Shown here: positions 1 through 64,000 of the stretch, in pieces
Layout: each line of letters starts with the position of its first letter
Position numbering within the stretch: the first letter of the stretch is position 1
Notes under the pieces: model-generated
The model's database searches: none
What the model was told of the DNA's origin: nothing
The model's input: the letters and a program-made list of their open reading frames with translations, nothing else
Virus genome (UHGV): UHGV-2031204
From: a virus
Length of the DNA stretch: 64,000 nt
Direction: 5' to 3' (one strand)
Position numbers and translations under genes: made by a program

Positions 1-4
1 TCTC

Positions 5-523
5 GTGATGTCTGGAGAAACGCCAGAGTTTATCCTGGAAAGTATCTGCCGTTACGTATACGGTGATGACAATATCCATTTTGAAGATTTGGTCATTCGT
101 GTTTCACCCCGTGTAATGACGGTGATGCGCAACTATCTTTCAGCTATGGTTGTGGATGAACAGCTTGCTGTAGGTAACGATGCGCGTCTGACGCGTATTG
201 CAGAATACTTGCGTCTTTATCCGCAAAACCCTTCTGCGTTCGTATTCCTAAACCTACCTGAAGATCCCGATTTGACGGTTGTCCAACAATCGTTAGTGTT
301 TGACGTCGAAGATTACAGCGAAACAGAATTACTCGAGATGTATACGGTAGGGCTTTCGATTATCGATAACGATGACTTCGATGACGCGTATGCCGATCTT
401 TCGACGAACTTAGAGAAACTTAATAATGATGGGTTACAACCCATTACTGTTTTACAACCTGCATTAAAAAGCCTACGGCTGATTTATCAGGTTGAGGAGG
501 CAGAGCACGATGACGAGGTTTGA
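5..523 (+). CDS. hypothetical protein (possibly 5-prime truncated at window edge)
   Basis: ORF open from window start (GTG 5 / ATG 8); overlaps next gene by 14 nt; no motif recognised. Confidence 0.45.
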   Translation: MMSGETPEFILESICRYVYGDDNIHFEDLVIRVSPRVMTVMRNYLSAMVVDEQLAVGNDARLTRIAEYLRLYPQNPSAFVFLNLPEDPDLTVVQQSLVFDVEDYSETELLEMYTVGLSIIDNDDFDDAYADLSTNLEKLNNDGLQPITVLQPALKSLRLIYQVEEAEHDDEV

Positions 524-1811
524 GTTCTTAGTAGCGGCATGTAAAGCAGAGGCATGGCGACGTCTGGTCTGGCGCATTGCTATTTTTAACATGTCGGTAT
601 TTCCAACAGGGCGCGAAGAACCCGAAGCGTTTGATATAACGTATATCGACGGCTTACCGCATTATTACGCTGTAGAAGACGGCAAGGGCAGTTGGGAACC
701 GATTACTGACGGCGTAAAGGACCAGGAGCTGTTTGTCCCTGAAGAACAGTTCGAGCTACGCCCTGACGATTATCCCGGTTTAGACGGTCCTATTCCCACG
801 ACAGTAGGACGATACGTTTTTAACTGGATTGTTATCTGGTATGCATTTGGTACACGCTTACCCTATCTGGCGATTTCACAAAACCCGTTGGAATATCGCA
901 AAGAGATGCATCGGCGTTGTTTAGACCATGAAACCGATGAGCCAGAAAACGAAGGTGCAATTCGACCGAGTATGATTGAGCGCTTTGTAAGCGGTTTACA
1001 CGAACTCGCGCCACTTACGTCAGGGATTGCACCAACCGGTACGTTACGAAGTCTCACAGTGCATCCTGATGCGTATAAAATCCGCGATGCGTTACTGTTG
1101 AAGCACAAAGACGAGTTAGACGATCCTGCCGTTATCGTTAAGATTGAAAAAGCGTTGGATGAGTTAGACAAAGAATGGTTGTCGGGTGACCAATCTATTG
1201 AGTTTTATAACTCGCCGAAATCGCGGATGCGTCGACGTAAATTAATGCTGATGTACGGTATCGAATCGTCTTTTCAGGAAGGGGGTCATTACACGCTCAT
1301 TCCGAACGCGTTAGTTGAAGTTGATAAGGCGGGGATGGAAAACCTGGTTGCGAAATTCAACTCTATCCGTGAAGGTTCATTCTCTCGTGGTGCGGAAACA
1401 GCGAAAGGGGGTGAGCAGGTACGTATTATCCAGATGATTTTCCAGAACCACCGAATCGTCCCTGGTGACTGCGGAACGAAACTAACGTACCCGGTTGTGA
1501 TTACCGAAGATAACGTAAAACGTTACGTTGGGATGAATGCGATGGTTAATGGTAAACTGACACCATTGACTGAGGAATATTTAAAACAACAGTTAGGTAA
1601 GGTGGTGCGGTTACGCCGACCCATCTTATGTCAGTATGGCCACATCGACACCTGCACAGCGTGTTCGTCTGCGAATAAAGGGGAAGAACCTCGCGCAATC
1701 GCTGCGGATATATCCTCGGCGTTCTCTAACGTTATGTCCGTGGCAATGGCCGCGATGCATGGTAAAGAGACAGTGGTACACGAATTTAATCCATCGATCC
1801 ACATTACGTAA
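510..1811 (+). CDS. hypothetical protein
   Basis: ATG 510 preceded by AGGAGG at 495-500; 433 aa; function not recognisable by eye. Confidence 0.55.
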   Translation: MTRFEFLVAACKAEAWRRLVWRIAIFNMSVFPTGREEPEAFDITYIDGLPHYYAVEDGKGSWEPITDGVKDQELFVPEEQFELRPDDYPGLDGPIPTTVGRYVFNWIVIWYAFGTRLPYLAISQNPLEYRKEMHRRCLDHETDEPENEGAIRPSMIERFVSGLHELAPLTSGIAPTGTLRSLTVHPDAYKIRDALLLKHKDELDDPAVIVKIEKALDELDKEWLSGDQSIEFYNSPKSRMRRRKLMLMYGIESSFQEGGHYTLIPNALVEVDKAGMENLVAKFNSIREGSFSRGAETAKGGEQVRIIQMIFQNHRIVPGDCGTKLTYPVVITEDNVKRYVGMNAMVNGKLTPLTEEYLKQQLGKVVRLRRPILCQYGHIDTCTACSSANKGEEPRAIAADISSAFSNVMSVAMAAMHGKETVVHEFNPSIHIT

Positions 1812-1824
1812 GGATTATTAGCCA

Positions 1825-2334
1825 ATGGCAACTAAAGATATTTCGACACAAGATGAGCGCCCGGCAGCTGTAAGACGCGCTGAGGAAAATGCGGTAAATT
1901 ACAGCCAAGATGACGCGTACCAGGTGCGACTTATTGCTACTCAGCTCGATGAGGCTGGCGGGGCAATTAGCCAAAATAAACCGAAAGATACCCCAGAAGC
2001 TGACGACGCTTTCCGTAAGTTACATCAATCGTTCCGTACGTTGTTTGAACTTCGTGGTCAGGCATTCATTGATGCGTTCAATGTGTTCGTTGAGGCTGCA
2101 ATTAAACACAAGCGTGGTATCTTCTACTATCCTAATGTGAACTACCATTTAGATTGGTTTTACGATTCTGCTGAACGTGAAACATATGTCGTGTTTATCA
2201 ACATGTTAGTACGCTTCGCAAATTCTCAGGATAAAGCAAACTTTGCTCAGCGTGACAACGTTGGACGTTTGGTACAACGTGTGACCGATCCAGAGCTGCA
2301 ACACTTGCTGGCTTACTGCTTCAACGCGGCATAA
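1825..2334 (+). CDS. hypothetical protein
   Basis: 169 aa ORF ending just before bidirectional terminator at 2341-2380. Confidence 0.55.
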   Translation: MATKDISTQDERPAAVRRAEENAVNYSQDDAYQVRLIATQLDEAGGAISQNKPKDTPEADDAFRKLHQSFRTLFELRGQAFIDAFNVFVEAAIKHKRGIFYYPNVNYHLDWFYDSAERETYVVFINMLVRFANSQDKANFAQRDNVGRLVQRVTDPELQHLLAYCFNAA

Positions 2335-2340
2335 AAGTAT

Positions 2341-2380
2341 TACCCTACTCCCGAAGGAGTAGGGTAACGTTTATTTTTTT
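2341..2380. terminator. bidirectional rho-independent terminator between convergent genes
   Basis: Hairpin TACCCTACTCC-CGAAG-GAGTAGGGTA followed by T-run; near-identical copy at 7699-7726. Confidence 0.7.
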
Positions 2381-4160
2381 ACCGTGCAGCTTTGATGTAT
2401 TCAAAAGGATCGGTAATCGTTTCTCCTTGTCTACGTAGAAAAGCTTCTAAGACGACATTTTTATCGGGCAATAGGAAGAAATCTGTCGCGATTTCCATTG
2501 CATTGACGCGCCCCGCAGTAAGGTTAATACCGACACGACGCCGTACCTCTTCAGGAACACCGTGAATGCTCAGTAGCTCGATTAACGTTGTTTCACGAGA
2601 CTGGTTCATCATGTTCGTTGCAGATGGGTATGCCTGGGTTAAGTCAGCATCCGCAGTTTGCCCACGGAAAGCCGTGTAGAAATCATCAACTTCTTTGATG
2701 ATGTTTCGTAGCCCATTCTCTGCGTTCATACACGCAGTCAATGTAACAATCCAACCATCCGTCCCAATGACTTCATTGTCGAAATCGTTACGCATCGCGC
2801 TACCCACACAACCGATAACCAGGCCCTGTTCATAGAGGTAATACGTGTATGCAATACAGATTCGCTTCGGCAGAGAAGGGAAAATATCATACATCGAATA
2901 ACCCGCCAAAACTGAAATAGCAGAAGACAGATCGTTCGTCTTTTTATCGAGCAGAACAATCATCAAGTTATCGAAGATGTTATAAACGCAGTATTCTAAC
3001 GGGAAATCTTTCTGCGCCTTTAAGTGCCATTCCAACTTCTCCTCGTAGGGCAGTTCCGGTAAGTCCAACTTGTTTAAACCCAACTCGGTTTCCAGTATCG
3101 CGTTAAGTTTGTAAGAGGGGCGTTGTCCCTCGTGTACACGCAATGAACGGAATAGACACATTGCATCTACACAGTAGAATGACGCCGTACAATAAAGAAT
3201 GTGCCACTGTTGCGAAGGCGCTTTTGTTAATGACTTTGATTCCGTTTTCTTCGATGCTTCGTCTTTCTTAAAGTAGACACGACGGTACTGTTTTGGCACG
3301 TCAGGATGACAGAAGACGTCTTCCGGTGGAATCCCCGCAGCTTCTAAAGCTTCCAACATACGTGAAATATCGAACTCGTGGTTCCATGCGACGAGTAAGT
3401 CAGGAAGCCGAGGATGGATTTCCTCAAACATCCGTTGAATGCAACAACCTGAATTGAGGCATTCGTAAACGAAGATTTTGTAACCATCGATAACGTTTTT
3501 GTATTTAACGATAGGATTGTCGTTCTCGTCTTTTCCACGAAAAGCGATTTTAGAAAGCAATTCCTGAGCACGTTTGACGAGTCGCGCTTCAAAGTTTTCA
3601 CGCCCACAACGGGTGACGTAGTCTTTCGTAGCAAAGAAATGAATTTCGTCGTCTAAAACAAAACTCATAATCCAGGGGTCTCGAGACTTGTCTTCTTCTC
3701 GAGTTTCCACGTCGTATACACAGATGCGGTTAGGTGAAACAGCATTAGGCCATTTACGTATGTACTTTTCTTTAATCCAGCTAGTAATGGGCAAATCAGC
3801 CCAGTAAACATACGGTGAAGTACAAACCTGACGGAGTGGTTTCTTTTTATCGGGAAAACGAATCCCCAGACCCATCTGTATGGTTGAGGACATCATTACG
3901 TCCGTTGTTAAATATTCCTGGCACTTACTACGTTCTTCGTATTCTTTCTTTTCCTTGTGATTACGATGTTGTGGTAAAGTAATGTAGATGGGCCGTTTCA
4001 GATTTTCACGCATGACAATTCGTGGGATATATCTGCCATCTTTAGTATGGACGACCTCCTTTATGAGCACGAAGTCGTTTTCTTTCTGCTGATCGGTTGC
4101 GTAAGAAACAAACTTGCACTCCTTGGCAATAACGTCTTCCGGTGCGTAATAGTTATTCAT
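2379..4160 (-). CDS. DEDDy-type 3'-5' exonuclease domain protein (family B DNA polymerase-like proofreading domain; possible fragment of a split polymerase)
   Basis: Ordered motifs YDVETRE (Exo I), WNHEFD (Exo II), YCVDAM (Exo III, YCxxDA signature); no polymerase A/B/C motifs; start 4160 (MNNYY, GAGAG RBS) preferred over longest-ORF start 4274. Confidence 0.6.
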   Translation of the reverse strand: MNNYYAPEDVIAKECKFVSYATDQQKENDFVLIKEVVHTKDGRYIPRIVMRENLKRPIYITLPQHRNHKEKKEYEERSKCQEYLTTDVMMSSTIQMGLGIRFPDKKKPLRQVCTSPYVYWADLPITSWIKEKYIRKWPNAVSPNRICVYDVETREEDKSRDPWIMSFVLDDEIHFFATKDYVTRCGRENFEARLVKRAQELLSKIAFRGKDENDNPIVKYKNVIDGYKIFVYECLNSGCCIQRMFEEIHPRLPDLLVAWNHEFDISRMLEALEAAGIPPEDVFCHPDVPKQYRRVYFKKDEASKKTESKSLTKAPSQQWHILYCTASFYCVDAMCLFRSLRVHEGQRPSYKLNAILETELGLNKLDLPELPYEEKLEWHLKAQKDFPLEYCVYNIFDNLMIVLLDKKTNDLSSAISVLAGYSMYDIFPSLPKRICIAYTYYLYEQGLVIGCVGSAMRNDFDNEVIGTDGWIVTLTACMNAENGLRNIIKEVDDFYTAFRGQTADADLTQAYPSATNMMNQSRETTLIELLSIHGVPEEVRRRVGINLTAGRVNAMEIATDFFLLPDKNVVLEAFLRRQGETITDPFEYIKAAR

Positions 4161-4231
4161 GATTTCACTCTCAAATCTAGCGGCTGCTATACTGATTTGT
4201 GGGTAATGTAATTTCTCAAAAGGAAACACAA

Positions 4232-5566
4232 ATGGGATATTGGCAAAATCACATTGCATCAGTTGCGGATGCAAAGGTTGTAGCCGCAGAATCGATTAAA
4301 TTCCAAGACAAAAAGAAGCTGGCAGAATTGGCTGATATTATTGCTAAGTTTCGTGGAGCAGGCGATTTCAGTCCTGCTGGCTACGAAAGTGCCGGGGTTT
4401 CGGATTGGGTATTTAAGAATATCGGCATTACGATTCACTTTAAGAACGGTGGTGAACTGGGTCTTGCTGACGTTGCTTTTGCAGGTGTGGAACCACCGAA
4501 ATTGGATGCAAACAGTCCAATCATCGCATCGATGACTCGTGCGCTGTACGCAGGTAACAAAGACCTGGATATGTACAGTAAGTTCATCAAAGAAAACGAG
4601 CTAAACTCAACAATCGATGACAGCAGTGCAAAAATCAGTGGCGATCTGAGCAAAGTGGGTTCTCCGCTTTATCTTACCCCGGTGCTGTTGGAAAAATTAA
4701 ATTTGACCGATCTGGAAATCGCCTCGGTGATTCTTCACGAAGTCGGGCACATCTACTATTATTTCCGCACTCTGATGCGCACTGTGGTGACTGATTTGCT
4801 GGCGGATGCTGCGGCTAACCGCATCATGGAAACGGAAGACCAGAATGTCCGCTTGCGTATCGTTAAAGACGTAGAGAAGATGCTGAACACGAAAGTGAAT
4901 CAGCCAGAAACGATTTGTACTGAGTACAAAAAAGAAAACGTCTACATGCACTTGGTCACACAGCTGTTATTAGATCGTCCGTTTATTAGTGGCAGTCAAG
5001 GCTTTGCTAACAGAACGTGGGAACGTGCTGCGGACGATTTTGCTTCCCGTTTCGGAGGCGCTCCTTATCTGGCTTCCGCACTGTATAAAATGGAAACCAG
5101 TTCGTTCTATTTGCTGCGGAACTCAGCGTATATGAACATGGGTGTCCATTTGACAGTAGAACTTTTCCGCGTGACTGCGCTGATAGTCTCTTCTACGATT
5201 CCAATCATTCCGGTGATCTCCGTGACGTTCGGAATGATCTTAAATGACCCGGATAACACCATTTACGATCCGCCACAGCAGCGTTTTGAGGCAATGCGAC
5301 GTACACTCGTTGAAGAACTCAATACGATTAAAGACAAAAATACGAAAGCTGCTAACGAGCAACGTAAACGTATTTTAGATGGTATTGCGGTTATCGACAA
5401 GTTATTAGAAACCGTAAAAGATAAAGATAACTTGTACCAGTTTATCTGGAATACTTTAACGCCGAAGGGTCGTCGCTCACGTGCTGCAGTTGATTACCAG
5501 CGCGCGATTGGGAAGTATATGTCGAACGATCTTCGTATTGCTTCAGCCATGTTTAATGTCGAATAA
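4232..5566 (+). CDS. putative Zn-dependent metallopeptidase (HExxH, M48-like)
   Basis: HEVGH motif followed downstream by ERAADDFA motif; start 4232 with AAGGA RBS (longest ORF starts 4199). Confidence 0.55.
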   Translation: MGYWQNHIASVADAKVVAAESIKFQDKKKLAELADIIAKFRGAGDFSPAGYESAGVSDWVFKNIGITIHFKNGGELGLADVAFAGVEPPKLDANSPIIASMTRALYAGNKDLDMYSKFIKENELNSTIDDSSAKISGDLSKVGSPLYLTPVLLEKLNLTDLEIASVILHEVGHIYYYFRTLMRTVVTDLLADAAANRIMETEDQNVRLRIVKDVEKMLNTKVNQPETICTEYKKENVYMHLVTQLLLDRPFISGSQGFANRTWERAADDFASRFGGAPYLASALYKMETSSFYLLRNSAYMNMGVHLTVELFRVTALIVSSTIPIIPVISVTFGMILNDPDNTIYDPPQQRFEAMRRTLVEELNTIKDKNTKAANEQRKRILDGIAVIDKLLETVKDKDNLYQFIWNTLTPKGRRSRAAVDYQRAIGKYMSNDLRIASAMFNVE

Positions 5567-5580
5567 GTAAAGGTAAAATC

Positions 5581-6024
5581 ATGACGCATAAAGTTTCTTT
5601 AAATTCCCTGGTTCTGGACTTTAAACGTACGAACGAGGGTAAAGGTGTACAGGCACAACGCGCACTGACTGGCCTGGTCGCATTCGCATTGGCTTATAAT
5701 ACCGATATGCCCGATAATGGTCCGTTTGGGTCGAATGAAGTGTCGCAGCTAAAGCTTCGCCCGCTGATGAAAAATGTTGTTTCGGACGTAAACGAGCTTT
5801 ATTGTGTCGATCTGGGCAGTATTGAAGATTTGACAGTGGCACTGTTTTGTAACCGCTACGATAGCGCTTGGGGTGGTCGTCGCGCTATTGAAAACTTCTC
5901 TGTCCGTGAGATTTTCAATGAAGCCTTGGGCGACGATGTATGGGATACCGTTAATCTGTGGCTGGAACGTTTCATGGAAACGGTGAAATTCTATATGGAA
6001 GAAACGCGAGGCGAGCTGGTATGA
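5581..6024 (+). CDS. hypothetical protein
   Basis: 147 aa ORF, AAAGG RBS; stop overlaps next start (ATGA). Confidence 0.55.
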   Translation: MTHKVSLNSLVLDFKRTNEGKGVQAQRALTGLVAFALAYNTDMPDNGPFGSNEVSQLKLRPLMKNVVSDVNELYCVDLGSIEDLTVALFCNRYDSAWGGRRAIENFSVREIFNEALGDDVWDTVNLWLERFMETVKFYMEETRGELV

Positions 6025-7691
6025 GTATGGAGATGACAGCAAACATTGCGCAACCGCAGTGGAAACTCGATGAACTTCCTGCACTGTTAGAACAGCGTAT
6101 GGAAGAACGCATCGATTCTGTTAGCCAACTCAATCTCTACATGCAACGTAATGAAGCAGACCTGATTTACGGTTCTCGCCTTATCGCGCAAATTGAAGCG
6201 ATCTTACGGGAAATACGTAATGCAGGGTTGAACCGTGATGTTGCTGTGGCGACTGAATCGTTGCGTCCTGGCACAATCCCGAAGGCGGTACAAAGTGTTC
6301 TGACGTCGAATTATTCCAAAACACACCAGAAAGAAACGGTGGTGGCATTAGAGTCTTACGCTAATTTTGGTAAGATTAGCCTTATCGTGATGGTGATGAT
6401 GGGGATAATGAAAATCCTCAGTTGGATTATCAGCAACGCCGTTCCTTTTGCAGGTGCTGCGAATATTGACGGGAACGACTATCGTGAGAAACTGGAAGAG
6501 AAGTTGGCCGATGTTCCTTTCACAGAGCGCCTGAAAACAACCGTACTGAAAGAAGTTTATCTGGTACTGTCAAAAGGTTTGAAAGACAGCGAGTTAAGCA
6601 ACCTGGAGTTATCTCTTTCGCTGGCCGACGACGTTTTCGTGAACATGGAAGCTGAAGAGTTTCTAAATAAACTCGCCGCTGCGTTAGGTAAATCACCGTT
6701 TATCGATACGTTTAAGAACCATCTTAAACGTCGGCAGAATGAGTTGCAGGTTATTCAGGATCTGCTCGATACGCTGCTTCGGACGAATATCGGTTACGGT
6801 GTATTTGACTTCGGGGTTGCTGAGGAAGTCTATAACGGTTTGCCGCCTGATGTGAAACGTGCTGGAGTGAACATTCCGTCAGATATTCAGTTCAACTTAA
6901 TGAGCACGCTTCTTGACAGTTTTGCCGGTGCGCTTCAGGACTTAGACCAGTCGCTGAAAGACATCAAAACGTATTACCTGTCGAATAATCCGAAGGTAGG
7001 CACATCGCAAGAGAACCAAGTCGCCGCTGTGCATCTGGTTCGTGCGTTAGGCGAGATCAATGGCCGAATTGAATATACTGCCACGGAATTTGGACGACAG
7101 AAAGGTAGCCCGGGTCCAATTTTGCGTGTAAAAGACAAGGTTGAGCTTCTCGGCTATACCACACGTGAATTAGACAACGGTTGGATGATTGCGTCGATCG
7201 GTGCTAACTCTTTCTTTGGCTCCACAACAAATCTGGAGATGATGCGCCAGGAGTTGAGCTTAAGTAACGGGGATTACCGTGAGCTGTTGGCATGTCTGAT
7301 TACACTGGCACGTAGTGGTATCTCGGATGGTGTGGCGAACACCGCACTAGACAAGTATAAGGTGTTGGAGAAACGTGTCGATCAGGTTGTAAAAACCTTG
7401 AAAGATATGGCGCGCCAATCACGTTCTGGCGTCGACAGTCAGAAATGGCAGGCGATGGAACAGGCGTTTAAAGACCAGGTGACGCGAGGGGAGAACTTTA
7501 ACCTTCATGGTCGTGAGCTGACCACGATGATGGTGTTAAACCCTGACCGTAATGTCTGGGATTCTGTTGCGCACAGTGCAAACATGATTAACATGTGGTG
7601 CAAGGCCGCAGGGTCTATGGCAACGGTGTTGAAGCGTGCCAAGTCCAACCCACTTGTGAAAGGCGGGAAGTTCAATAAATTGATTGATTAA
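6021..7691 (+). CDS. hypothetical protein
   Basis: Start 6021 coupled to upstream stop; 556 aa; ends before bidirectional terminator. Confidence 0.55.
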   Translation: MSMEMTANIAQPQWKLDELPALLEQRMEERIDSVSQLNLYMQRNEADLIYGSRLIAQIEAILREIRNAGLNRDVAVATESLRPGTIPKAVQSVLTSNYSKTHQKETVVALESYANFGKISLIVMVMMGIMKILSWIISNAVPFAGAANIDGNDYREKLEEKLADVPFTERLKTTVLKEVYLVLSKGLKDSELSNLELSLSLADDVFVNMEAEEFLNKLAAALGKSPFIDTFKNHLKRRQNELQVIQDLLDTLLRTNIGYGVFDFGVAEEVYNGLPPDVKRAGVNIPSDIQFNLMSTLLDSFAGALQDLDQSLKDIKTYYLSNNPKVGTSQENQVAAVHLVRALGEINGRIEYTATEFGRQKGSPGPILRVKDKVELLGYTTRELDNGWMIASIGANSFFGSTTNLEMMRQELSLSNGDYRELLACLITLARSGISDGVANTALDKYKVLEKRVDQVVKTLKDMARQSRSGVDSQKWQAMEQAFKDQVTRGENFNLHGRELTTMMVLNPDRNVWDSVAHSANMINMWCKAAGSMATVLKRAKSNPLVKGGKFNKLID

Positions 7692-7742
7692 AAAAGATTA
7701 CCCTACTCCCGGAGGAGTAGGGTAACTTTTATTATTTTTTCT
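7691..7742. terminator. bidirectional rho-independent terminator between convergent genes
   Basis: Hairpin TTACCCTACTCC-CGGAG-GAGTAGGGTAA flanked by A-run upstream and T-run downstream. Confidence 0.7.
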
Positions 7743-10696
7743 TAATCGGCGGTAGTATCGTGACGGTTATAGACAATAACGATATCGTCTTTAAGTCCGA
7801 TGTCACCGCTGGCCTCAATGTCCAGCTTTTTACCTATAGTTGCTCTTGATGCTTCCGAAACAACGGTAAAGAGACGCATGTCTTTATCTGGTCCCATAGC
7901 ATCGAGTTCAACACCGATAATAGACGCATCGAGGGTTTCACTCAACGCATTACCGATTTCTGTTGCAGAGATTGTTAGATGACTACCCAAGTAATCATTG
8001 ATAACCTGAGACGTTTTCTTACGAATCTGCGTTAAGAGCTCGGTGTTATTACGGTTAGCAGCTGTTAGGTAATAACGCACGGTGAACTGGTTTTCCGCAG
8101 GGACAGGCGTCACTACCCCGTCCTCGGTACGGGCGTCGATATACCCCATTGTTGTAATCGGCACAAAGTAACCTTCGGTACGTTCTAACAACATAGGCTT
8201 CAAAGTTGGCAATATTACCGTAACGTAGTTAACGATGTTTTCGATAACTTCATTCAGATACGATTTTGCAGAAGGTGTCGTCGCGAATTTATATCGCGCA
8301 TCGAATACCGCCATCTCACTACGGAATTTGATAGAACGCGATTTCGCAATCTTCGGATTGCCGAATTCGTCTTTAACTAAGTCTCCTTCACGATGTAGGA
8401 CGATCTGTTGTCCAGCCTCGTCGAGTTTTGGATCACCTTTACGATGCTCGTACGTAATCTGAAGTGGTGGCGTGCGACCTGCGTCGTAGGTGTAGATTGG
8501 TACACCGTTCTCATCGCGTTTAACCACATCGATTTCCCACGTTGCCATCACGTCTTTTTCGTAATACTGGTAGTTAATGCTGTCAGTAACAGCACGCGCT
8601 TTACGCCAGTAGTACGTCATTGCTTTACCCAATTCGATTTTGAAAATCTCGTGAGTAATACCAATCGCATCGCGTGACGGGGCAGTGATTAACGCATCCA
8701 TTTCCGCACGTTCGTAATTACCAGGATAATAACCGGTGCAGCCGTAGAACAGGTTGAAGTCCGTCATCAACGGTACAGGCGTTTCCGTGGGTGTGCTACT
8801 ACTAATGCGTGTATTCGTTAGCATTAATTCGTCGTTACGGTCAACGTCTAGGTTGGTTTCCAGCAGGAATTCCCATACGCGCTCACTACCCTGTTTACCG
8901 ACTAACGTACCGTTGATATACGCTAAAGTGTTGTCTGCGTTACGTGGACGGAACGATAGCTGTGCAAAAACTTGATCGTCAGTCAGTGCTTGATAAGGTG
9001 CCTCTGACTTCGTTACGGTACGCAATACATAACCGGCCTCGGTCTTTTCGATAGTGTAGTCGGCTGTTACCACACTGAGTTCCGTGCTTACGTTAGTGGC
9101 AATAAAGCGTTTGGAGTTTAACGTCGGTTTATCTAATTGATAAATACGAACGTCAATGGCTTTATTGTTGATATCCACAACGTAATGGAATGGTGTAAAG
9201 AGATAACGATTAGCGTTGGCCGCGTTAATCAAATCTTCTTTACGCATGGTTTTTGCCAAGACCGTCATCTCCGCATCAACCGTCAGGCTGGTGTCGGTGA
9301 ACCGATAAAGTGTGTCAGGAAGAATCGTCAGGCGATTACCGTTAACCTTTACCGTCGGTAGATTAACCAATTCATTCCAGGAGAAATAGAACGGTGCCGT
9401 GATCGTCCCGATGGGAGAACTGACATTGGGAATTGTCGATTCGAGCATCGGTGCCGTTAAGAAGTATGTACGGCTAGTAACATAGTCGTTTGGCTTCGAC
9501 AACGTTAGACCGTAATCAGAAACCGTTGCTTCTAATTGTTTCTCCGTTACAGGGAGTTTTCGTGCACCTACAGCGTTATTGACTACACGTGTACGCAAAT
9601 CTTCGAACGTGAGCTGGCTACGACCACCTGACAACATTTTACCTGCTTTTGCAGCCATCTGTTTGATGGAAAAACTCTTAATCGGGTTAACGTAGTTTTC
9701 GTCGTATTCACCGTTTAAATCACGCAATGTAAACGTGTATTCGTCAGACGGATAAGCCGAGATATCGACACTTAAAGGTCCTAAGGTCGTGTAGATATCC
9801 ATACGAATTTCACCACTGACCAAATTCTTCGCCATGTAGATCGAGGGGATAGTACACCGTATAACACCGTCACCGACCTGGATTAACGCGGTTGGGGTGT
9901 TGGGGTCGTAAACGTCACGACTGTGCGTATGCTGAATTTCAACCCACTTGTTATCGTTGGTTGATTTCATCCACACCCTTACGTAGAAAAATTTGTTAGT
10001 GTAATGGCGGGTCATGACAAAGGTATTTTTCCCTGCAACGGTGTCACTTTCGTTCTTCACCGCATACTGCATGACCGGGATATGGATTGCCAGTAGTTGC
10101 GAGGCCGTGGTGTTAGACGACGTCAACTCCCAATCCAGCGCATTCGTCGACACAGGAGAAATCGGTGACTGTGTTTCGGTAATCCAAAGAACTTGAAACG
10201 CTGGGTTTTCATTGGTACCGTAAGGAAGTACCCTGATTTCAATCGGGTACTGGATGGCAAAGGTGTAACCTGACACCGTGAAAACTGTGTCACGTGGGAT
10301 AACAACCTTACGCACACCCGCAATCTGTAAAGGGTACGCCTTGGAGATTAAACTATCAACATCGATTAATAACAACAACTCGGTGGTTGAAGGTTGGGCG
10401 AACACATCAACGTAGTCCACATCGGACATATGTCGGAACAGGTCATCGTACGTTTGCGCCATCGATGGAAATGTCTTTGGCACTGATTCTTGCAACCCCA
10501 TAAGCGTTGCATGGCCCAACATTGTCCCCATTTCCGCCAAATAAACAACAGGGTCTGTTGGGTCACGTAACACTATTTGGCCTTCGGCGTCTTCTACATC
10601 CAGAAGCTGATTCAAGAGCAGTGTTTGCATCGCTGCCGGATGGTGGGCAAACAACAATATGTTCTTTGCCAAAGTATCGTAAGTCGTAGAACTCAT
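7742..10696 (-). CDS. hypothetical large protein (984 aa), possible virion structural protein
   Basis: Long uninterrupted ORF; start overlaps upstream gene stop; no enzymatic motif seen. Confidence 0.55.
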   Translation of the reverse strand: MSSTTYDTLAKNILLFAHHPAAMQTLLLNQLLDVEDAEGQIVLRDPTDPVVYLAEMGTMLGHATLMGLQESVPKTFPSMAQTYDDLFRHMSDVDYVDVFAQPSTTELLLLIDVDSLISKAYPLQIAGVRKVVIPRDTVFTVSGYTFAIQYPIEIRVLPYGTNENPAFQVLWITETQSPISPVSTNALDWELTSSNTTASQLLAIHIPVMQYAVKNESDTVAGKNTFVMTRHYTNKFFYVRVWMKSTNDNKWVEIQHTHSRDVYDPNTPTALIQVGDGVIRCTIPSIYMAKNLVSGEIRMDIYTTLGPLSVDISAYPSDEYTFTLRDLNGEYDENYVNPIKSFSIKQMAAKAGKMLSGGRSQLTFEDLRTRVVNNAVGARKLPVTEKQLEATVSDYGLTLSKPNDYVTSRTYFLTAPMLESTIPNVSSPIGTITAPFYFSWNELVNLPTVKVNGNRLTILPDTLYRFTDTSLTVDAEMTVLAKTMRKEDLINAANANRYLFTPFHYVVDINNKAIDVRIYQLDKPTLNSKRFIATNVSTELSVVTADYTIEKTEAGYVLRTVTKSEAPYQALTDDQVFAQLSFRPRNADNTLAYINGTLVGKQGSERVWEFLLETNLDVDRNDELMLTNTRISSSTPTETPVPLMTDFNLFYGCTGYYPGNYERAEMDALITAPSRDAIGITHEIFKIELGKAMTYYWRKARAVTDSINYQYYEKDVMATWEIDVVKRDENGVPIYTYDAGRTPPLQITYEHRKGDPKLDEAGQQIVLHREGDLVKDEFGNPKIAKSRSIKFRSEMAVFDARYKFATTPSAKSYLNEVIENIVNYVTVILPTLKPMLLERTEGYFVPITTMGYIDARTEDGVVTPVPAENQFTVRYYLTAANRNNTELLTQIRKKTSQVINDYLGSHLTISATEIGNALSETLDASIIGVELDAMGPDKDMRLFTVVSEASRATIGKKLDIEASGDIGLKDDIVIVYNRHDTTAD

Positions 10697-11994
10697 CAGT
10701 TATTACCTGTCGGTAGTGAAGCGGCATTAGCGTTATCCAGTAATCCCGCTTTCTTGAGAATATGTTGGTAGTCTGCCTGGTAAACATACCAGGTAAGTTT
10801 GCGTCGTACGGAATCGATGTGTGGATAACCGTAATAGTTAAACAACGGTAGCAATTGTGGCGCGATGGGTACTAATTGGTCACTAGCAATCGGGATGAAG
10901 TTGCCCGATTGAATAGAGCCTGGTTGCGGGAGCATATCGGGATTAAAAATGGAAACGGTGCGGTTAAACATTTCCATGTATAATGGATCGTTAAACCGCG
11001 CACCGATAGCTTGCCAGTTAATAGTAATCGTAACATCGTCGTTTAACTGCGGTTTGGAGTTATCAACGTTCGCCATTTGTCCCGCGTTATCGTTCATCGG
11101 CCATGCGACACAAATCGTCCAGAAACGGGTGATGTTCCCTAAGGCATCGTAACGCATCCCGTAGATTCGCGATTGATAATCGATTCTGCGTTGAATGGAG
11201 TTACGCATTTTCGGACGGAACTTACCCATCTTCACACCAGACATATACTCCAGCCACACCCCCATCATTTTCATTAATGGGTCGCCATAGGGGTTGTTTA
11301 ATGACATGCTGATGGAAAAGCTGTTGTTAACTTCATGGGTAGAGTCAACCATCCCCCACTGTTCACGCATTAAACCTTCACTTGCCATCCAGTTATCAAT
11401 AGATTGATCGGGTGCACCACTAAGGCTAATCAGCTGCGTACTGAGTATTGGTATGAACGCTTGTAGATTATCGAATTTTACTTGAGGCATAAACGGCGTA
11501 CCTAAGCGATTCTTCCGCCTACCGTTTTCCATAGGTGCGTCTGTAAACCCGAGTTCAAAATCAGGGTCAAGCGCAGCTAAAATCGAATAATCTATAGAGT
11601 CCTTTGGCTGCATTGCCATGTTCGACATTTTACGAGACTTAGCAATGTTGTCGTAACACAGGTTAAAATCGGGCCGGGTAATAAAAGTTAGTCCACCGTA
11701 TTCTCGGTTGATTGGCGTGGGGTTAGACGCCATCATATGGTTGAACCCCATGTAGGGGTTGGTCAAACGCTGCGCAGCAAGACCCAAACCTACAGTAAGA
11801 CGGATACGATCGTTCCATGCCGTAAGTTCAGTATTAGCGTCGTAAGGTGTCGGGGGGTTAGCATTACTAATCCGTCCGTCGAAATACCCTGCGACCGAAG
11901 GCACTGCGTCCGCATTATTCGGATTGTGGAGAGAATCGTCGTAATCAGTATTCGGGTCATACCCCGGATCGTTCTTATCTGTCTCGTCACTCAT
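10696..11994 (-). CDS. hypothetical protein (432 aa)
   Basis: GGAG RBS upstream of ATG at 11994; co-oriented and coupled with 7742-10696. Confidence 0.55.
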   Translation of the reverse strand: MSDETDKNDPGYDPNTDYDDSLHNPNNADAVPSVAGYFDGRISNANPPTPYDANTELTAWNDRIRLTVGLGLAAQRLTNPYMGFNHMMASNPTPINREYGGLTFITRPDFNLCYDNIAKSRKMSNMAMQPKDSIDYSILAALDPDFELGFTDAPMENGRRKNRLGTPFMPQVKFDNLQAFIPILSTQLISLSGAPDQSIDNWMASEGLMREQWGMVDSTHEVNNSFSISMSLNNPYGDPLMKMMGVWLEYMSGVKMGKFRPKMRNSIQRRIDYQSRIYGMRYDALGNITRFWTICVAWPMNDNAGQMANVDNSKPQLNDDVTITINWQAIGARFNDPLYMEMFNRTVSIFNPDMLPQPGSIQSGNFIPIASDQLVPIAPQLLPLFNYYGYPHIDSVRRKLTWYVYQADYQHILKKAGLLDNANAASLPTGNN

Positions 11995-12020
11995 CTTTAA
12001 CTCCGGAGTTCATTAGGAAA

Positions 12021-13127
12021 ATGTTAGAAAAAACGTTTGAGACAAGCGTTGTCTCTTTCCTCTCCAGACTTCCCATGCTGTTTCGTTCGCGTGCGGAGTC
12101 GATGGAGGAATTTAACTCAGTGCTCTATAACGAGCACATTACCTTAGTCGAACAAAGCCTGCTGGGTTTAGATTACCTTCCGGGAATTCTGGAGAAAATC
12201 CAAATTTTGCTGGCAGGAAACCAATTAACGGCTATCTCACTGTTAACCGGTGTACCGGATGTTGACATTATCGGTACCCTGGATCAGGTCAGCACACGTC
12301 GTAGTGCGCTTGATAACGCAGTCCGCACCGGTTCCCGCTTAGCAGCGCTTGCAGTCGGCGAATCTGCCCGTTATGGTTTACCATCATACGATAAAATCGG
12401 CATTGCAGTCGGCGAATCTGCCCGACGGGTCGCCCAGGAATCAAAAGGTTCGGTCAGTGGCGGGAAAGGTGATCCGATTAAACAGCTTTTCGATCAAGAA
12501 GGGTTGTCCAACGGGAAAATGTTCTCAGTAACATTCGAACGTGACGGTAATAAAGTCGAACTCCCAATGCGTTTACGTTTGGATGTGAAATCCTTACCGA
12601 CCGAACAAATTGAAACACTGATTGCGTTCAGTGACCAGACGAAAACATTCTGGGAACGTTGGCTGCGTGCACGCGTTGGCGCGTTGAGTTACGTAAAAGA
12701 CATTGCGTTCTGTAACGACCTGGTAGAAGAATATCGTAAGAACCGTTATCGCGATAAGTCCGGTTATTACCGTAAGATGATGGAGAAGAAGAACGGTAAC
12801 TGGTTGTCTGGCCTGCTGTCTTTGGCACCGTCTATCAATAACGCCTCTTCCGTTATGGTGGTTTCTCAAGACACCATTGACGGCTTGACCGCACAACTAG
12901 GTGGTGAATTTGACGATTTCAATATCCGTCAGCGTGTGTTCAAAGACACCTTGACTGTCTACTATGTTGTTGTGGACACCACCTGGAATCGTGTCACTAT
13001 TTATACCCGTGGTCAGAACGGCTCTCAGGAACTCGATAAATCTGACTTTAGTAAATCGAAGTCTGGTAGCGCCGATGTAAATAAAATCATCGAAGCGTAT
13101 CGCTCTGGCGCTCAGCCAGTTCTTTAA
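12021..13127 (+). CDS. hypothetical protein
   Basis: 368 aa ORF; contains a perfect 20 nt internal direct repeat (12351-12370 and 12405-12424). Confidence 0.55.
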   Translation: MLEKTFETSVVSFLSRLPMLFRSRAESMEEFNSVLYNEHITLVEQSLLGLDYLPGILEKIQILLAGNQLTAISLLTGVPDVDIIGTLDQVSTRRSALDNAVRTGSRLAALAVGESARYGLPSYDKIGIAVGESARRVAQESKGSVSGGKGDPIKQLFDQEGLSNGKMFSVTFERDGNKVELPMRLRLDVKSLPTEQIETLIAFSDQTKTFWERWLRARVGALSYVKDIAFCNDLVEEYRKNRYRDKSGYYRKMMEKKNGNWLSGLLSLAPSINNASSVMVVSQDTIDGLTAQLGGEFDDFNIRQRVFKDTLTVYYVVVDTTWNRVTIYTRGQNGSQELDKSDFSKSKSGSADVNKIIEAYRSGAQPVL

Positions 13128-13137
13128 GGGGTAAGGC

Positions 13138-14073
13138 ATGGCAATCCCGAATATGCTCGCTATGTTGTTGCCGAGCTTTGAAGCAACAAACTTGAAAAAC
13201 CAACTCTCATCAAACTGCGATGCGATTGGTGAACAACTTTTACCGCGTTTCCAGTCTCTGCAAGAGCTGGTAGCGTCGAAAGAAGGCAAGCCGTTTAAAT
13301 CGAAAACGGTGCAGGACATGTCGGATGATTTGGTTAAATACCTGCGGAATTCCGGTCTGGAAGCCAAAGGTCTCCGTAATCCTTCGATGCTGGAATACAT
13401 CGTTGCCTCGATGGAAAACACGCTACAATTGCGTTCTTTCTTAGACCAATGTATTACGCGTGACATTGGTAAAGCGTTAGTCACGTCTTCAATGACGTTT
13501 AATAAATTAACGGTGCTCAGACTGCTTGACCTGATTGACTTCTTTACAGGTTACAGTGCCACCTTACTTAACTACGTAACCGCAGAAGAAATAGCCGCCG
13601 TAGAAGGCTCGAATATTGAAGTAAAAGGCGTCGGTCCGAATGACCTTCAATACCTCAATACTCGTTCTATTTCTTACTGCATTGCTGTCCGTGTGCTGGC
13701 AACGCCGCTGAATAAACTGAAAGCGGATTATGCGGAAATTCCTGAAGCGATCTTTAACGACGAAACTTACGGTGAGTTGGCGCAACAGTTCGGTTCGAGC
13801 TCCGTTGACCCACTGGGAATGAGCAGTGTACCGTTCCCAATCTCACTGATATTGCGCGTACGTTTGAATATCGCTGAACGGCAGATGGATAAGTACGACG
13901 AGTGTGTAGAAGCGGCGAAAGCGGCGGAACTGCGTATCTTACTTTACAAAAAGCAAGTCGCAGAAGGTAAGGGTGATGCCCACATTGAGAAACTGATTGA
14001 AATCAGTGAAAAGCATCTGATGGAACTCAAGCACAAGCGTGAGCGTCTTGAAAAGAAATACGGTTTAGCGTAA
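13138..14073 (+). CDS. hypothetical protein
   Basis: 311 aa ORF; short intergenic spacing within co-oriented gene chain. Confidence 0.55.
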   Translation: MAIPNMLAMLLPSFEATNLKNQLSSNCDAIGEQLLPRFQSLQELVASKEGKPFKSKTVQDMSDDLVKYLRNSGLEAKGLRNPSMLEYIVASMENTLQLRSFLDQCITRDIGKALVTSSMTFNKLTVLRLLDLIDFFTGYSATLLNYVTAEEIAAVEGSNIEVKGVGPNDLQYLNTRSISYCIAVRVLATPLNKLKADYAEIPEAIFNDETYGELAQQFGSSSVDPLGMSSVPFPISLILRVRLNIAERQMDKYDECVEAAKAAELRILLYKKQVAEGKGDAHIEKLIEISEKHLMELKHKRERLEKKYGLA

Positions 14074-14090
14074 ACCGTTAGGAGAGGCGA

Positions 14091-14651
14091 ATGTTTGAGC
14101 ACGATAGTCCTGAATTTAATGTTGCTGTAGAGCGCATTAAATCCTACATGTCGATTTTATCGAAAAACCCAATCGACACACACGATGACGAGGTTATTCA
14201 CAAAACACTGGAAGCCGCCGCCGTTATTTTACCGTACTTTCGTCTGATGGCTGCGGATTCTTTGCAGCAAGTATTATATGACGAATATCCGCAGGTCGGA
14301 TTTACCTTTAATACGTTTTATAACGAAAGTGTAGATTTCTTGCTGGATGGTAAGCGACGTAATGTGACGTTAGGGCAGTGGTCGACTTTGCTGTCGTCGT
14401 ATATGAACGATGTTCGTAACACGAAGAATGTTGAACAGACGGGTGCATTAGGCTCGCGTCTATTAGCTGCTGCGTTTGGTCGCCGAGGTACTGTACGTAA
14501 TATGGGCTCTGCTCACCAATCCGTTGAGTGTAGCAAACGTCTTTTATCTTATGCAGACCATGAACTGCTGGCACGCTGGATGACGCGCCCGAACGGGTTG
14601 TCCGACATGATCTCGTCGTTAGCAGTGTTTTTGAAAATCGCACGTCCCTAA
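14091..14651 (+). CDS. hypothetical protein
   Basis: 186 aa ORF with GGAG RBS. Confidence 0.55.
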   Translation: MFEHDSPEFNVAVERIKSYMSILSKNPIDTHDDEVIHKTLEAAAVILPYFRLMAADSLQQVLYDEYPQVGFTFNTFYNESVDFLLDGKRRNVTLGQWSTLLSSYMNDVRNTKNVEQTGALGSRLLAAAFGRRGTVRNMGSAHQSVECSKRLLSYADHELLARWMTRPNGLSDMISSLAVFLKIARP

Positions 14652-14710
14652 GGGGGCCCCTCATTCTAGGGGCGTGTAATTGGGTTATATAACCAAAGGA
14701 AATAAACGAA

Positions 14711-15982
14711 ATGGCAAATTTCGCAAAAACTCGCGCCGCTCGTGAATCGATGGAAGCGGCCGATGAAGTAATCGACGGTATCAGCAACGTTGAACCGGCA
14801 GAAGAGAACCTGGACGTCCAACTTGCGGACGTAGCATCTATCGACGGTCAGCTCGATCAGCTGGAAACCGACGGTGAAACCCTGGCTGCCGATACCGAGC
14901 GTACTGAAGACGCTATCGAACAGGCGGAAGAAGCCGTTGCTAACGGTGAAGAAATGCCGGAAGAAGCGGTTGCCCTGCACGAAGTGGCACAGGAATCCAT
15001 CGCACGTCGTTGGTGCCTGGAACGTACTAAACTGGCACGCGAATCCTATCGCCGTGGTCGTGGTATGACTGCTGCTGCCCAGGAAGGTTGGAAAGAAACC
15101 CTGAAAGATCTTTACGATCGTTTCATTCAGTTCTGTAAAGAAGTGATTGCGAAGATCAAAGACCTGAAACTGAAATATTTCAACGTCGGTAAGACCGCAC
15201 AGAAACGTGCGAAGAAATATCAGGAAATGCTGCGTAAGCTGGGCAAACAGAAGAAAGATGAGATCTCTGGTGGCTTTATCACCAAGCTGTCTATCGAAGG
15301 TAAATTCGATGCCGCTGGCTCTATCGCTATTGCGAAAGAAGTTACCGCAGGTAAAGCTAAAGGTTCCATCGCTGTTCTGGAAAAACAAGCTGGTGAAGCT
15401 GTGACTGCCGTTACCAAAGGTGACGATGACGCATTCAAAGCAATGCGTGGCGATCAGCCGGTAGAACTGTTTGGTAAAGCTGCTTCTAAACTGCACACTC
15501 TGCCGAACTTTGAAAAAGGTGATGCGTCTAAACTCCTGGCTCTGCCGGGCAACGCTTACGTTCAGGCTGGTACTAAAGAACTGGCTGGCGGCCACAAGTT
15601 CACCGCAATTGCTTTCATGAGCACCGGTGACGCTTCTGACGATAAAGACGTGAAAACTCCGTCTGTTTCTGAAATGGCTGGTGCTGCTTCTGCTCTGGAA
15701 GCGATCGGTAAAGGTTTCGAAGCCGTACTGAAAGATTTCCGTGCTTACGATTCTGAAATCGTGAAGCTGCAACAGGCTGCTGAGAATGCTGCTAAGGCGC
15801 TGAACAACGAAAAAGACGATAGCAAGTGGGATGGCCTGCGTAACGCACGTCAAGCTGCCGATTGGTCTGTTAAGAACTACCAGACCCTGAACCGCGCAGT
15901 TAGCTATGTTGCTAACACCGTTATTAGCGGTCTGAATGGCTACCTGGGTGCTGGTATCGGTGCTTACGAAAAATCTAAATAA
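14711..15982 (+). CDS. abundant acidic protein, paralog A (candidate virion inner-body or scaffold-like protein)
   Basis: Strong high-expression codon bias; acidic N-terminal third; shares N-terminus MANF..ARESME, internal RKLGKQKKDEISGGFI and C-terminus GAGIGAYEKSK with 16065-17330. Confidence 0.6.
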   Translation: MANFAKTRAARESMEAADEVIDGISNVEPAEENLDVQLADVASIDGQLDQLETDGETLAADTERTEDAIEQAEEAVANGEEMPEEAVALHEVAQESIARRWCLERTKLARESYRRGRGMTAAAQEGWKETLKDLYDRFIQFCKEVIAKIKDLKLKYFNVGKTAQKRAKKYQEMLRKLGKQKKDEISGGFITKLSIEGKFDAAGSIAIAKEVTAGKAKGSIAVLEKQAGEAVTAVTKGDDDAFKAMRGDQPVELFGKAASKLHTLPNFEKGDASKLLALPGNAYVQAGTKELAGGHKFTAIAFMSTGDASDDKDVKTPSVSEMAGAASALEAIGKGFEAVLKDFRAYDSEIVKLQQAAENAAKALNNEKDDSKWDGLRNARQAADWSVKNYQTLNRAVSYVANTVISGLNGYLGAGIGAYEKSK

Positions 15983-16025
15983 TCATTTAGATTCGTAGTT
16001 CCGTACAGTTCTTGAAATAAATCAT

Positions 16026-16047
16026 CAGGGGAACAATACGTTCCCCT
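16026..16047 (+). promoter_or_regulatory. intergenic hairpin without T-tract between paralogs (possible RNA processing or attenuation site)
   Basis: AGGGGAAC-loop-GTTCCCCT between 15982 stop and 16065 start. Confidence 0.35.
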
Positions 16048-16064
16048 TAGAGGAAAAGCTTAAA

Positions 16065-17330
16065 ATGGCGAATTTCTACAAAAACAAAATTGCTCGTGAG
16101 TCTATGGAGTCTACTTCTACTGTAGTTCCAGACGGCATCGAACTGCCAGCAGAATCCGTAGAAGGCACTCTGGCCGATATCGAGCATGACACCAAACCGA
16201 TCGAAGCTCTGGACGCTGACGCTGAACTGCTGGCAGAAGACGGCGACGAAACTGACGCTCAGCTGGATGTTCTGGATGAAGCTCAGGCTGCTGCTGACGG
16301 TGAAGGTGCAGGCGAAGACGGTGAAGAACCGATGGATGCCGAAGAAGATATGCCGGACGACGCTGCGACTGCGCTGGACGTTGCTCAGGAATCTATCCGT
16401 TCTCGTTGGAACTTCGAACACCGTTCTTCTGTTGCACACGAATCCTACGGTTCTCGTAACCGTCGTCAGGTTGCTCGTGAATCCCTGTGGGAAGACATCA
16501 AAGCCTTCCTGGGCCGTATTCTCGATTGGCTGAAAGAACAAGGCCGCAAACTGAAAGATCGCTGGCTGAAATTCCACAACCAGGGTAAATCTATTCAGGC
16601 ACGTGCTAAGAAATACGATGAAGTTATTCGTAAGCTTGGCAAACAGAAGAAAGATGAGATCTCTGGTGGCTTTATCAAGTCTCTGTCTATCGACGGCAAG
16701 TTCGTCGGTGATAATATTCCGAAACTGAAAGGTATCCTTAACCAGGTCTCCTCGTTCTATAGCGCTAAGATGCCTGCCATGGCCGCTAAAGCTGCTGAAG
16801 TGGTTTCCGATGTTACCAAAGGTAATGGCGTTAAAGTTGAAAAACTGAAAGCCGACTTTACCGAACTGTCCAAACAAGACAGTCTCCAAAACTTCAAGCT
16901 CGGTAACATGGCGGTGAAAACCGAGTATGACAACGAAGGCGGCTTCAGCTCCACCTTTGTTGAAGCTGAAAACAGCGTTGAAACTAGCGTGAAAACTCCG
17001 TCTGTTGGCGAACTGGCCAAAATCAATGCTCTCTTCAACGAAGTGGGTAAACAGATTGAGAAGAACGTTCAGGATTATCGTAAAGTCGAAAGCGCGCGGA
17101 AAACCTTTGAAGATAATATCGATAAGCTCCTGAAAGAAGTCGATAAAGTTAAGATCGACGAAAAACCGGAACTGACCGAAGGTGTACGTGCTGCCCGTCG
17201 TTTCATCACCAGCGTTAACCAGGGTCTGTCTCTGGGTGAGAAGGTTATTGCTTCTACTCAGAAACACCTGGCCGGTGGTCTGAACGGTTACCTGAGTGCC
17301 GGTATCGGCGCTTACGAAAAATCTAAATAA
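16065..17330 (+). CDS. abundant acidic protein, paralog B (candidate virion inner-body or scaffold-like protein)
   Basis: Paralog of 14711-15982 with same codon bias and conserved blocks; followed by strong terminator. Confidence 0.6.
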   Translation: MANFYKNKIARESMESTSTVVPDGIELPAESVEGTLADIEHDTKPIEALDADAELLAEDGDETDAQLDVLDEAQAAADGEGAGEDGEEPMDAEEDMPDDAATALDVAQESIRSRWNFEHRSSVAHESYGSRNRRQVARESLWEDIKAFLGRILDWLKEQGRKLKDRWLKFHNQGKSIQARAKKYDEVIRKLGKQKKDEISGGFIKSLSIDGKFVGDNIPKLKGILNQVSSFYSAKMPAMAAKAAEVVSDVTKGNGVKVEKLKADFTELSKQDSLQNFKLGNMAVKTEYDNEGGFSSTFVEAENSVETSVKTPSVGELAKINALFNEVGKQIEKNVQDYRKVESARKTFEDNIDKLLKEVDKVKIDEKPELTEGVRAARRFITSVNQGLSLGEKVIASTQKHLAGGLNGYLSAGIGAYEKSK

Positions 17331-17347
17331 TCCCTGATTGTTTAGTA

Positions 17348-17394
17348 AGAGAACCACCCTGTAATGGGGTGGTTCTCTCTTTTCTTTTTTTTTC
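17348..17394 (+). terminator. rho-independent terminator
   Basis: 12 bp stem AGAGAACCACCC/GGGTGGTTCTCT then 16 nt T-rich run. Confidence 0.75.
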
Positions 17395-17409
17395 GATTAA
17401 AATAATTTT

Positions 17410-17448
17410 CAGATATATATTACCTAGGTGAGATTACACAGTAATCTC
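17410..17448 (+). promoter_or_regulatory. conserved promoter-like motif plus dyad (copy 1)
   Basis: CAGATATATATTACCTAGGTGAGA followed by palindrome GAGATTAC-ACA-GTAATCTC; immediately after terminator, before gene 17484. Confidence 0.5.
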
Positions 17449-17483
17449 TTTACGACTTGTTTATTACGTTTAGGAGAAATATC

Positions 17484-18125
17484 ATGAGCCGCATTAATTT
17501 AACTGATTTTGTTGATGGTGTTGTGTCTACGGATAAAGGTGTTGTTACGATGGTGGCACCGAATAGTAAAGTTGTTACTTTAAATCCGGTAGAACTGATT
17601 TCTATTTCTACCTGGTTGCGCTTACTTTCTGGTAAGAAACCTAAAGACCAAGCGAAGGGTGGCCTATTAGTTGGTACACGTGAGTTTGTTTTCAAAGACA
17701 TAACCCAAGATAAACTGGACAGCATTGCTAAAGAACTGAACGGCAAGCATAAAACTCGCGACATCGGGTGTGCCGAATATGACGGAGTAACGTACCATGC
17801 GTTTCTTGATAGTCACGTAGCATTGCGTGAAAAAGAAAATGGGATGTACGATTCAGTTTGTTTCTTTCACTTAATCGCACCAACAGAAAACGAAGCTGTG
17901 TATGAAACCGTTGAAAAATCGGCGGAAGCTGTTATGGAAACGGTGTCAGAACTTATAGAAGGGATGAAAAGAATCCCACGTGTGTTGAAAGTTACTGATG
18001 GGGCTTTCGATTGTTTTAAATTATTACCCCTAATAGCTAGTAAAGAATACGAAGATGAGAACACCTTCGGACTATTCGAAATTAGTCTTTCGGAAGCAGT
18101 TGTTACTTTCTTTGAAGATTTATGA
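17484..18125 (+). CDS. hypothetical protein (first gene after conserved promoter motif)
   Basis: ATG 17484 with AGGAGA RBS, downstream of motif at 17410-17448. Confidence 0.55.
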   Translation: MSRINLTDFVDGVVSTDKGVVTMVAPNSKVVTLNPVELISISTWLRLLSGKKPKDQAKGGLLVGTREFVFKDITQDKLDSIAKELNGKHKTRDIGCAEYDGVTYHAFLDSHVALREKENGMYDSVCFFHLIAPTENEAVYETVEKSAEAVMETVSELIEGMKRIPRVLKVTDGAFDCFKLLPLIASKEYEDENTFGLFEISLSEAVVTFFEDL

Positions 18126-18130
18126 GATAA

Positions 18131-18159
18131 AAAACCCTCTACGGAGGGTTTTATTTTTT
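18131..18159 (+). terminator. rho-independent terminator
   Basis: AAAACCCTC-TACG-GAGGGTTTT then TATTTTTT. Confidence 0.65.
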
Positions 18160-18179
18160 CGACCTTTAGGAGAATAGAA

Positions 18180-18731
18180 ATGAATAAATTTAATATCTTA
18201 GACGCTGAAGTCGTATCTGAAACCAGTTTACAGCAGGAAATCTTTCGTATTCAGTTTGGCGATAAAACCATTATCGTCCCACGTCCGGTAATGATTGGAC
18301 TGGCTATTTTTATTAACTGTGCGCATTGTAATGGTTCTCAACTCTCCACGCTCACTTACAACAATTACGAATTCTATATTCCAGAACACCTGGAATACGA
18401 TCGCTTCATTGCTTCACGTCCGTTCTACAAGTTTATGTTAGACGCAGGTTATTCTACGCTGACGAAAACGTACATTCGTGATTATTCGAAGCTGGAAACC
18501 TTTTACCGTCGTCGTGGTTATCGCGTTCCTGAGCCTATTGACGGTTTTCAAACCCGCGTTGTATTACTTAAACCGCTAGAAAAAGAACTGGCTTGTTATA
18601 AACTTGATATCGAGCAGAAGTTACTGCGTGAAGATTTGTTGAATTTATACAACCAGCTTTCAGTTGTACCGAAAAACACAGTAGAAAACATTCTACCTGA
18701 TTACGGAATTAGACAATACCAGGAAGGTTAA
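18180..18731 (+). CDS. hypothetical protein
   Basis: 183 aa ORF with AGGAGA RBS. Confidence 0.55.
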   Translation: MNKFNILDAEVVSETSLQQEIFRIQFGDKTIIVPRPVMIGLAIFINCAHCNGSQLSTLTYNNYEFYIPEHLEYDRFIASRPFYKFMLDAGYSTLTKTYIRDYSKLETFYRRRGYRVPEPIDGFQTRVVLLKPLEKELACYKLDIEQKLLREDLLNLYNQLSVVPKNTVENILPDYGIRQYQEG

Positions 18732-18733
18732 AA

Positions 18734-19039
18734 ATGAAACTCAAAGCCGATGCGATATGTGTTGTTAAGTTGCCGGAAAGTAATGTGGTGTACTGCGTAA
18801 AACGGCTAGACATTCGATTACTGATACCGAGACTTAATGAACCTGGTTGGAATGGGGATTTGATGATTCCTCTGATCAGACCACTCCCTACGAACGATGG
18901 CAATATAACGCATTTGCATATGGAAGCCAAAGGGCGGTACGTTACCGTTTACCATTTAGCCGATCAGTACAAAACGAGTCGGTATACCCGAAAAGATTTT
19001 ATACGCCATTTAAGAGGCTCACTGGAGATAAAGAAATGA
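18734..19039 (+). CDS. hypothetical protein
   Basis: 101 aa ORF; stop overlaps DHFR start (ATGA). Confidence 0.5.
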   Translation: MKLKADAICVVKLPESNVVYCVKRLDIRLLIPRLNEPGWNGDLMIPLIRPLPTNDGNITHLHMEAKGRYVTVYHLADQYKTSRYTRKDFIRHLRGSLEIKK

Positions 19040-19572
19040 CAATTACAGTTTCGATGATAGCTGCTGCTGGGTTGAATAACGAAATTGGGAAAGACAATAA
19101 ACTACCGTGGCGTATTCCTGATGACTTAAAGAATTTTAAGGCACTTACATCAGGTAAGGTTATCGTGATGGGAAGCAAGACATGGGAATCGTTAGGGTAT
19201 AAACCCCTGCCTAATCGTCACCATGTCGTGTTGACGAGAAGACCTGGCGGTGTGCCCGAAATCGATGGGGTGCTTAACCTTAAGGGTGAAATGGGGTCGA
19301 TTATTGAGTTCCTCAAAACTGAGGTTGAGAAAAAGGGTTATCCTAAAGAAATCTTTATTATCGGTGGTGCAGAAATTTACCATCAGGCGTTACCTTACGT
19401 GGATAAGATTTACTTGTCACGCGTAGAAGTTAAAGTCGATGGTGCAGATGCGTTCTTTCCTGAAATCGATCGTAACAAGTTTAGACTGGTTTATAACTTA
19501 ACGCACGCTTCCAAACCGGATAGTGATGTTCCACGTTGGCATTATCAAATTTGGAAAAGAGATGGGCACTGA
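19036..19572 (+). CDS. folA: dihydrofolate reductase
   Basis: N-terminus ITVSMIAAAGLNNEIGKDNKLPWRIPDDLKNFK...VIVMGSKTWESLG matches the DHFR fold signature of E. coli FolA; about 179 aa. Confidence 0.8.
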   Translation: MTITVSMIAAAGLNNEIGKDNKLPWRIPDDLKNFKALTSGKVIVMGSKTWESLGYKPLPNRHHVVLTRRPGGVPEIDGVLNLKGEMGSIIEFLKTEVEKKGYPKEIFIIGGAEIYHQALPYVDKIYLSRVEVKVDGADAFFPEIDRNKFRLVYNLTHASKPDSDVPRWHYQIWKRDGH

Positions 19573-19858
19573 GTTTGTAACCTTAGAAAAGCTCTTTTTA
19601 GGTAGAGTTGCGAAAGGGAAAATAGCGCGCTTCACCTGGTGTCCTTCCCCTGTAAAGCACGCGTTTATACGCCGTTTACATCAAGAGAAAAGCGTCAGGT
19701 TGGTCTTGATAGTGTTGTTCGAAAACGACCGTGGGCTGTTGATTAACAATCAGCGTTTTGCGGCAGAGATTTGGGCAACCACATCTGGGGGTGAGGAAGC
19801 GTCTGTTGGCTTCGCTAACGATGAGATTATCTTTGAAGGTATACCTTATCTGTTATAG
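19562..19858 (+). CDS. hypothetical small protein
   Basis: ATG overlaps DHFR end; followed by terminator; no motif. Confidence 0.4.
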   Translation: MGTEFVTLEKLFLGRVAKGKIARFTWCPSPVKHAFIRRLHQEKSVRLVLIVLFENDRGLLINNQRFAAEIWATTSGGEEASVGFANDEIIFEGIPYLL

Positions 19859-19872
19859 GTAGGTTAAACGTA

Positions 19873-19905
19873 AAAGGGGACTTCGGTTCCCTTTTATTTT
19901 TTTTT
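19873..19905 (+). terminator. rho-independent terminator
   Basis: GGGGAC-TTCG-GTTCCC (UUCG tetraloop) then T-run; same stem as 54328-54345. Confidence 0.7.
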
Positions 19906-19947
19906 CATTTCGCGCCTGTGATATGACTATAACGAAGGAACAAGCCA

Positions 19948-21456
19948 ATGCAACAGTATTTTGAAATTCCGTCGTTAGACGCGACCATTCGCAAACCAAT
20001 AATCGATGGCGTTATACAACGTGTACTTAATGAGTCCGGTATTGATACAGCAGCGGTTGTTTTCCTCGATGAATTCAATAGCGCCCATCAACCGGATTCT
20101 ACTCTAGGTGACGGTACTGAAGTAGAGTACAGTTCACCTGAAAAGGTTTACGTTGAAGTAGAAGAAGAACGTGATGAGTGGGCAAGAATCAACCGTCAGG
20201 TTGGTCAGCAGGCTGAACCGTACTTCTTTGAAAACTCCGTCGATCAGGTACGCGCCTGGCCCGTTAGAACGATGTATAACGTAACAGTAACGTTACGACG
20301 TACCAGTGCCTCACGTGATGAGTTATTGCGCTGGACGAACCGTTTAGACTCATTAGTGGACATGGGCCGTTATTCGACCATGACAGAGTCAGAAGCGTTC
20401 TATTATATCCCTAAACCCGCGTTAAAGTTGTTGAATGCCTGCTACGTTGCTGCAGGAACACGAGTACCAACGTTTGACGATTTTAAAGCCTATTTGAAAG
20501 CGTATTTTACGCCCGACGTATTTCGTGCAGCCAATGTTGCCGGGGGGCAGGAAACCATTGCGGTACGTTACGCACCTACGCGTTTAGAAACGGTATATGA
20601 CGTTCAAACACCGGCCTGGGATAAAGATGAAAACCACTGGGAGGCAACGTTCGTTATCCGTTTCTCTTATCAGCGCCCTGAAGAGATTGTGGTTTCGTAT
20701 CCGTATATCATCAATCAGACACCACTGCCTGATGAATATTGGCCGGAGATAGACCCACCGTGGGTATCTAACGAGGAGTTAGTTTACCGCCACCCACAAC
20801 AGAAGAATCTCGATTCAACCTGGTGGATTAACGAAACTCGTCAGTATATTCGTCTCCCGTATTTGTTATCTCCCACGGAACAGTTCCATCGTACGCACTC
20901 CCCGCTTAAAGATAAGCTCTTACCGATTTTCGGTACAGATGTTGTTTTTGAACCGGACAACATGTTATCGCCGAAGGTGATGTCTACGGAAGATTTACCT
21001 TACGAATGGAACGAAGCGTTGCTACCGTATATCGAACATTGTCGTGCGATTGACCCGACAGGACAGACGGGTGTTTTCCGTATCGAGTTGTTCGAAGAGG
21101 GACAGATTATCGAACCGCGTTTCTACCATTGGGAAGGAAATACGTTTTCGCTTAAAGGTCGTGACCTGAAAGTAAATAAGGGTTATTACTTAACCGAATC
21201 GGTCATGTTTGACTGGCGTGGAATGAACCTCTGGCCATTACAGTTATATCCACAGGCAGCGAAAGTATTAATTGAGTGGTTGTTCCCGAAATGGGACGTT
21301 CCTGATTGGTGGTGGGATAAGCCGGTGTTACCGCCGAGTGTTATCGATGACATTAATAAACTGATTCCGAACGTAGAAGCCCGTGTGTTATTGACGGTGC
21401 TGAACTCGACCATTATTACCATGCGAGGAACAGAGAATGCTCAAAGCGAAGCGTGA
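19948..21456 (+). CDS. hypothetical protein
   Basis: 502 aa ORF, GAAGGA RBS 8 nt upstream. Confidence 0.55.
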   Translation: MQQYFEIPSLDATIRKPIIDGVIQRVLNESGIDTAAVVFLDEFNSAHQPDSTLGDGTEVEYSSPEKVYVEVEEERDEWARINRQVGQQAEPYFFENSVDQVRAWPVRTMYNVTVTLRRTSASRDELLRWTNRLDSLVDMGRYSTMTESEAFYYIPKPALKLLNACYVAAGTRVPTFDDFKAYLKAYFTPDVFRAANVAGGQETIAVRYAPTRLETVYDVQTPAWDKDENHWEATFVIRFSYQRPEEIVVSYPYIINQTPLPDEYWPEIDPPWVSNEELVYRHPQQKNLDSTWWINETRQYIRLPYLLSPTEQFHRTHSPLKDKLLPIFGTDVVFEPDNMLSPKVMSTEDLPYEWNEALLPYIEHCRAIDPTGQTGVFRIELFEEGQIIEPRFYHWEGNTFSLKGRDLKVNKGYYLTESVMFDWRGMNLWPLQLYPQAAKVLIEWLFPKWDVPDWWWDKPVLPPSVIDDINKLIPNVEARVLLTVLNSTIITMRGTENAQSEA

Positions 21457-22807
21457 TAAACCGTCTTCTTTCGAACCGGTGGAACGCCCGATACCTGAGT
21501 TGAATAAACCGCAAGACGGTGTGAAGGAAACCACGAACGTGGTGACACAACCGACACGTACAACGGTGACGGATTTAGAACGTATACCGAAACAGTACCT
21601 GATGAAATACCTGGAAGGGTCTTCCTGGACAGTGGATTTCTTTAATTTCCTGAAAGGGCGTAACGACGCGAAGAAATTCTTCGATTCGAAGGTACTTACG
21701 CCTGACCAGCAAGTAGAGAAAATCATCGGGTTAGAATTGCGGGTTACCACACCGCTAGATCGTTCTCAGGATACAACGAACAAAACATTCACCATGTCCG
21801 GTGCCGCAACAATGGCGAACTCGGTGATTCCCAACGAAGGGTGTTTTTTCGTTGCCCCGATTGGAGACGGACGGTTCGCGTTGTTCAATGTCACGAACGT
21901 CGTACGGATGTCCAATAACAAAATTGCAACGTATAACATTGAATATACGCTGTTGTTTGAAGTTGATCCAGAAGTTGCAGAAACCATTCGCCGGTGTACG
22001 GTCCGTGAGTATTATTACGTTTCTGAACGTGCCTGGACGGGCGGTGATACGTTACTGACACCGAAAGAATACCGTGCGTTTTTGAAGGTTGTTGATGCGA
22101 TTGCCGACATTGAACAGACTTACGTAAAACGGTTTTACGATGGGGAAACGGCAACGTTGCTTTTCCCGCACGATCGGCACAGCGATGGGCTGCGTAGTCG
22201 CGCGTACTACGACGTGTTCTTAGCACAGTTCGTACGCTCTGTAGGCTTACGGACCGTCGGCAAAGATATTCAAATCTATCCGCACCCACCAACGCGTGTG
22301 GAAGATATTGAAACGGTCTGGACAGCGTTGTTAAATCAATCGCCAACGTTCTTAGCGGATTACAAACGCGATTCCAGTGTCTGGCAGGTAAAAACCTTCC
22401 GTACGATGCAGCATCGGAATTCTGTGACCTGGTCATTAATTTCGGATACCCGTTTCTTTACCGATGAATTAAAACCGGGCTATGGGATGGCGCAACGTTT
22501 CCCTGGACAGTGGCCGAAGTGGACGGAGTTTGAACCGGTTGAAGTGGAGAACTATCGGGGTAATGAAGGTGAATCTATCCCTGCATTTCTACCACTGACC
22601 TACGAACCGTATTTGTTAAGCCCAACGTTCTACGAGGGCTCGTACAGTTCGTTATTAGAATACGGTTTATATCTCTATCTGAATAAACGCCCACTGTCAA
22701 CGGTAATTGCATTACGGTTGTTTGAAGAAGTTTACCGTTTACCGAAGGATGCGCAATTCTATTATATTCCGATGGTGTATTTGTTGTTACGGTATGCGAG
22801 GGATTAA
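21437..22807 (+). CDS. hypothetical protein
   Basis: 456 aa ORF overlapping upstream gene by 20 nt. Confidence 0.55.
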   Translation: MLKAKRDKPSSFEPVERPIPELNKPQDGVKETTNVVTQPTRTTVTDLERIPKQYLMKYLEGSSWTVDFFNFLKGRNDAKKFFDSKVLTPDQQVEKIIGLELRVTTPLDRSQDTTNKTFTMSGAATMANSVIPNEGCFFVAPIGDGRFALFNVTNVVRMSNNKIATYNIEYTLLFEVDPEVAETIRRCTVREYYYVSERAWTGGDTLLTPKEYRAFLKVVDAIADIEQTYVKRFYDGETATLLFPHDRHSDGLRSRAYYDVFLAQFVRSVGLRTVGKDIQIYPHPPTRVEDIETVWTALLNQSPTFLADYKRDSSVWQVKTFRTMQHRNSVTWSLISDTRFFTDELKPGYGMAQRFPGQWPKWTEFEPVEVENYRGNEGESIPAFLPLTYEPYLLSPTFYEGSYSSLLEYGLYLYLNKRPLSTVIALRLFEEVYRLPKDAQFYYIPMVYLLLRYARD

Positions 22808-22808
22808 C

Positions 22809-23348
22809 GTGGCTGAAAAACGTAGCGCAGCATTTATGCTGTTTCACAAGTGGGTGGGATGGCGTGTTCCTGAATGGACGACGATTTCAACGTACATGTC
22901 CCAGGAACATGGGCTGTTCTTACCGGAAGACGAGAAAAAAGCACGCGCGATACTACTCAATAAAAAGACTGTATACATGCGACCTTTCGAAGTTGCGGTT
23001 TATGCAGAATCGGGCGCGGCGTTAGACGTCCACGACCCACATGACGGGATCATTGTGTACGGGTATATCATGGAACACTTAGCTGATTGGCTAAATTACA
23101 TGCAGACCCCACACCTGACAACACGTAAAGTCCCTATGGAGGGCTTGCGTCAGTTTAATGCGTTAGCGCGTAAACTGTTCCCGGTAGCGAACCGTTACGG
23201 TTACTTTAAGAAACCCGAAGTAACAATGGCGGTTTCCGTACAAGCGTTATTTGGCGAAGTTCGATTGGAAACAGAACGGCATCAGTTCAACGATACGATT
23301 ATGCACCGTATTGAACAGATATACCGTAGACGTGGAGGAATTCTGTAA
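22809..23348 (+). CDS. hypothetical protein
   Basis: GTG 22809 with GAGGGA RBS preferred; longest ORF from 22707 overlaps upstream gene by 100 nt. Confidence 0.45.
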   Translation: MAEKRSAAFMLFHKWVGWRVPEWTTISTYMSQEHGLFLPEDEKKARAILLNKKTVYMRPFEVAVYAESGAALDVHDPHDGIIVYGYIMEHLADWLNYMQTPHLTTRKVPMEGLRQFNALARKLFPVANRYGYFKKPEVTMAVSVQALFGEVRLETERHQFNDTIMHRIEQIYRRRGGIL

Positions 23349-24667
23349 TGTCGTTTGGTCGGTTACAGAACATAGCAAACGTGCACATTGCACAGGCGGC
23401 GGGATTACCGGCCATCGACTACGTACCCCTTATCACGGTTCGTGGGGTGACGATTGACGTTTACAAAACCATGTCGATAATCCATGCCAGTAATTTCGCT
23501 CAGGATTTAACGACCATCACGCACCTCAGTGTGGTGATTCCACTGAGCCAGCAACGTATTCTTACGTCGTCGGCAGAAGGGGATTTATCAGTTAAAATCC
23601 TGATGCGGACAATGAACAAGAAAACCATTGCGCAACTGAACTACCGAGGAATTGTGGTTAACAACCACGATCCTGATATGGAATCACCTACAATGTTTTT
23701 GGGTGAATCTGACCAAAAAGGGTTGGGTGTGGTAACGTTGGAACTGATGGACGAATCGATGTGGTTCCTTCGTTGTCGCCAGGTAGGCGGGATTTACCAC
23801 GAAACTGACGGGTTAAGTGTCGTTCGTGCATTACTTGCTGACACATTACCTACCGGGGATGCACCAGAAGGTCAGTTGGTTGGTGTTGAATACGAGGAAG
23901 AGGAACAACAACCTTATCGCGACATTTTGATTCCCGATTCGCAAAGTTTTCTTTCGGTTTTCGATTTCATTCAGAACCGCTACGGTGTGTATAGCCAAGG
24001 ATTAGGTGTCTTCTTGTATAAACACCGTTGGCATATCTTTCAACCGTGGGATTCTAAGAAATTCTCTACGGCAAAAAAGAAACTGGTGGTAATTAACCTT
24101 CCAAGAGAGAAAGTTGCCTATTTAGATAAAACGTGTCACATTGCAGGTGACGTCATTTATCTGATTTGTGGTGGCGATGTTCACACCTTCGAAGACAAAG
24201 ACGCTCTTGCGCTAAATCAGGGAACGGGTTACCGCGTGGGTTCAATCCGTGCCTTAGATGGACGTGCAAGTTCTTTCTCTCCAGGCGACGTTTCAGCAAC
24301 GACGTCAGATTCGTTTGTTTCGGCAGCAGACCCTACACAGTACCCCGGCGGTGTTGTTAATGCACCTATTGATCCAAACGAGCACTTCAGCGACACGGAT
24401 AAGCCTCGTCGTTCTAAGTTGGCTGCCGCCAGAGGGACACTGACCGCAACGACCTGGAACCGTTCAGCGTACGGTTTATTGCAGCCGGGTATGGCAGTAA
24501 AATATCTGTATGCGAATAATTACGGTGTATACACTCGTTATGGGACGTTGGTTGGTGAAGTTTTCCAAGCTGCCGTTGACGGTGGTTCGATGGCGTCCCC
24601 ACAATTTAATACCATTAGTCAATTGACGTTGTGGTTGACTAATGAAAAATTTACAACCGCTACGTAA
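23348..24667 (+). CDS. hypothetical protein
   Basis: 439 aa ORF; start overlaps upstream stop. Confidence 0.55.
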   Translation: MSFGRLQNIANVHIAQAAGLPAIDYVPLITVRGVTIDVYKTMSIIHASNFAQDLTTITHLSVVIPLSQQRILTSSAEGDLSVKILMRTMNKKTIAQLNYRGIVVNNHDPDMESPTMFLGESDQKGLGVVTLELMDESMWFLRCRQVGGIYHETDGLSVVRALLADTLPTGDAPEGQLVGVEYEEEEQQPYRDILIPDSQSFLSVFDFIQNRYGVYSQGLGVFLYKHRWHIFQPWDSKKFSTAKKKLVVINLPREKVAYLDKTCHIAGDVIYLICGGDVHTFEDKDALALNQGTGYRVGSIRALDGRASSFSPGDVSATTSDSFVSAADPTQYPGGVVNAPIDPNEHFSDTDKPRRSKLAAARGTLTATTWNRSAYGLLQPGMAVKYLYANNYGVYTRYGTLVGEVFQAAVDGGSMASPQFNTISQLTLWLTNEKFTTAT

Positions 24668-24699
24668 ATTATGTCGTCCGTAACCTAAAGGATTTGTTA

Positions 24700-25500
24700 A
24701 TGAGTAATCTACTTACTTTCAGAATGTCTGGTCAAACGTTAATCCAAATCGACAAGTTCGAAGAAGAGAATTTTTCGAAACCGTCGAAGTTGTTAGAACG
24801 TTGCCTTAATGTTATTCCTGGTGGCGAACAACGCCAGTTGGACTACATCATGGCGTCCAGTGCTGACAAAACGATTTCTGTTATCTATACCGTAGACGGT
24901 GTACAGAATTGTCGCTTATTACCAATCGAAGAAAAAGGGACGTTAGGTCATTTGTTGTTCCTGCACGCGATCACAACCGCCGTGGTGTCTGGTGCTTTAG
25001 AAGCGCAATACGGCTTTGCTTATTGTTACTTCTATGCTCAGAAATTAGCTGCAGCGGTTGTTCCAGGGCAACAAGAAACCTATCCTCAGTATATTGAACG
25101 TATTCTCCCTTCACACTTTAGTGAGTCGGAAGACTACGACTTCAATGCGTTTCGTTTTACCGTGGTGGGTGAAGCCCGCGATCCTGAATACACAACAGCG
25201 GTTCGTGCGGTGGTGCGCTATTCTGTTATTTCTACAGACAGCGGTACATCAAATAACTTTAATGAAGTGTATCCGGTCTTGCAGTTAGGTCCTTATGTGA
25301 CTTTCAACAGCTATGTGCCATTCAGTTGCCAGCTTGTGGGTCCGCAGGATAACGATTCTATTCTCCCTGTTGCGGAAGAAAAGTCATTGTTTATTCGCGA
25401 ATCTGTAGAAGCTATTAGCGATAAGCGCTTTATGATTTCTTCGAAGACGGGCATTAACGATCCTGAAATCGCTGTAATGGATAAGATGCAAGGTCTGTAA
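24700..25500 (+). CDS. hypothetical protein
   Basis: ATG 24700 with AAAGGA RBS; ends at terminator 25507-25545. Confidence 0.55.
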   Translation: MSNLLTFRMSGQTLIQIDKFEEENFSKPSKLLERCLNVIPGGEQRQLDYIMASSADKTISVIYTVDGVQNCRLLPIEEKGTLGHLLFLHAITTAVVSGALEAQYGFAYCYFYAQKLAAAVVPGQQETYPQYIERILPSHFSESEDYDFNAFRFTVVGEARDPEYTTAVRAVVRYSVISTDSGTSNNFNEVYPVLQLGPYVTFNSYVPFSCQLVGPQDNDSILPVAEEKSLFIRESVEAISDKRFMISSKTGINDPEIAVMDKMQGL

Positions 25501-25506
25501 AAACTT

Positions 25507-25545
25507 CCCGTTACCTCTATGGGTAACGGGAATACCTTTTATTTA
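25507..25545 (+). terminator. probable rho-independent terminator
   Basis: CCCGTTACC/GGTAACGGG stem, interrupted T-rich tail. Confidence 0.5.
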
Positions 25546-25665
25546 TTCCTAAACGACACGCAGAAGTCATTTAACCGTTAAGACGACTAATTACCCTTTA
25601 AAAAGAAAATTGCGTCAGAATGCGTTTTAGAGCGTTCTAGAGGGTATATGGATTCAAAAAGATTT

Positions 25666-25704
25666 CAGATATATATTACCTAGGTGAGAGTTTACGTAAT
25701 ACTC
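25666..25704 (+). promoter_or_regulatory. conserved promoter-like motif plus dyad (copy 2)
   Basis: 24/24 identical core CAGATATATATTACCTAGGTGAGA, then near-palindrome GAGTTTACGTAATACTC; upstream of small membrane protein gene. Confidence 0.5.
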
Positions 25705-25735
25705 ATTTATCGAATACCTAATTAGGAGTTATATC

Positions 25736-25879
25736 ATGATTTCTGTAAAACACAAAAAAGCTATCTTCGCTGTTGTTATCGCTGTTGTTCTGGGTTGCCT
25801 GTATCTGGACATCGACAAAGGCTACGACACTTGCATCGACAACGGTAATTCCGTTGCACAGTGCACTGGTCGTGGTTAA
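25736..25879 (+). CDS. small single-pass membrane protein (47 aa), strongly codon-optimised
   Basis: AGGAG RBS, ATG 25736; hydrophobic helix AIFAVVIAVVLGCLYL; sits between conserved promoter motif and terminator; shares LYLD..K.Y motif with 62281-62478. Confidence 0.5.
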   Translation: MISVKHKKAIFAVVIAVVLGCLYLDIDKGYDTCIDNGNSVAQCTGRG

Positions 25880-25884
25880 TGTAT

Positions 25885-25917
25885 AAGGCACCTTCGGGTG
25901 CCCTTAATTTTTTTATT
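25885..25917 (+). terminator. rho-independent terminator
   Basis: GGCACC-TTCG-GGTGCC then TTAATTTTTTTATT. Confidence 0.7.
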
Positions 25918-25933
25918 AATTGGAGCATAAAAG

Positions 25934-26749
25934 ATGATTACCATTAAAGATTATTTTCCGCGTGGACTGAGCAATGAAAACTTCGTTCCAACTGAAGACA
26001 TTGCCATCGTAACAGAGTCTAGTGATAAGTCTTTTAAACTCTACTTGAGTACGGCAGCAGGAAAATCCACTCTTATCCTTCGCGAACCTGAAGTGATAAG
26101 CATCTGCTCGTTTGGGGGTGGTGTAGAAGGAACGATTAATTGGTTGAAATCCAGAATGCATCGTTTGCTTATCGTGAACACCGATCCTGTGATTCGTTTA
26201 CAGCAATTGAAATCGTTGAATGAAGTTATCGTCGGATTATTGGAACATGAAACGTTCGGTAATGCAGCGATTGCGGAAGAGATTAAATCTGTAGAACTAA
26301 TCGAGTGGAGTGATATCGAATACGAACGTGCTGCGTTATTCGCAATGTACGGTGACGATAATCCTGTTGTGTTTGCACAAACATTAGATAACGTTACAGT
26401 AACAGCGCGCGTATTGTTTGGCTTACAGCGTGTTGAGTTTGAACTGAAACACGTTTATGTAAGTAATACTCCAGAGATGGTGGAAACGTTGACTCGTGCG
26501 TTCGCTTACCCGTTAGACGGAGAATGGGAACAGCAGATTAATGAAGCGTTAGGCGCGATGCTGTTCTTAGCAGGCACACTAAGGAAAGAAGAGAAATTAG
26601 AAGGTCGTGTTTATCCAGAATACGATTTTGTTTGTGAAGAATGTGGAGCACAGTATCAAATACGTGTTCCTTTAACCGGCCTGACAATCCCGAAAGCCAA
26701 CGTGCAATGTAAGGAATGTGGCCATGTTCAATACGTAGCGACTAAATAA
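25934..26749 (+). CDS. hypothetical protein with C-terminal zinc-ribbon (CxxC...CxxC)
   Basis: CEECG...CKECG pair at C-terminus; GGAG RBS. Confidence 0.55.
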   Translation: MITIKDYFPRGLSNENFVPTEDIAIVTESSDKSFKLYLSTAAGKSTLILREPEVISICSFGGGVEGTINWLKSRMHRLLIVNTDPVIRLQQLKSLNEVIVGLLEHETFGNAAIAEEIKSVELIEWSDIEYERAALFAMYGDDNPVVFAQTLDNVTVTARVLFGLQRVEFELKHVYVSNTPEMVETLTRAFAYPLDGEWEQQINEALGAMLFLAGTLRKEEKLEGRVYPEYDFVCEECGAQYQIRVPLTGLTIPKANVQCKECGHVQYVATK

Positions 26750-26755
26750 AAGCAA

Positions 26756-26798
26756 CCCCTAATCCCGAAAAGGATTAGGGGTACACTTTATTTATTTT
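26756..26798 (+). terminator. rho-independent terminator
   Basis: CCCCTAATCC/GGATTAGGGG stem then T-rich run. Confidence 0.65.
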
Positions 26799-26800
26799 CG

Positions 26801-26890
26801 CAAATTCAACAACTTGGATTAAATAAAAGGCTTAAAGCCACTAACAATCATCGAGTACAGATCTTCACCGAAAGGAGAAGTAACTACTAA
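26801..26890 (+). pseudogene. degenerate remnant of small-protein module (no start codon)
   Basis: Translates to ...QLGLNKRLKATNNHRVQIFTERRSNY, similar to C-terminus of 27047-27220 product, but no in-frame ATG/GTG. Confidence 0.3.
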
Positions 26891-27046
26891 ATAAAATAAA
26901 GGGGTGTGACAGCACCCCTTATCAAAGCTTTAACTTTTCGAAAAGAGAAGTTAAAGCAGGGTACGCTGTAGCACCAGCGTACCCTTTACAGCACCACCAC
27001 GTTTCCGTAGTGGATTTCTTTAATCACCCTACAAAGAGGGCTTACC

Positions 27047-27220
27047 ATGAACAATGGTTACTACTTTACTGACAAAATGCTTGCAGAACAGAGTGCAGCA
27101 AAGACCAATTTACAGCAACGTATCTACAAGTATAGTCAGCTCGGCATGGATAAACGGTTAAAACCGTCTACCAACCGTTTCACGCAGATATTCACCGAAA
27201 AGAGGAGTGAACACTACTAA
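27047..27220 (+). CDS. small protein (57 aa), member of tandem paralog module
   Basis: AGAGGG RBS; C-terminus ...TNRFTQIFTEKRSEHY parallels remnant at 26801-26890; below ORF-track size cutoff. Confidence 0.4.
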   Translation: MNNGYYFTDKMLAEQSAAKTNLQQRIYKYSQLGMDKRLKPSTNRFTQIFTEKRSEHY

Positions 27221-27445
27221 CAAATAAAGAGGAGGCGTGTCAGCGCCTCCCCTCCTCGTACAGTAACCTGCCGAGATGGTGGTCGTAGGTATAATAAAAA
27301 GGGGTGCACCACCACCCCTTTTCTTAGCTTTAACTTTTCCGAAGAGAAGTTAAAGCAGTAGAGACTGTTCCATCAGTCTCTACTGTACGGTGACAACGCA
27401 TAAAGTTGTTGACGTTTTTACAACATTACAAAAGGTAATGAAAAA

Positions 27446-27607
27446 TGAACGAATATCAAATACAGATGTTCAATACCGCGATGCGAAATCGTGAAAAACA
27501 AATTCAGTTTAACCAACGCATGGACGAATATGTTCGTCTCGGCCTCGTTGCGGCACCGAAAACGGTTAACAATCACAATGTTCACCAACCACCTGTAAGG
27601 AGATAAG
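27446..27607 (+). CDS. small protein (53 aa), diverged member of tandem paralog module
   Basis: AAAGG RBS; shares (Q/R)LG(L/M)...TxNNH block with neighbours; followed by hairpin. Confidence 0.35.
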
Positions 27608-27749
27608 TTACTAACTAATAAAGGGGGTGGCAGCAACACCCCCTACTTAGTTCAGTAGTTGTTTCCCGTTCATAATTAATAGCCTTCTGTTTTTTTTTGT
27701 TTTTCGAGACGCATAAGGGGTCATAAGGGGGAGCCGAAGCTCCCCAGAC

Positions 27750-29312
27750 TCAAAAGAGTTCGTCACCCATGCCGCCGGTAAATACGTTAATCGACGAGGC
27801 TGTTACAGTTTCTTCTTTATCACAATCCCATGGCAAAATGCCAACATCACGGAAAGGTATTACAGTATAATGATAAGCTTCTTTGGTATCAATAATGGTA
27901 CGGTGTTTACCGCGTTGTACTTCTAAATAGCTGTGTCCGCTGACGACACGTTTGTTAAAATACATCTCACCGTCAGCTTCGTTGTCTAAGCTAGAGCAGT
28001 TGTCGTAAAGACCACGACCAGGTAAGCTCTTACAGAAACTTGCTGGGTCGAGTGCTTTTAATTTTTTGCCTTCTGGTGAGATTTGGTGTGGTGCTAAGAG
28101 GAAACCACGATTACGTACCACTTGGATGTTTCGCGCGATACGATAAATTTCTTTAATGTCACTACCCGCAATACCGTTACCGTGCCCTGCTTTGCTGATA
28201 GTACCGAAATAGTCTCCGCGTATTCCAGCTACATGATAACCTCGACGTTTTAGATCTAAAATCAAATCATTCAAATAGTGAATTTTAAAATCGGAGTTTG
28301 TGTGTTTTTGGAAAATATACTCCCAACCGTTTGCCCGCATTTTACTACAGAGGTAATCTGACATTTGTGCATTGTGTAGCGCTTTTTCTTCGTCAGTTGC
28401 CGTTTCAGGTGCAACCATTACCGGAGCTGTACCTTCAAAGTGTCCGTAAAGTGCTTGATACGCGTAAGCCAAGTTAACATCTAATTCGTTTTCTAAACTT
28501 AAATCCAGAATAACCGGTTGTAAGTCACCTTTAACATTTGCCATCACCTTTTCTGGGGTGTTGAATACAGGAATGCTAATAGAGAGCAATAAACTGAATA
28601 ATGACTTACAGTTAAAGGGTAGTGCGGGCATTAGCCAGAGTTCTTCGGTGATCCCTTTGTTACAGCCAAGCATTTGGTTAATTGCTTTCCACCCCGTACG
28701 TAACCCATTACCTGCCGCTTTCTTACTGATAGAGTCGAATACATGTACGAAGGGTGCTTTATTGTCAGTAATCAATTCCCCTACCAGAGAAGGAATCTTA
28801 TTATGAGAGCGTTCACTGAACGTGGATAAGGTATCCTTAAGGTCGTTGAGCGCCGTTTGTAAATCAACACGCGTTTCAGTGCCGTTCAGTGCGCCTAACG
28901 TACGACCCAATTTTTGTTTCAGTTGTACGCCTTGAATAGCTTGACGTAACTGAAAGTAGTATTGTGCTACTTGGCGATTAAGATGCTCGATGCGTGCTTC
29001 TGGTTCTTCTGGAATATCATCTTCCAGGAATTTGGTAATCGTATCGTATAGAGGACGTATTTGCGTAGTGGCCAGTTTCAAACGTTTCATGACGTTTGTG
29101 TGGTCGTAAGGCATACCGCCGTCTATGATGGATGTGATGATATCCTTGATTTCGACGAGGGCGGCACGTTCGTCACCTTCTTCTGCGTAATCAGGAAGCT
29201 TAGCCTCTAACAGCACTTTTCTTATGATGTCGTGGTCCTTTTCAGGATCGGTCAGAAGACTTTCAGCGTATAATGTGGCTAAGGCGGTTATCAACATCAT
29301 TTTGTTATTCAT
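27750..29312 (-). CDS. hypothetical protein (520 aa) with hydrophobic N-terminus
   Basis: Long minus-strand ORF; N-terminal MNNKMMLITALATLYA; divergent from 29326 gene with 13 bp spacing. Confidence 0.55.
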   Translation of the reverse strand: MNNKMMLITALATLYAESLLTDPEKDHDIIRKVLLEAKLPDYAEEGDERAALVEIKDIITSIIDGGMPYDHTNVMKRLKLATTQIRPLYDTITKFLEDDIPEEPEARIEHLNRQVAQYYFQLRQAIQGVQLKQKLGRTLGALNGTETRVDLQTALNDLKDTLSTFSERSHNKIPSLVGELITDNKAPFVHVFDSISKKAAGNGLRTGWKAINQMLGCNKGITEELWLMPALPFNCKSLFSLLLSISIPVFNTPEKVMANVKGDLQPVILDLSLENELDVNLAYAYQALYGHFEGTAPVMVAPETATDEEKALHNAQMSDYLCSKMRANGWEYIFQKHTNSDFKIHYLNDLILDLKRRGYHVAGIRGDYFGTISKAGHGNGIAGSDIKEIYRIARNIQVVRNRGFLLAPHQISPEGKKLKALDPASFCKSLPGRGLYDNCSSLDNEADGEMYFNKRVVSGHSYLEVQRGKHRTIIDTKEAYHYTVIPFRDVGILPWDCDKEETVTASSINVFTGGMGDELF

Positions 29313-29325
29313 GGAGCATCCTTAA

Positions 29326-29850
29326 ATGCAAATTCGTTTTAGTCCACCGTGGGAAGTTCAACCTAACATAGATAAAGGCGCTGCCGTTAAAAGTATAGAA
29401 TTGCTCCAGGCAGGGTTCTTTAACTGGTTATATGACTGTCCGAATGGTTTCAGTTCTATTATCTTACCTGAAGTAAGTCGTTCTGCTATTTATAAAGCGT
29501 TAATGGCTCCGCCTGTGCTTCCAGGTAAATATTATGATCAGGTGTTACGTCTGGTCGAATCAGGCGAAAAGGTTTCCCTTGACGATTTATATGGGGAAAC
29601 AATTCCTTGTCGCGTACGTTGGGTGTTTACTCAACGTGGTGATACGATTGTGGCGTCATTTGCAGAAGCGAAGTCCGGTTCGGGTTTTTCTTCGGGTGAA
29701 GACCACGCTGCGAAAAAGATGTTCTGCGCAGAACTTTTTAAATATATGCGTACCAAGACTCGCGTCGTGGATGACTGCTTCAGTACCTCAACGCAGTTTG
29801 CCGCTAACGAAGTGCTGACGCAATTATACGCATGTCATTTATCTCATTAA
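29326..29850 (+). CDS. hypothetical protein
   Basis: 174 aa ORF with GGAG RBS. Confidence 0.55.
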   Translation: MQIRFSPPWEVQPNIDKGAAVKSIELLQAGFFNWLYDCPNGFSSIILPEVSRSAIYKALMAPPVLPGKYYDQVLRLVESGEKVSLDDLYGETIPCRVRWVFTQRGDTIVASFAEAKSGSGFSSGEDHAAKKMFCAELFKYMRTKTRVVDDCFSTSTQFAANEVLTQLYACHLSH

Positions 29851-29862
29851 GGTATTAAACAA

Positions 29863-32157
29863 ATGAAAGATACCCGAATCTCTAATCTGGAGAAACTCGT
29901 ACAAGCTGGTAACTCGCTGGTACAAAGCGTCATTAGTAACAACAGTGCTGGCGAAATGTGGAACACCATCGTTGCTGGTGAGTCTGTACGTAGCAACACG
30001 AAAGTTTTTGGTACCCTGCGTGACGATGCTGCACAGCACTACGCAAACGCGTTTGCTGGCGGTAAGAAAATGTCCCACGCTGCGGAAGTTGCTTCTGCAA
30101 TGATTCTGGGTGCTGCTGGTCACGGTATGGACCTGCAAGAAAAAGTAGCGCAAGAATACGCTAAGCCAGAATTCCATAGCCGTTTTAACCTGGACGTTGC
30201 GATTCCTGGTTCCCAAGCTGGTAACGGCGACTGGGGCAAAGAGCGTATGGTTGTTGCTCAGGAATACTACACCAACAAAGATTACGACAAAAACCTGGGT
30301 CTGACCTGGACGCTGAACGTACGTGCTCTGGAAACTCAGTCTCGTTTTGCTGAGACTCTGTTCCCGACCATCACCGTTGACACCAACGATGTTGGTATTA
30401 CCGTACGTACCAAAGTGACCACCGTTTCTCGTGGTGTCATGCACGCGTTACTGACCAAAGACGTTGTTGAAGATCATCGTCGTAACCTGCACGAAGCGCT
30501 GACTGACCACACCGTTCTTCAGGACGAAGCGATCAACATCGTTCCTTACGTAATGGAAACCGGTGAAAACGCTGAATACTTCGTAAGCGAAGATCTGGTA
30601 CCGAACGAATCTGTTCGTCTGGGCCGCGTACCTCCGTACCCGACTAACTACCTGAGCTTTGCTAAAGACACTCTGAACCTGTTCCAGCTGTCTGCGCATC
30701 CGGGTATCGTTCAGGAAGGTTACGACGAAACTGATGAAATCGCACCGGGTTGTGCTCTGGGCAGCCTGCTGATTTCCGTACGTAAACCGACCGAAGAAGC
30801 GAAAGCAGGTAAATTCATCAAACTGCACGTTCGTGACATGCAGTTCGCAACCTTCCAGCGTCCTGCTGAAGGTGATGGTCGTGAGCTGGTACTGCAATTC
30901 CGTCGTACTGCGTTCTCTCTGAATGCGAAAACTACCGACTGGAAAGGCGAAGCTATTCCGGCACTGAAATCACTGGAACAGAACTCCTACACCCTGCGTT
31001 ATGTGATCACCATCAACATGTCTCTGTTCACTACCGGTCAGTTCGGTGGCAAAGTTGACATCGCTGGTCACAAACTGGAAATCGAAGGTCTGTACGACGC
31101 TACCGGTAACAAAGTTGATACCAAATCTGGTACCGGCAAAGTTATCCTGGACGGTCTGAAACTTGAACTGATGGGCTGGCGCTTCGATGGTACTCGTACC
31201 AACGAAAACCGTCGTACCCAGGGTCTGCTGCTCGACCCAATCTGGGAACAAGAAAACTACAAGCTGCAATACGGTTCTCCGATTCTGACCAAGTCTCCGG
31301 TTGGCGTTGAATACGACGATACCGAACGTCTGGACGACCTGATTTCCGCAGTTAACATCCGTAACGAACAGCTGGCTATCACTCAGACGCTGTCTTACAC
31401 CGAAGCGGTACGTAACGCTGCTGCAAGCATGATCACTCCGTGGGACAAACCGGCCATTCGTGGTCTGGGCCGTCACTGGGTTGCTCCGTGGTTCAAAGAG
31501 TCTGACTACAACGTTGATGAAGTTGTACAGTCCCTGGATACCAAAGATGCACTGATCAACGCTCGTCAGGGCCTGGTACAGCGTATCGGTAATCAGGTAA
31601 CTCAGGCTATCCAGGAATCTCGCTTCATTCCTGCGCTGCGTCTGTACACTGCCGATCCGGACATTCTGCCGAAAGTTGTTATTGCAACTGACGAACCGAC
31701 TGCATCTATGCTGCTGCTGGTACAGGGCGACCAACGTCTGCTGGGCGATCGCTACGAATACGAAGTGATCACCACCAACGATGACCGCTGGCGTATCTAC
31801 AACGCAGCTGACGGTTCCTGGACTCGTCGTCTGCAATGGTTCCTGAAAGTTCCGACTGCGGACGATGGTTCCTACAACGTGCTGAACTGGGGTAACCACT
31901 TCTGGTCTCCGATCATGGTTACCAACATCAACATTCAGCGTAACGGTTCTACCTCTAAAGAGCTGGCCGTACAGCCGCGTAACGCGCACATCTGCCACTG
32001 CCCGATCACTGGTCTGATCTGGGTTAAAGGCATCACCAAACTGGTTGAAGAAAAACTGGCTTACAATGTTTCTGTTGAACAGAACGGTCAGAAACAAACC
32101 GAAGGTGGTGTAGCAGGTAACGTTGCTGGCGAAGGCAAAGCTGCTGCTGGTAAGTAA
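29863..32157 (+). CDS. candidate major capsid protein (jumbo-phage type, 764 aa)
   Basis: Strongest codon bias in window, producing a large antisense shadow ORF; size like phiKZ-type capsid proteins; followed by strong terminator; no direct homology check possible. Confidence 0.45.
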   Translation: MKDTRISNLEKLVQAGNSLVQSVISNNSAGEMWNTIVAGESVRSNTKVFGTLRDDAAQHYANAFAGGKKMSHAAEVASAMILGAAGHGMDLQEKVAQEYAKPEFHSRFNLDVAIPGSQAGNGDWGKERMVVAQEYYTNKDYDKNLGLTWTLNVRALETQSRFAETLFPTITVDTNDVGITVRTKVTTVSRGVMHALLTKDVVEDHRRNLHEALTDHTVLQDEAINIVPYVMETGENAEYFVSEDLVPNESVRLGRVPPYPTNYLSFAKDTLNLFQLSAHPGIVQEGYDETDEIAPGCALGSLLISVRKPTEEAKAGKFIKLHVRDMQFATFQRPAEGDGRELVLQFRRTAFSLNAKTTDWKGEAIPALKSLEQNSYTLRYVITINMSLFTTGQFGGKVDIAGHKLEIEGLYDATGNKVDTKSGTGKVILDGLKLELMGWRFDGTRTNENRRTQGLLLDPIWEQENYKLQYGSPILTKSPVGVEYDDTERLDDLISAVNIRNEQLAITQTLSYTEAVRNAAASMITPWDKPAIRGLGRHWVAPWFKESDYNVDEVVQSLDTKDALINARQGLVQRIGNQVTQAIQESRFIPALRLYTADPDILPKVVIATDEPTASMLLLVQGDQRLLGDRYEYEVITTNDDRWRIYNAADGSWTRRLQWFLKVPTADDGSYNVLNWGNHFWSPIMVTNINIQRNGSTSKELAVQPRNAHICHCPITGLIWVKGITKLVEEKLAYNVSVEQNGQKQTEGGVAGNVAGEGKAAAGK

Positions 32158-32172
32158 TCTTGCTTAAAAAGA

Positions 32173-32215
32173 GTCTAAGCCCTTCGGGGCTTAGACCTTT
32201 TATTTTTTTTTCTTT
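32173..32215 (+). terminator. rho-independent terminator after candidate capsid gene
   Basis: GTCTAAGCCC-TTCG-GGGCTTAGAC then long T-run. Confidence 0.75.
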
Positions 32216-32227
32216 CTATTATTTTTT

Positions 32228-32250
32228 GGATAGATATTATTAAAGGGAGA
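32228..32250 (+). promoter_or_regulatory. possible diverged copy of promoter-like motif
   Basis: GATAGATATTATTAAAGGGAGA after terminator 32173-32215. Confidence 0.3.
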
Positions 32251-32339
32251 CGGCCAGTTGGTTTTAAAGGAGTATGTATGGAAAAAATACAGTTTAAACT
32301 AAAGATATGTGTCATCATTAAAATTTAGCTTGGGTTCCC

Positions 32340-33350
32340 ATGAAACGTCTTGATATTGATGTGGTGCCCAGTATCTCTGAACGCTCGTTATGTCAAACGT
32401 CTGGATTGAGGAAACTTGTTACGTTTGAAAATAACACTGGCGTGCCTATCCACGTCACTGAAACCAGTGGCGGTAGCTTTATTTTAAATGCTTCGAAAAA
32501 CCCCGCTGATGAGCATGGGGTTATCGTTTACGTGACGTATCAATCATACGGAAGATGCGCGAATCTCAATGGGTTTGCTGAACTGATGCCGGGAAAACAG
32601 TTTTCTCGCTTTTGCGACCAATTGAAAGAAAAAGGGGAGGTAACGTTAGAGTATGCAGTAAACGACGTTGGTGCGTTGCTGCGAGGAGATTTGGTTGTAC
32701 TAAAGCAGTTAGGCTTTGCTTTCTCAACAACACCGATACGCTTAGATAGTAAACCCCCAACTATGCGCCCTGGAGGTGAGCGCACTGAATTTACATTGGG
32801 TGTTGTTGTTGTGCAACGCTACGACGAGCCCGACAATTATCGGTGGCTACGTTTCTACGGTACGAAAATGAAAATCGAACCAATAACGTCACGCTATTAT
32901 GAACCGGGCGTTTACATGATAATAGGAGGTGGAACGAGGGTGGAAGGGAGTCGAATGATTCATTTTGAATTTGACGACATTACTTCACCGTTTAGATTAT
33001 TTAAGGATGAGGCAGCGGCGGACGCGTTTCGATGGCAAGAAGCAGTTCCCGGTCTCTTTGAGATTAAGCAGCGTTTAGAAGAGCAGTACAAAGAAAAATT
33101 AGAAAGCTTGGATTCGGCAAAAGACAAGTTAGAATTGGAACACAAGAAACAACTACAGAGCATGGCTTTAGAAAAGGAGCGATTGACTTTAGCATTCAAG
33201 CAACAGGAATTGGAAGCGAAGTCACGGGCTGAGGCGCGTAAAGAATTCTACGAGACGCGTTCTTACATTCGTAAGGACGGCTCAGACCTATTTAAATCTG
33301 TCCCTGCGTATTTGGCGGCGGGTGTCGCATTTATAGGGATGCTAACGTAA
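32340..33350 (+). CDS. hypothetical protein with coiled-coil region and C-terminal hydrophobic segment
   Basis: E/K/L-rich heptad-like stretch near residues 240-300; C-terminal VPAYLAAGVAFIGML; weak RBS. Confidence 0.5.
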   Translation: MKRLDIDVVPSISERSLCQTSGLRKLVTFENNTGVPIHVTETSGGSFILNASKNPADEHGVIVYVTYQSYGRCANLNGFAELMPGKQFSRFCDQLKEKGEVTLEYAVNDVGALLRGDLVVLKQLGFAFSTTPIRLDSKPPTMRPGGERTEFTLGVVVVQRYDEPDNYRWLRFYGTKMKIEPITSRYYEPGVYMIIGGGTRVEGSRMIHFEFDDITSPFRLFKDEAAADAFRWQEAVPGLFEIKQRLEEQYKEKLESLDSAKDKLELEHKKQLQSMALEKERLTLAFKQQELEAKSRAEARKEFYETRSYIRKDGSDLFKSVPAYLAAGVAFIGMLT

Positions 33351-33360
33351 GGAGCATGGC

Positions 33361-35136
33361 GTGTTTAAAGATGCAATCAAAAAGCTTAAAGAGAATGGTA
33401 AAATAGTACCCTTTAACCGTGCGATTGCGGAAGGAGTCGGTTATACACAAGCCAAAGATGGTATTCACGATCGTGTACATCGTATCTTGAAACGTGAGCT
33501 AGATTACCATCCTGTAGAGAACCCTCGTGTTCCTGAAGGTTTGGCCGTGTTGGGTGTTCGTTTAATGTCGCCGTTCGAAACTTTTATCTATAAGCTGTCT
33601 CGTTCAGAGAGCAGCAGGATGGATAAGCGTCGTGGGGTGATGTCAATCGCGAATACAGATGCGTATATGGTCATGTCGTCGTTCCGTATTCCTGGAGACT
33701 CAAGACCAATCTCAAGACCGATTAACTTGCCATTCATTCGTCGTGGTGGGTTGATGAACTATTACGGAACAACGTATCATGTTGCACCTGTTATTCATCA
33801 GCCGGGTATCTGTCGTGAGCACGGCGGGGTGTTTGTTAATTTTGACTTTAAACGTAAAGCGTCATTAAAATTCTGTAAGCACCCGGTACGGATTTTAGTG
33901 AATGGGAAGAAAGAAGAGTTGTTCTTACCCGGAACAAACAATTTGTTTAAAGCCAAAAACGCCACACATCCTGATACGGACGAAAAGCCGTTAATGTACT
34001 GGCTATTCGGACGTTATGGATTTAAGGAAGCCATCAAACGTTATACCGGCGTGGATGTAGAGATATATCCTGCATTCAAAGTACCTGAAATCGATCTCGA
34101 TAAAAAAGTAGTAATCAGTTCAGGTGAGCCTAAACATAATCGGTCGATTATGTACGTAGTGACGGTTCCTGCAGAGGCTTTACCAAATCTCGATAAAGCG
34201 GGATGGGATCAAAACGAGCACTTATTACTCGTGGCGATTTCTGCATTCTTTAAAGCAGCGCACTATTATTGCGGAAAGCAAGCGATTAAAAACGGCAACG
34301 TTGTTCCTTTACCGCCGTTGTTTACCGCGATTAACGAACTTGCAATGGAGGACGATGTTGTAAACCTGAATTCCTCCGCAATTTGGCGGGAGATTTTGGG
34401 GAGAAGTATTGTTGGACTTAAACCGTCCGATATTGAACTGGCGCACAGCATGACGAAACACTATACGGAGTGTGAACGCTACGTTAACTCAACATTCCGT
34501 GGTGAGTTAATGATGTCAGATCCCGATATCCCGGACGATATGGATATGTTTGATTTCTTCTGGTACGCGACGAAGTTGATGGTGAGAACGCGCCTTACGA
34601 AACAAGGTGATATTCCGTCAATGTATGGAAAACGTCTGACCGTAACAGATTACCTGTTATTGGGTGAACGTGGCTTTACACCTACCATCGCTGCGATTCG
34701 TTTCCACTTGGGACAAACGGAAAATCGAACACCGGAGTCTTGTGCGAACATGATACGCAGTGCGTTGAATAAAGACATTGTAACCAGCCTGGTATTACGC
34801 AACATTACCGGCAATGGCGGTGTAAGTTATTTCAACGCTTCTACTGAGTCTATGGTGCTGGGGGTTTCAACCCATGCTATCAGCCAGACAGAAACAGAAT
34901 CAAAACGTAACAGCAAGGGCGGTAAGACGGTTAACCTTAATGACCGGACAAAACATGCCTCTGCATCTCATCTGGAATGTGGTAACGTGTATTACATTCC
35001 GAAGTCATCACCGTTCAAATCGGGTATTCTCAATCCGTATATGAAGACGAACACCCAACTGGTGATGGTACGTAATCCAAAACTCAACGAGTTGATCCAA
35101 GCAACCGAAGAAGACATTGCGAAGATTGGCCGTTAA
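33361..35136 (+). CDS. hypothetical protein
   Basis: 591 aa ORF, GTG start with AGGAG RBS. Confidence 0.5.
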   Translation: MFKDAIKKLKENGKIVPFNRAIAEGVGYTQAKDGIHDRVHRILKRELDYHPVENPRVPEGLAVLGVRLMSPFETFIYKLSRSESSRMDKRRGVMSIANTDAYMVMSSFRIPGDSRPISRPINLPFIRRGGLMNYYGTTYHVAPVIHQPGICREHGGVFVNFDFKRKASLKFCKHPVRILVNGKKEELFLPGTNNLFKAKNATHPDTDEKPLMYWLFGRYGFKEAIKRYTGVDVEIYPAFKVPEIDLDKKVVISSGEPKHNRSIMYVVTVPAEALPNLDKAGWDQNEHLLLVAISAFFKAAHYYCGKQAIKNGNVVPLPPLFTAINELAMEDDVVNLNSSAIWREILGRSIVGLKPSDIELAHSMTKHYTECERYVNSTFRGELMMSDPDIPDDMDMFDFFWYATKLMVRTRLTKQGDIPSMYGKRLTVTDYLLLGERGFTPTIAAIRFHLGQTENRTPESCANMIRSALNKDIVTSLVLRNITGNGGVSYFNASTESMVLGVSTHAISQTETESKRNSKGGKTVNLNDRTKHASASHLECGNVYYIPKSSPFKSGILNPYMKTNTQLVMVRNPKLNELIQATEEDIAKIGR

Positions 35137-35175
35137 CGAATTAAATTATAGAAAAGACGTAACAGGAGTATAATA

Positions 35176-36828
35176 ATGGCAACTGTCAATAAAGACGTAA
35201 TTCGTAACCACATCTATAGCACGATCTCCAGTGGTCGTGATGAACTTTTATCGTATCTTTGTAATCAAGCACGTGCTGCTGGATTGAATGACGACAAATA
35301 CATGGATAATGCCGTTACCGTCGCCACGTGGTTTGTATACAACCGTCGTCCAGATAACGAAACTGCATCGGCGATTCTGGCAACTTTTAAATCGACGCTG
35401 TATAGTGACTTACTGGGGCGTGGTATGCAGCCATTGGACCCGCGTATTCACAGCCAGCTGGAACAGGAATTCCGTACGGCAAATCAGTATGCGGTACAAG
35501 CTAAACAGCTTATGGCGCAATCGAGCACTTTTGGTGGCCCAGCAATGGGTGGGTCTCCGAGCTTAGCGATGCCTGCGTCTGGCTTCCCAGGCAACGGCTA
35601 TGGTAGTCCACAACCAGCACCAGCGGTACAAGGGGGTTCTATCCCAATGTCAACTTACGATCCGCGCACAGCGGCACAGAAGCAAACAGCGCAACCGCAA
35701 GGTAACTTCGGCCAGCCAGCACAACAACCAGCACAACAACCCGTGCAACAGGTACAGCCTAAACCGACTGTTTCGCAGTCTATGGTGGAAGCTAACAAGC
35801 CGCGTGAGCTCGACGAGAAAACTATCGAAGAACTTGTCGAACGTTACAATAAACCTATCATCGATCATTTCCGGGTGGAAATTGTGGAAGACTATTTAGA
35901 TCACGAACTTAGAGAACAGATTAAGAAAAATATTCTTACGCCGAAAGAACTCAATGAACGCATCAAAAATTCACCGTATTCTAGCCATCACAATTGGTCA
36001 GAAAAGGTTGACGAAATCATCGATAATGAAGACGTCGATTATTGCGTTTATGATGAAGCGGATGTGATGGTGAAAACCGAAAGCGAGTATAAATTGTTCC
36101 CGATGGTGAGTACGGATTCGAGCAAAACTTACCTTCAAGAATTTTATACTGCCGCCCGCCAGGCAATCGACGGTATCGAAGATATTCGCGATATTGACGA
36201 TCCGGAAGAAATGCTGAAGCGTACGATCGATGAGGTGTTCCGCATCCGTAAAATGTCTGAACGCCTACTGCAATATTTCAATACTCAGGCAGAAGAGCCG
36301 GATACATTGAAACAAAGCTGTGTGGAGTTTTGTCAGCAGTTTAACGCAACGCTCACTGTTTTGGTTCATAACGCGATTTCTGTTGCGACAAACTACGGTA
36401 AAGGAATCCCAGGTACGAAATTTGTACAATTCGATTGTAACTTAAGCGATCTCGAATACTTCCGTGACACGCTGTTCCCGCGCACTATCGGTGAAAATGG
36501 TGTAACCACGGCTGCGGATTTCTTCCGCGAACTGTGCTTGCTGGTTGCACGTTCTGTTCGTAAGCTGCATTTCCGTCTGAAATCTAACGATCGTGCTATT
36601 GAAATTTGCCGCGTAACTTACACTATCCAACTACCTGCGGATTACCCGTCTGCAAAAGGTCGCAATATCGTAGAGATTTCCTCCTTCGGTAATGCGTTTG
36701 AACCTATTGTCGGTATCTATGAAGCAATTAACCAACGCGCACCTGAAGCTATTGTGAAGCTGGCTACCCCGTCGGCATCCTATACACTGCTTAGCAATGG
36801 TGAAATTACCGCACCGGTGCGTTACTAA
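35176..36828 (+). CDS. hypothetical protein with Q/P/A-rich low-complexity linker
   Basis: 550 aa; linker ...GSPQPAPAVQGG...QPAQQPAQQPVQQVQPKP around residues 130-200. Confidence 0.55.
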   Translation: MATVNKDVIRNHIYSTISSGRDELLSYLCNQARAAGLNDDKYMDNAVTVATWFVYNRRPDNETASAILATFKSTLYSDLLGRGMQPLDPRIHSQLEQEFRTANQYAVQAKQLMAQSSTFGGPAMGGSPSLAMPASGFPGNGYGSPQPAPAVQGGSIPMSTYDPRTAAQKQTAQPQGNFGQPAQQPAQQPVQQVQPKPTVSQSMVEANKPRELDEKTIEELVERYNKPIIDHFRVEIVEDYLDHELREQIKKNILTPKELNERIKNSPYSSHHNWSEKVDEIIDNEDVDYCVYDEADVMVKTESEYKLFPMVSTDSSKTYLQEFYTAARQAIDGIEDIRDIDDPEEMLKRTIDEVFRIRKMSERLLQYFNTQAEEPDTLKQSCVEFCQQFNATLTVLVHNAISVATNYGKGIPGTKFVQFDCNLSDLEYFRDTLFPRTIGENGVTTAADFFRELCLLVARSVRKLHFRLKSNDRAIEICRVTYTIQLPADYPSAKGRNIVEISSFGNAFEPIVGIYEAINQRAPEAIVKLATPSASYTLLSNGEITAPVRY

Positions 36829-36872
36829 GGGGCTTCGTGCCCCCTAATCTATAGACACCACAGGACAGTATC

Positions 36873-37121
36873 ATGGCAGCCTATGTTGATTACAGTAATA
36901 CAAAAATTGAGTTAAAGGAGATTGATACCGCCGCTCGTTTAAAGCAACAGCTTAATCTGGAGTTATACCAACTCCAAGTTCGGATGCACGAACGCGAACA
37001 GTTCATTGAAAAACGCCCAATTTTCATTGACGATCGCCAAGTGAAACTGATCACTGCGGAACTGGAGGTAATGGCCGCAGAGAAGTTGTTGTTAGAAGAA
37101 CGTATTGCCGCTATTGTCTAA
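36873..37121 (+). CDS. hypothetical small coiled-coil protein
   Basis: 82 aa; followed by terminator 37131-37164. Confidence 0.5.
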   Translation: MAAYVDYSNTKIELKEIDTAARLKQQLNLELYQLQVRMHEREQFIEKRPIFIDDRQVKLITAELEVMAAEKLLLEERIAAIV

Positions 37122-37130
37122 TCGCCCCAC

Positions 37131-37164
37131 AGGAGAGCTTCGGCTCTCCTCCTTTATTTTTATT
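37131..37164 (+). terminator. rho-independent terminator
   Basis: AGGAGAGC-TTCG-GCTCTCCT then T-run. Confidence 0.7.
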
Positions 37165-37208
37165 CCCCAATTTATTATAGCCGCCCACTATAGTGAGGGA
37201 ATGAGGAA

Positions 37209-37508
37209 ATGATTAAATATGTCGTTATTAATGTAGACTACGAACGTAGCCCACGTTTTCGTTTTGAGTTACCTGAAACCAAAGCAACCATGGAGTTTAA
37301 TCGCTACTTATTAGAGCATTCAAACACCAAAATCAATCACGGTAGATACTGGCTTATCTACTATAATGCCCGCAATGAGCTACTGAAAGCCGTCAAGAAA
37401 TCAGGTCAGTCGGAACTGTTAGCGAAACTGACGGCGTTTGATAACGATCCCTTAGCAATAGGAGTGATGCTAGACCTTGCTATTAAGAAAGACGAGATAG
37501 CGTGGTGA
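37209..37508 (+). CDS. hypothetical protein
   Basis: 99 aa ORF with GAGGGA RBS. Confidence 0.5.
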   Translation: MIKYVVINVDYERSPRFRFELPETKATMEFNRYLLEHSNTKINHGRYWLIYYNARNELLKAVKKSGQSELLAKLTAFDNDPLAIGVMLDLAIKKDEIAW

Positions 37509-37568
37509 AAAAAAGAAAAGCCACTCCGACCCCAGAAGGGTCGGAGTAAGCTCGAATTATTTTTTTTT
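37508..37568. terminator. bidirectional terminator between convergent genes (best fit for minus strand)
   Basis: CTCCGACCC/GGGTCGGAG stem with A-run upstream (T-run on minus strand) and T-run downstream. Confidence 0.6.
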
Positions 37569-37573
37569 GCTAT

Positions 37574-40291
37574 TTAGAGAGTTTCGTCGGCGTTGTCGTC
37601 TGTACCGGTATCCGTCTCGTCTGTGTCTTCAGCAGAAACGTCTTCTTCCGTTGTCGTATCGGTTTCCGTCGTTTCATCATCAGACATGTCCAAGTCTTCA
37701 TCACCGCCCATATCGTCACCACCTAAGTCCTCATCGCCCCCTAAGCCACCGTCGTCTTCAGAGCCGCCATCGAAGACGCTGCCCCCGCCGAAGTTATTGG
37801 CGTCTTCAGGATTCAAATCAGCCGCTTTTGCTAAGGTTTCAACTTTACCTGTTGTGCGTTTAGCTAACTGAATCAGCGTCTTCGATGCTGCTGCGATTTC
37901 ATCAGAAATCATCTTGACGTTTTCACCACGTTTATCTTCGTCGTAGATCAAATCAAACAGATCGGTTTCGATGCCTTGATTGCGTAGCCAGTTACGCGTA
38001 TAGAACGATTTAATCATCGTCTTGAGATCATCAGGCTGCATTTCGATACCTTCATTCTGAAGCATATTCGAAATATCGTCGGTAACAACCAGATCCGCCA
38101 GTTTCTCAATGAACTCATAGCGTTTATCAAACAGATCCGCTTGTGAAGAAGAAGCTGATGTGTCTGGTGGTGGTAAGGTGACTTTCATGCCATTGATGAA
38201 CTTCGCCAGATACTCCGACGTTTGTTTGGTCAAGTCTTCGCCTGTTACATTAGGATTCTGATTGCGAATATATTCAACGATAACACGAATCAGCTCTGCT
38301 TGTAACTTAGGAGAGGCTTGCAAACTGTTTGTCACGTAGCGTGTTAACGGCGTAGACAGAATTTCTTGTTTCTTCACGATTTGCTGAGTGACCAGCAGTG
38401 ACTTGGAATAAATCTGCGAAGCAAATTCCAGGTTTTCCGGCGTCAAAACAAGATCCGGGTCTACACACGCGATGTGACAAGTACGACGGAGTAAGTTTTC
38501 ATCGATTTGTTGATCAGGCACTTTATACTCAGGCGTTGTGTCCGAAACTGACACTTTATGACTGGCGTAGTATTCATTACCTGTCACGTTAAATGCAATC
38601 CCGGCATTAGCCCCCATTGACCAAGCGTCATTGATATCACCCCACATCGGTAAACGACGGTTATAGGAGTTAAGGATATCTGATTTAACTTGGTCAACCG
38701 TTTTCTGACCGTTCATGTCATCTGGCGATAACTCGATGTCGTATTGCATGTGACGTGCTGAGTTCAACACTGAAGAGTTCATCGTTGCGAACAACAGCGC
38801 CATCCTGACCGTAGAGATGATAAAGGAACGTTCAGTGATAGACACCCCAATACCATCTTCGTTAAAGTCCGTTGCAAAGTAGCACAAGTTATTAGCCGGG
38901 ATATAGACAACCTGTGTGTGACGTTTTGCGAGGTGACGTGCCAGCAGAATACGACCGAAAGTTTCGGTAATTTTCATGCTGATTTCAGCTCCACCCAATG
39001 CCTGGCTTAACGCACGGGTAAATTCGTTCTCAGCAATCTCGCTACAACGGGCACTTAAACGATTGGCGATTTCCGGCGTTATACGAGAGGTATTACCCAA
39101 ACCCAAATTAGAGCGGTTGATAATACTGTCTGTCATGCCATCGTTGTTAAGGTAGTTCATAAAGTTCGCGTCCCCGTAAAGTGAAGAACGTGAGTTGATG
39201 AAGTTACCCATATCGTCAATAATGGTCAGAAACCCAATAGGGTTGCGAACGTCGTCGCCGATAACCAACGGTGCGGTAGACTCAGCAGGGAGTAAACATT
39301 CGAAATATTCGATTTGGTTGTTTTCATTCATCGAAATAATCGGAATATCACCATAAGTCTGAGTTTTTGGTGTACCTTTGTACGCTTCGTTCAGATCGCC
39401 TAAGTTAATGAAGCCTTTTTCAGCCGCGTCACGCTGACGATCGTTAAACTGTTGATTAACTTCATACGGCGTAGCACCTGTCGGTGTGGCAGGCTTTTCA
39501 TATGCGGCTTGCTCTAATTGGCCGTAGAGACCAGTACGTGCGTTCTCATGAGCGATTCGACGATAAGCATGGGGTAGTAACGTGATACGTGGGTTGTCAG
39601 TGATCGAGATGTCCATTTCGAACTTATCTGAGAACATCTTATCGTGGTTACTGAAATTGATTTTCAGCGACTGCGGTCCTTTAACAGGCCCACGGACACG
39701 ACTCAGAATAGATTCCACACCCACCCGTTGCCCGTCTTCTTGCCCGTTGATTGGACCGAGAATACCGAGCTGGTCTTCGAAAAAGGCAGCTTGAGAACGA
39801 CGTACGGATTCGGTAGCGACTTTGGCGTCTAAACCGAACAGCTGGTCAAATCCGTTGTCCGAGATTATCATCACTGGACTTGCGCCTTTTGTTTTTAACG
39901 CGTCGTAAATCCACTGATATAATTTCTTAGGTAATTGACGTACGTTATCATGATAATCACGCGTTGGTGCCAGTAGGTCATTACGTAAGTCAATTGGAAT
40001 GTCTGCGATGTTGTCGTAAATCAACGTGGTGTTGATTAAGTCTTTTGTCGACAGCAAGCTCGAAGTTGCAATGGTAACAATCGTTTCGAGTTCAGGTAAC
40101 GCATCAAAGATACGTTCCGCATTTTTGATAGTACGAATACGCGAACTTACAATTCCTGCAAGTTCCTGACGTGTTGGCGTAGAACCACCCTCGCTACGCG
40201 TACCGCGTTGTTGCTGGGGTGCTGGGCCCGTAGTTTTACGAAGAATTGCAGCTACGGCGGGGTCGCCCGTTAATTTACTAATATCGTCCAT
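37574..40291 (-). CDS. hypothetical large protein (905 aa) with poly-acidic C-terminal tail; candidate virion protein
   Basis: Long ORF; C-terminal about 70 residues almost entirely D/E/G/T; own terminator downstream. Confidence 0.55.
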   Translation of the reverse strand: MDDISKLTGDPAVAAILRKTTGPAPQQQRGTRSEGGSTPTRQELAGIVSSRIRTIKNAERIFDALPELETIVTIATSSLLSTKDLINTTLIYDNIADIPIDLRNDLLAPTRDYHDNVRQLPKKLYQWIYDALKTKGASPVMIISDNGFDQLFGLDAKVATESVRRSQAAFFEDQLGILGPINGQEDGQRVGVESILSRVRGPVKGPQSLKINFSNHDKMFSDKFEMDISITDNPRITLLPHAYRRIAHENARTGLYGQLEQAAYEKPATPTGATPYEVNQQFNDRQRDAAEKGFINLGDLNEAYKGTPKTQTYGDIPIISMNENNQIEYFECLLPAESTAPLVIGDDVRNPIGFLTIIDDMGNFINSRSSLYGDANFMNYLNNDGMTDSIINRSNLGLGNTSRITPEIANRLSARCSEIAENEFTRALSQALGGAEISMKITETFGRILLARHLAKRHTQVVYIPANNLCYFATDFNEDGIGVSITERSFIISTVRMALLFATMNSSVLNSARHMQYDIELSPDDMNGQKTVDQVKSDILNSYNRRLPMWGDINDAWSMGANAGIAFNVTGNEYYASHKVSVSDTTPEYKVPDQQIDENLLRRTCHIACVDPDLVLTPENLEFASQIYSKSLLVTQQIVKKQEILSTPLTRYVTNSLQASPKLQAELIRVIVEYIRNQNPNVTGEDLTKQTSEYLAKFINGMKVTLPPPDTSASSSQADLFDKRYEFIEKLADLVVTDDISNMLQNEGIEMQPDDLKTMIKSFYTRNWLRNQGIETDLFDLIYDEDKRGENVKMISDEIAAASKTLIQLAKRTTGKVETLAKAADLNPEDANNFGGGSVFDGGSEDDGGLGGDEDLGGDDMGGDEDLDMSDDETTETDTTTEEDVSAEDTDETDTGTDDNADETL

Positions 40292-40302
40292 TGGGGTCTC
40301 CG

Positions 40303-42486
40303 ATGCAGAGATTTAACATATTTCGTGATCAGAACATCGCGTTGGCGAAATCGCTGATTATTAAATCAGAATCAATCGCACAACAGATGAATCTGGCAAT
40401 AACCGAGAACGGCGGTTTCGTTTCCGATAACCGTAGTACGTGGCGATACTACCTGCATTTAGCAGGACAACGTCACGAAATGGATAAACCCATTTACATC
40501 ACGTCGCTCGACACGCAAGAGCAGATAGAATTAACGACAGCCAACCTGTCCCGTCATAAAAAGACCTCTAACGTTTTTCGTTCGAATGTCGAGTATATCG
40601 AGGCGTTGATCGCAACTTATCCCGAATACGCGGTTTATATTCGCGGCGTCTTTACGCCAATCGATTTAAATTACGCGTTACGTGTAGACGATTGTTCTAT
40701 TTTGTACTACGACAGCTCGTTAGTAGAATCACAAGAGACGTCATTGATTAGCCGACTGGAAGCGAGAATTCGTGCAGCCCACGTCCGGTATATGGCTGAG
40801 GGTTGGAAGGTCCACAACGATGCGTTTGTGTTAGCTTTCTATTGCATGTTGTTTCCGCAGCTACCGGGTATAATTGGTTATATTCGTTCTTCTTTACAGC
40901 ATACGACAGAAACACACTCTTTCTTCGTTACCGAGTTTTTAGCTTCGCATCAGGAACTGCATGAGTTTATGCCGTATCTGACTCAGAAACAAAAATTCAT
41001 TCTTTATCGAAATATTCGATACTGGGAACGTAATTCAGGGAAAGAGGAGATCTTCGATTGGCAAATCGATGCGTTACTGACAGGCTGGGGAATGCCTGCG
41101 GTTGGGTATAATGTTGCGCAGCAGATTCACGAGCCGAAAGATGATGACGATTCAACCTTAACACCGTTGCCTATCGGTTATCAGCAATCTTTAAACTACA
41201 CAGAGAAAGACTCTGGACGCGATTTGGATATTGTTACCACTACGGACATAATCCAAAAAGAGGTGGGGTTAGCGTATAACAACCCGGCGTACGAACCAGA
41301 GTACCAAGAAGACTTAGACACACGACTGAGGCTGACACAATACCCCAACTTAACGACGAAACTCGTAGAAGTAACCGCCGTTGACCCAGAAGCTATTGAG
41401 CGTTTTGAATACACACATAACCTCTTTAATGAATGGGTACATTTGGTAGCGAAAGGAAAGTATAACATCTATCACGAGATTCTTAACCCAACGAACGGCG
41501 ATACATTAAAGTTAAGTTCGAAAGAACTGTTGGCACTGTTTTTGTACGCGGCGTATAAAGGTTACTCCGATGTTGCCCTTGAAGAAATCCCCGTATTTAA
41601 CGTTTTTGATGTCTTGATTAAACGTTGGGTGCCCTTCGATGAGATGGAACAACATCTTATCCCGAGTTGGGAGCACCGTTTCGACGCGCTGATTAACTAC
41701 TATACCGACACCCACACCGAGGTAGTCGGGACCATTCTCAGTGCCGACGAACTTTACGATACGATTAATGAAATTATCTTACAGAAGCGACGCCGTTGGC
41801 GTTACAGCCAAAACCGCCGTAAGATTCCCGATCGTGCTGCGGGCTTAATGCTGTTCGATTACCATTATCGTGATTATCGCTGTGATTTAAAGTTAAAGTA
41901 TCGTAACTACGACGAGTTCTTTAAGACCTTTGGGTTAGACTATACGTTGGTCTCTGCAGAGACGTGGCAAGATATTGCAGTCGATGCATTGAACACCGCA
42001 ACAAACCTTGAAACGCGTGCAACCATTTCGCAATCTGAAATACAGCGCGCGATGGTTCGATTAATGACCACACTTTCGTCGTATACCGTACATTTTGCTG
42101 CGCGAATGGGGTCAGATTCTTACGACGTTATGGACCCGCTTTGTCCAATCTTAGGGGATATCCCTATGAGTGGGGAGGGTACAGTTACCATCATTGAACC
42201 TCTCTTAGGCGTACAGTCAGTTACGCGACACCAATACATGACGACGGACAAAGTGCTCCCCGCAGCGCCGGTGATTAAAGAGCTGTCCATGCCGCAACAC
42301 ATCAAACTACGGATGAACATTTACATGGGTATCCGTGTGAGAGTGAATCGGCAAGTCGTGGTGGATATTAATGAACCGACCACCGGGGTTGTTAAGGTCA
42401 AGTCTTCACTTGACGACTGGGCGTTAAACGAACAGGTGAAAATTAACGATCTCGAAGGGTTTACGTTAGACCAGCTACCTAAGTGA
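40303..42486 (+). CDS. hypothetical protein
   Basis: ATG 40303 (longest ORF from TTG 40291); divergent from minus gene with about 11 bp spacing; no Walker motif seen. Confidence 0.55.
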   Translation: MQRFNIFRDQNIALAKSLIIKSESIAQQMNLAITENGGFVSDNRSTWRYYLHLAGQRHEMDKPIYITSLDTQEQIELTTANLSRHKKTSNVFRSNVEYIEALIATYPEYAVYIRGVFTPIDLNYALRVDDCSILYYDSSLVESQETSLISRLEARIRAAHVRYMAEGWKVHNDAFVLAFYCMLFPQLPGIIGYIRSSLQHTTETHSFFVTEFLASHQELHEFMPYLTQKQKFILYRNIRYWERNSGKEEIFDWQIDALLTGWGMPAVGYNVAQQIHEPKDDDDSTLTPLPIGYQQSLNYTEKDSGRDLDIVTTTDIIQKEVGLAYNNPAYEPEYQEDLDTRLRLTQYPNLTTKLVEVTAVDPEAIERFEYTHNLFNEWVHLVAKGKYNIYHEILNPTNGDTLKLSSKELLALFLYAAYKGYSDVALEEIPVFNVFDVLIKRWVPFDEMEQHLIPSWEHRFDALINYYTDTHTEVVGTILSADELYDTINEIILQKRRRWRYSQNRRKIPDRAAGLMLFDYHYRDYRCDLKLKYRNYDEFFKTFGLDYTLVSAETWQDIAVDALNTATNLETRATISQSEIQRAMVRLMTTLSSYTVHFAARMGSDSYDVMDPLCPILGDIPMSGEGTVTIIEPLLGVQSVTRHQYMTTDKVLPAAPVIKELSMPQHIKLRMNIYMGIRVRVNRQVVVDINEPTTGVVKVKSSLDDWALNEQVKINDLEGFTLDQLPK

Positions 42487-42493
42487 GAGAATC

Positions 42494-43021
42494 ATGGCAT
42501 ATCGTGTCGATTTAACGAAAGCACCTAAACAAATTTTAGTAGACCGGATTAACTACGTATTTAGTCTATCCTATACTGCTGATAACATCGAGTTTAACGC
42601 AAACGGCGTTCAACCACTAACTTTAGCAGAACGTCAACGTTACGGACTAGAATCAAAGGTTGCTGCCGTCTTCCGTAACGGCGTTGTCGGAAACCAGGAA
42701 TTCATTTTAACTCGCGTTGATTTGGCAACGTTCCTGGCCGATGAACCGGTGAGTGTACCGAAAGGCGCAGTAACGTCCAGCGAAGAGTTGGCTGATTATA
42801 TCGTTGCACAAACAGGGATTGACCTGCGTGCTGACGACATTATGATTGAGCCGATTTCAGAGGAGCTGGATTCTTATGATGTTCGTCTCGTCCCGAATCA
42901 TTTGTCTTTTAAAGGAACGATTCCGGTCGTATTTACTGATTCCACCCCACGCAAATTGGCGTCTCTTGTGACGAAATTAGCGTTGGATGGGTTCCGCCCA
43001 GGAGAATTAATCAATGTCTAA
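42494..43021 (+). CDS. hypothetical protein
   Basis: 175 aa ORF with GAGAG RBS. Confidence 0.55.
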   Translation: MAYRVDLTKAPKQILVDRINYVFSLSYTADNIEFNANGVQPLTLAERQRYGLESKVAAVFRNGVVGNQEFILTRVDLATFLADEPVSVPKGAVTSSEELADYIVAQTGIDLRADDIMIEPISEELDSYDVRLVPNHLSFKGTIPVVFTDSTPRKLASLVTKLALDGFRPGELINV

Positions 43022-43901
43022 TGTCAAAGTTTACGACGGTAAACTCTCGACGGTAACGCTTAATGCGATGCGCTTGGCTACCGCATTAATTACCGGTGCT
43101 GACGTGCAATACCCGCAAAAATCCACACTGAATGAGTTCTATAAACTCATGCAAACACCAGTGCCGGACGGTAAAGCGCGTCCTCATTTGCAGTACATGG
43201 CAATTGGTAACCGTGGCCATATGGTCGACACCTCTGATGTGGTGGCTGACGTTGTGCCTGTAGGTAAAGAACCTATTGCTTCCGGGATGTTTTCCCGCGT
43301 TCCGTTTGTCCTGCGTACAAAAGACAATGATCTGTCTGACGAACAACGTAAGAACTACGCTTTTCGTACTTTGGAAACGTTTAACAAACGCGAATACTGG
43401 GCGTATTATTTAAAACGCATCGACATGCGCGCTGTAAAAACGACGGATTACGATATCAGGCGTGAGAACGGTGTTGAGACCGTCGAAGACTTTGTGTACA
43501 CAGACACGGAATTAAACCCCGTACCGAAAGTATTGCCGGACTACGATTACGACGACGATGGCACCGTTGCAATCCCAGATGGCCGTTATGTGGAGTCAGG
43601 TGCTGACCTGGTTATTCCGTGGACAGACTTTGATGTTCAGGAATATATGAACGTAACGAGCATTATGCGCGGTAGCCCGCGTAGTTCAATTATCTCTGAA
43701 CTGGCACTCTGCTCAGGGTTAGACCAGGTCGCGTCCGGGGACTCTGCAACTGGGTCTAAATTCAGCTATAACGAGGCGATCGGTGTTCAGGCGTTGTACT
43801 ATATTTCGATGTTTACCAACCTGGCACAGACGAATGACAAACTGTCTTTGACCATTCGTATCGGACAGCCTGCACCGTTCTTCCTGGGGACAGCTAACTG
43901 A
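43014..43901 (+). CDS. hypothetical protein
   Basis: 295 aa ORF overlapping upstream gene by 8 nt. Confidence 0.55.
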   Translation: MSNVKVYDGKLSTVTLNAMRLATALITGADVQYPQKSTLNEFYKLMQTPVPDGKARPHLQYMAIGNRGHMVDTSDVVADVVPVGKEPIASGMFSRVPFVLRTKDNDLSDEQRKNYAFRTLETFNKREYWAYYLKRIDMRAVKTTDYDIRRENGVETVEDFVYTDTELNPVPKVLPDYDYDDDGTVAIPDGRYVESGADLVIPWTDFDVQEYMNVTSIMRGSPRSSIISELALCSGLDQVASGDSATGSKFSYNEAIGVQALYYISMFTNLAQTNDKLSLTIRIGQPAPFFLGTAN

Positions 43902-44545
43902 TGTTGATACCCGAGCCGAGACTTCCAGATAAGATGGTAAGAATCGCGGCAATAGACCCCGGTACGAGCCATCTTGGTATGGCTGTATTGGATTGGGAAT
44001 ACGGCAGCGATCAAGCCGAAGTGGTTTGGGCTGATACCATGCATGTATTAGACCCAACGCATCCAAATGCGTTTGCAGAGTGTGTCGGTAAGCGTGACGA
44101 TCGTTTAGTTAAGCTCGAAGCTTGTTACCGTGAATTTCTTCGGATTGCCTGCCCAACTTTCGTTGCAACAGAGACACCGTTTATGCGGAGAGCAAAACTC
44201 TCCGCTTATGAATCTGGTGTCGAACTACAATTAATGTTGCGACGTACTTTGTGGGACGTTTACCCGGAGAAAATTTTACACGGCTTCAATCCTATCATTG
44301 TAAAATCATTCGTTGGGGTGGAAGCGAAGGGGACGGATAAAACCGATATGTTTCGGGCCGTGACCAAGCTCTATCGTGAACATGCTTTGTTTGATATTAC
44401 GACGTTAGATGAGCACAGTATTGATGCTGTGGCGGTGGGAAATATTTTCGTCAGGGTAAATCTGTTAAACTTAAACAGCCTGCTACCGCCTAAACAAAAG
44501 TCGACTAAGACCTCCAGGCGGAGAAGGCGTCGGAGAAAACGATAA
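43901..44545 (+). CDS. RuvC-like Holliday junction resolvase with poly-Arg C-terminal tail
   Basis: VRIAAIDPGTSHLGMAV (RuvC IDPG motif), FVATETPFM (catalytic Glu), DEHSIDAVAVG (C-terminal acidic pair); tail SRRRRRRRKR. Confidence 0.55.
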   Translation: MLIPEPRLPDKMVRIAAIDPGTSHLGMAVLDWEYGSDQAEVVWADTMHVLDPTHPNAFAECVGKRDDRLVKLEACYREFLRIACPTFVATETPFMRRAKLSAYESGVELQLMLRRTLWDVYPEKILHGFNPIIVKSFVGVEAKGTDKTDMFRAVTKLYREHALFDITTLDEHSIDAVAVGNIFVRVNLLNLNSLLPPKQKSTKTSRRRRRRRKR

Positions 44546-45123
44546 TGGAACCGAGCACACAAGCACTACCCACTGAAATACTTGACTTATTGATCCAAGC
44601 TGGAAACAGAAAGTTAAGTAAAGAACAGTCTGAACAGTTAACGAAACTCTTGAAAGCGGCGTATGGGGATGACGTCGACGTTGACGTTACCCGTTCGGGA
44701 ACAAAGATTCTTTCCGACTTACGCCCGACGCTAATCGATAACTTAGGCAAACTGTCAGAACAATTCCATCAGCAGGCAACTGACGCTGTGGAATCTCTAG
44801 GGGATGAGATTAGCAAAGAAACCATGCTAACCTTATGGCCGAAATTATCTGCTCCCCAGAAGTTCATTATTGCCCTTCTGACGTTAGCGACGGTTGTTGT
44901 AACCGGTTTCCTGGGTTACGACACGCATCAACATTTTCCAGAAGACAGTTTAGATGTTCTGATTGTGACGTTGGTACCGTTCTTTGCGTTGGTTGTTTTT
45001 GCGACTTGGCCGATTAAAACGTTGGCTTATAAGTCTCTTGAGATAGCCACAAAAGTTGTTGAGAAGAAGCTTGAGAAATCAGGCCAGCTTAAGTCGAAGA
45101 CAGAAAGCCCGACAACGAAATAA
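44545..45123 (+). CDS. hypothetical membrane protein (two hydrophobic helices)
   Basis: Segments FIIALLTLATVVVTGFLGY and VLIVTLVPFFALVVFATWPI; followed by terminator. Confidence 0.55.
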   Translation: MEPSTQALPTEILDLLIQAGNRKLSKEQSEQLTKLLKAAYGDDVDVDVTRSGTKILSDLRPTLIDNLGKLSEQFHQQATDAVESLGDEISKETMLTLWPKLSAPQKFIIALLTLATVVVTGFLGYDTHQHFPEDSLDVLIVTLVPFFALVVFATWPIKTLAYKSLEIATKVVEKKLEKSGQLKSKTESPTTK

Positions 45124-45127
45124 CATT

Positions 45128-45167
45128 AACCTCTACCTTCGGGTAGAGGTTACTTCTTTTTATTTTT
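45128..45167 (+). terminator. rho-independent terminator
   Basis: AACCTCTACC-TTCG-GGTAGAGGTT then T-run. Confidence 0.75.
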
Positions 45168-45212
45168 ACAATTTTTAAACATACTGTGAGACTTAAAAGA
45201 AGGAGTGCTATT

Positions 45213-45866
45213 GTGGAACCATTACGCTTAATGACCAGAACGTTACTGATACCTATTCAGGACCTGAAGGTTGGACCGTTGGTCACCTCCAATGGGGAAA
45301 TTGTTGATTTCGTTAAAGAGGAAAAAATTGTTACGGCGGCTTTTCAAGAGACGCTCCATCGCCATTATCGTGCAGTACCTTTATCTGGCAGTCTAGATTG
45401 TCCGGGTGTAGAGGGGAGTACGTCTGCGTTAATAGCGGAGCATTTAGAAAAGAAAGGGTTTGGGGTCGGGAAAGGACAGGTTTTTGTAGACACTGCCACA
45501 CTGAACAAATACCAAAACGACCTAATGTTACAGATAAGGAGATTACTTGCCCGTTATGGTCTTTTCTCGATTAATTGTAAGTTTGACGACGTTCGGATGT
45601 TAGACCACGGTTTTACTACCAGCCTTAAAATCTGTCGTGGTAAAAGATTCATACAGTTTACCTGGTGGGTGCCATCCCTACGAGGTGAGAGAAAAACGGT
45701 GGAAGGGCTGTATGGTTGGGCTTTATGGGCCGAAGTTCCAGTAACGAAACTCGATGCGATTATTCCACAGCATCGAAACGTTCCACTTAGCAGTTTATTT
45801 ACTTCTGGTGGGAACACCACGTGGGATGAATTTGTTAAAAACGTTTTATCGATAGGGGAACAATAA
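45213..45866 (+). CDS. hypothetical protein
   Basis: GTG 45213 seven nt after AAGGAG (longest ORF from 45186). Confidence 0.5.
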   Translation: MEPLRLMTRTLLIPIQDLKVGPLVTSNGEIVDFVKEEKIVTAAFQETLHRHYRAVPLSGSLDCPGVEGSTSALIAEHLEKKGFGVGKGQVFVDTATLNKYQNDLMLQIRRLLARYGLFSINCKFDDVRMLDHGFTTSLKICRGKRFIQFTWWVPSLRGERKTVEGLYGWALWAEVPVTKLDAIIPQHRNVPLSSLFTSGGNTTWDEFVKNVLSIGEQ

Positions 45867-46342
45867 TGCAGCAGTTAGATATTACCGAAGACAAAATTTC
45901 CGCTAAATTTCCTGAATTACGTGAATACGTCAAAGACTTAAATTCGATTCGGGAAACGCCAGTTAGAATCACGTTGGCTGTTGAAGACGATATTACACAT
46001 GGGGTTGCAATCTGGGAGCCGGGGAATCTTATCTATCTGGTAGTGGCCGAAGGTTCTCGTCGTAGCGGTGTAGGTTCCTTTTTACTGAAATACGTTCAAC
46101 TTAATTCAGATCGTCAAATGGTGATGTGTCGTGTCCATCCCTCAAACATAGACGGGCTGTGTTTCTTTTCCAAAAAAGGCTTCCAAATAGACCGATGGTT
46201 TATTGCCAGTGACTCCCGTCGGTATTTTCGTATGACGAACAGTAACGTTGATTCGTCATACGCCCCGCCGGAAGAAGGATATTTGGTGGATTTTATTGAA
46301 AACACCCCCATCTTTCTCTCTGTTGCGGATAAGATTTATTAG
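45866..46342 (+). CDS. GNAT family N-acetyltransferase
   Basis: Motif A-like RRSGVGSFLLKYV and downstream FFSKKGF. Confidence 0.6.
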   Translation: MQQLDITEDKISAKFPELREYVKDLNSIRETPVRITLAVEDDITHGVAIWEPGNLIYLVVAEGSRRSGVGSFLLKYVQLNSDRQMVMCRVHPSNIDGLCFFSKKGFQIDRWFIASDSRRYFRMTNSNVDSSYAPPEEGYLVDFIENTPIFLSVADKIY

Positions 46343-46361
46343 AAACAGTTGAGAGCCCAAA

Positions 46362-46841
46362 ATGATTCGTGTCGAATATGAGACGCGGTGCTTGGAAGGC
46401 AATAAAGCAAAAGTGTTACGTTGCGTTGAAGTTATCCCCGCACACGAGGTTGATTTACGTACAGGTCGTGTTCGGGGAGTTCCTGTAACGATACTACAAC
46501 ATAATCCTTGTTCGCAATTTAAAGGGAAGGCAACTCCAGCAGTACGTTCTCGTCGTCGAGAGGACTTTTCTGATCTCCGCAAATCTTTTACACGGCACTA
46601 CCGACGCAGTAAATGGAAAGTGTTGGTATTAATTTTAGTGGATGATTTTATTAAAGACTTGGTTTGGGAGGAGGTGCTAAAAGAGCGCGGTTTTACACCC
46701 AAACCTTTCTCGTATCACTGGGAACGTTTCAAAAAGAAATATCGTGAAGCGCTATGGTTTTCGCCGAACACACGGAATATGATTCCGCGCTTAGAGTCGA
46801 TGCCATGGCTACGCGATCATCTTGATGAGGTAGACCGATGA
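46362..46841 (+). CDS. hypothetical basic protein
   Basis: 159 aa, R/K-rich; stop overlaps next start. Confidence 0.5.
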   Translation: MIRVEYETRCLEGNKAKVLRCVEVIPAHEVDLRTGRVRGVPVTILQHNPCSQFKGKATPAVRSRRREDFSDLRKSFTRHYRRSKWKVLVLILVDDFIKDLVWEEVLKERGFTPKPFSYHWERFKKKYREALWFSPNTRNMIPRLESMPWLRDHLDEVDR

Positions 46842-47230
46842 AACGAACTGTCATTACCCTATTTCTAACGTTACTTTCATTTTCCGCGTTCGCGGAATTT
46901 AAACCGCACGATATTAGTCGTTTTGAACCTACAGTGCCGGGCGATAAACCCGTCGTTTTTAAATCTACCGACCAGCCAGTTGTTGCAGTTCAAAACGATG
47001 AGTTCGCCACGGTAAATTACGGTAAAACCGAATTGTGCCCGGCAGGTGGCTACTATTTGGTAAACATCAAACGGCGTACATATCAGTTTGTTGATCCGGG
47101 TAGTTGTTCTGCCAGTGTAAAGGTAACGTTAGAAACTGTACCCTACGCAAATAAAAGTATTAATATCCAACGTTTAACTTTCTATGTTGGTGATGAGATC
47201 ACCGCACGGTACCCATTATACGGGTATTAG
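46838..47230 (+). CDS. hypothetical secreted protein (signal peptide)
   Basis: N-terminus MKRTVITLFLTLLSFSAFA with AFA-E cleavage-like site; two Cys. Confidence 0.55.
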   Translation: MKRTVITLFLTLLSFSAFAEFKPHDISRFEPTVPGDKPVVFKSTDQPVVAVQNDEFATVNYGKTELCPAGGYYLVNIKRRTYQFVDPGSCSASVKVTLETVPYANKSINIQRLTFYVGDEITARYPLYGY

Positions 47231-47253
47231 TGATTAACCCCCGCGGAGTTTGT

Positions 47254-47892
47254 ATGTCTTTTGTAATTGATTTTGAAGTTGGTCATAGACAGAACTTACT
47301 CAACCTCGTTAGTTACTGTAATAGCGGCAGTGTACGTAAAAAGCTTTCGGCTGAGAAAGTGGATGTTTCTTTAATAGGCGCACCCACACCGGAAGGTCGG
47401 TATCGGGTAAAGTTAACTAATCGCAACGATATTAACGACGCGGTGATGATATCTTACACGAAACTTCAATTGAATGACTTTCTTGATATTCCCGGTAAGT
47501 ATCTGGATTGGTTCGATTTCGAAAACGGCCAACCTAAAAATTACGATAAATGGGCAGAGTCCGCGAAAGTGTCGGTGGAGAAGATGTGTCAAGACCGTGG
47601 TATGGTTTTGTCGCGTGCATGGGACACGGGCTCGCAGTGTCATGTTGAGTATGATGAGGATCTCGAGCGCTATGTGGTAATTTACGAATGTGATTCGTTT
47701 ATTTATAGCGCACGAAATCGATTTATTCTACCGCTTCATATCGGGCAAATTATTACGAATAAAACCCTTGACGGACTTAATTACAACAACGAACTGAATA
47801 AACGTCCTTTAGGGGGCTTAGATGGTGAGTTGGACGTCTGGATGGGCAAAGCGTTACTCGAGACCGTCGTTTTAAGTGGTTTAGAAGCGTGA
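47254..47892 (+). CDS. hypothetical protein
   Basis: ATG 47254 with GGAG RBS (alternative GTG 47230); terminator follows. Confidence 0.5.
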   Translation: MSFVIDFEVGHRQNLLNLVSYCNSGSVRKKLSAEKVDVSLIGAPTPEGRYRVKLTNRNDINDAVMISYTKLQLNDFLDIPGKYLDWFDFENGQPKNYDKWAESAKVSVEKMCQDRGMVLSRAWDTGSQCHVEYDEDLERYVVIYECDSFIYSARNRFILPLHIGQIITNKTLDGLNYNNELNKRPLGGLDGELDVWMGKALLETVVLSGLEA

Positions 47893-47906
47893 TAACATCA
47901 CCGATA

Positions 47907-47950
47907 GGAGAGAACCCTGAAAAGGTTCTCTCCTGCTTTCTTTTTTTTTC
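47907..47950 (+). terminator. rho-independent terminator
   Basis: GGAGAGAACC/GGTTCTCTCC stem then T-run. Confidence 0.75.
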
Positions 47951-47979
47951 ACTTCACAACTTCAGTATGGAGGTGACAA

Positions 47980-48528
47980 ATGTATAAAATTGCTATTATT
48001 GGTTCTCGAGAAACGCCCGAAGACACGATGCAAGAAATGTTGGATGTGTTGCAACGTGGGTTCAAAATTCTTCGTAATAAACAGCACAGTATCGAAACCC
48101 GATCAGGGGGTTGTTATAAAGGACCAGACCAACTACAGTTTATGTTAGCACGTACTGAACCAGGTCTACATATTTGCTATTTGCCCGACGATCGTAAGTT
48201 GTGGTTACGTAAGTTACATCCGAATGTGGATTTTCGCGTTATTCCACAAGACGTCCGTTATCGTGGGATTGTGGCATCGCTTCACCCTAATCCTGATAAG
48301 CTATCGGAAATAGCTTGGGCGTTGCATGGACGAAACTTAAATATTGTATCCGGTGATTCTTTGGACGATCATGTAGACGCCGTCTATTATTACGCCGAGC
48401 ATGATAAAAAGGGAAATCCAAAAGGGGGTACGGCGATGGGTGTCCGCTACGCACAGTCACTGAACATCCCTTGCTATTATCATGTTACGGATGCATCTAA
48501 GTGGTTAGAAGACCTACGCTTATTATGA
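47980..48528 (+). CDS. DprA/SLOG-like Rossmann-fold protein (DUF2493/DprA-like GSR motif)
   Basis: N-terminal YKIAIIGSRE resembles the DprA VAIVGSR motif; followed by SGG..G.D; assignment tentative. Confidence 0.4.
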   Translation: MYKIAIIGSRETPEDTMQEMLDVLQRGFKILRNKQHSIETRSGGCYKGPDQLQFMLARTEPGLHICYLPDDRKLWLRKLHPNVDFRVIPQDVRYRGIVASLHPNPDKLSEIAWALHGRNLNIVSGDSLDDHVDAVYYYAEHDKKGNPKGGTAMGVRYAQSLNIPCYYHVTDASKWLEDLRLL

Positions 48529-48578
48529 AGTTAGTCAGGGCGGGCTTCTCCCCGCTTTAGCTTAAAATGGGGTAAAGG

Positions 48579-49712
48579 ATGTCAACATTAGATTCCGATT
48601 TAGAAGTCCTTTGCGATGACTACGATCGATTGGTCGCGTTAGAATCGCTTAATGTTAAAGACAACTATCCGGCGGTTGTCGCTATCCGAAAACGGTGGGC
48701 TTTAGATGATGTCCACGTTGCGTTGGAGTCCGCAGCGATGATGGAACGCGCGCAATTTGTTGCGGACACCGAGCCTTACGCAGGGGTAGGTAAAGCGGTC
48801 GCACGCGCGACCGGCAGAGCGGTTAAGGGAGTTGGACGCGTTGCTGGAAAAGCAGCAGTGGCAGGAGCCAAAGCGTCTGGAAAATTCGCAGGTAAACATT
48901 CTAAGCAACTGGCCTTACGTTTTATCGACTTCGCGGAAGCCGCTGGTAAAGAAGTTATTAATGAACTGAAAGAAGCGACGTCCAAAGCATCGTCGTTAGA
49001 GCGGAAGCTACAGAAGTTAGAAGCACGTTTAAGTTTACTCGGTATCAAGGACACCTTAAAACCGGTTGACTGTGACACAGGAAGTTGGACAACCAAAGTT
49101 TGTTTAGAAGACAAGCCTAACGTAAAAGCATGTATTGAGTTCAGTAAGAACCTGAGCGCAATGGATGCGATGGTCAACGAGTATACTGTTAAAACACGTA
49201 CGTTAATCGGTAAGAGCAAGAAAGTTACCGAGAGCGGTTTGGAGAAAGTGGGCCGGTCAACGAACTGGGCGATTAAACGAAGCGCAGGACTGTTCGGTAT
49301 TATCGATCCGTTTAAAACGGTGAAAGCATATCCGTGGCCAGGTAACGTGGTGGTCGTTGAACACGACAGCGGTAAGATTGAGTGGGCGATTGCCCGCGAT
49401 GGTGATTTTGGCCACACAATTAAATCTCTGAACTTGCACGAAATCGGTTCAGCATTCGACGCCGTTAGAAACATTATCCGAGCGTTACGTCAGCGTGGTG
49501 CGAAACGACGTAGTGTTGGGTATACAGGAATTTATGATGAAATTCAACGTATGCGTAAGGAACTTAAGTCGCTTGAAGGGCGGGAGTTACGCGACGCTAC
49601 CGTACGTTATAAAAACGCACTGCGTTTAGAAGATGCGTTTACTACCTCGTTAGTGCGCGTTGCGGAAGGGTTACTGGAATGGTGCAGGTTGTCGCTGATT
49701 GAGGTTAAATAA
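48579..49712 (+). CDS. hypothetical protein with G/A/K-rich repeat region
   Basis: 377 aa; GKAVARATGRAVKGVGRVAGKAAVAGAKASGKFAGK low-complexity block. Confidence 0.55.
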   Translation: MSTLDSDLEVLCDDYDRLVALESLNVKDNYPAVVAIRKRWALDDVHVALESAAMMERAQFVADTEPYAGVGKAVARATGRAVKGVGRVAGKAAVAGAKASGKFAGKHSKQLALRFIDFAEAAGKEVINELKEATSKASSLERKLQKLEARLSLLGIKDTLKPVDCDTGSWTTKVCLEDKPNVKACIEFSKNLSAMDAMVNEYTVKTRTLIGKSKKVTESGLEKVGRSTNWAIKRSAGLFGIIDPFKTVKAYPWPGNVVVVEHDSGKIEWAIARDGDFGHTIKSLNLHEIGSAFDAVRNIIRALRQRGAKRRSVGYTGIYDEIQRMRKELKSLEGRELRDATVRYKNALRLEDAFTTSLVRVAEGLLEWCRLSLIEVK

Positions 49713-50179
49713 TGCGTATTACTATTATTCTCAAACCCGACAGTAAATACGGAAAGTTATACGGCGACCAGGTACTCAAACTGCACAACATGCTGTTCGC
49801 AGAAGAGAAAGTGCGTATTAGTCAGTTAACCGGTCGCGACACGTTCAACCCAATTGAACACTTAGAAGAGATTTGGCCCCAAGATTATCTCTGTGCGTGT
49901 GCCGTGGATGTCAACGAACAACTTCTGGGTTTCATGACGTTCTCAATAGGTTCTTGCTCGAAGGACACATTTGTTTATATTGGGAACTACTATGTGATTC
50001 CCGAAGCGCGTTCTCAGGGGGTAGGGCGTGCGCTTATGGACAAAGTCCGTGAATACGGAAAGTCCAAAGGTTGCGGTTGGATGAGTTTGGATGTGCTGGA
50101 CAACAACGTTAAAGCTATCTCCTTGTATGAGAAAATGGGATTCCGTACTGAATGCAGGGAAATGATAAAGGAAATCTAA
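49712..50179 (+). CDS. GNAT family N-acetyltransferase
   Basis: YYVIPEARSQGVGRALMDKV (motif A Q/R-x-x-G-x-G) and LYEKMGF. Confidence 0.65.
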   Translation: MRITIILKPDSKYGKLYGDQVLKLHNMLFAEEKVRISQLTGRDTFNPIEHLEEIWPQDYLCACAVDVNEQLLGFMTFSIGSCSKDTFVYIGNYYVIPEARSQGVGRALMDKVREYGKSKGCGWMSLDVLDNNVKAISLYEKMGFRTECREMIKEI

Positions 50180-50180
50180 A

Positions 50181-50813
50181 ATGGCTGCAAGATTAGTACC
50201 GTTTCATGACGGGTCTAGATATACTTTTGGTGTAGAGCGTTACGCTGTGGGTTTTCGTCCTGGTTGGAGAGTGGTACGAATCGATAAAGCGTGTTGGTGT
50301 TTACCGACCGGCATTTTTGATTACTTTACACCTGAAGCTTTAACGCGGTTTGTTTCTCTGGGTTCACCCACTCAACGTGCGGCGTGGGAAAAGAATATCC
50401 GTTGCCGTTATTTGGGTAAAACACGAAACGCGACAGTCCGTGGCGTTTATCACGTAAGAAGTCGTTGGTTACACGTCGAGCCGACACACCCACGATGTGC
50501 AGTCACACCCTTTAATGGGGAGTATAAAGGTCAGGTATACACAGGATTGCATTTTGCTTTTCCAGACAACCCCGATCTTAATTACTTTTTAGCCACCCAG
50601 AAAAACGTTACGTTGTCTACGTTCTATAAATACCTTTTGTTCTATCCTGCGTATGTCGTTGCAGAATTTGAACACAAAGCATTTCCTCTGCCATACGGTA
50701 GAGACAGGAGATTAGCAGGATGTTCTATCGAGAACTTCAGCAATACACCGACGCTCTCCGAAAAGCGACCATCGATGCAGACAACAACCTCAGAGATGTC
50801 GTTAGCACTATAG
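50181..50813 (+). CDS. hypothetical protein
   Basis: 210 aa; 3-prime end overlaps next gene by 94 nt. Confidence 0.5.
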   Translation: MAARLVPFHDGSRYTFGVERYAVGFRPGWRVVRIDKACWCLPTGIFDYFTPEALTRFVSLGSPTQRAAWEKNIRCRYLGKTRNATVRGVYHVRSRWLHVEPTHPRCAVTPFNGEYKGQVYTGLHFAFPDNPDLNYFLATQKNVTLSTFYKYLLFYPAYVVAEFEHKAFPLPYGRDRRLAGCSIENFSNTPTLSEKRPSMQTTTSEMSLAL

Positions 50814-51091
50814 AACAGTGTTCGGATGTATTGTATGCGGAAACGATTGAATCACCAACTCACGACGGTGTGAAATCGCTCCAGCTACACGTTTGTAGTA
50901 AACACGGGAGTCTGTCGTTAAACTTCCGTGTAGGTTTAGATTATTACATGGTTCGTAAGAGCTATTTAAGTTGCGACGGCGACCTCTATCCGGTTGTCTG
51001 GAACAACGACTATTCTAAGTTTGTTTATCCGCTTGAAGAACACCGACGCACGGTTTACGAATTTGTGAAAGCTGTTCTTGAGGGGTTCTAA
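50720..51091 (+). CDS. hypothetical protein
   Basis: AGGAGA RBS before ATG 50720, located inside the 3-prime end of the upstream gene. Confidence 0.5.
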   Translation: MFYRELQQYTDALRKATIDADNNLRDVVSTIEQCSDVLYAETIESPTHDGVKSLQLHVCSKHGSLSLNFRVGLDYYMVRKSYLSCDGDLYPVVWNNDYSKFVYPLEEHRRTVYEFVKAVLEGF

Positions 51092-51105
51092 GAGAGGGCC
51101 TTGTA

Positions 51106-51711
51106 ATGTCAGAGATGATTCTCGATTCATTACTATTGATTACAGTATCGTATATCAACAAAACGGGCAAGTTGCCTAAGCGTGGCGTTACTATCGAACG
51201 CGACGGGTTTAAACATCGCTATCCCTTAACGAAAATTTTGGATTTAGCTGCACGTTTAGCCAAGATGCGTCGTCCGAATAGCGAAGCGGCACCGAAATAC
51301 GTTTTACTAGTTTTACAACGCGCGATTTCTGAGGTGCGTCGTAAACGCCGTCGTGCCGCGTTTCGATTTTATCCCAATTCGACGCAACAAGTGGTGGGGG
51401 AATACAACGATATGGTTGTCGATCTTCGTGCAGGTCGGAGTAATGTAACCGGGCTGGCGTATAACCGCCTTAAACGCATTCTGGACGACAGTGATGCTTT
51501 AACCACGCCACAGGAGGGACAAGCGGCTCTAACGCTTCTACGTGGCGCTGAGCTCGTTATTGTGGACACTGCCGTGCAGGCAGCAAGAATGCAACACTAT
51601 CTTGCTAAACAAGGGTTAGTCTTGCTGTGCGTAACGTCTGCACAGGCTGCTAATCTCACCGCACCACAAACGTCAGAAGTGTGGAGTGATCCGATTGTTG
51701 ATCACCAATAA
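51106..51711 (+). CDS. hypothetical protein
   Basis: 201 aa, AGAGGG RBS; followed by terminator. Confidence 0.55.
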   Translation: MSEMILDSLLLITVSYINKTGKLPKRGVTIERDGFKHRYPLTKILDLAARLAKMRRPNSEAAPKYVLLVLQRAISEVRRKRRRAAFRFYPNSTQQVVGEYNDMVVDLRAGRSNVTGLAYNRLKRILDDSDALTTPQEGQAALTLLRGAELVIVDTAVQAARMQHYLAKQGLVLLCVTSAQAANLTAPQTSEVWSDPIVDHQ

Positions 51712-51718
51712 AACCTTA

Positions 51719-51756
51719 CCCCTACTTAACGGTAGGGGCGGGTTTCTTTTTTTACC
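51719..51756 (+). terminator. rho-independent terminator
   Basis: CCCCTAC/GTAGGGG stem then GGGTTTCTTTTTTT. Confidence 0.65.
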
Positions 51757-51769
51757 CTAAATTTTATTA

Positions 51770-51816
51770 CAGATTGATATTATCAATGTGACAACCGTAG
51801 TGAGTCGGTAACTCAC
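51770..51816 (+). promoter_or_regulatory. possible regulatory region with two palindromes
   Basis: TTGATATTATCAA palindrome and GTGAGTCGGTAACTCAC dyad after terminator, before gene 51842. Confidence 0.3.
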
Positions 51817-51841
51817 CAATTTAAAAAAAGAGAGATAAATT

Positions 51842-52456
51842 ATGGAAATTAAGCGCTTTGAACTCCCTAACAACTACACTTTAGTTGAAGTTGCTGAAAA
51901 TGAAATTGGCGAAAATAGAAAGAATGCGGGCTTTGTCTCGAAAAATTCGCTTTTGATTTATGAAGGTGAGAAATTAAAGTATACCGTCGGTCATCTCTTC
52001 ACTGAAAATGGAAAACTCTGGGAATCGCAGTACGAAAGACTGTTGTCGAAATTCCGTTCCCAATTATTGCTGAGATACCTTCGCGATGAGGAAGACTATA
52101 AACTCTTTGTAACAAAAGAACAACTATTGGCTGATAAATATCCCGCTTATACTGCATGTTTAGCAGCTCTTAAATTGGTCGGCGGTTATGAGGAGTTCGT
52201 GGCGGGCAGTAGCAATTTTGCTATCTCACGACACAGAGATCGCGTCATCATCAAAGATTTTGAGGTGACCCATATACGTACTGTCACGCTCAGCCTCAAG
52301 CATCCTGAAAAGGTGAGTATCGATGACCGGTACGTCATTGCAAACAAGGCCATTTCTTTTACAGCGAAATACCATACCGTCGGTTACCCTACGAGTAAGG
52401 AAGTGTACGAAGAACGTAACCTTGAGAGCTTAATTTCCACATATTTTGAATTGTAA
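51842..52456 (+). CDS. hypothetical protein
   Basis: 204 aa, AGAGAG RBS; preceded by two palindromes (51770-51816). Confidence 0.55.
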   Translation: MEIKRFELPNNYTLVEVAENEIGENRKNAGFVSKNSLLIYEGEKLKYTVGHLFTENGKLWESQYERLLSKFRSQLLLRYLRDEEDYKLFVTKEQLLADKYPAYTACLAALKLVGGYEEFVAGSSNFAISRHRDRVIIKDFEVTHIRTVTLSLKHPEKVSIDDRYVIANKAISFTAKYHTVGYPTSKEVYEERNLESLISTYFEL

Positions 52457-52464
52457 GTAAAACT

Positions 52465-52490
52465 AAGGGGTGTTTTTTACACCCCTTTTA
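52465..52490 (+). terminator. possible terminator (weak T tail)
   Basis: AAGGGGTG/CACCCCTT stem with short T-run. Confidence 0.4.
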
Positions 52491-52518
52491 TCTAAAAGCG
52501 CGTAAAGGTAAAACAATA

Positions 52519-53142
52519 ATGCTTAAGACCGTGTCTATTGATGGTCCTGATTTTTCTGGGAAATCAACGTTGTGTAAAATGGTAAAAGCGATGTTGGAGT
52601 CCGCAGGATTAAAAGTGTGTATTCGGAACCATCCGACGTCTGAAACCGAGGCGGGTATTCGTGCACGTAGCTTGGTTGTACAGTCTGCTTCGAAAACAAA
52701 AATTGCTGAAGCAATGTGTGATGACTTCCTTCACACGTTAGACCATGTTGTTGACGAGTACGATGTTGTTATTTTCGATCGCTTCTGCCCTTCAACGATT
52801 GTTTATCAGGGGACAGATGGCAAGGACGTGGTTTTCCAACGTAAGCTAACTCGTCATTTCCACGCACCCGACCTTTATGTTTGGACAGATGTTGATTACC
52901 CAACAGCGTTAGCGCGATTTAAGAAACGTGTAGAAGAACAAGGTAAGAATTGGGACGATGAGGTACTTACGGTTAAGTACCTAAAGGACAACCAATCTTG
53001 GGATGGCTTACGCGACCATTATCGTTTCGCGCATCACATCTTAACAGAAGGTGGTTGTCTTCACGCATTATTACCAGTAACGCAGAATGACGATTACCGT
53101 TTGAAAGCCGCTGAGATTGTTACGCACATTTTAGCAAACTAA
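52519..53142 (+). CDS. tmk: thymidylate kinase-like nucleoside monophosphate kinase
   Basis: P-loop IDGPDFSGKST, DRF...YQG motif resembling Tmk DR...AYQG. Confidence 0.6.
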   Translation: MLKTVSIDGPDFSGKSTLCKMVKAMLESAGLKVCIRNHPTSETEAGIRARSLVVQSASKTKIAEAMCDDFLHTLDHVVDEYDVVIFDRFCPSTIVYQGTDGKDVVFQRKLTRHFHAPDLYVWTDVDYPTALARFKKRVEEQGKNWDDEVLTVKYLKDNQSWDGLRDHYRFAHHILTEGGCLHALLPVTQNDDYRLKAAEIVTHILAN

Positions 53143-53148
53143 CCGCTT

Positions 53149-53187
53149 AGGTACCACCCAACGGTGGTACCTATATTTTATTTTTTC
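53149..53187 (+). terminator. rho-independent terminator
   Basis: AGGTACCACC/GGTGGTACCT stem then T-run. Confidence 0.7.
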
Positions 53188-53188
53188 T

Positions 53189-53226
53189 CAGATATATTTT
53201 ACTTAGGTGAGAGTTATGATTAACTC
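53189..53226 (+). promoter_or_regulatory. conserved promoter-like motif plus dyad (copy 3)
   Basis: CAGATATATTTTACTTAGGTGAGA then GAGTTATGATTAACTC; between terminator and HTH gene. Confidence 0.5.
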
Positions 53227-53262
53227 TTTACACCGACTTGTTAACCTAAAGGAGTATTTACA

Positions 53263-53622
53263 ATGGCTTACAATCACAATTCCATCGTTCTGGCAAAACG
53301 TAAATTCGGTCTTCACTTGTCTTACGTAATTCGTCATTTGACCACAAAAGACATTACCCAGCGTGAACTTGCCCAGCTTGCGAAAGTTTCACAACCTGTT
53401 ATCTCGTCTATTAAGAACGATCACTCAGAACGTTTAAGTTTACCGATTATGATGAAAGTTGCTGATGCGATTCGTCTGAAATACCAGATTAGTTTTAATT
53501 CCGTTAAGGGTCGTTGCTCAGTAACCGTTCACGTAGAGTCCGCGTTAGACTACGTTGCAAACACGTCCATTAAACGCACCACGAAGAATGTGCGTTTTAT
53601 CACTAACACCGCAACACACTAA
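53263..53622 (+). CDS. XRE-family helix-turn-helix DNA-binding protein
   Basis: ITQRELAQLAKVSQPVISSIKN matches the HTH_XRE pattern; first gene after motif and dyad at 53189-53226. Confidence 0.55.
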   Translation: MAYNHNSIVLAKRKFGLHLSYVIRHLTTKDITQRELAQLAKVSQPVISSIKNDHSERLSLPIMMKVADAIRLKYQISFNSVKGRCSVTVHVESALDYVANTSIKRTTKNVRFITNTATH

Positions 53623-53643
53623 TCAACCTTAAGGAGTATTATC

Positions 53644-54315
53644 ATGCCACCGAAAATTGGTAAAACTGTAATTGAAGAAACTGTAAAGAACGAGACTAAA
53701 GCCAATGAAGTTCAACATGCTGCGAAGGTTGAACTTTTACCCTGCGTTAATGAAATACTCGGGGTGAAATTCTTAACTTTTAGCCCGCATACTGACCTGG
53801 TTTTCGATCTTTATCAAGACCAGCCTTTCAACCTATTCACACTTGTCTGTACTTATAATGGCGATGTTCTGGCAGTTGCTCCTGCTCTTAATAGAGACAA
53901 GTTACTTACAGGTACGGTTATTACTGAAATTCTTCTGCGGTTAATGCATAAGTTTGAAGGGCCTGAACTTGACAAAATCGCTGTTAAGTTAGCTGACCTA
54001 CTAGTCAATGCTGCCGTCTGGTTGAGTTTTAACCCTTCTATCTATTTCCATTTCAATACAAATATTCTTCACGCCGTAACAGACGATGGTAAAAAGTATC
54101 GCATCTTAATTAAGGGTGGGGTGCAACAACCTTTGTTCTCTAGACAAAACTGCCATATTAAGTTTTCGCCTGACTTGGTAGAAGTTTACGGCCAGCGAGT
54201 AGCGGATGGCCACTACGAGGTCCATCTCAGATTTTTCAATTACCTGTATGAAAAATTAGGGAAAGCTGGCTTGACACCCAATCTTGCTTTCACAAGTTCT
54301 GCCCCTTTTGCGTGA
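53644..54315 (+). CDS. hypothetical protein
   Basis: 223 aa, AAGGAG RBS; terminator follows. Confidence 0.55.
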   Translation: MPPKIGKTVIEETVKNETKANEVQHAAKVELLPCVNEILGVKFLTFSPHTDLVFDLYQDQPFNLFTLVCTYNGDVLAVAPALNRDKLLTGTVITEILLRLMHKFEGPELDKIAVKLADLLVNAAVWLSFNPSIYFHFNTNILHAVTDDGKKYRILIKGGVQQPLFSRQNCHIKFSPDLVEVYGQRVADGHYEVHLRFFNYLYEKLGKAGLTPNLAFTSSAPFA

Positions 54316-54327
54316 TGTTTAATAATT

Positions 54328-54362
54328 GGGGAACTTCGGTTCCCCTTTCTTTTTTTGTTTTT
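54328..54362 (+). terminator. rho-independent terminator
   Basis: GGGGAAC-TTCG-GTTCCCC then T-run. Confidence 0.75.
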
Positions 54363-54410
54363 ACAGCTTTAGCGTATTGTTTTGAGACGACCTTTTAAGG
54401 AGTAATTAAC

Positions 54411-55409
54411 ATGGCTTTTAGGATGATTATAAAACATACCGCCACAGATTTAACAGTAGGTCGGTTAGCACGTAGAGATATTCGCAACCCTCAACTTCAG
54501 GCATGTTTATCGGGCCCTAACGGTGCTGTGATTCGTGAGGCGTTGTGCAATAGTGAACTGAATACGTTCTCTTTACAAAAAGGAAAAACAATTCAAGGGT
54601 TTATCATCACAAAACACATTTACGGTGACCCAACGTTACACTGCTTGTATATGCATGAAATTGTACCGGGCTGTTTGAACAAACTGAACCTACTATTGGT
54701 ACTCGACTATACCGGTTTTACGTATCTTAATCGAATCGCCAGTGGTGTAGAAGAAATCGCCGAACTTAATGACTTAGGATTTAAACACACCCGCACTACG
54801 TACCGTTTAGGTACACGCTCGTTGTTGGATATCGCTCTACCAACAAACGTGAAGAACGTCTCCGGCGATTTTTATAAAGAGTTAACCGCCGCACAACGCG
54901 AACAGCTTATGTTGCTTTTGGGTACGAGCGTCGTTGAAAACATCAACGCTGACCCTGTGGGCCGCACACGACAAATAATGCCGCAAGTCGAAACGTTGGT
55001 GGAGCTAGTACGCCACGTCAACCACCACACTTACGTTTGGATGGACGCTAACGATGTTGTGGGTGTGGTGCAAGTTAAATTGCGTAATCTTAACGAGTGT
55101 GAATTAAAAGCCATTGCGGTAAATGAAACACATCGTGGTCGTGGTATCGGACGGACTTTGTTGTATCGTGCTCTACAGATTGCTTCGACAACAGCGGCAC
55201 CATTAGAGATAGGGTGTTTCAATAACAACGCACCGTTTAGACACTTGGCCGTCGATTTATTTAAATTTCGACCTTTCGAATACGAATTTGTTTTAGTGCG
55301 CGACGAAAACGTCGTCAGTTGGGAGCGTCAGAAAAATCATGTCAAGTTGGTGTTAGACGACGAAGTGTCATCGTTACAAGGCGGATATAATGCGGAAACC
55401 AATTATTAA
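54411..55409 (+). CDS. GNAT acetyltransferase-domain protein (C-terminal GNAT, N-terminal unknown domain)
   Basis: C-terminal LKAIAVNETHRGRGIGRTLLYRAL motif A-like block. Confidence 0.5.
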   Translation: MAFRMIIKHTATDLTVGRLARRDIRNPQLQACLSGPNGAVIREALCNSELNTFSLQKGKTIQGFIITKHIYGDPTLHCLYMHEIVPGCLNKLNLLLVLDYTGFTYLNRIASGVEEIAELNDLGFKHTRTTYRLGTRSLLDIALPTNVKNVSGDFYKELTAAQREQLMLLLGTSVVENINADPVGRTRQIMPQVETLVELVRHVNHHTYVWMDANDVVGVVQVKLRNLNECELKAIAVNETHRGRGIGRTLLYRALQIASTTAAPLEIGCFNNNAPFRHLAVDLFKFRPFEYEFVLVRDENVVSWERQKNHVKLVLDDEVSSLQGGYNAETNY

Positions 55410-56205
55410 GTGGATGGGTGGGAAAACACGCGTTTTAGGGGAATTACAAAAGGTCTTACCTAAACGTACAACCTTTGTAGAACCGTTTGTGGGTGCAGGG
55501 TCTGTTTTCCTAAATACGAATTACAGCCGGTATATTTTATCGGATTCTAACCCCGATTTGATACGCTTACTTTGTGTTGCGCGTGAACAGCCTGAAGAAC
55601 TGATCGCCGCGTCGCAGCCGTTGTTCTTAGACGGTAATACCGCCGTAAAGTATATGGAACGTCGTGAGCTCTTTAATAGCGGTAAATCGATGTCAGAAGT
55701 TGAACGGGCAGCGATGTTTTTATACTTAATGCGTCACGGCTATAACGGGATGTGTCGCTATAACAGTAGTGGTGGGTTCAATGTTCCGTTTGGTCGTTAC
55801 CCGAATGGGGTTTATTACCCATTAGAAGAAATTCGGGATTGGGCTAAACGTTGCGCAGAAGTTGATTATCTGGAAATTGTTTGTGAGGACTTTCGTTCTG
55901 TATTAGCGCGGACACCTGAGGATGCTGTGATTTATGCTGATCCTCCTTATATTCCGTTATCGGATACCGCGAAACATGCGCAATACCACCGTAAAGAATT
56001 CTCACAAACGGATCATCGAGAATTAGCCAAGTTACTACAGCAGCAGGTGGAACGTGGCAACAGCGTCGTGCTGTCAAATGCAGACACCCTGCTCACCCGA
56101 GAAATTTATTACGGTTTTGAGTGGCGCAGTATTGAGGTCGGTCGCTATATGGGTGCGTCTGGTGCCGCTCGGAAAACAGTGACTGAACTACTGGGAGTGC
56201 TCTAA
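55390..56205 (+). CDS. dam: DNA adenine methyltransferase (Dam-like, N6-adenine)
   Basis: IIKWMGGKTRVL, VEPFVGAGSVFLNT (AdoMet binding), DPPY catalytic motif, FLYLMRHGYNGMCRYN; collinear with E. coli/T4 Dam. Confidence 0.85.
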   Translation: MRKPIIKWMGGKTRVLGELQKVLPKRTTFVEPFVGAGSVFLNTNYSRYILSDSNPDLIRLLCVAREQPEELIAASQPLFLDGNTAVKYMERRELFNSGKSMSEVERAAMFLYLMRHGYNGMCRYNSSGGFNVPFGRYPNGVYYPLEEIRDWAKRCAEVDYLEIVCEDFRSVLARTPEDAVIYADPPYIPLSDTAKHAQYHRKEFSQTDHRELAKLLQQQVERGNSVVLSNADTLLTREIYYGFEWRSIEVGRYMGASGAARKTVTELLGVL

Positions 56206-56978
56206 TGCGCATAGTGGATATCCACGATTATCGTAATGACCATTTAGCAATTGGTGTGGACGGGAAAATGGTTTCACTAACCCGTGTACGGAAAGGGTTA
56301 TTGGAAAAGGACGTCATACGCGAGTCTGAAGACCCGACCTTTATCATTCTTTCGAACACGAATCAGCTACAAGGAATCTTCTCCGGTCGTGTCGATGGTA
56401 AGTTTTTCTACATGTCGGCAATCGTTGTGTTTGCGAAGAAGAAAATTAATTTCGCACAACTCAAACGTTTGTTAAAAGTGGAGATGTTTGATGTCACATA
56501 CCCTGCCAATGACCTAAAACGTCGTGACCAGTTAATGGTGTATTTGGGTATGCAGCCGACGTCCATCGACTATGACCTGACGTTTACTGAAGAACCCGAA
56601 GTTCGCACCGATTTACCTGATGTAGTTGATATTGAATCTCTAACGTTAGAAGAAACGTTTACGATCCCTAAGGTGGTTAATGTCAGTTTGGATACATACT
56701 GCCTGGGATTGTTAGCTATTGGGGCTGCTGAGGGGCTGTGCTGTCGTAAAGACGGTAAAGTTGAAGGTATCTTAGTCTATTCGAAAATCAACGAAAAGAC
56801 GTTTGCAACCGAAGGTTTCTTCTATAACGACTGTACATACGGGATTGCGCTCTTGACCACATACTACCGTATTGCGTATTTAAAGGGTGCATCCGTGCGT
56901 CTTACTTTTCCATACTCAGCACCTCCAGCAATGTCTGGTGTTGAAGTAGAAGCATTAACTGGCCATTTTATCTTTTAA
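56205..56978 (+). CDS. hypothetical protein
   Basis: 257 aa; start overlaps Dam stop. Confidence 0.55.
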   Translation: MRIVDIHDYRNDHLAIGVDGKMVSLTRVRKGLLEKDVIRESEDPTFIILSNTNQLQGIFSGRVDGKFFYMSAIVVFAKKKINFAQLKRLLKVEMFDVTYPANDLKRRDQLMVYLGMQPTSIDYDLTFTEEPEVRTDLPDVVDIESLTLEETFTIPKVVNVSLDTYCLGLLAIGAAEGLCCRKDGKVEGILVYSKINEKTFATEGFFYNDCTYGIALLTTYYRIAYLKGASVRLTFPYSAPPAMSGVEVEALTGHFIF

Positions 56979-56987
56979 GGACATTGA

Positions 56988-57215
56988 ATGGAAATCAAAC
57001 GTATTGTAACCAAAGACAAAAAGATTACTTATGTTGCAGGCGATAACGAATTCTCGGCGGTTATTAATGACGAGAACGTGCTGATTATCGGTTATCCAGG
57101 TAAAGTCATTACTCGTAGCCATCAGCGCGTGATTGACAAACTCATCGCCAAAGCAAAAGCACGCGATGGTGTTGGTTCAGTACAAACCCATACCGGGTTA
57201 ACGTTGGCACTCTAG
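56988..57215 (+). CDS. hypothetical small protein
   Basis: 75 aa ORF. Confidence 0.5.
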   Translation: MEIKRIVTKDKKITYVAGDNEFSAVINDENVLIIGYPGKVITRSHQRVIDKLIAKAKARDGVGSVQTHTGLTLAL

Positions 57216-57253
57216 CCAGCAGGTAATATGACCTCTTAACTGGAGACTTAGAG

Positions 57254-57760
57254 ATGAAAGAGACTCTGGATTTTAATCAGCTGGAGCAGCACGATTTTGA
57301 TCTCGGTGTTCGCAACTTAGAAGCTGACTACGAAACACGTTGTAAAGAATTCTTTAATCGCTACGGGCAATTGATTACCGGGGCGTCTGAAGACACCGAA
57401 TTCTCGTTAGACGATTTCGAAAAGATTCTGTCTTGCTTTATCACCGACAGCTTAGCGAAACAGGCGTTGCTGGTAGAACAGAACCTGCAAATGGTGGAGC
57501 CTACGGATGCTCACGCCGTACTAAAAGAATCCATTATTCCGAATGACGAAATTATGGATGCGGTAGCAGGTATTCGCGGTACGTTCGACACAGCTGTGGA
57601 AGACTATACCGAACAGCTTCGTGAGTCTGGGTTAACGTTGTGTGCACCTGCGGGCGAACAGTTACCTTCTGAAGAAGAAACGGAAGAAGCACGCAGTCGC
57701 TTAGCGCGCTATGTGATTACTTCTATTTTAGTAGACGATCGCGAAGAAAACGTACTGTAA
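57254..57760 (+). CDS. hypothetical highly acidic protein
   Basis: 168 aa with high D/E content throughout; terminator follows. Confidence 0.55.
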   Translation: MKETLDFNQLEQHDFDLGVRNLEADYETRCKEFFNRYGQLITGASEDTEFSLDDFEKILSCFITDSLAKQALLVEQNLQMVEPTDAHAVLKESIIPNDEIMDAVAGIRGTFDTAVEDYTEQLRESGLTLCAPAGEQLPSEEETEEARSRLARYVITSILVDDREENVL

Positions 57761-57765
57761 ACTTC

Positions 57766-57802
57766 CCCTCTCTCCGTTTGGAGAGAGGGAGTATTTATTT
57801 TT
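57766..57802 (+). terminator. rho-independent terminator
   Basis: CCCTCTCTCC-GTTT-GGAGAGAGGG then T-rich run; identical stem at 58813-58836. Confidence 0.7.
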
Positions 57803-57858
57803 ACGCTTTCGTGTCTAATTATGCACACGTAAACAAAATTAATTGAGGAACAGCTTAA

Positions 57859-58176
57859 ATGTGGTTAAGTGCGATTCACCGTGATTTACCAAAACAAGAA
57901 ATGGTATTTACCGTTGGGGAACCAGCAACTGTAGTAGGTGTTGCTAAGTTCGAAAGGGTAGAAGAAGGTCAATTCGTCGTAGTGGACGACAACGAAAACG
58001 AATTCATGCTGTTCCACCCTGAGGTCGATACCTCTGAAATCTGTGAGGGTTCTCTTTTGTTATCCTGGCAAAACCCTGAAACTAAAGAATGGAAGTGGTG
58101 CGTTGCTAAACCGACAAATGAAGCCGGAACCGCATACGTGTTTGGGGAAATTTATGTCGAGCCAGAACCACACTAA
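57859..58176 (+). CDS. hypothetical protein
   Basis: 105 aa, GAGGAA RBS. Confidence 0.5.
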   Translation: MWLSAIHRDLPKQEMVFTVGEPATVVGVAKFERVEEGQFVVVDDNENEFMLFHPEVDTSEICEGSLLLSWQNPETKEWKWCVAKPTNEAGTAYVFGEIYVEPEPH

Positions 58177-58462
58177 TGCTGATGAGACTAATTTACAGCG
58201 TTTGCAACGGGTACTAACTGCACCGCTAGGTGGTGAGATTCACGAACGTTGGGTAATTGCGAGGGTAGTAGAAATTGACTATTCTCGAGATCAGTTGCTG
58301 TTAAATAACTGCTCGACGAACGTGCCTTTCACGTTATCGCGTGCTGTATTCCGCCTTACGCCCAACGTTGATGAAATACTGACTATTGACAGGAAGCTTC
58401 TATCGATAGAGCTTCAGCATTTCCCGCTACCTGGTAAGTCGGTTAATATTGCGCTGTGTTAA
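58154..58462 (+). CDS. hypothetical protein
   Basis: ATG 58154 overlapping upstream gene end by 23 nt (longest ORF from 58043). Confidence 0.4.
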   Translation: MSSQNHTNADETNLQRLQRVLTAPLGGEIHERWVIARVVEIDYSRDQLLLNNCSTNVPFTLSRAVFRLTPNVDEILTIDRKLLSIELQHFPLPGKSVNIALC

Positions 58463-58480
58463 TGACAGTCTAAAAAACTT

Positions 58481-58512
58481 AAGATATATTTCATCTATGT
58501 GAGAATTCTCAC
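58481..58512 (+). promoter_or_regulatory. conserved promoter-like motif plus dyad (copy 4, diverged)
   Basis: AAGATATATTTCATCTATGTGAGA overlapping perfect palindrome GTGAGAATTCTCAC; upstream of gene 58536. Confidence 0.45.
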
Positions 58513-58535
58513 TTAACTAAATGGAGTAATCTAAA

Positions 58536-58805
58536 ATGGCTAAGATTTACATTGTTGAGAAACGTGCGGCTAATGTTCTTTCTTATTACGAAGAAGGTAA
58601 GCCTGAGAAAATCAAAACACTCAAACTCGACGGGTATGATGTGAAGAGTTTACGTAAGGGTGTGAAGATTACCTTTAAAGGTCTGACTCGCGTAAGTAAC
58701 TTACACATTGTTAAAGCCGATGGTACGATGGTTGCGTTAGCACCTGTCAGTGCTGCGAAAACGACAGCAGGTCGTGGCTGCTACGGTAGCAGTCGTAAGA
58801 TTTAA
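58536..58805 (+). CDS. hypothetical protein
   Basis: 89 aa with GGAG RBS, between promoter-like motif (58481-58512) and terminator. Confidence 0.55.
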   Translation: MAKIYIVEKRAANVLSYYEEGKPEKIKTLKLDGYDVKSLRKGVKITFKGLTRVSNLHIVKADGTMVALAPVSAAKTTAGRGCYGSSRKI

Positions 58806-58812
58806 GCAGTGC

Positions 58813-58852
58813 CCCTCTCTCCGTTTGGAGAGAGGGTACTTTTATTTTTATT
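58813..58852 (+). terminator. rho-independent terminator
   Basis: Identical hairpin CCCTCTCTCC-GTTT-GGAGAGAGGG then T-run. Confidence 0.7.
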
Positions 58853-58863
58853 CGAGGTGTGTG

Positions 58864-59352
58864 ATGACAACAGTTTTAGTAACAAAGGATTACATTTTAG
58901 CCGATCGGTTGGTTGACTACGGCGGTACAGTTAAAGCGGCACCTAAATTACACAAGTACAAAAACAAATTCGTTGTTTATACTGGGGAACGCATATTGGA
59001 CTCGGATCTCTGGAAAAAGACGATAATGGTCGCAGCAGAAAAATATTTGATTGAAGAAAAGCGAGCCAAGATTGAAGGGTTATTTAAAGATCTTATCGAA
59101 AAAGAACAGTTTTACGATCAGATTATTATTTTTACAGCCGAGGAAACACACTGGCTCGGGCTGCTAGAGGGTAAATTTGAATCTCGTGTACTGAATAAAA
59201 ACACGGTTTGGGCAACGGGTTCAGGTCAAGCTTTTGCTCGTGCGGCCTGGGCATCTGGTATAAGCGAAAAGAATATTATTCCTTTAGTAGGATCTATTGA
59301 TACCGCCACATCGGAGACGTATGACTTATTTTACAGGAAGCACTTACGATGA
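58864..59352 (+). CDS. hypothetical protein
   Basis: ATG 58864 with GAGGTG RBS after terminator (longest ORF from 58750 runs through the terminator). Confidence 0.5.
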   Translation: MTTVLVTKDYILADRLVDYGGTVKAAPKLHKYKNKFVVYTGERILDSDLWKKTIMVAAEKYLIEEKRAKIEGLFKDLIEKEQFYDQIIIFTAEETHWLGLLEGKFESRVLNKNTVWATGSGQAFARAAWASGISEKNIIPLVGSIDTATSETYDLFYRKHLR

Positions 59353-59870
59353 AGATAAACGCTGTCTTAATTGGCGATGAAATATTCGTTAATACAAAAA
59401 CACAACATTTGTATTACGAAGGTATTACTGTAATAGACGATTATTACGGTAAGTACGGTTGGTGGATTCCGTCCCCTAATTCTTTACGATTAGAAGAAGC
59501 ATTAACTGCTGAAGAGAACAAACTGGAAAAGGAGTGGTGCTATATCAGTTCCGTAATTGACGTCAGTGGTCGAATTAAAGATGTTTACTGGGCTAAGGAA
59601 TCAGGGTGGCGGGTTACACTTCACCAATCTGCACCAGTAAGACTGCTGTACGACCACTCGGACACATCGGAGTTAGCGTTTACCATTGAGACGCTCTCGC
59701 TACGTAAAGATTTAGATAACGTGGGTAAAGGGAAGTGGTCTATTGAACGCGTGGAGGAGATTCTCAGTCACTTTAAAGCCAACAACAAATTTAAACCTTG
59801 GTGTACATTACCTGAGTTAGTAGAAGAGTTGAAAAAGCGGGATTGCAAACCGCTACCTTTTAACCCGTAG
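59349..59870 (+). CDS. hypothetical protein
   Basis: 173 aa; start overlaps upstream stop (ATGA). Confidence 0.55.
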   Translation: MKINAVLIGDEIFVNTKTQHLYYEGITVIDDYYGKYGWWIPSPNSLRLEEALTAEENKLEKEWCYISSVIDVSGRIKDVYWAKESGWRVTLHQSAPVRLLYDHSDTSELAFTIETLSLRKDLDNVGKGKWSIERVEEILSHFKANNKFKPWCTLPELVEELKKRDCKPLPFNP

Positions 59871-59915
59871 TCTTTTTTACAACTGCGGCTATTTTAATGA
59901 TTAGGAGAAAAGAAA

Positions 59916-60380
59916 ATGAAATGTTTTGAATCTAAAGAAATTGTTGAGTTGTTTAAGCAGCGTGAGAAAACCGCTTTCCGTGACCTGTACGATTCTGATT
60001 ATCGTCCACTGTTTGCGGTATTGTTGAAACTGGATAAAGAACCCGAAGTCGCGTTAGCAGAGGTACAGCACCACCACGTCAGTTTCGTATTAACCGAAAA
60101 CATGAGCCGGTGGGTAGATGCTATGCTGATCCGTATCGGGCTCTTGGAAACGCCGCACCGTTGGGAAGTGGTTATTCAGAAATCATTATTCCCACGGGAA
60201 GACATTTTTAACAAATATCGTCCGAAACAGTATTACAACCACGACGGGTCGCCAAAACGTGCTTTTCTGGCACCACAACACTTCGTAACCTACGTAACGT
60301 TGCGTTACAAAGACACCGTGGTACCGTTTGACACCTACCTGGAAATGCGTGAGATAATTTTAGGGAAGAATCCGTCATGA
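59916..60380 (+). CDS. hypothetical protein
   Basis: 154 aa with AGGAGA RBS. Confidence 0.55.
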   Translation: MKCFESKEIVELFKQREKTAFRDLYDSDYRPLFAVLLKLDKEPEVALAEVQHHHVSFVLTENMSRWVDAMLIRIGLLETPHRWEVVIQKSLFPREDIFNKYRPKQYYNHDGSPKRAFLAPQHFVTYVTLRYKDTVVPFDTYLEMREIILGKNPS

Positions 60381-60859
60381 TTCAATTTTCTGTTGACGCA
60401 GAAAGATTGGCGTCATTTAAAGAGCGTGCTCAGTTTGCAGTTAAAAACGGCTATATTGAAAAAGGAGTTCGCGACACCTGTAAACTAATCAACGACCATC
60501 CGCACCTGGCGACAATGTGGAGTTGTGAAGGTCACGGTATGTATTCTAAGTCACCTGGAAATTTGCATATCGTTTTTGCAACAGACGCTATTGGAAGTCA
60601 GATTCCAATGCAGGTTATGACCGAACTTGCAAAATCAGATTTACCGAATTTCTGGAATCTTAGTTTGTGTCGTCTTTATATACCTGACGCATACACGGAT
60701 TTGGTATATCTTGAACCTGACTATGGATTGAATACCGACGACACTTCTTACTGGTCTTGGAAAATCGGATACATGTGCTTGATTAATCGCCCTGCGTTAG
60801 TTGAGACACGTCAAGCTCTTTATAAAGCATTTCACACCGTATTAGTTGAGAATAAATAA
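60377..60859 (+). CDS. hypothetical protein
   Basis: 160 aa; ATGA overlap with upstream gene. Confidence 0.55.
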   Translation: MIQFSVDAERLASFKERAQFAVKNGYIEKGVRDTCKLINDHPHLATMWSCEGHGMYSKSPGNLHIVFATDAIGSQIPMQVMTELAKSDLPNFWNLSLCRLYIPDAYTDLVYLEPDYGLNTDDTSYWSWKIGYMCLINRPALVETRQALYKAFHTVLVENK

Positions 60860-61551
60860 TGGCTACCAAACAAAAGAAACCTCGTAACAAAAAGTATAAC
60901 CCGAAAGCGGCTGCTAACCGTACTGCGCACACCATTGCTGAGAATGCGCTAAACCGCATTACTTTCGTCGGTAGCTCAATTCGTCCTATCGGCCCGTACG
61001 CAGGTCGTGGTTTCCAGTTTACAACGTCACCGCGTATGCGCATGGCAGCCACCGACATGTTAATCGGTGGTTTGTTTGACGAACCGCGTAACTGGAAACT
61101 TTGGGTTGCACATCTGTACGAAACAGATAACGGTGTACAAGCAGAAACCATCGTTGCAACGCTTGACGACTACACGTTAAGTGATTTCTGTCAACACGGT
61201 GACAAAATCATCAAGTCGCTACGTGAGACGGAAGAAAACTATTTCGGTTACGCTTTCGTTGCTGCACCTAACGAACGTTATGATTTCGACCAGGGAGAAG
61301 AACGCTTACTGGAAAACTTCATGCATTCGGGTCTGTTAGACAAATCCTTACACTTACCTGAAGAAGAACTGATGGTTTCGCGTAAGGATATGGTAACGTT
61401 GCTGTTAGCCGATCGTGGTCGTTTTGATGTTACCGAATCCCATGTACGTAAAGTACAGAAACTCGTGGATAAGGTAGACGAAACTGACCTGGACACTAGC
61501 GAAGCCGCAACCCGTATCCAATCGGTAGTCAATCAGGAAGAGGATTACTAA
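60859..61551 (+). CDS. hypothetical protein
   Basis: 230 aa; basic N-terminus KQKKPRNKKYNPK; coupled start. Confidence 0.55.
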   Translation: MATKQKKPRNKKYNPKAAANRTAHTIAENALNRITFVGSSIRPIGPYAGRGFQFTTSPRMRMAATDMLIGGLFDEPRNWKLWVAHLYETDNGVQAETIVATLDDYTLSDFCQHGDKIIKSLRETEENYFGYAFVAAPNERYDFDQGEERLLENFMHSGLLDKSLHLPEEELMVSRKDMVTLLLADRGRFDVTESHVRKVQKLVDKVDETDLDTSEAATRIQSVVNQEEDY

Positions 61552-61553
61552 AC

Positions 61554-62075
61554 GTGATAGCGCGACTTGCGAGTTGGTTTAAGCAACGTCGGGCAAAGGC
61601 GGTCGAATGGCCGCCTATTACGCACGATGAAAAGGTGATTGCTTTTCTGAATTATAACAAAGACTTGAAGAGATTGGGCGAAATAATGCACCTAAAGGAA
61701 ACCCAAGTCTTTGCTAAGATTTCAAGTAGTGCTTTACGTAAACAGGTAATTCCCCACCTATCCTTTTCAGGGCAGGTTTATGCAATAACCGCAGAGAAAT
61801 TTTTATCGATGGCGGGCAATGAAACCCCACACATACGGTTCTCGGTTACAGATTCATCTGATGCGGTCGGTACCGTTGATTTCGGACGATTCTATCGATG
61901 CATTAAAGACGTGGGCCATATACATGTTAAACGGGTATCAGAAACTTCTGTAGTGATTTATCACCGTACTGAGAATGATTTGTTAGGGCGTGTTATAACG
62001 TTAACAAATTTACATAGTTTTTACGTTGATTTACTCACTGAGTTTTATCCAGAACCATGGTGTTTTATACGATGA
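61554..62075 (+). CDS. hypothetical protein
   Basis: GTG start 61554 immediately after upstream stop. Confidence 0.5.
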   Translation: MIARLASWFKQRRAKAVEWPPITHDEKVIAFLNYNKDLKRLGEIMHLKETQVFAKISSSALRKQVIPHLSFSGQVYAITAEKFLSMAGNETPHIRFSVTDSSDAVGTVDFGRFYRCIKDVGHIHVKRVSETSVVIYHRTENDLLGRVITLTNLHSFYVDLLTEFYPEPWCFIR

Positions 62076-62284
62076 ACAGAGCTAATGGATATATCATCTC
62101 GGCAATTGTTTCAACCGTGCTGATTGTGACGATGTTGATGTTTTATGTCCGAGTGTCAGATGACTCACGCAAAGAAAGTCTTTATCGTGAATGTATGTCG
62201 GGAACGTCCGTGGACAATCCGCGTTACAGCGAATTAGTAATAGCGTGCACAGAACATGCTAAGCTAATGGGAGATGGTCGATGA
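62072..62284 (+). CDS. small membrane protein with Cys pair
   Basis: ATG 62072 (ATGA overlap); hydrophobic IISAIVSTVLIVTMLMFYV; LYREC...C motif related to 62281-62478. Confidence 0.45.
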   Translation: MNRANGYIISAIVSTVLIVTMLMFYVRVSDDSRKESLYRECMSGTSVDNPRYSELVIACTEHAKLMGDGR

Positions 62285-62478
62285 AAATTTGGTTACCGAT
62301 TGTAGCTTTTATTCTTATCGCAGGGGCACTAGCAAGTGCCGAGTGTGACAATCGTGTTTTAGAAAAGAAAAGCGAATTGTATCTGGATTGCATAAAGGAT
62401 TACACGCCAGGTACAGAGCTTCATGCGCAGGCTGTAAAAAGTTGTGCGTTGATGGCTGAATCGCAGACCCGTTCCTAA
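62281..62478 (+). CDS. small secreted or membrane protein with Cys motif
   Basis: N-terminal MKIWLPIVAFILIAGALASA; LYLDCIKDY motif shared with 25736-25879 product. Confidence 0.5.
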   Translation: MKIWLPIVAFILIAGALASAECDNRVLEKKSELYLDCIKDYTPGTELHAQAVKSCALMAESQTRS

Positions 62479-62852
62479 TGCGTATCTGGACGTTACAACT
62501 CGCTAAGTGGCGGTTAGCTAAGCAGAAAGGATTTCACGCAGTGGATATCACTGTGAAGTCAGGGCGAAAGGAACTCGCCCCCGACTGGGATTTCCTAATG
62601 GCGTACAAAGCCTCTGCCCAGGACGCTGTCGCTGAACGTGAGTACACGATAAAGTATTTGTACAAACTCGAACGACTGTTAGATACCGATGCCGAAGTTT
62701 TAGTGTCATTACTCAGACACGAAGACTTGGTTTTGATGTGTTATTGTCCCGCAGGTAAGTTTTGTCATCGCCACCTACTGGCAAGTAAACTTCAAGAGGT
62801 GGGAATGATGTTCGGTTTTGACGTTGAGTTATGTGGAGAATTAATCGAATGA
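62478..62852 (+). CDS. DUF488-like protein
   Basis: C-terminal LVLMCYCPAGKFCHRHLLA matches the recalled DUF488 LLC...CHR..LA signature; N-terminal IWT...AVDIT..SG fits the family N-terminal block. Confidence 0.45.
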   Translation: MRIWTLQLAKWRLAKQKGFHAVDITVKSGRKELAPDWDFLMAYKASAQDAVAEREYTIKYLYKLERLLDTDAEVLVSLLRHEDLVLMCYCPAGKFCHRHLLASKLQEVGMMFGFDVELCGELIE

Positions 62853-63283
62853 AAGTAAAAGCAGAAATAACGGTGATACCTGAAAGACAAGATATTAAAG
62901 TTAAAGGGTTATTATTGACATTACCTCGTTCAGATTTCTACGATCCTGAAAACCCCGCCGCAGCGTTTGCACGCCTACTAAGATATCACATGAGCGTTTG
63001 TGAGGCTATTAAAGATCCTACAAAATTCAATTCTGACTTTCCAAAAACTGTCAGAATTGAATTTTCTGGTGGTCATCTTACTGACATTATGGTGACAGCG
63101 GACGATAATAATGTTGAAGTTTATGGTGAGTTTTGTCCGGGTGGTGTGTACGGTGACGATGTTCGAAACTTTATTATTGAACATGGTTACGTAGATCTAA
63201 AACCACGCATAGTGTATCGCAACGATAAAATTTTAGAAATCCGATTCTTTGATATCAATCTAGCAAAGTCTGTTAAAGTGTAG
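62849..63283 (+). CDS. hypothetical protein
   Basis: ATG 62849 (ATGA overlap); terminator follows. Confidence 0.5.
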   Translation: MKVKAEITVIPERQDIKVKGLLLTLPRSDFYDPENPAAAFARLLRYHMSVCEAIKDPTKFNSDFPKTVRIEFSGGHLTDIMVTADDNNVEVYGEFCPGGVYGDDVRNFIIEHGYVDLKPRIVYRNDKILEIRFFDINLAKSVKV

Positions 63284-63317
63284 TAACTACTTCGATTTTT
63301 AGCTGTAAAACGACTGT

Positions 63318-63362
63318 CTACCGCCCGATTCTATGGGCGGTAGGTGTTTTTATTTTTTTTTT
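63318..63362 (+). terminator. rho-independent terminator
   Basis: CTACCGCCC/GGGCGGTAG stem then 16 nt T-run. Confidence 0.7.
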
Positions 63363-63378
63363 GATCTGGGAGGTTTTA

Positions 63379-63945
63379 GTGACTACTTACGTACCTGATT
63401 TAAGTCTGGCCTCAGCCGAATTAGTGGTCGCTTTAATCAACCACGATAACGGTTCACGGTTGTCTCTAAGCGAAATCCGTATTAGCAACACTATGGCAAA
63501 CCCGTCCCCGACCACGTCGCGTCGTAACACACTGACAGAGATTACAAAAATCAGGAAACCTGACGGTGCTTCTGTGGTTGTTTATTACGACCGCTTGGAT
63601 GCGGACGAAGTATTAGCGTCTGAACCTATTTTGATTTCGTTAGACGGTACTGAAGACAACGTTCGCGACATTTTAGGTGTTGTAAATGAATTCTGCGGAA
63701 CGAACTTACAACCCGAGGATTTACGTGCTTCGGATATCACCTTAGGTAAAGAACCCATTGCTGTTAACGTTGCTGACGATTCTCCCGCGTGGATGAACGC
63801 GTTTATGGTGACGTTATTCGATACAACCGAAAGGGCATTAGCAAACGAAGAAGATGCAATCTTCTGTATTGGCGATGACGCCGTTCTTACATTCGAGGTT
63901 CCAGATGACGACACAGCTGAGGAAAACCCGGCTACAAAAACTTGA
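63379..63945 (+). CDS. hypothetical protein
   Basis: GTG 63379 six nt after GGGAGG (longest ORF from TTG 63361). Confidence 0.5.
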   Translation: MTTYVPDLSLASAELVVALINHDNGSRLSLSEIRISNTMANPSPTTSRRNTLTEITKIRKPDGASVVVYYDRLDADEVLASEPILISLDGTEDNVRDILGVVNEFCGTNLQPEDLRASDITLGKEPIAVNVADDSPAWMNAFMVTLFDTTERALANEEDAIFCIGDDAVLTFEVPDDDTAEENPATKT

Positions 63946-64000
63946 CGGTTTTACCGGTAACGGAGGCCAAAACAAACTATTATCAAGACTTAACAATCCC

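What the first reader, a model, noticed from the sequence alone, without database searches (positions are those of the whole stretch)
2379..4160. Stand-alone DEDDy exonuclease with family B polymerase proofreading signature but no polymerase motifs
The minus-strand protein carries Exo I (YDVETRE), Exo II (WNHEFD) and Exo III (YCVDAM) motifs with polymerase-like spacing. I found no DxxSLYPS, KxxxNSxYG or YGDTDS motifs in this gene or its neighbours. It may be the exonuclease half of a split replicative polymerase, as reported for some jumbo phages, or an independent proofreading or processing nuclease.
Basis: partly seen in the sequence, partly recalled or inferred. Interest (0 to 1): 0.5.

Follow-up and report, generated by a model that had tools for sequence, protein, structure and literature searches.

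The report
Exonuclease-side subunit of split phage polymerase

Summary
The ORF at 2379-4160 (-) is real: 593 aa, ATG at 4160. It is the ortholog of Salmonella phage SPN3US gp44 (75% identity). It matches PHROG 3011 "DNA polymerase" end to end (E 5e-250). The literature already describes gp44 and gp18 as a split-subunit family B DNA polymerase of phiKZ-related phages.

Exo I (D150/E152) and Exo II (N260/D264) are correctly placed and essentially invariant in 57 homologs. It aligns to RB69 gp43 VLDYIDLY. The true Exo III is Y393-N-I-F-D397, matching RB69 Y323-NII-D327.

The claim "no polymerase motifs" is wrong. D504-A-D506-LTQAYPS matches RB69 motif A (D411-LTSLYPS) inside one collinear hhalign alignment (96.6%, E 5e-10). 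It is invariant in all 52 homologs that cover it.

The partner subunit (Pfam PF20286) is not in this window. It carries motifs B and C but has no invariant acidic residue N-terminal of motif B. The break therefore most likely lies inside the palm, and the polymerase active site is built from both polypeptides.

Verdict: a known kind of gene and an ordinary member. Interest is low, apart from a disagreement with two published domain assignments.

The parts
2379..4160 (-). Complete gene, 593 aa plus stop codon. It is the N-terminal ('exonuclease') subunit of a split family B DNA polymerase and the ortholog of SPN3US gp44.
   Evidence: ORF listing and translation. PHROG 3011 'DNA polymerase' E 5e-250 over aa 3-583. 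75% identity to SPN3US YP_009153338.1 and 80% to the Asesino protein.
3756..4160 (-). PolB-type N-terminal domain, approximately aa 1-135.
   Evidence: AlphaFold2 model, pLDDT above 85, beta-rich. The whole-model Foldseek top hits are RB69 gp43 and then Pol epsilon. The domain boundary is an estimate.
2931..3743 (-). 3'-5' exonuclease domain of DEDDy type, approximately aa 140-410.
   Evidence: hhalign of window aa 142-526 against RB69 106-431, probability 96.6%, E 5e-10. hmmsearch of the A1 profile against PDB finds RB69 gp43 at E 2e-5. pLDDT is mostly above 90.
3696..3716 (-). Exo I (YDVETRE). The catalytic residues are D150 and E152.
   Evidence: Coordinates. D150 and E152 are conserved 57/57. 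Aligned to RB69 'FDIEV', D114/E116.
3369..3386 (-). Exo II (WNHEFD). The key residues are N260, F263 and D264.
   Evidence: Coordinates. N260 and D264 are conserved 56/57. Aligned to RB69 'WNVESFD', D222.
3159..3176 (-). It is really the conserved non-catalytic strand that precedes Exo III.
   Evidence: Aligns to RB69 270-277 'VLDYIDLY', not to Y323/D327. Y329 is conserved in only 50/57 homologs.
2970..2984 (-). True Exo III, Y393-N-I-F-D397 (a Yx3D motif).
   Evidence: Y393 and D397 are conserved 57/57. Aligned to RB69 Y323-N-I-I-D327.
2622..2651 (-). Polymerase motif A, D504-A-D506-L-T-Q-A-Y511-P512-S513. D506 is the predicted metal-binding aspartate.
   Evidence: D504, D506 and Y511 are conserved 52/52 and P512 51/52. 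Aligned to RB69 D411-LTSLYPS within the collinear hhalign and hmmsearch alignments. A profile of this segment alone hits RB69 406-429, and 0 of 5000 shuffles reach its score.
2382..2798 (-). C-terminal segment, aa 455-593. It holds the first palm strand and helix (motif A) plus a conserved tail (E528, G550, N553). It is the presumed interface with the polymerase subunit.
   Evidence: pLDDT is below 50 for aa 455-535 and 540-554 in the isolated model, even though the sequence is strongly conserved. The interface role is an inference.
4166..4172 (-). Purine-rich Shine-Dalgarno-like stretch (GAGAGTG) 5-11 nt upstream of the ATG.
   Evidence: Read directly from the sequence printed. Inference only.
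2339..2368 (.). Bidirectional terminator-like hairpin (12-13 bp stem) between the 3' end of this gene and the convergent gene at 1825-2334.
   Evidence: Consensus scan found it on both strands, each followed by a T-rich tail. It is a pattern match, not proof of function.

Best explanation
The gene encodes the N-terminal subunit of the two-polypeptide family B replicative DNA polymerase found in phiKZ/SPN3US-type (chimallin-encoding) jumbo phages.

The protein has three parts. The first is a PolB N-terminal domain. The second is an intact DEDDy 3'-5' proofreading exonuclease with D150, E152, D264, Y393 and D397. The third is the first element of the palm domain, namely the strand and helix carrying motif A (D504-x-D506-LTQAYPS).

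The rest of the polymerase is a separate protein of the 'divDNApol' family (Pfam PF20286; SPN3US gp18). It carries the fingers with motif B, the motif C SDTDS hairpin, the KxY strand and the thumb. In relatives its gene lies about 28-30 kb away. It lies outside this window.

The most likely mechanism is as follows. The C-terminal ~140 residues of this protein dock onto the partner and complete its palm. The two catalytic metal ions are then held by D506 from this chain and by the motif C aspartates (SPN3US gp18 D419/D421) from the partner. Neither chain could polymerise alone. Mispaired 3' ends would be passed to the exonuclease site of this chain, as in RB69 or T4 gp43.

What is shown: the homology, the motif identities and their conservation, the fold of aa 1-450, the orthology and the co-occurrence of the two genes. 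What is inferred: heterodimer formation, the composite active site and the enzymatic activities.
For: Orthology:
- PHROG 3011 'DNA polymerase' matches at E 5e-250.
- 75-80% identity and conserved gene order with SPN3US gp44 and the Asesino homolog. The flanking genes are an RNAP beta-subunit gene (phrog_2962) and a gene whose SPN3US counterpart is annotated as a virion structural protein (phrog_2767, function unknown).
- SPN3US gp18 and gp44 are called split DNA polymerase subunits in PMC5694885 and PMC5105663.

PolB N-terminal, exonuclease and motif A homology:
- hmmsearch of the A1 profile against PDB gives RB69 gp43 at E 2e-5, in three collinear stretches.
- hhalign gives one alignment, window aa 142-526 against RB69 106-431, at 96.6% probability and E 5e-10.
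- Foldseek of the AlphaFold2 model gives RB69 gp43 at E 2e-13.

Conservation. D150, E152, Y393 and D397 are 57/57. N260 and D264 are 56/57. D504, D506 and Y511 are 52/52.

The motif A segment alone finds RB69 406-429, and 0 of 5000 shuffles reach its score.

The partner subunit:
- Pfam PF20286 matches at E 6e-284.
- Motif B (Q153, K157, N160, N161, S164, G165) aligns to the Pol zeta fingers.
- Motif C (S418-D419-T-D421) and K497-H-Y499 are invariant.
- No column is at least 95% acidic anywhere N-terminal of motif B.

Both half-palms have low confidence when modelled alone. These are aa 455-555 of this protein and aa 415-422 and 480-526 of gp18.

Co-occurrence. The exonuclease subunit is in 300 phage records and the polymerase subunit in 302. 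The counts for most listed genera are identical.

Family breadth. 1561 cluster representatives match. The top 150 are 489-894 aa long (one of 894 aa, the rest at most 699 aa), and none is a fused form of about 1300 aa.

A distant lineage (P0063, which hits Pfam PF03104) ends with the same arrangement, '...DYDMGAFYPS' about 70 aa before its C-terminus.

Against: - No experiment or complex model was available here. Heterodimer formation and the composite active site are inferred.
- Two published analyses place the whole polymerase module in the partner protein. Kazlauskas and Venclovas 2011 (PMC3201878) name both active-site aspartates there (phage EL D229 and D398). Iyer et al. 2021 (PMC7824862) describe this gene only as a stand-alone exonuclease.
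- The window protein has no Pfam hit of its own, and a single-sequence search of PDB finds nothing meaningful.
- The motif A stretch taken alone is individually weak in the hmmsearch against PDB (1.6 bits).
- The partner gene is not in the window, so its presence in this particular genome is assumed from relatives.
Confidence: 0.88

Rival explanations
1. The protein is the exonuclease subunit, but the partner holds a complete palm, as the published view has it. On this reading the motif-A-like string is a vestige of the ancestral full-length PolB. It is kept only for folding or docking and does not act in catalysis.
For: PMC3201878 reports both active-site aspartates in the phage EL polymerase protein. 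PMC7824862 draws a full RRM-type palm for the partner. The isolated motif A stretch scores weakly by itself in the hmmsearch against PDB.
Against: Phage EL D229 maps to SPN3US gp18 N226. That column reads D24/N7/E1 of 32. It lies C-terminal of motif B, inside an all-helical, high-confidence insert, which breaks the A-B-C motif order.

No invariant acidic residue exists N-terminal of motif B in the partner.

D504, D506 and Y511 are as conserved as the exonuclease catalytic residues across homologs down to about 29% identity.

Group I introns in relatives sit at or just upstream of this motif. That fits the known tendency of such introns to sit in the most constrained catalytic sequence (general knowledge).
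Confidence: 0.1
2. The protein is a genuinely independent nuclease, for DNA processing, recombination or host DNA degradation. It descends from a polymerase but no longer works with one.
For: The gene is encoded far from the polymerase gene, among genes whose SPN3US counterparts are annotated as virion structural protein and RNA polymerase subunit. Iyer et al. call it a stand-alone protein (PMC7824862).
Against: Its distribution matches that of the polymerase subunit almost one-to-one. Scattering of functionally linked genes is the norm in these genomes, for example SbcC/SbcD and the RNAP subunits (PMC5105663). The invariant motif A and C-terminal tail have no role in a free nuclease and are predicted disordered alone. 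In the partner family searches, the only Pfam domains on record are PF20286 and PF00136, with no exonuclease domain, so the polymerase would lack proofreading.
Confidence: 0.02

Closest known systems
SPN3US gp44 (YP_009153338.1) with gp18 (YP_009153312.1): the split-subunit DNA polymerase of Seoulvirus-type jumbo phages
   Same: 75% identity over the full length. It lies on the same strand with the same neighbours: an RNAP beta subunit gene on one side and, on the other, a gene whose SPN3US counterpart is annotated as a virion structural protein. All motifs are shared. It is described as a polymerase subunit in PMC5694885.
   Different: Nothing substantive; this is an ortholog from a related phage. 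The closest database protein is 95% identical and is labelled as an E. coli TPA entry.
phiKZ, EL, OBP and 201phi2-1 exonuclease protein plus divergent PolB ('PolBrPhiKZ' of Kazlauskas and Venclovas 2011; 'divergent family B polymerase' of group 1 jumbo phages in Iyer 2021; Pfam PF20286 for the partner)
   Same: It is the same two-gene arrangement and the same protein family, at about 27-34% identity. The genes are always separate and scattered in the genome.
   Different: The published descriptions assign motif A to the polymerase protein (phage EL D229), or do not mention it in the exonuclease protein. Here motif A maps to the exonuclease protein, and the EL D229 column is not conserved.
Bacillus phage AR9 gp132 and gp152
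   Same: [quoted passage not shown] This is the architecture inferred here.
   Different: AR9 infects a Gram-positive host and is very distant. No direct sequence comparison was made here.
Naturally split gp43 of some T4-related phages, and the split PolB of Methanothermobacter thermautotrophicus (Petrov et al. 2006 and 2010; Kelman et al. 1999, as summarised in PMC3061061)
   Same: These are family B polymerases made from two polypeptides, with the break inside the polymerase module: in the fingers for the T4-like phages and in the palm for Mth. Catalytic motifs therefore come from two chains.
   Different: In the T4-like phages the two genes are adjacent or up to 3 kb apart, and the proteins are conventional PolBs. 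Here the genes lie about 28-30 kb apart in relatives. The break falls between motif A and the fingers. The C-terminal subunit is highly divergent, with a helical insert of about 200 aa between motifs B and C.
RB69 and T4 gp43 (single-chain PolB; solved structures such as 1ih7 and 1ig9)
   Same: They share the fold of the N-terminal and exonuclease domains, the Exo I, II and III motifs, and motif A with the following 'N-x-S-x-ET' helix.
   Different: Only about 15% identity. The window protein stops about 70 aa after motif A. It has no fingers, motif B, motif C or thumb.

Membership tests
Family B DNA polymerase 3'-5' exonuclease (DEDDy) module | Exo I motif DxE, with both acidic residues present | tested here: met
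   D150 and E152 are conserved 57/57. They align to RB69 D114/E116.
Family B DNA polymerase 3'-5' exonuclease (DEDDy) module | Exo II motif Nx2-3(F/Y)D | tested here: met
   N260-H-E-F263-D264. N and D are conserved 56/57. Aligns to RB69 N-V-E-S-F-D222.
Family B DNA polymerase 3'-5' exonuclease (DEDDy) module | Exo III motif Yx3D | tested here: met
The motif is met at Y393/D397 (57/57), aligned to RB69 Y323/D327.
Family B DNA polymerase 3'-5' exonuclease (DEDDy) module | PolB N-terminal plus exonuclease fold | tested here: met
   In the AlphaFold2 model, aa 1-450 are mostly above pLDDT 85. Foldseek against PDB gives RB69 gp43 at E 2e-13, followed by Pol epsilon.
Family B DNA polymerase 3'-5' exonuclease (DEDDy) module | Passes the curated Pfam model PF03104 (DNA_pol_B_exo1) | tested here: not met
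   The window protein has no Pfam family at E up to 1 other than a spurious integrin hit. Only the distant relative P0063 passes PF03104, at 26.8 bits against a cutoff of 23. Membership therefore rests on profile-profile and fold evidence.
Family B DNA polymerase 3'-5' exonuclease (DEDDy) module | 3'-5' exonuclease activity | not testable with these tools
   This needs an assay of the recombinant protein or complex.
phiKZ/SPN3US-type split PolB, N-terminal (exonuclease) subunit (PHROG 3011) | Full-length match to the family profile and orthology with SPN3US gp44 | tested here: met
   PHROG 3011 matches at E 5e-250, aa 3-583 against profile positions 2-573 of 576. 75% identity to SPN3US gp44 with conserved neighbours.
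phiKZ/SPN3US-type split PolB, N-terminal (exonuclease) subunit (PHROG 3011) | Ends shortly after motif A, with no fingers, motif B, motif C or thumb in the same chain | tested here: met
   Motif A is at aa 504-513 and the stop follows aa 593. No motif B or C was found. The same architecture holds for the 150 best family representatives.
phiKZ/SPN3US-type split PolB, N-terminal (exonuclease) subunit (PHROG 3011) | A separate PF20286-type polymerase subunit encoded in the same genome | tested here: inconclusive
   It is absent from the 64-kb window. In relatives it lies about 28-30 kb upstream of the exonuclease gene, which would fall outside the window. The two genes co-occur in 300 versus 302 phage records.
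phiKZ/SPN3US-type split PolB, N-terminal (exonuclease) subunit (PHROG 3011) | Physical association of the two subunits into an active polymerase | not testable with these tools
   No multimer prediction or experiment was available. I found no solved structure of the family.
Complete single-chain family B DNA polymerase | Motif A (DxxSLYPS) | tested here: met
   D506-LTQAYPS aligns to RB69 D411-LTSLYPS.
Complete single-chain family B DNA polymerase | Motif B (KxxxNSxYG) and motif C (YGDTDS) in the same polypeptide | tested here: not met
   Neither motif is in the ORF or anywhere in the window. They are found in the partner family instead, as K157-TLNNGMSG and S418-DTDS in SPN3US gp18.

The most novel reading that the evidence does not exclude
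The polymerase active site of the phiKZ/Chimalliviridae replicase may be composite. On this reading the motif A metal-binding aspartate (D506 here) sits on the 'exonuclease' protein, and motifs B and C sit on a second protein encoded tens of kilobases away. The published assignments would then need correcting: phage EL D229 as the motif A aspartate, a self-contained palm in the divergent PolB, and the exonuclease as a mere stand-alone accessory. Neither gene product could polymerise DNA alone.
Probability: 0.75. Interest if true: 0.4.

Novelty: already known. Interest (0 to 1): 0.2.

Why it matters
For genome annotation, this gene should be labelled 'DNA polymerase, N-terminal (exonuclease plus motif A) subunit'. 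It should not be labelled a hypothetical protein or a stand-alone nuclease.

There is a wider point. If the palm is really shared between two chains, anyone trying to reconstitute or inhibit the replicase of nucleus-forming jumbo phages must co-express both proteins. That group includes therapeutic candidates such as the phiKZ-like phages. The domain maps in two widely cited comparative papers would also need a small correction.

This is not a new kind of system. Split family B polymerases with breaks inside the polymerase module are already known in T4-related phages and in Methanothermobacter.

Tried and rejected
- Direct Pfam scan of the window protein: no family found, only a spurious integrin hit at E 0.17.
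- Single-sequence phmmer against PDB: only chance CDK7 matches at E above 1. The signal appeared only with a profile of homologs.
- The longer TTG-initiated ORF reaching 4274: rejected, because every homolog starts at the ATG-equivalent methionine.
- Search for the partner polymerase inside the window, by regular expression for motifs A, B and C in six frames and by tblastn with SPN3US gp18: nothing found.
- Alternative motif A candidates in the partner subunit were all rejected:
  - D17 and D19 at the N-terminus: D19 is D20/N10 of 32.
  - D77: 30/32, in a hairpin turn.
  - Position 226, the equivalent of the published phage EL D229: D24/N7/E1.
  - D288: invariant, but inside an all-helical insert C-terminal of motif B.
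- Foldseek of the partner's AlphaFold2 model against PDB: no significant match. The best hits were HSV1 polymerase at E 0.64 and RB69 gp43 at E 0.9. hhalign of the partner profile against the single RB69 sequence recovered only the KxY region, at 14% probability.
- About 480-aa 'truncated' homologs first looked like family members without motif A. For the two loci inspected (L004, L007) this was rejected: each gene is interrupted by a group I intron and the rest of the coding region continues downstream; the motif A exon is clear in L004.
- The Cornelissen et al. 2012 paper (PMC3264338), which first described the split, is not held in the library. Whether it already placed motif A in the N-terminal subunit could not be checked.
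- No Rfam family and no tRNA gene was found in the window.
Full report
**What is at the coordinates.** The minus strand between 2379 and 4160 holds one uninterrupted ORF of 593 codons, starting at the ATG at 4160. A purine-rich GAGAGTG lies 5-11 nt upstream of that ATG. A longer frame from a TTG at 4274 exists, but no homolog uses it.

The gene converges on the + strand gene at 1825-2334. A 12-13 bp hairpin with T-rich tails on both strands sits between them at 2339-2368. The gene diverges from the + strand gene that starts near 4199.

**Which genome this is.** The window is from a SPN3US/Asesino-type jumbo phage of Enterobacteria. About a third of the first 20 kb matches Erwinia and Salmonella giant phages at roughly 75% nucleotide identity. 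The target protein is 80% identical to the Erwinia phage Asesino homolog and 75% identical to SPN3US YP_009153338.1 (gp44), which RefSeq annotates as 'DNA polymerase'. Gene order is conserved. An RNA polymerase beta-subunit fragment (phrog_2962) and a small protein of unknown function lie on one side. On the other lies phrog_2767 (function unknown), whose SPN3US counterpart is annotated as a virion structural protein.

**Checking the observation.** I aligned 29 homologs, and later 57, down to about 29% identity. I compared the resulting profile with solved structures and with RB69 gp43 by hhalign.
- Exo I is right. D150 and E152 are conserved 57/57 and align to RB69 D114/E116.
- Exo II is right. 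N260 and D264 are conserved 56/57 and align to RB69 D222.
- The third motif is wrong. 'YCVDAM' aligns to the RB69 strand VLDYIDLY, and its tyrosine is conserved in only 50/57 sequences.
- The real Yx3D motif is Y393-N-I-F-D397. It is conserved 57/57 and aligns to RB69 Y323-N-I-I-D327.

So the DEDDy catalytic set is complete, but it sits at 150/152/264/393/397.

At aa 504-513 the protein reads D-A-D-L-T-Q-A-Y-P-S, followed by N519-x-S521-x-E523-T524. RB69 and T4 motif A reads D411-L-T-S-L-Y-P-S, followed by N-I-S-P-E-T.
- The hhalign alignment with RB69 gp43 is one collinear block, window aa 142-526 against RB69 106-431. It has 96.6% probability and E 5e-10, and it runs through this motif.
- hmmsearch against PDB finds the same pairing as its third collinear stretch.
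- A profile built from window aa 495-530 alone picks RB69 residues 406-429 as its best match. None of 5000 shuffles of RB69 reaches that score.
- D504, D506 and Y511 are invariant in all 52 homologs that cover the region (P512 in 51/52). They are as conserved as the exonuclease catalytic residues.

Motifs B and C are indeed absent from the gene and from the whole window.

**Structure.** The AlphaFold2 model built on the 29-sequence alignment has mean pLDDT 80.7. Residues 1-450 are mostly above 85-90. Residues 455-535 and 540-554 are below 50. Foldseek against PDB returns RB69 gp43 first (E 2e-13, about 480 aligned columns), followed by Pol epsilon catalytic cores. The confident part is therefore a PolB N-terminal plus exonuclease module. 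The highly conserved motif A segment does not fold confidently on its own.

**The partner.** The literature already states that phiKZ-related phages encode their family B polymerase as two polypeptides.
- Kazlauskas and Venclovas 2011 found the divergent polymerase and noted the separate exonuclease ORF (PMC3201878).
- Iyer et al. 2021 describe the divergent PolB, using YP_009153312.1 (SPN3US gp18) as example, as lacking a fused exonuclease that is 'encoded elsewhere' (PMC7824862).

I retrieved SPN3US gp18 (759 aa). It matches Pfam PF20286 'Divergent Family B DNA polymerase' at E 6e-284.

In a 31-sequence alignment of this family, three sets of residues are invariant:
- Q153, K157, N160, N161, S164 and G165, which form motif B;
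- S418-D419-T-D421, which form motif C;
- K497-H-Y499, the KxY strand.

The motif B stretch aligns to the Pol zeta fingers and motif B. The KxY region aligns weakly to RB69 705-708.

No column N-terminal of motif B is at least 95% acidic. The aspartate published as the motif A residue of phage EL (D229) maps to N226 of SPN3US gp18. That column reads D24/N7/E1 of 32. It lies C-terminal of motif B, inside a confidently helical insert. It cannot be motif A without breaking the universal A-B-C order.

In the AlphaFold2 model of gp18, the palm pieces (aa 415-422 and 480-526) are also below pLDDT 50.

**Inference on mechanism.** The PolB is broken between motif A and the fingers. This protein contributes the first palm strand and helix, with the metal-binding D506. 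The partner contributes the fingers, the motif C hairpin, the KxY strand and the thumb.

The roughly 70 residues after motif A here, and the roughly 80 residues before the fingers in the partner, are conserved family-specific sequence. They probably form the interface. This part is inferred; I could not run a multimer prediction.

[quoted passage not shown] It also has precedent in the naturally split gp43 of some T4-related phages (break in the fingers) and in Methanothermobacter PolB (break in the palm), as summarised in PMC3061061.

**Distribution.** tblastn finds the exonuclease subunit in 300 phage records and the polymerase subunit in 302. The counts for most listed genera are identical: Pseudomonas 81, Erwinia 62, Vibrio 23, Serratia 21, Aeromonas 20, Klebsiella 16 and Ralstonia 13. 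In the records where both positions were listed, the two genes lie tens of kilobases apart. In Asesino, for example, they are at 42.2-44.0 kb and 12.2-14.4 kb. In the window's orientation the partner would lie upstream of position 1.

A profile search of 1.84 billion representatives finds 1561 family members. The best 150 are 489-894 aa long (one of 894 aa, the rest at most 699 aa), and none is a fused form of about 1300 aa. The split is therefore the fixed state of the lineage. A more distant 610-aa protein that passes Pfam PF03104 also ends about 70 aa after a 'DYDMGAFYPS' motif.

**Side observation.** Some relatives looked truncated at about 480-490 aa. In L004 the gene is interrupted by a group I intron (Rfam RF00028, 51.4 bits) just upstream of a 105-codon exon that carries motif A. 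In L007 a group I intron (65.3 bits) sits inside motif A, directly after '...GDLD'. Five of the ~490-aa representatives whose sequences were read end exactly at the D-x-D of motif A. Such introns typically lodge in the most conserved catalytic sequence (general knowledge). This fits a functional motif A. The window's gene has no intron.

**Verdict.** The feature is real and the gene is intact. It is an ordinary ortholog of a known protein, the N-terminal subunit of the phiKZ/SPN3US-type split family B DNA polymerase. Two details are wrong: Exo III is misplaced, and motif A was overlooked. The 'independent nuclease' alternative is not supported.

The only mildly new point is that motif A lies on this subunit. 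That disagrees with the domain assignment in two published comparative analyses and implies a two-chain active site. It is an inference from sequence and models, it is partly anticipated by the AR9 annotation, and it needs a multimer model or biochemistry.

Noticed in passing
window 2339-2368: A 12-13 bp GC-containing hairpin (GTTACCCTACTCC-TTCG-GGAGTAGGGTAA) with T-rich tails on both strands. It lies between the convergent genes 1825-2334 (+) and 2379-4160 (-) and looks like a bidirectional intrinsic terminator.
   Followed up: partly
L004:5443-5864 and L007:4072-4405: Group I introns (Rfam RF00028; 51.4 and 65.3 bits) interrupt the exonuclease-subunit gene in metagenomic relatives. One lies just upstream of the motif A exon. 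The other lies inside motif A, directly after '...GDLD'. Five ~490-aa family representatives whose sequences were read end exactly at that point.
   Followed up: partly
L006:22489-24591 (phage EL gp21) and L002:3545-5824 (SPN3US gp18): The aspartate published as the motif A residue of the phage EL polymerase (D229, PMC3201878) corresponds to N226 in SPN3US gp18. That column is not conserved (D24/N7/E1 of 32). It lies after motif B in a helical insert, so the published assignment looks wrong.
   Followed up: yes
P0188 (894 aa; family representative): One family member carries an extra acidic, alanine-rich extension of about 330 aa after the normal C-terminus. Its function is unknown.
   Followed up: no
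P0063 (610 aa, contig of 281,782 bp): A distant protein (E 6e-6 to the query) passes Pfam PF03104 and has the same architecture. It ends about 70 aa after a 'DYDMGAFYPS' motif A. This suggests a second phage lineage with a PolB split at the same place.
   Followed up: partly
P0051-P0054, P0058, P0061; hits H40, H109 and H110 (Salmonella phage SPFM records): Several SPFM phage records give proteins of normal length that have only short or low-identity local matches to both polymerase subunits. This is probably a sequence-quality problem in those records, not biology.
   Followed up: no
P0001: The nearest database protein (95% identity) is labelled as an Escherichia coli TPA hypothetical protein. 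Its cluster holds 467 member sequences. Near relatives of this phage therefore seem frequent in E. coli-associated sequencing data.
   Followed up: no
window 492-1811 (+): The gene two positions downstream of the target's 3' end is a fragment-sized RNA polymerase beta-subunit gene (phrog_2962, E 3e-169). It is another example of the split, scattered multisubunit enzymes typical of these phages.
   Followed up: partly
window 30001-32000: A local GC rise to 0.517, against about 0.45 elsewhere. Long ORFs overlap on both strands here: 29863-32157 (+, 764 aa) and 30970-32097 (-, 375 aa).
   Followed up: no

Follow-up and report, generated by a model that had tools for sequence, protein, structure and literature searches.

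Two tandem PF12699 genes as the probable major internal head protein genes of an SPN3US-like giant phage

Internal head proteins in T4 and in giant phages

In phage T4, the internal proteins IPI-III and the core proteins carry a short conserved N-terminal capsid targeting sequence that the prohead protease removes at x-E, and the basic mature proteins are packed with the DNA and ejected. The T4 internal proteins are much smaller than the proteins analysed here, their cleavage motif is L/I-x-E, and there is no sequence relationship between the two sets. The T4 internal-protein analogy was drawn by Ali et al. (2017).

The closest described counterparts are gp53 and gp54 of the Salmonella giant phage SPN3US, a tandem pair of high-abundance E proteins termed 'paralog family A'. 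Each is present at >600 copies in purified virions and heads (PMC5694885). Mass spectrometry has mapped the sites at which the S80 prohead protease gp245 cuts them: ARE-12, AQE-95 and AQE-125 in gp53, and AQE-124 and ARE-137 in gp54 (PMC10052503, Table 2). Ejection of gp53 and gp54 is assumed in the SPN3US papers. In other phages with proteins of the same family, Pfam PF12699 (phiKZ_IP, 'phiKZ-like phage internal head proteins'), injection into the host has been shown by fluorescent tagging, namely for phiKZ gp93, gp95, gp97 and gp90 (bioRxiv 10.1101/2024.03.24.586471) and for Goslar gp58 (bioRxiv 10.64898/2026.04.21.720040).

These systems differ in how many members they use. The PF12699 proteins of Pseudomonas phage phiKZ (gp92-gp97, gp162 and gp163) comprise six to eight very divergent paralogues with 16-28% mutual identity, varied lengths and no common terminal blocks, and a visible 'inner body' has been described for phiKZ but none for SPN3US. 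The motif of the phiKZ S80 protease, gp175, is S/A/G-x-E, whereas the SPN3US type uses A-x-E. Escherichia phage Goslar gp53-gp58 are, from their published description, virion proteins of high copy number that share the fold family and come from a syntenic region; gp58 reaches ~2150 copies, and the set consists of one dominant and five minor members rather than two co-dominant paralogues. The Goslar preprint calls the role of the mature domain 'a key unsolved mystery' (bioRxiv 10.64898/2026.04.21.720040).

A tandem gene pair orthologous to SPN3US genes 53 and 54

We analysed a 64,000-nucleotide stretch of the virus genome UHGV-2031204, hereafter the window, in which two adjacent plus-strand genes encode paralogue A (positions 14711-15982; 423 aa) and paralogue B (16065-17330; 421 aa). 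An earlier note on this DNA had described neighbouring paralogues of ~420 aa with common N-terminal, internal and C-terminal blocks, and both parts of that description proved accurate. BLASTP aligned A with B over their full length at 36% identity (E 8e-56), far beyond chance. The N-terminal blocks, MANFAKTRAARESME in A and MANFYKNKIARESME in B, are identical at 11 of 15 positions, the internal block RKLGKQKKDEISGGFI is the same in both at all 16 positions, and the C-terminal blocks, GLNGYLGAGIGAYEKSK in A and GLNGYLSAGIGAYEKSK in B, agree at 16 of 17.

Both proteins belong to an already known and characterised family. Against the Pfam gathering score of 27 bits that defines membership in PF12699, A scored 242.9 bits (E 8.7e-72) and B 195.0 bits (E 3.1e-57), covering positions 2-387 of the 387 in the profile. 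They also matched phrog_2497, 'internal head protein', with E-values of 2e-147 for A and 9e-120 for B. In the AF2 model of A (pLDDT 75.7, pTM 0.71), a central beta region at ~aa 177-315 is enclosed by long helices, giving the helix-rich architecture with a long helical bundle that is expected of PF12699. In sequence searches of the PDB, neither the single protein nor profiles built from 6 and 35 sequences found a relative; a weak match to Snf7 (E 0.019), confined to the acidic helical residues 8-85, was dismissed because it looks compositional.

A is 68-69% identical to SPN3US gp53 and B 62% identical to gp54, and the lengths are close (425 and 419 aa in SPN3US). The gene order is that of SPN3US gp50-51-52-53-54 followed by DHFR, and, more widely, the order in the window corresponds to SPN3US gp48-gp58 and to phiKZ gp87-gp97. 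Directly upstream of A, a gene at 14091-14651 (plus strand; 186 aa) encodes a PhiKZ_gp91-like vertex-binding protein, the orthologue of SPN3US gp52, that matched PF25618 (PhiKZ_gp91) with 29.8 bits against a cut-off of 27. This neighbour anchors the synteny to the phiKZ gp91-gp97 region, where the paralogue array likewise follows directly after the gp91 vertex-binding protein homologue. Capsid and portal genes also lie within the window, and the pair thus has the position in the head gene block, beside a gp91-like vertex gene, that marks PF12699 members. A and B are the positional (syntenic) orthologues of SPN3US gp53 and gp54, and the same pair was found in 64 phage records.

Like their SPN3US counterparts, A and B combine the N-terminal tag MANF...ARES.E with a C-terminal block and a PF12699 domain. 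Nevertheless, the two pairs are distinguishable. The first 15 residues are identical between the SPN3US paralogues, whereas A and B differ at 4 of them; conversely, the internal block differs between the SPN3US paralogues (KENISGGFI versus KDTVSGGFI) and is identical in A and B over 16 residues. Nucleotide identity to SPN3US is only ~75%, and none of the records in the phage collection was closer.

The earlier note had also pointed to the inner-body proteins of phiKZ-like phages as a comparison, and that relationship was borne out: hhalign gave a profile-profile match to phiKZ gp92-96 with 95.4% probability (E 1.6e-8), although the phiKZ proteins are linked to A and B by profiles only and not by BLAST. 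A third, divergent family member is encoded at 48579-49712 (plus strand; 377 aa). This orthologue of SPN3US gp94 is 59% identical to SPN3US_0094 and 25% identical to A, matched phrog_2497 (E 7e-74) and, just above the cut-off of 27 bits, PF12699 (28.2 bits), and is without the N- and C-terminal blocks of A and B.

Predicted propeptides, maturation sites and mature domains

All five of the mapped gp53 and gp54 cleavage sites are kept in the alignment with A (ARE-12, AQE-95, AQE-125) and B (AHE-126, ARE-139), as are 7/7 mapped sites in the orthologues of gp45, 47, 50, 75 and 81 encoded in the window, so that 12 of 12 mapped sites in these seven proteins are still A-x-E. From these positions we predict a propeptide of aa 1-125 in A (14711-15085, plus strand), with conserved A-x-E at E12, E95, E111 and E125, and one of aa 1-139 in B (16065-16481, plus strand), with A-x-E at E12, E109, E126 and E139. 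Among 35 family sequences, the residues at these four motif positions vary little or not at all. E111 in A and E109 in B are new predictions, each aligned with a site that in SPN3US has been mapped in the other paralogue only. The predicted maturation cut of A falls after AQE-125, ahead of GWKETLKDL, and that of B after ARE-139, ahead of SLWEDIK, where SPN3US gp54 has ARE-137 followed by SLWDDIK; the residues after the cuts, GWKETLKDL and SLW[D/E]DIK, are thus kept between the phages. One point against these cuts is that, in the medium-confidence model, the predicted maturation sites fall within a predicted helix, 119-175.

No Peptidase_S80 gene is present in the 64-kb window; one was found on a separate, near-identical contig. 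IMG/VR contig 3300045988_113438 (220,786 nt), with 96.8% identity to the window over 7.3 kb, carries the gene for a Peptidase_S80 protein (E 5.7e-83) that is 81% identical to gp245 and keeps the autocleavage site AQE-203. This is strong, though indirect, evidence that the phage of the window has such a protease.

The earlier note had proposed maturation at conserved A-x-E and S-x-E sites and processing at the conserved ends of the proteins. The A-x-E part held, since the N-terminal ARE matches ARE-12, which is cut in SPN3US gp53; the S-x-E site, SME-15, fits only the phiKZ motif. Processing of the conserved C-terminus, by cleavage between AYE and KSK, would fit A-x-E but finds no published support, and we do not claim it.

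Description of the two proteins as acidic was correct for the whole chains (pI 5.3 for A and 5.1 for B) and for the propeptides, but not for the predicted mature parts. The acidity is confined to the N-terminal 125 residues of A (pI 4.2, net charge -19) and the N-terminal 139 residues of B (pI 4.1, net charge -27). The remainder is basic, with a net charge of +10 in A and +11 in B; the predicted mature parts are aa 126-423 of A (15086-15979, plus strand; 32 kDa, pI 9.3) and aa 140-421 of B (16482-17327, plus strand; 31 kDa, pI 9.4).

Long acidic helical N-terminal regions of this kind resemble scaffold-like segments, and A and B could in principle be classical scaffolding (core) proteins that direct prohead assembly and are then degraded by the protease and expelled entirely before or during DNA packaging, leaving nothing functional behind. 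Protease-deficient SPN3US capsids contain an ordered inner T=1 shell made up mainly of gp53 and gp54, which mature heads no longer have (PMC7552025), and the 243(am114) mutant, in which gp53 and gp54 are not incorporated, has unstable heads (PMC5694885). However, purified mature virions and heads contain the 30-31 kDa mature fragments of gp53 and gp54 among their most abundant proteins. Furthermore, the basic mature parts are conserved and show purifying selection, with 72 of 90 differences from a sister lineage on sense third codon positions. We therefore consider complete expulsion very improbable. A scaffold-like role of the propeptide is compatible with retention of the mature domain, which it would complement rather than replace.

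The N-terminal region of a family member is also known to bind the capsid (PMC11297242), which raises the alternative that structural cement is the main job: the N-terminal region would form a fibre on the inner capsid surface that ties hexamers together, as residues 14-84 of phiKZ gp93 do, with the C-terminal domain secondary. In the phiKZ capsid structure, N-terminal segments of gp93 and gp162 lie on the inner surface and start exactly at the protease site (PMC11297242). The first cleavage site is 12-13 residues from the N-terminus in both systems (ARE-12 followed by S here, SLE-13 followed by S in gp93), a likeness that accompanies the paralogue array, high copy number and N-terminal S80 processing at x-E described for phiKZ. 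In addition, peptides of the SPN3US gp53 propeptide were detected more than expected for a cleared propeptide. Against this, SPN3US gp54 and most of the other substrates no longer show a detectable propeptide, and the profile alignment with the phiKZ paralogues spans residues 80-292 only, which excludes the equivalent of gp93 14-84. Moreover, cement alone does not explain >600 retained copies of each basic mature domain. Cement as the main function thus appears unlikely, though less so than complete expulsion.

We conclude that A and B are very probably the major internal head ('ejection', E) proteins of an SPN3US-like giant enterobacterial myovirus. Both proteins would be made late and in very large amounts, with a codon bias at the level of the capsid gene, from an apparent single unit closed by a terminator. 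Their incorporation into the prohead may be aided by the long acidic N-terminal propeptide, which opens with a short tag common to A and B. The S80 prohead protease would then cut after A-x-E at the positions given above, dismantling the propeptide and freeing a basic 31-32 kDa domain, a helical bundle with a beta insert, that would stay in the head with the DNA. As phiKZ gp93 and Goslar gp58 suggest, the mature domains would probably exit with the DNA at infection, and part of the N-terminal region may stay attached to the inner capsid wall. Copy number, cleavage, head retention and ejection are here ascribed to A and B by analogy, either with orthologues that are 62-69% identical or with distant members of the family.

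The earlier note had placed the pair among abundant, processed inner-body, ejection or scaffold proteins of large myoviruses. Family, orthology, the copy number of >600 and cleavage in the orthologues agree with this placement, except for a strict, expelled scaffold, because the mature parts of the orthologues stay in the head. Presence in virions and proteolytic processing, on which that note had staked its proposal, are both found for gp53 and gp54 in published virion work; on the orthologues, therefore, the proposal withstands its own refutation test.

Codon usage, transcription signals and probable exchange between the paralogues

The effective number of codons (Nc) is 31.5 for A and 36.4 for B, compared to 32.5 for the major capsid gene; these three values are the lowest among the 61 called genes, most others having 43-61. 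The extreme codon bias noticed earlier is therefore real within this window. TTA, CTA and TCA codons are absent from both A and B, which under the background usage of the window has a chance of 1.3e-8 and 1.6e-9, respectively. The bias is stricter than in SPN3US, in that neither A nor B has a TCA codon.

Long open reading frames lie antisense to both genes, at 14666-15853 (minus strand; 395 aa) over A and at 16047-17357 (minus strand; 436 aa) over B. Their lengths might suggest real overlapping genes, the second exceeding the sense gene that it overlaps. However, both frames are codon-aligned with the sense frame and stay open only because A and B are without TTA, CTA and TCA codons. The frame over A is broken by 1-2 TCA codons in SPN3US, phiEaH2, ChrisDB and Huxley, and the frame over B is broken in SPN3US, pEa29 and ChrisDB; they are reduced to 237 and 282 codons in SPN3US, and to 193 over A in phiEaH2. 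The substitutions noted above cluster on the third positions of sense codons, the first positions of the antisense frame, and the strong PF12699 and phrog_2497 matches sit in the sense frames. As the earlier note had suspected, these frames are artefacts of codon usage, and that they are genes is hardly credible.

A hairpin resembling an intrinsic terminator, with a T run after its 13-14 bp stem, begins 18 nt past the stop codon of B (17348-17388, plus strand). Its fold energy is -24.2 kcal/mol (z -5.35), with 0 of 200 shuffles as stable, and it is likely the 3' end of the transcription unit. GC-rich hairpins are also present in the spacer upstream of gene A (14640-14677, plus strand; -24.4 kcal/mol, z -2.46) and in the A-B spacer (16027-16047, plus strand; 8 bp), in neither case followed by a T run. 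A sigma-70 promoter scan of 14.0-17.9 kb returned 0 sites versus 3.8 expected, which is uninformative because such phages rely on RNA polymerases of their own. No match came from an Rfam scan of 12-20 kb.

A 40-nt tract in A (15242-15281, plus strand) is identical to 16638-16677 (plus strand) in B and encodes GKQKKDEISGGFI, the core of the internal block. The two genes share no longer identical run; across genomes, the median longest A-versus-B run is 14 nt. Approximately nine clustered differences from the A gene of the sister lineage match B in every case. Judged from these sequence comparisons, the tract is a probable short gene conversion from B to A, which would account for the full identity of the internal block.

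Similar traces are seen elsewhere. B of the sister lineage begins with the same 47 nt as its A gene, and the paralogues of 4 of 9 genomes have identical first 15-16 residues that nevertheless differ among genomes. Recurrent short-tract gene conversion, beyond selection, may keep the blocks in step and maintain the same N-terminal 'address and cut' cassette and inner contact motifs in both proteins; the cassettes would co-evolve in each lineage with a partner of both proteins, for example the inner capsid surface, gp243 or the protease, while the paralogues diverge elsewhere. We hold this explanation tentatively, at slightly less than an even chance.

Between the sister lineages, B shows 82% nucleotide identity versus 93% for A. 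B also forms many clusters at 90% identity, an observation that prompted the idea of a hypervariable, diversifying locus; this was rejected, as the genes directly downstream are much more divergent (57-70%).

The PF12699 family is of current interest, since its members rank with the most abundant proteins in the virions of nucleus-forming jumbo phages and enter the host together with the DNA. The window contributes no new function for this family. What it adds is a clean natural comparison set of two close lineages, ~90% and 97-100% identical to the window, in which terminal and internal blocks appear to have been exchanged between the paralogues. This singles out the blocks as worthwhile targets for mutation, among them the N-terminal 15 residues and the LGKQKKDEISGGFI block. 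Among the source names seen for the nearest database matches, from Salmonella and other isolate assemblies, both proteins are labelled 'hypothetical protein', and one fragment is misnamed 'preprotein translocase subunit YajC'. The main value of the analysis is thus one of annotation: such proteins can be named major internal head proteins of the gp53/gp54 type and annotated with their predicted propeptides and maturation sites.

The gene pair and its orthologues

The earlier note had described two adjacent genes with shared terminal and internal blocks, and had proposed that they encode processed proteins of the inner head. Both genes were found on the + strand: A (14711-15982, 423 aa) and B (16065-17330, 421 aa) encode proteins that are 36% identical over their full length (BLASTP, E 8e-56), and comparison of the two confirmed the blocks, with MANFAKTRAARESME versus MANFYKNKIARESME at the N-termini of the two paralogues, an identical internal RKLGKQKKDEISGGFI, and GLNGYL(G/S)AGIGAYEKSK at the C-terminus. 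A and B match the entire profile of PF12699 ('phiKZ-like phage internal head proteins'; E 8.7e-72 and 3.1e-57, respectively) as well as phrog_2497 ('internal head protein'). The gene order of the window is that of the Salmonella giant phage SPN3US from gp48 to gp58, with A and B in the exact positions of SPN3US_0053 and SPN3US_0054; A is 68% identical to gp53 and B 62% identical to gp54. Together with the retained cleavage sites, these results support the inner-head proposal, and support the assignment of the pair as the gp53/gp54 orthologues within PF12699, proteins of a well-characterised kind.

The duplication is old, given that across nine genomes orthologues are much closer than paralogues over most of their length. 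Two copies are present in all 64 phage records having a full-length match. When compared with the phiKZ inner-body proteins, as the earlier note had suggested, a 35-member family profile aligned with the gp92-gp96 paralogues (95.4% probability, E 1.6e-8). In phiKZ the gp92-gp96 array comes after gp91; in the window, the pair comes after a PF25618 PhiKZ_gp91 homologue (14091-14651).

In SPN3US, gp53 and gp54 constitute 'paralog family A', both PF12699, share their first 15 residues and are estimated at >600 copies each per head (PMC5694885). They are the chief component of the inner T=1 shell seen in protease-deficient 'mottled' capsids; this shell is lost at maturation, while gp53 and gp54 themselves remain in the head (PMC7552025). 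In phiKZ, residues 14-84 of gp93, starting from the SLE-13 cut, are resolved as a hexamer-linking fibre on the inside of the capsid (PMC11297242). PhiKZ injects gp93, gp95, gp97 and gp90 along with its DNA; of these, gp93 becomes associated with the early infection vesicle (bioRxiv 10.1101/2024.03.24.586471). Goslar gp58, with ~2150 copies, is likewise injected, and the role of the PF12699 family is still termed an unsolved mystery (bioRxiv 10.64898/2026.04.21.720040); on the role after injection, the window brings no advance.

Maturation cleavage sites and charge

The SPN3US prohead protease gp245, an S80 peptidase, cleaves after A-x-E, and the recombinant enzyme is able to cleave gp53 in vitro. 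Three cuts have been mapped in gp53, at ARE-12, AQE-95 and AQE-125, and two in gp54, at AQE-124 and ARE-137, leaving GWKETLKDLFER and SLWDDIK, respectively, as the mature N-termini (PMC10052503). All five are kept in the window proteins, as ARE-12, AQE-95 and AQE-125|GWKETLKDL in A and as AHE-126 and ARE-139|SLWEDIK in B. This supports the conserved A-x-E maturation sites that had been proposed, with cleavage itself known from SPN3US. Four motif positions are common to the A and B types (E12, E95/E109, E111/E126 and E125/E139), with little or no variation in their residues across an alignment of 35 sequences. Mass spectrometry backs each position in one SPN3US paralogue or more, which makes the sites at E111 (A) and E109 (B) new predictions.

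Seven more sites have been mapped in five other substrates (gp45, gp47, gp50, capsid protein gp75 and portal protein gp81); all seven read A-x-E in the window orthologues, and the specificity of the protease seems to be conserved phage-wide. No S80 protease gene is present in the 64-kb window. An IMG/VR contig (3300045988_113438; 220,786 nt) that is 96.8% identical to the window across 7.3 kb carries a Peptidase_S80 match (E 5.7e-83) with 81% identity to gp245 and a retained autocleavage site, AQE-203.

The orthologue of gp50 (12021-13127, + strand) has RSRAESME near its N-terminus, similar to the ARESME tag that A and B carry. The gp50 site is numbered ATE-127 in the SPN3US literature, and its window counterpart is AQE-140; that published numbering agrees with translation beginning at the internal Met-19 of GenBank gp50, so the start may have been annotated too far upstream.

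The description of the paralogues as acidic held only in part. Taken whole, A (pI 5.3) and B (pI 5.1) are mildly acidic, with the acidity residing in the predicted propeptides (pI 4.2, net charge -19 for A; pI 4.1, net charge -27 for B), but the mature parts are predicted to be basic (pI 9.3, net +10 for A; pI 9.4, net +11 for B). Basic mature domains suit proteins that are finally packed against DNA, a step that we infer. An AlphaFold2 model of A, built from the 35-sequence alignment (pLDDT 75.7, pTM 0.71), has long helices at residues 34-77, 84-100, 119-175, 319-366 and 372-417 surrounding a beta region (177-315), with residues 14-28, immediately past the first cleavage site, disordered.

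Codon usage, antisense frames and transcription context

A simple first-position-G criterion yielded 61 genes in the window, whose codon usage was compared. By effective number of codons (Nc), A (31.5) and B (36.4) lie below most other called genes (43-61); the sole other gene in the range of A and B encodes the major capsid protein (29863-32157, 764 aa; phrog_3231, E 7.5e-281; Nc 32.5). The favoured codons, CTG, CGT, GGT, GCT, ACC/ACT, TCT, ATC, TTC, CCG, CAG and GAA, are the optimal set of highly expressed enterobacterial genes. Neither A nor B contains a TTA, CTA or TCA codon, for which the chance, from Leu/Ser content and window background usage, is 1.3e-8 (A) and 1.6e-9 (B). Reverse-complemented, all three read as stop codons. 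The long minus-strand ORFs over A (14666-15853, 395 aa) and B (16047-17357, 436 aa) are both codon-aligned with the sense frame, and they are open because of this alignment and the missing codons, and for no other reason. The antisense frame is cut by one or two TCA codons in A and B of SPN3US and ChrisDB and in A of phiEaH2 and Huxley, and 72 of the 90 differences between A and its sister-lineage counterpart fall at sense third positions. These breaks and differences show that both antisense ORFs are artefacts of extreme codon usage, as the earlier note had held.

A strong terminator-like hairpin with a T run (17348-17388, + strand; z -5.35) begins 18 nt past the B stop codon and resembles the hairpin after the capsid gene. 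We infer that A and B form one transcription unit. GC-rich hairpins with no T run are present on the + strand before A (14640-14677) and between A and B (16027-16047), 20-45 nt 5' of the start codon in each of these highly expressed genes; the hairpins could be processing or stabilising elements. An Rfam scan of 12-20 kb gave zero family matches.

Just 3' of the terminator lie a gp55-like gene (17484-18125), for which a family search gave no match, and two further divergent genes (18180-18731 and 18734-19039), followed by a dihydrofolate reductase gene (19036-19572, + strand) ~1.7 kb downstream of the pair. Between sister lineages (compared: L005-L007, L039 and L040), genes in 17400-19040 have 57-70% nucleotide identity or no BLAST match, versus ~90% for the flanks, and this region looks like a variable accessory cassette.

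Probable gene conversion, a third paralogue and lineage distribution

The likeness of the shared blocks is due partly to selection and partly to probable gene conversion. Selection shows in LGK.KK..ISGGFI..L...GKF, the A-x-E|S motifs and G.NGY..AGI.AY, which A and B types of different genera have kept. The longest identical A/B DNA run in the window is 40 nt, within the internal block (15242-15281 = 16638-16677); A-versus-B comparisons across genomes have a median longest run of 14 nt. The counterpart of A in the sister lineage (L005) is ~93% identical to the window's A, and differs in this patch by a cluster of ~9 substitutions, at every one of which the window's A matches B. This pattern indicates that, in the lineage of the window, a short tract was probably converted from B to A. 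Conversely, the initial 47 nt of the sister lineage's B equal those of its A, whereas the window's B has a different N-terminus, MANFYKNKI, found also in other B variants of the same phage group; a putative A-to-B conversion at the 5' end is indicated in the sister lineage. Over the first 16 residues, the likeness of A to B is 0.83 within a genome and 0.71 between genomes (nine genomes); these residues are identical in 4/9 genomes, yet unlike from genome to genome.

A third, divergent PF12699-type protein (48579-49712, + strand, 377 aa) is the orthologue of SPN3US gp94, with 59% identity to gp94 and 25% to A; it lacks the shared N- and C-terminal blocks and has VALE|S motifs close to its N-terminus. 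The 2017 SPN3US paper lists just two members of the gp53/gp54 family (PMC5694885), and the 2023 paper names gp94 as a possible additional protease substrate. A GNAT acetyltransferase gene (49712-50179, + strand) directly follows, as gp95 does in SPN3US.

The closest DNA in the phage collection, from SPN3US-like and Erwinia jumbo phages, is only ~75% identical, so the window's lineage is missing from that collection, INPHARED, which contains no record of it above ~76% nucleotide identity. Near-identical contigs of ~220-227 kb make the lineage common in public data: they are present in ENA, Logan and IMG/VR metagenomes, and also in many NCBI assemblies that bear the labels Salmonella enterica, Escherichia coli or Shigella, perhaps because of a carrier state or contaminated isolate cultures. 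A 327-aa database fragment (P0004), 96% identical to A, is misannotated as 'preprotein translocase subunit YajC, partial [Escherichia coli]'.

The earlier note is refined by the split into acidic propeptide and basic mature part, by a codon-level account of why the antisense ORFs are open, by a third, divergent paralogue and by the probable tracts of gene conversion. The evidence for conversion between A and B extends the remark of Ali et al. (2017) that the N-termini are identical in SPN3US.

Follow-up and report, generated by a model that had tools for sequence, protein, structure and literature searches.

A probable phiKZ-type early promoter with a hairpin at its predicted transcription start in an SPN3US/Asesino-like jumbo phage

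INTRODUCTION

The early promoters of phage phiKZ are, as Ceyssens et al. reportedly found in 2014, recognised by an injected multisubunit virion RNA polymerase (vRNAP), and Lavysh is said to have predicted early motifs across all phiKZ-related phages in 2016. In phage N4, the early promoters carry a DNA hairpin upstream of the start, which is read by an injected T7-like single-subunit vRNAP. According to a review, every jumbo phage that encodes an RNA polymerase carries a motif of the phiKZ kind upstream of its early operons (PMC7598289). The phiKZ early promoters have been refined by dRNA-seq (PMC8244752) and by ONT-cappable-seq (PMC10914365). The early consensus of AR9 is AAATATATATTAT-(6N)-G+1, and in phiKZ and phiR1-37 transcription starts 6 nt past the element (PMC5312081).

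We analysed a 64,000-nt stretch of the virus genome UHGV-2031204 (hereafter the window), in which an initial annotation had described a conserved AT-rich motif and proposed a phage-specific promoter of the phiKZ type. A full-text literature search with the motif string returned unrelated papers only, and no transcriptome, start-site, timing, rifampicin or in-vitro results were found for SPN3US-like phages. Genome identity, RNA polymerase genes, the phiKZ core and its register back the proposal. In our view the motif is likely to represent the phiKZ-type early promoter in the form that it takes in the SPN3US/Asesino clade, with a hairpin at +1, and we infer its early timing, its dependence on the vRNAP and its exact start by homology.

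RESULTS

Genome identity and RNA polymerase genes

The DNA of the window is ~75% identical to that of Erwinia phage Asesino and of Salmonella SPN3US-like phages, and the window can be assigned to a phiKZ-related jumbo phage of the SPN3US/Asesino type. Split multisubunit RNA polymerase genes, which the initial annotation had proposed to look for, are present. One (Table 1) is the positional counterpart of SPN3US gp42 (431 aa, vRNAP β′ middle fragment), a protein detected in virions by mass spectrometry and missing from them, along with the other vRNAP subunits, in a gp241 amber mutant of SPN3US. Another, ORF 33361-35136, matches phrog_2943, and its SPN3US counterpart is gp77 (βN of the non-virion RNA polymerase, nvRNAP). 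Subunit genes of both polymerases are present in the window, and equivalent split subunits are encoded by phiKZ. Scans of the window with Rfam 15 and for tRNAs gave 0 family matches and 0 tRNAs.

Motif copies in the window

A search for CAGATATATWTTACYTAGGTGAGA with ≤3 mismatches gave three matches, all on the + strand and all where the initial annotation had located the core (17410, 25666 and 53189), compared with none in 100 shuffles. The copies at 17410 and 25666 have 24 nt identical. The window was then scanned with a weight matrix (class A) made from independent copies in related genomes and spanning -15 to +24 around the motif. The top six matches, all on the + strand, are exactly the six sites noted earlier (Table 1). 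The best null score per 64 kb, on both strands, averaged -2.2 (sd 3.4) and reached 4.3 at most. The site at 58481, described as a diverged copy, is the fourth-best match.

Although ORF-free DNA makes up 6.9% of the window, all six sites fall wholly inside it. Each is co-oriented with a downstream gene bearing a Shine-Dalgarno sequence, as had been claimed for a ribosome-binding site. Conservation was said to outrun a -10 element; it does, with an invariant block from about -20 to +4, far beyond a -10 hexamer, and it reaches even further upstream than had been stated, to an ATTAAAAAwAATTTC block directly 5′ of the motif. Every copy had also been placed just after a terminator. This holds for 17410, 53189, 32228 and 51770, and loosely for 25666, where a terminator-like hairpin (25505-25532) lies 134 nt upstream, but not for 58481, whose nearest + strand terminator is at 57766-57789.

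Table 1. Coordinates of the motif copies, predicted hairpins, matrix matches and associated features in the window
Feature	Position	Strand	Details
Split RNA polymerase subunit gene	492..1811	+	phrog_2962 "RNA polymerase beta subunit", E 3.4e-169
Intrinsic terminator upstream of copy 1	17348..17378	+	14-bp stem, then T-run
Class A copy 1, ATTAAAATAATTTTCAGATATATATTACCTAGGTGAGA	17396..17433	+	core TATATTAC 17416-17423; predicted start G17430; 60.7 bits
Hairpin at predicted 5′ end, copy 1, GAGAUUAC-aca-GUAAUCUC	17430..17448	+	-8.2 kcal/mol, z -4.19
Gene behind copy 1, 213 aa	17484..18125	+	closed by terminator 18131-18152
Class A copy 2	25652..25689	+	core TATATTAC at 25672; predicted start G25686; 62.0 bits
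47-aa gene behind copy 2	25736..25879	+	closed by terminator 25887-25902
Class B variant, GGATAGATATTATTAAAGGGAGA	32228..32250	+	behind major-capsid-gene terminator 32173-32196; 29.8 bits, class B matrix (seed member)
Class B variant, AGATTGATATTATCAATGTGACA	51771..51816	+	upstream terminator 51719-51738; 30.0 bits, class B matrix (seed member)
Class A copy 3	53175..53212	+	TATTTTAC at 53189; predicted start G53209; 51.9 bits; terminator 53148-53173 just upstream
Hairpin at predicted 5′ end, copy 3, GAGAGUUA-ugau-UAACUCUU	53209..53228	+	-7.5 kcal/mol, z -4.07
Helix-turn-helix DNA-binding protein gene behind copy 3	53263..53622	+	phrog_7126, E 1.3e-31
Diverged intermediate copy, AAGATATATTTCATCTATGTGAGA	58467..58512	+	predicted start G58501 or G58499; 25.9 bits
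Matrix match	25667	+	62.0 bits, class A matrix
Matrix match	17411	+	60.7 bits, class A matrix
Matrix match	53190	+	51.9 bits, class A matrix
Matrix match	58482	+	25.9 bits, class A matrix
Matrix match	51771	+	7.7 bits, class A matrix; marginal
Matrix match	32228	+	4.8 bits, class A matrix; marginal

Conservation across the clade

Twelve viral contigs, 11 of them 107-246 kb long, contain the exact 23-mer, in 31 stretches. Of 50,697 phage records, 69 contain the 38-mer, at 286 places altogether; all are jumbo phages of 224-250 kb, which infect Salmonella, Erwinia, Escherichia, Cronobacter and Proteus or, in one case, Vibrio. Among the matches listed, nearly all have no annotated feature beneath. 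A published motif of the Erwinia phages Joad and RisingSun is a different element. The whole SPN3US genome (240 kb) carries seven class A copies, all on the + strand and all intergenic by RefSeq annotation, including the site at 113986, which mechanical ORF calling had made coding. None of the seven precedes a gene annotated as a virion protein; hypothetical or helix-turn-helix (HTH) genes follow, and one unit behind a copy contains DHFR. In the window as in SPN3US, the motif is present as multiple intergenic copies co-oriented with non-virion operons.

All six promoter positions of the window recur in SPN3US, and the motif is nearly invariant where the downstream genes diverge to 30-53% identity or are replaced. 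Copy 1 adjoins the terminator that closes an internal-head-protein gene (16065-17330, phrog_2497); the product of the gene behind it gave no match in a PHROG search and is only 30% identical, over 88 aa, to SPN3US gp55. The product behind copy 2 is 53% identical to gp66, also of 47 aa and likewise behind a class A copy. The unit behind copy 3 continues via 53644-54315 to the terminator 54328-54345, and gp101, the SPN3US counterpart of its HTH protein, also lies behind a class A copy. Downstream of 58481, the product of 58536-58805 is 44% identical to gp112, whose upstream site is of class B. Other genes behind retained sites are unrelated.

Comparison with phiKZ and AR9 early promoters

The initial annotation had likened the embedded TATATTAC to the phiKZ early consensus. 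In three 50-kb stretches (150 kb) of NC_004629, from which we derived a phiKZ consensus, the + strand indeed has 21 occurrences of TATATTAC and the - strand 4, and 17 copies share tATTcAAA...aTTTAAaa..TATATTAC-N5-T-G. The element thus re-derived consists of an ATT-AAA box, a T-run, TATATTAC, N5, and T-1 G+1. Its flanks align with those of the window motif in register (similarity 0.475, compared with 0.26-0.37 at other shifts). Both are extended, conserved AT-rich elements with a TATATTAC-like core near -10 and conserved -20/-30 regions, and both have the box and the T-run in register and T-1 G+1 six bases past the core. Each of the two phages has many copies, which are intergenic, commonly follow a terminator and share the orientation of small non-structural genes. 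The invariant T-G at the expected position is compatible with a purine start 6 nt past the element, and the starts in Table 1 are predicted from the alignment with phiKZ and from the published rule of a start 6 nt downstream (PMC5312081).

The clade also departs from phiKZ. Positions -6 to +4 (TAGGTGAGA) do not vary in the clade but do in phiKZ, a hairpin of ≥6 bp at +1 is found in 25 of 36 clade sites but in 2 of 21 phiKZ sites, and the leader has a median of 52.5 nt, compared with 31-40 nt in phiKZ. SPN3US has only 7 strong copies in 240 kb, whereas phiKZ has 28-32 early promoters. The lower number counts against the assignment; it would mean that few genes are early or that class B, described below, is early too. 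As for AR9, a Bacillus phage, its core ATATATATTAT is nearly identical to ATATATATTAC here and the 6-nt spacing to a G start is common to both, although AR9 differs in its Gram-positive host, in the uracil of its DNA and in lacking a phage nucleus.

These comparisons also bear on which phage enzyme would read the motif. A promoter for the nvRNAP, of the middle or late class, would fit a window rich in structural genes, in which copy 1 follows the internal-head-protein gene; the timing of clade transcripts rests on homology, and promoter classes in 201phi2-1 sometimes depart from expectation. However, the motif resembles neither the middle promoters of phiKZ, which have AAAATTACC or a TACT near -22, nor its late promoters, which have TATG where transcription starts, and it is extended and strongly conserved, whereas middle and late promoters are held to be undetectable bioinformatically because they are weakly conserved (PMC7598289). 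The genes behind it are small hypotheticals, the HTH protein and, in SPN3US, the DHFR-containing unit, not virion proteins. We therefore regard reading by the nvRNAP as unlikely and retain the injected virion enzyme.

A second conserved subclass

The initial annotation treated 32228 and 51770 as weaker relatives of the motif. They do rank fifth and sixth with the class A matrix, but they are members of a separate conserved subclass, AGATAGATATTATCT (class B), without a +1 hairpin and with shorter leaders. A class B matrix, with 32228 and 51770 among its own seed, had a null maximum of 16.1 per 240 kb (scores in Table 1). Further SPN3US sites beyond the seed were recovered with it, and the reading of 32228 and 51770 as decayed copies was therefore rejected. 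All seven SPN3US sites lie on the + strand, most of them directly upstream of annotated genes. SPN3US also has, at 72485, a site of the same type as 32228 and at the corresponding position. By their sequences, the AGATAGATATTATCT sites would form a second promoter subclass of the same family, and class B GATATTAT is closer than class A to the AR9 3′ end (TTAT).

In the window, 32228 precedes 32340-33350 and the nvRNAP βN gene. The site at 51771 has an internal leader hairpin (51800-51816, -6.5 kcal/mol, z -1.1) and the gene 51842-52456 downstream. That nvRNAP subunit genes, expected to be early, sit behind class B and not class A sites counts against an early reading of class A.

A hairpin at the predicted +1

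The dyad reported after each copy is present at 17430, 53209 and 58499, weak at copy 2 (25686; hairpin 25688-25704, -2.7 kcal/mol, z -0.35) and without a +1 equivalent at 32228. As DNA, the dyad of copy 1 is GAGATTAC-aca-GTAATCTC (17430-17448), which 0 of 200 shuffles fold equally well, and that of copy 3 is GAGAGTTA-tgat-TAACTCTT (53209-53228). The 58481 copy has GUGAG-aauu-CUCAC (58499-58512, -5.9 kcal/mol, z -1.9).

We examined 36 distinct sites, which are not phylogenetically independent. A perfect stem of ≥6 bp anchored at +1 to +3 was found in 25 of them, compared with a mean of 2.6 and a maximum of 7 in 500 shuffling runs; the same test at other offsets gave 0-8 sites, and the folding-energy z-score averaged -2.34. 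In most sites the stem starts at the predicted +1, but some begin at +3 and that of 58499 at -2. A start of the hairpin at +1 holds only if transcription obeys the AR9/phiKZ spacing rule.

MAFFT inserted no gaps in the 36 leaders and was rejected, because hairpins of differing loop length fell out of register; a covariance-model realignment was used instead. In this alignment, 90.3% of cells pair, compared with 76.4% in shuffles (0 of 500 reach it), 5 of 8 pairs show double-sided changes, and the covariation score is 0.267, compared with 0.111 in shuffles and ≤0.06 in slid controls. Since the alignment was fitted to the structure, these counts lean toward it. The sites use 24 different stems, including the compensatory variants GATAGA/TCTATC and GAGCGTTA/TAACGCTT. 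G·U pairs (43) exceed A·C mismatches (12), which favours a structure on the sense strand. A base-paired structure at the 5′ terminus is thus backed by covariation in an alignment fitted to the model. Of the two possibilities put forward for the variable dyads, operators or 5′ RNA stem-loops, the results favour the second, an RNA hairpin beginning at the predicted +1. By comparison of sequences, it appears to be a clade-specific addition to the promoter, without a counterpart in phiKZ.

Could the dyads act as DNA, as operators for a phage regulator such as the HTH protein or as a promoter-recognition hairpin of the N4 type? They extend over the start site, so that a bound repressor would prevent initiation, and both the window and SPN3US have the HTH gene immediately after one copy. 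The greater conservation of TAGGTGAGA than of the matching phiKZ positions could reflect a second binding partner, and how promoters are recognised by the vRNAP is not established in the literature (PMC5312081). Against this, the arms vary yet stay complementary, which a protein that reads sequence would not tolerate, loop length varies from 3 to 9 nt, and the excess of G·U over A·C fits sense-strand RNA, not a symmetric duplex site. The operator reading was rejected because the arms covary. Like N4, the clade pairs an injected virion polymerase with a promoter that bears a small hairpin-forming inverted repeat, but the N4 hairpin is upstream of the start, has a fixed short loop and is read on one DNA strand by an unrelated enzyme, whereas here the repeat runs from +1 to about +20, its loops are of 3-9 nt and the wobble bias points to RNA. 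We give a DNA role of the dyads little chance.

As RNA, the hairpin could be a promoter-proximal attenuator or pause signal, in which an AU-rich stem followed by UUUU stops or pauses some transcripts. TTTT or TTTTA directly follows the 3′ arm in many copies, the SPN3US copy at 165687 has a real terminator within about 50 nt, and antitermination has been proposed for related phages. The stems, however, have weak, AU-rich pairing (-3 to -8 kcal/mol) and take up part of the U-run, which is itself short; the terminators of this phage are GC-rich with long T-runs, and a polymerase reaching a signal at +20 would not yet have left the promoter completely. An attenuator is in our view very unlikely, and we keep to an RNA hairpin that belongs to the promoter.

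Host RNA polymerase

That host sigma-70 RNA polymerase reads the motif, with TATATT/TATTAC as -10 and the upstream A/T block acting like an UP element, is the least probable reading: the core is AT-rich and -10-like, and RSL2 and RSF1, which are related to phiKZ, are reported to be rifampicin-sensitive (PMC5312081), but the invariant block is too long for a -10 hexamer, the phiKZ early promoters bear the same core and flanks, rifampicin leaves phiKZ infection unaffected, phiKZ early genes are transcribed independently of host RNA polymerase (PMC7598289), and sigma-70-like matches in the scanned regions fall below shuffles (21 vs 28.7 and 22 vs 32.2). The initial annotation had found no convincing -35 at 17 bp spacing, and indeed 17410, 25666 and 53189, the three strong sites, lack a -35/-10 pair at 16-18 bp, and the sigma-70 reading was rejected there; the exception is 58481, which alone has such a pair (ATGACA-17-TATATT, 10/12).

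DISCUSSION

We propose that the motif is an element of ~40 bp, with a ATTAAAAA box near -34, a T-run near -22 and the core AGATATATATTAC centred near -10, followed by the invariant TAGGT-G(+1)AGA. A sigma-less multisubunit virion RNA polymerase, injected with the DNA and including the split subunit of Table 1, would bind it and start at the G six bases past TATATTAC (~58499-58501 at the diverged copy). Each copy would be part of a terminator-promoter-leader module and drive a short unit of small, fast-evolving, non-virion genes up to the next intrinsic terminator. The first 18-22 transcribed bases would fold into the hairpin, with the conserved GAGA as its 5′ arm.

Work on ompA by Emory, Bouvet and Belasco in 1992 reportedly found that 5′-terminal stem-loops guard E. 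coli mRNAs against decay. In later RppH/RNase E work, such stem-loops are reported to block 5′-end-dependent decay. Because of this known protection, we propose a stabilising role: by leaving no single-stranded 5′ end, the hairpin would most likely protect early mRNAs from the 5′-end-dependent decay carried out by host RppH and RNase E. Like the ompA-type stem-loops, it is a short hairpin that would leave few or no 5′ nucleotides unpaired, an AU-rich leader with a Shine-Dalgarno sequence comes after it, and the hosts are Enterobacterales. Unlike in those, the 5′ arm here doubles as conserved promoter and initial transcribed sequence, the AU-rich stems span no more than 6-9 bp, and the start is a predicted one. 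Stability leaves unexplained why phiKZ lacks the hairpin, as Pseudomonas also has RNase E and RppH.

A stronger reading, which we judge improbable though less so than the alternatives above, is that the hairpin may be required, as an element specific to the clade, for early expression in nucleus-forming jumbo phages of enterobacteria. It may tag the transcripts of the virion polymerase for exit from the early-infection vesicle, for ribosome loading or for shielding from RNA-targeting host defences. Alternatively, a hairpin in the non-template strand or in the nascent RNA may aid the sigma-less polymerase in promoter escape. If so, the invariant TAGGT-GAGA and the covarying 3′ arm would form one functional unit, and the hairpin-less class B sites would be a mechanistically different, later promoter set.

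Under the preferred reading, a phiKZ-type early promoter with a stabilising hairpin, the kind of promoter is already established, and the +1 hairpin appears as a clade-specific addition. Current understanding is not overturned by the finding. A hairpin coupled to +1, together with the second subclass, suggests a layer of early expression that the clade acquired at the RNA level. The take-over and anti-defence functions of nucleus-forming jumbo phages reside in their early genes, the majority of which have no assigned role. With a precise promoter model, the early gene set of the SPN3US/Asesino clade, 69 sequenced phages of Salmonella, Erwinia, E. coli, Cronobacter and Proteus of which several are considered for biocontrol, would become listable directly from the genomes.

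A conserved intergenic element in a phiKZ-related phage

Alignments and gene content assign the window to a jumbo phage related to phiKZ. Across conserved genes it shares ~75% DNA identity with Erwinia phage Asesino and with Salmonella SPN3US-like phages, and it is syntenic with SPN3US ~39 to 103 kb. Its gene products include internal head proteins, the major head protein and a DnaB-like helicase. The initial annotation had suggested a search for split multisubunit RNA polymerase genes; these are present in the window itself, since ORFs 492–1811 (match to phrog_2962) and 33361–35136 (phrog_2943) are split subunits.

Matches to CAGATATATWTTACYTAGGTGAGA were found on the + strand at 17410, 25666 and 53189, the first two being the same over 24 nt, and none in 100 shuffles. 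To avoid judgement by eye, weaker sites were scored with a weight matrix derived from independent copies in related genomes and spanning −15 to +24 around the motif. With both strands scanned, the six sites of the initial annotation proved to be the top six matches in the window (see table); null maxima had a mean of −2.2 (sd 3.4, largest 4.3). All six lie in ORF-free DNA, which makes up 6.9% of the window, and each is followed by a Shine-Dalgarno-led gene. The proposed location just after a terminator held for 17410, 53189, 32228 and 51770, only loosely for 25666 (134 nt downstream of one) and not for 58481 (no terminator).

Coordinates of motif copies, terminators, units (from their predicted starts) and hairpins in the window, and of class A copies in SPN3US
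Feature	Position	Strand	Details
Matrix match	17411	+	60.7 bits
Matrix match	25667	+	62.0 bits
Matrix match	32228	+	4.8 bits
Matrix match	51771	+	7.7 bits
Matrix match	53190	+	51.9 bits
Matrix match	58482	+	25.9 bits
Terminator directly upstream of site	17348–17378		intrinsic
Terminator directly upstream of site	32173–32196		intrinsic
Terminator directly upstream of site	51719–51738		intrinsic
Terminator directly upstream of site	53148–53173		intrinsic
Unit	from 17430	+	ends at terminator 18131–18152
Unit	from 25686	+	ends at terminator 25887–25902
Unit	from 53209	+	ends at terminator 54328–54345
Unit	from 58501	+	ends at terminator 58813–58836
Hairpin	17430–17448	+	−8.2 kcal/mol, z −4.19, strong
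Hairpin	25686	+	−2.7 kcal/mol, z −0.35, weak
Hairpin	53209–53228	+	−7.5 kcal/mol, z −4.07, strong
Hairpin	58499–58512	+	−5.9 kcal/mol, z −1.9, moderate
SPN3US class A copies (n = 7, matrix scan)	4427, 56294, 65413, 94239, 113986, 165687, 223277		

Comparison with the early promoters of phiKZ and AR9

The architecture of this element, which is ~40 bp long, conserved, oriented and intergenic, is homologous to that of the phiKZ early promoter. The phiKZ core cited in the initial annotation, TATATTAC, indeed occurs 21 times on the + strand versus 4 on the − strand in the 150 kb of NC_004629 from which we derived the phiKZ consensus. Seventeen + strand copies have in common tATTcAAA...aTTTAAaa..TATATTAC-N5-T-G, and copies with this flank lie upstream of genes including PHIKZ005, 006, 031, 036 and 054. 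With the two aligned at the core, the phiKZ consensus reads.t..t.tT.TATT.AAA...aTTTAAaa..TATATTACaAAt.TGaaat. and that of the window, in the same register, ......tt..ATTaaAAAtaaTtTCAGATATATATTACcTAGGTGAGAgT; column similarity outside the core is 0.475 in register versus 0.26–0.37 at all other shifts. The AR9 early consensus is AAATATATATTAT-(6N)-G+1, and early transcripts of phiKZ and phiR1-37 start 6 nt downstream of the element (PMC5312081). This spacing rule predicts starts at G17430, G25686, G53209 and, for the diverged copy, G58501. According to a review, such a motif precedes presumed early operons in every RNA-polymerase-encoding jumbo phage and, wherever transcripts were profiled, proved to be an early promoter (PMC7598289).

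We consider the motif very likely to be a promoter for a phage polymerase and, by homology with the elements of these phages, probably an early promoter read by the virion multisubunit RNA polymerase (vRNAP). Host sigma-70 recognition is unlikely: the conserved block extends far beyond a −10 box, as initially noted, with 15 nt more upstream reading ATTAAAAAwAATTTC, and the strong sites have no −35/−10 pair. The reported lack of a −35 does not apply to 58481, which carries a sigma-70-like ATGACA-17-TATATT. It is likewise unlikely that the motif is a middle or late promoter of the non-virion polymerase (nvRNAP), the phiKZ motifs of this class being short, weak and unlike that of the window.

The downstream dyads as a probable 5′-terminal RNA hairpin

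In an alignment of the copies, the conserved GAGA that closes the motif on its 3′ side doubles as the 5′ arm of the dyad, and the opposite arm varies in step with it. Perfect stems of 6 bp or more, anchored at the predicted +1 to +3, are present at 25 of 36 distinct class A sites (full-consensus copies); shuffling +5 to +40 in 500 runs gave 2.6 such sites on average and never more than 7, and other anchor offsets gave 0–8. The folding-energy z of +1 to +30 averages −2.34. These sites hold 24 different stems, including some with a changed ‘invariant’ arm and a matching change in the partner (GATAGA/TCTATC and GAGCGTTA/TAACGCTT in SPN3US). All copies were realigned to a covariance model built on nine in-register sequences before pairs were counted. 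With the caveat that this alignment is fitted to structure and that the sites are mutually related, standard pairs occupy 90.3% of cells (shuffles 76.4%), five of eight pairs are changed on both sides (3.0) and the covariation score is 0.267 (0.111), each value being reached by 0/500 shuffles. Sliding the 3′ partner by 1–3 columns lowers the score to at most 0.06.

The stems contain 43 G·U pairs against 12 A·C mismatches, an excess that points to structure on the sense strand (in the transcript) rather than to a protein site of symmetric duplex DNA. The dyads had been read as operators or 5′ RNA stem-loops; the covarying arms and the sense-strand wobble bias argue for the latter, and we regard formation of the hairpin in RNA as likely. 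An attenuator function for it is possible, with weak support, while an operator or an N4-like DNA hairpin is disfavoured by the same covariation and wobble bias and by the variable loop length. The feature distinguishes these phages from phiKZ, where a +1-anchored stem was present at 2 of 21 sites only (mean z −0.54).

The units are organised as element, covarying hairpin, AU-rich leader, Shine-Dalgarno, short unit and terminator. Class A leaders measure 46–65 nt from +1 to ATG (median 52.5). Between hairpin and Shine-Dalgarno, 19 of 34 contain a GAC(C/T)(A/T)T box, often AATCGACTAT (window 17453–17459 and 53235–53241), at similar spacing to the start codon across the motif-carrying loci L001–L036. 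An identical 24-nt terminator hairpin, CCCTCTCTCCGTTTGGAGAGAGGG, is found 1 kb apart at 57766–57789 and 58813–58836, flanking the unit with the diverged copy 58481. The gene behind copy 2 (25736–25879) encodes 47 aa with a hydrophobic, lipobox-like N-terminus (AVVLGC) and a conserved C-terminus (CIDNGNSVAxCTGRG); its product shares 53% identity with SPN3US gp66, which is likewise 47 aa long and has no lipobox Cys. Upstream of this copy (25610–25650), a block like AGAGCGTTTTAGAGGGTAT can pair AGAAUGC...GCGUUCU and is not a canonical terminator; it is kept in several genomes, at loci L008, L013, L016, L019, L024 and L028. Further on, ~1 kb (26750–27750) has no long ORF; it contains small + strand ORFs (27047–27220 and 27445–27606) and at least six strong minus-strand terminator-like hairpins, near 26782, 26920, 26985, 27255, 27385 and 27644.

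Conservation of the element

The exact 23-mer was found in 31 stretches of 12 viral contigs, 11 of 107–246 kb and one a 7-kb fragment. Using blastn on 50,697 phage records, the 38-nt element was located at 286 places in 69 records, all from phages of 224–250 kb with Salmonella, Erwinia, Escherichia, Cronobacter and Proteus as hosts, plus one from Vibrio; nearly all of the records listed have no annotated feature beneath the matching stretch. Above a threshold of 3 bits, where 0.1 matches would be expected, the matrix finds 17 in the complete SPN3US genome, of which 16 are on the + strand. Its seven class A copies are all intergenic by annotation and precede gp5, gp55, gp66, the HTH protein gp101, gp135 and others; none of the seven downstream genes is annotated as a virion protein. 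Behind the copy at 165687 (165687–165763; L035:15687–15763, same in L007), promoter and hairpin are followed within ~50 nt by a terminator, GC-rich GGCTACCTTCGGGTAGCC then a T-run, an arrangement that might produce a short, non-coding early transcript preceding the next gene.

Each of the six window sites has an SPN3US counterpart at equal map position, and the genes behind matching sites are 30% (over 88 aa), 53% or 44% identical, or lack any similarity. Because positions are kept while downstream genes diverge or differ, the element is constrained much more strongly than the genes behind it, as expected for a polymerase recognition site common to many units.

A hairpin-less subclass

Sites 32228 and 51770 resemble nine weaker SPN3US matches. 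A matrix seeded with these 11 sites (nearly palindromic core AGATAGATATTATCT) recovered seven further SPN3US sites, all on the + strand, and most non-seed sites lie in ORF-free DNA directly 5′ of annotated genes. The two window sites, initially taken for weaker relatives of class A, are therefore better placed in a separate subclass, class B. Only 2 of 18 class B sites have a +1 stem of 6 bp or more (mean z −0.64). Of the 12 sites with a locatable start codon, 11 have leaders of 22–43 nt and one has a leader of 60 nt.

The SPN3US RNA polymerase subunit genes gp22/23, gp34/35 and gp76/77 stand behind class B sites, that of gp76/77 corresponding to window 32228. Class B may represent weaker early promoters, in line with the nvRNAP subunits of phiKZ being early products, or a later class, as suggested by some 201phi2-1 nvRNAP genes found behind middle or late promoters and by the reported high sensitivity of the AR9 vRNAP to single consensus deviations (PMC5312081). 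Owing to the nearly palindromic core, two SPN3US class B sites are matched on the other strand too (15613/15633 and 191601/191621, in loci L032–L036); a diverging minus-strand gene is present at both, so they could in principle be active in both directions. After window 32228, a strong Shine-Dalgarno AAAGGAG lies within 32266–32328 and leads into a 16-codon mini-ORF (32278–32328) upstream of the gene at 32340. In SPN3US the equivalent 330-nt gap after the capsid gene holds class B sites 72485 and 72684 and an RBS-led ATG.

Discussion

Elements of this kind have been described before, and a review attributes them in general terms to every phiKZ-related phage (PMC7598289). The literature searched contained no report of a hairpin fused to +1 or of phiKZ without it, of an invariant −6 to +4 block or a uniform ~52-nt leader, or of the hairpin-less AGATAGATATTATCT subclass. 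We propose that the injected virion polymerase would start at the G six bases past TATATTAC right after DNA entry and that the nascent RNA would fold, eliminating its single-stranded 5′ end. Early messages might then be shielded by the hairpin from host 5′-end-dependent decay, a stabilising role that we advance tentatively.
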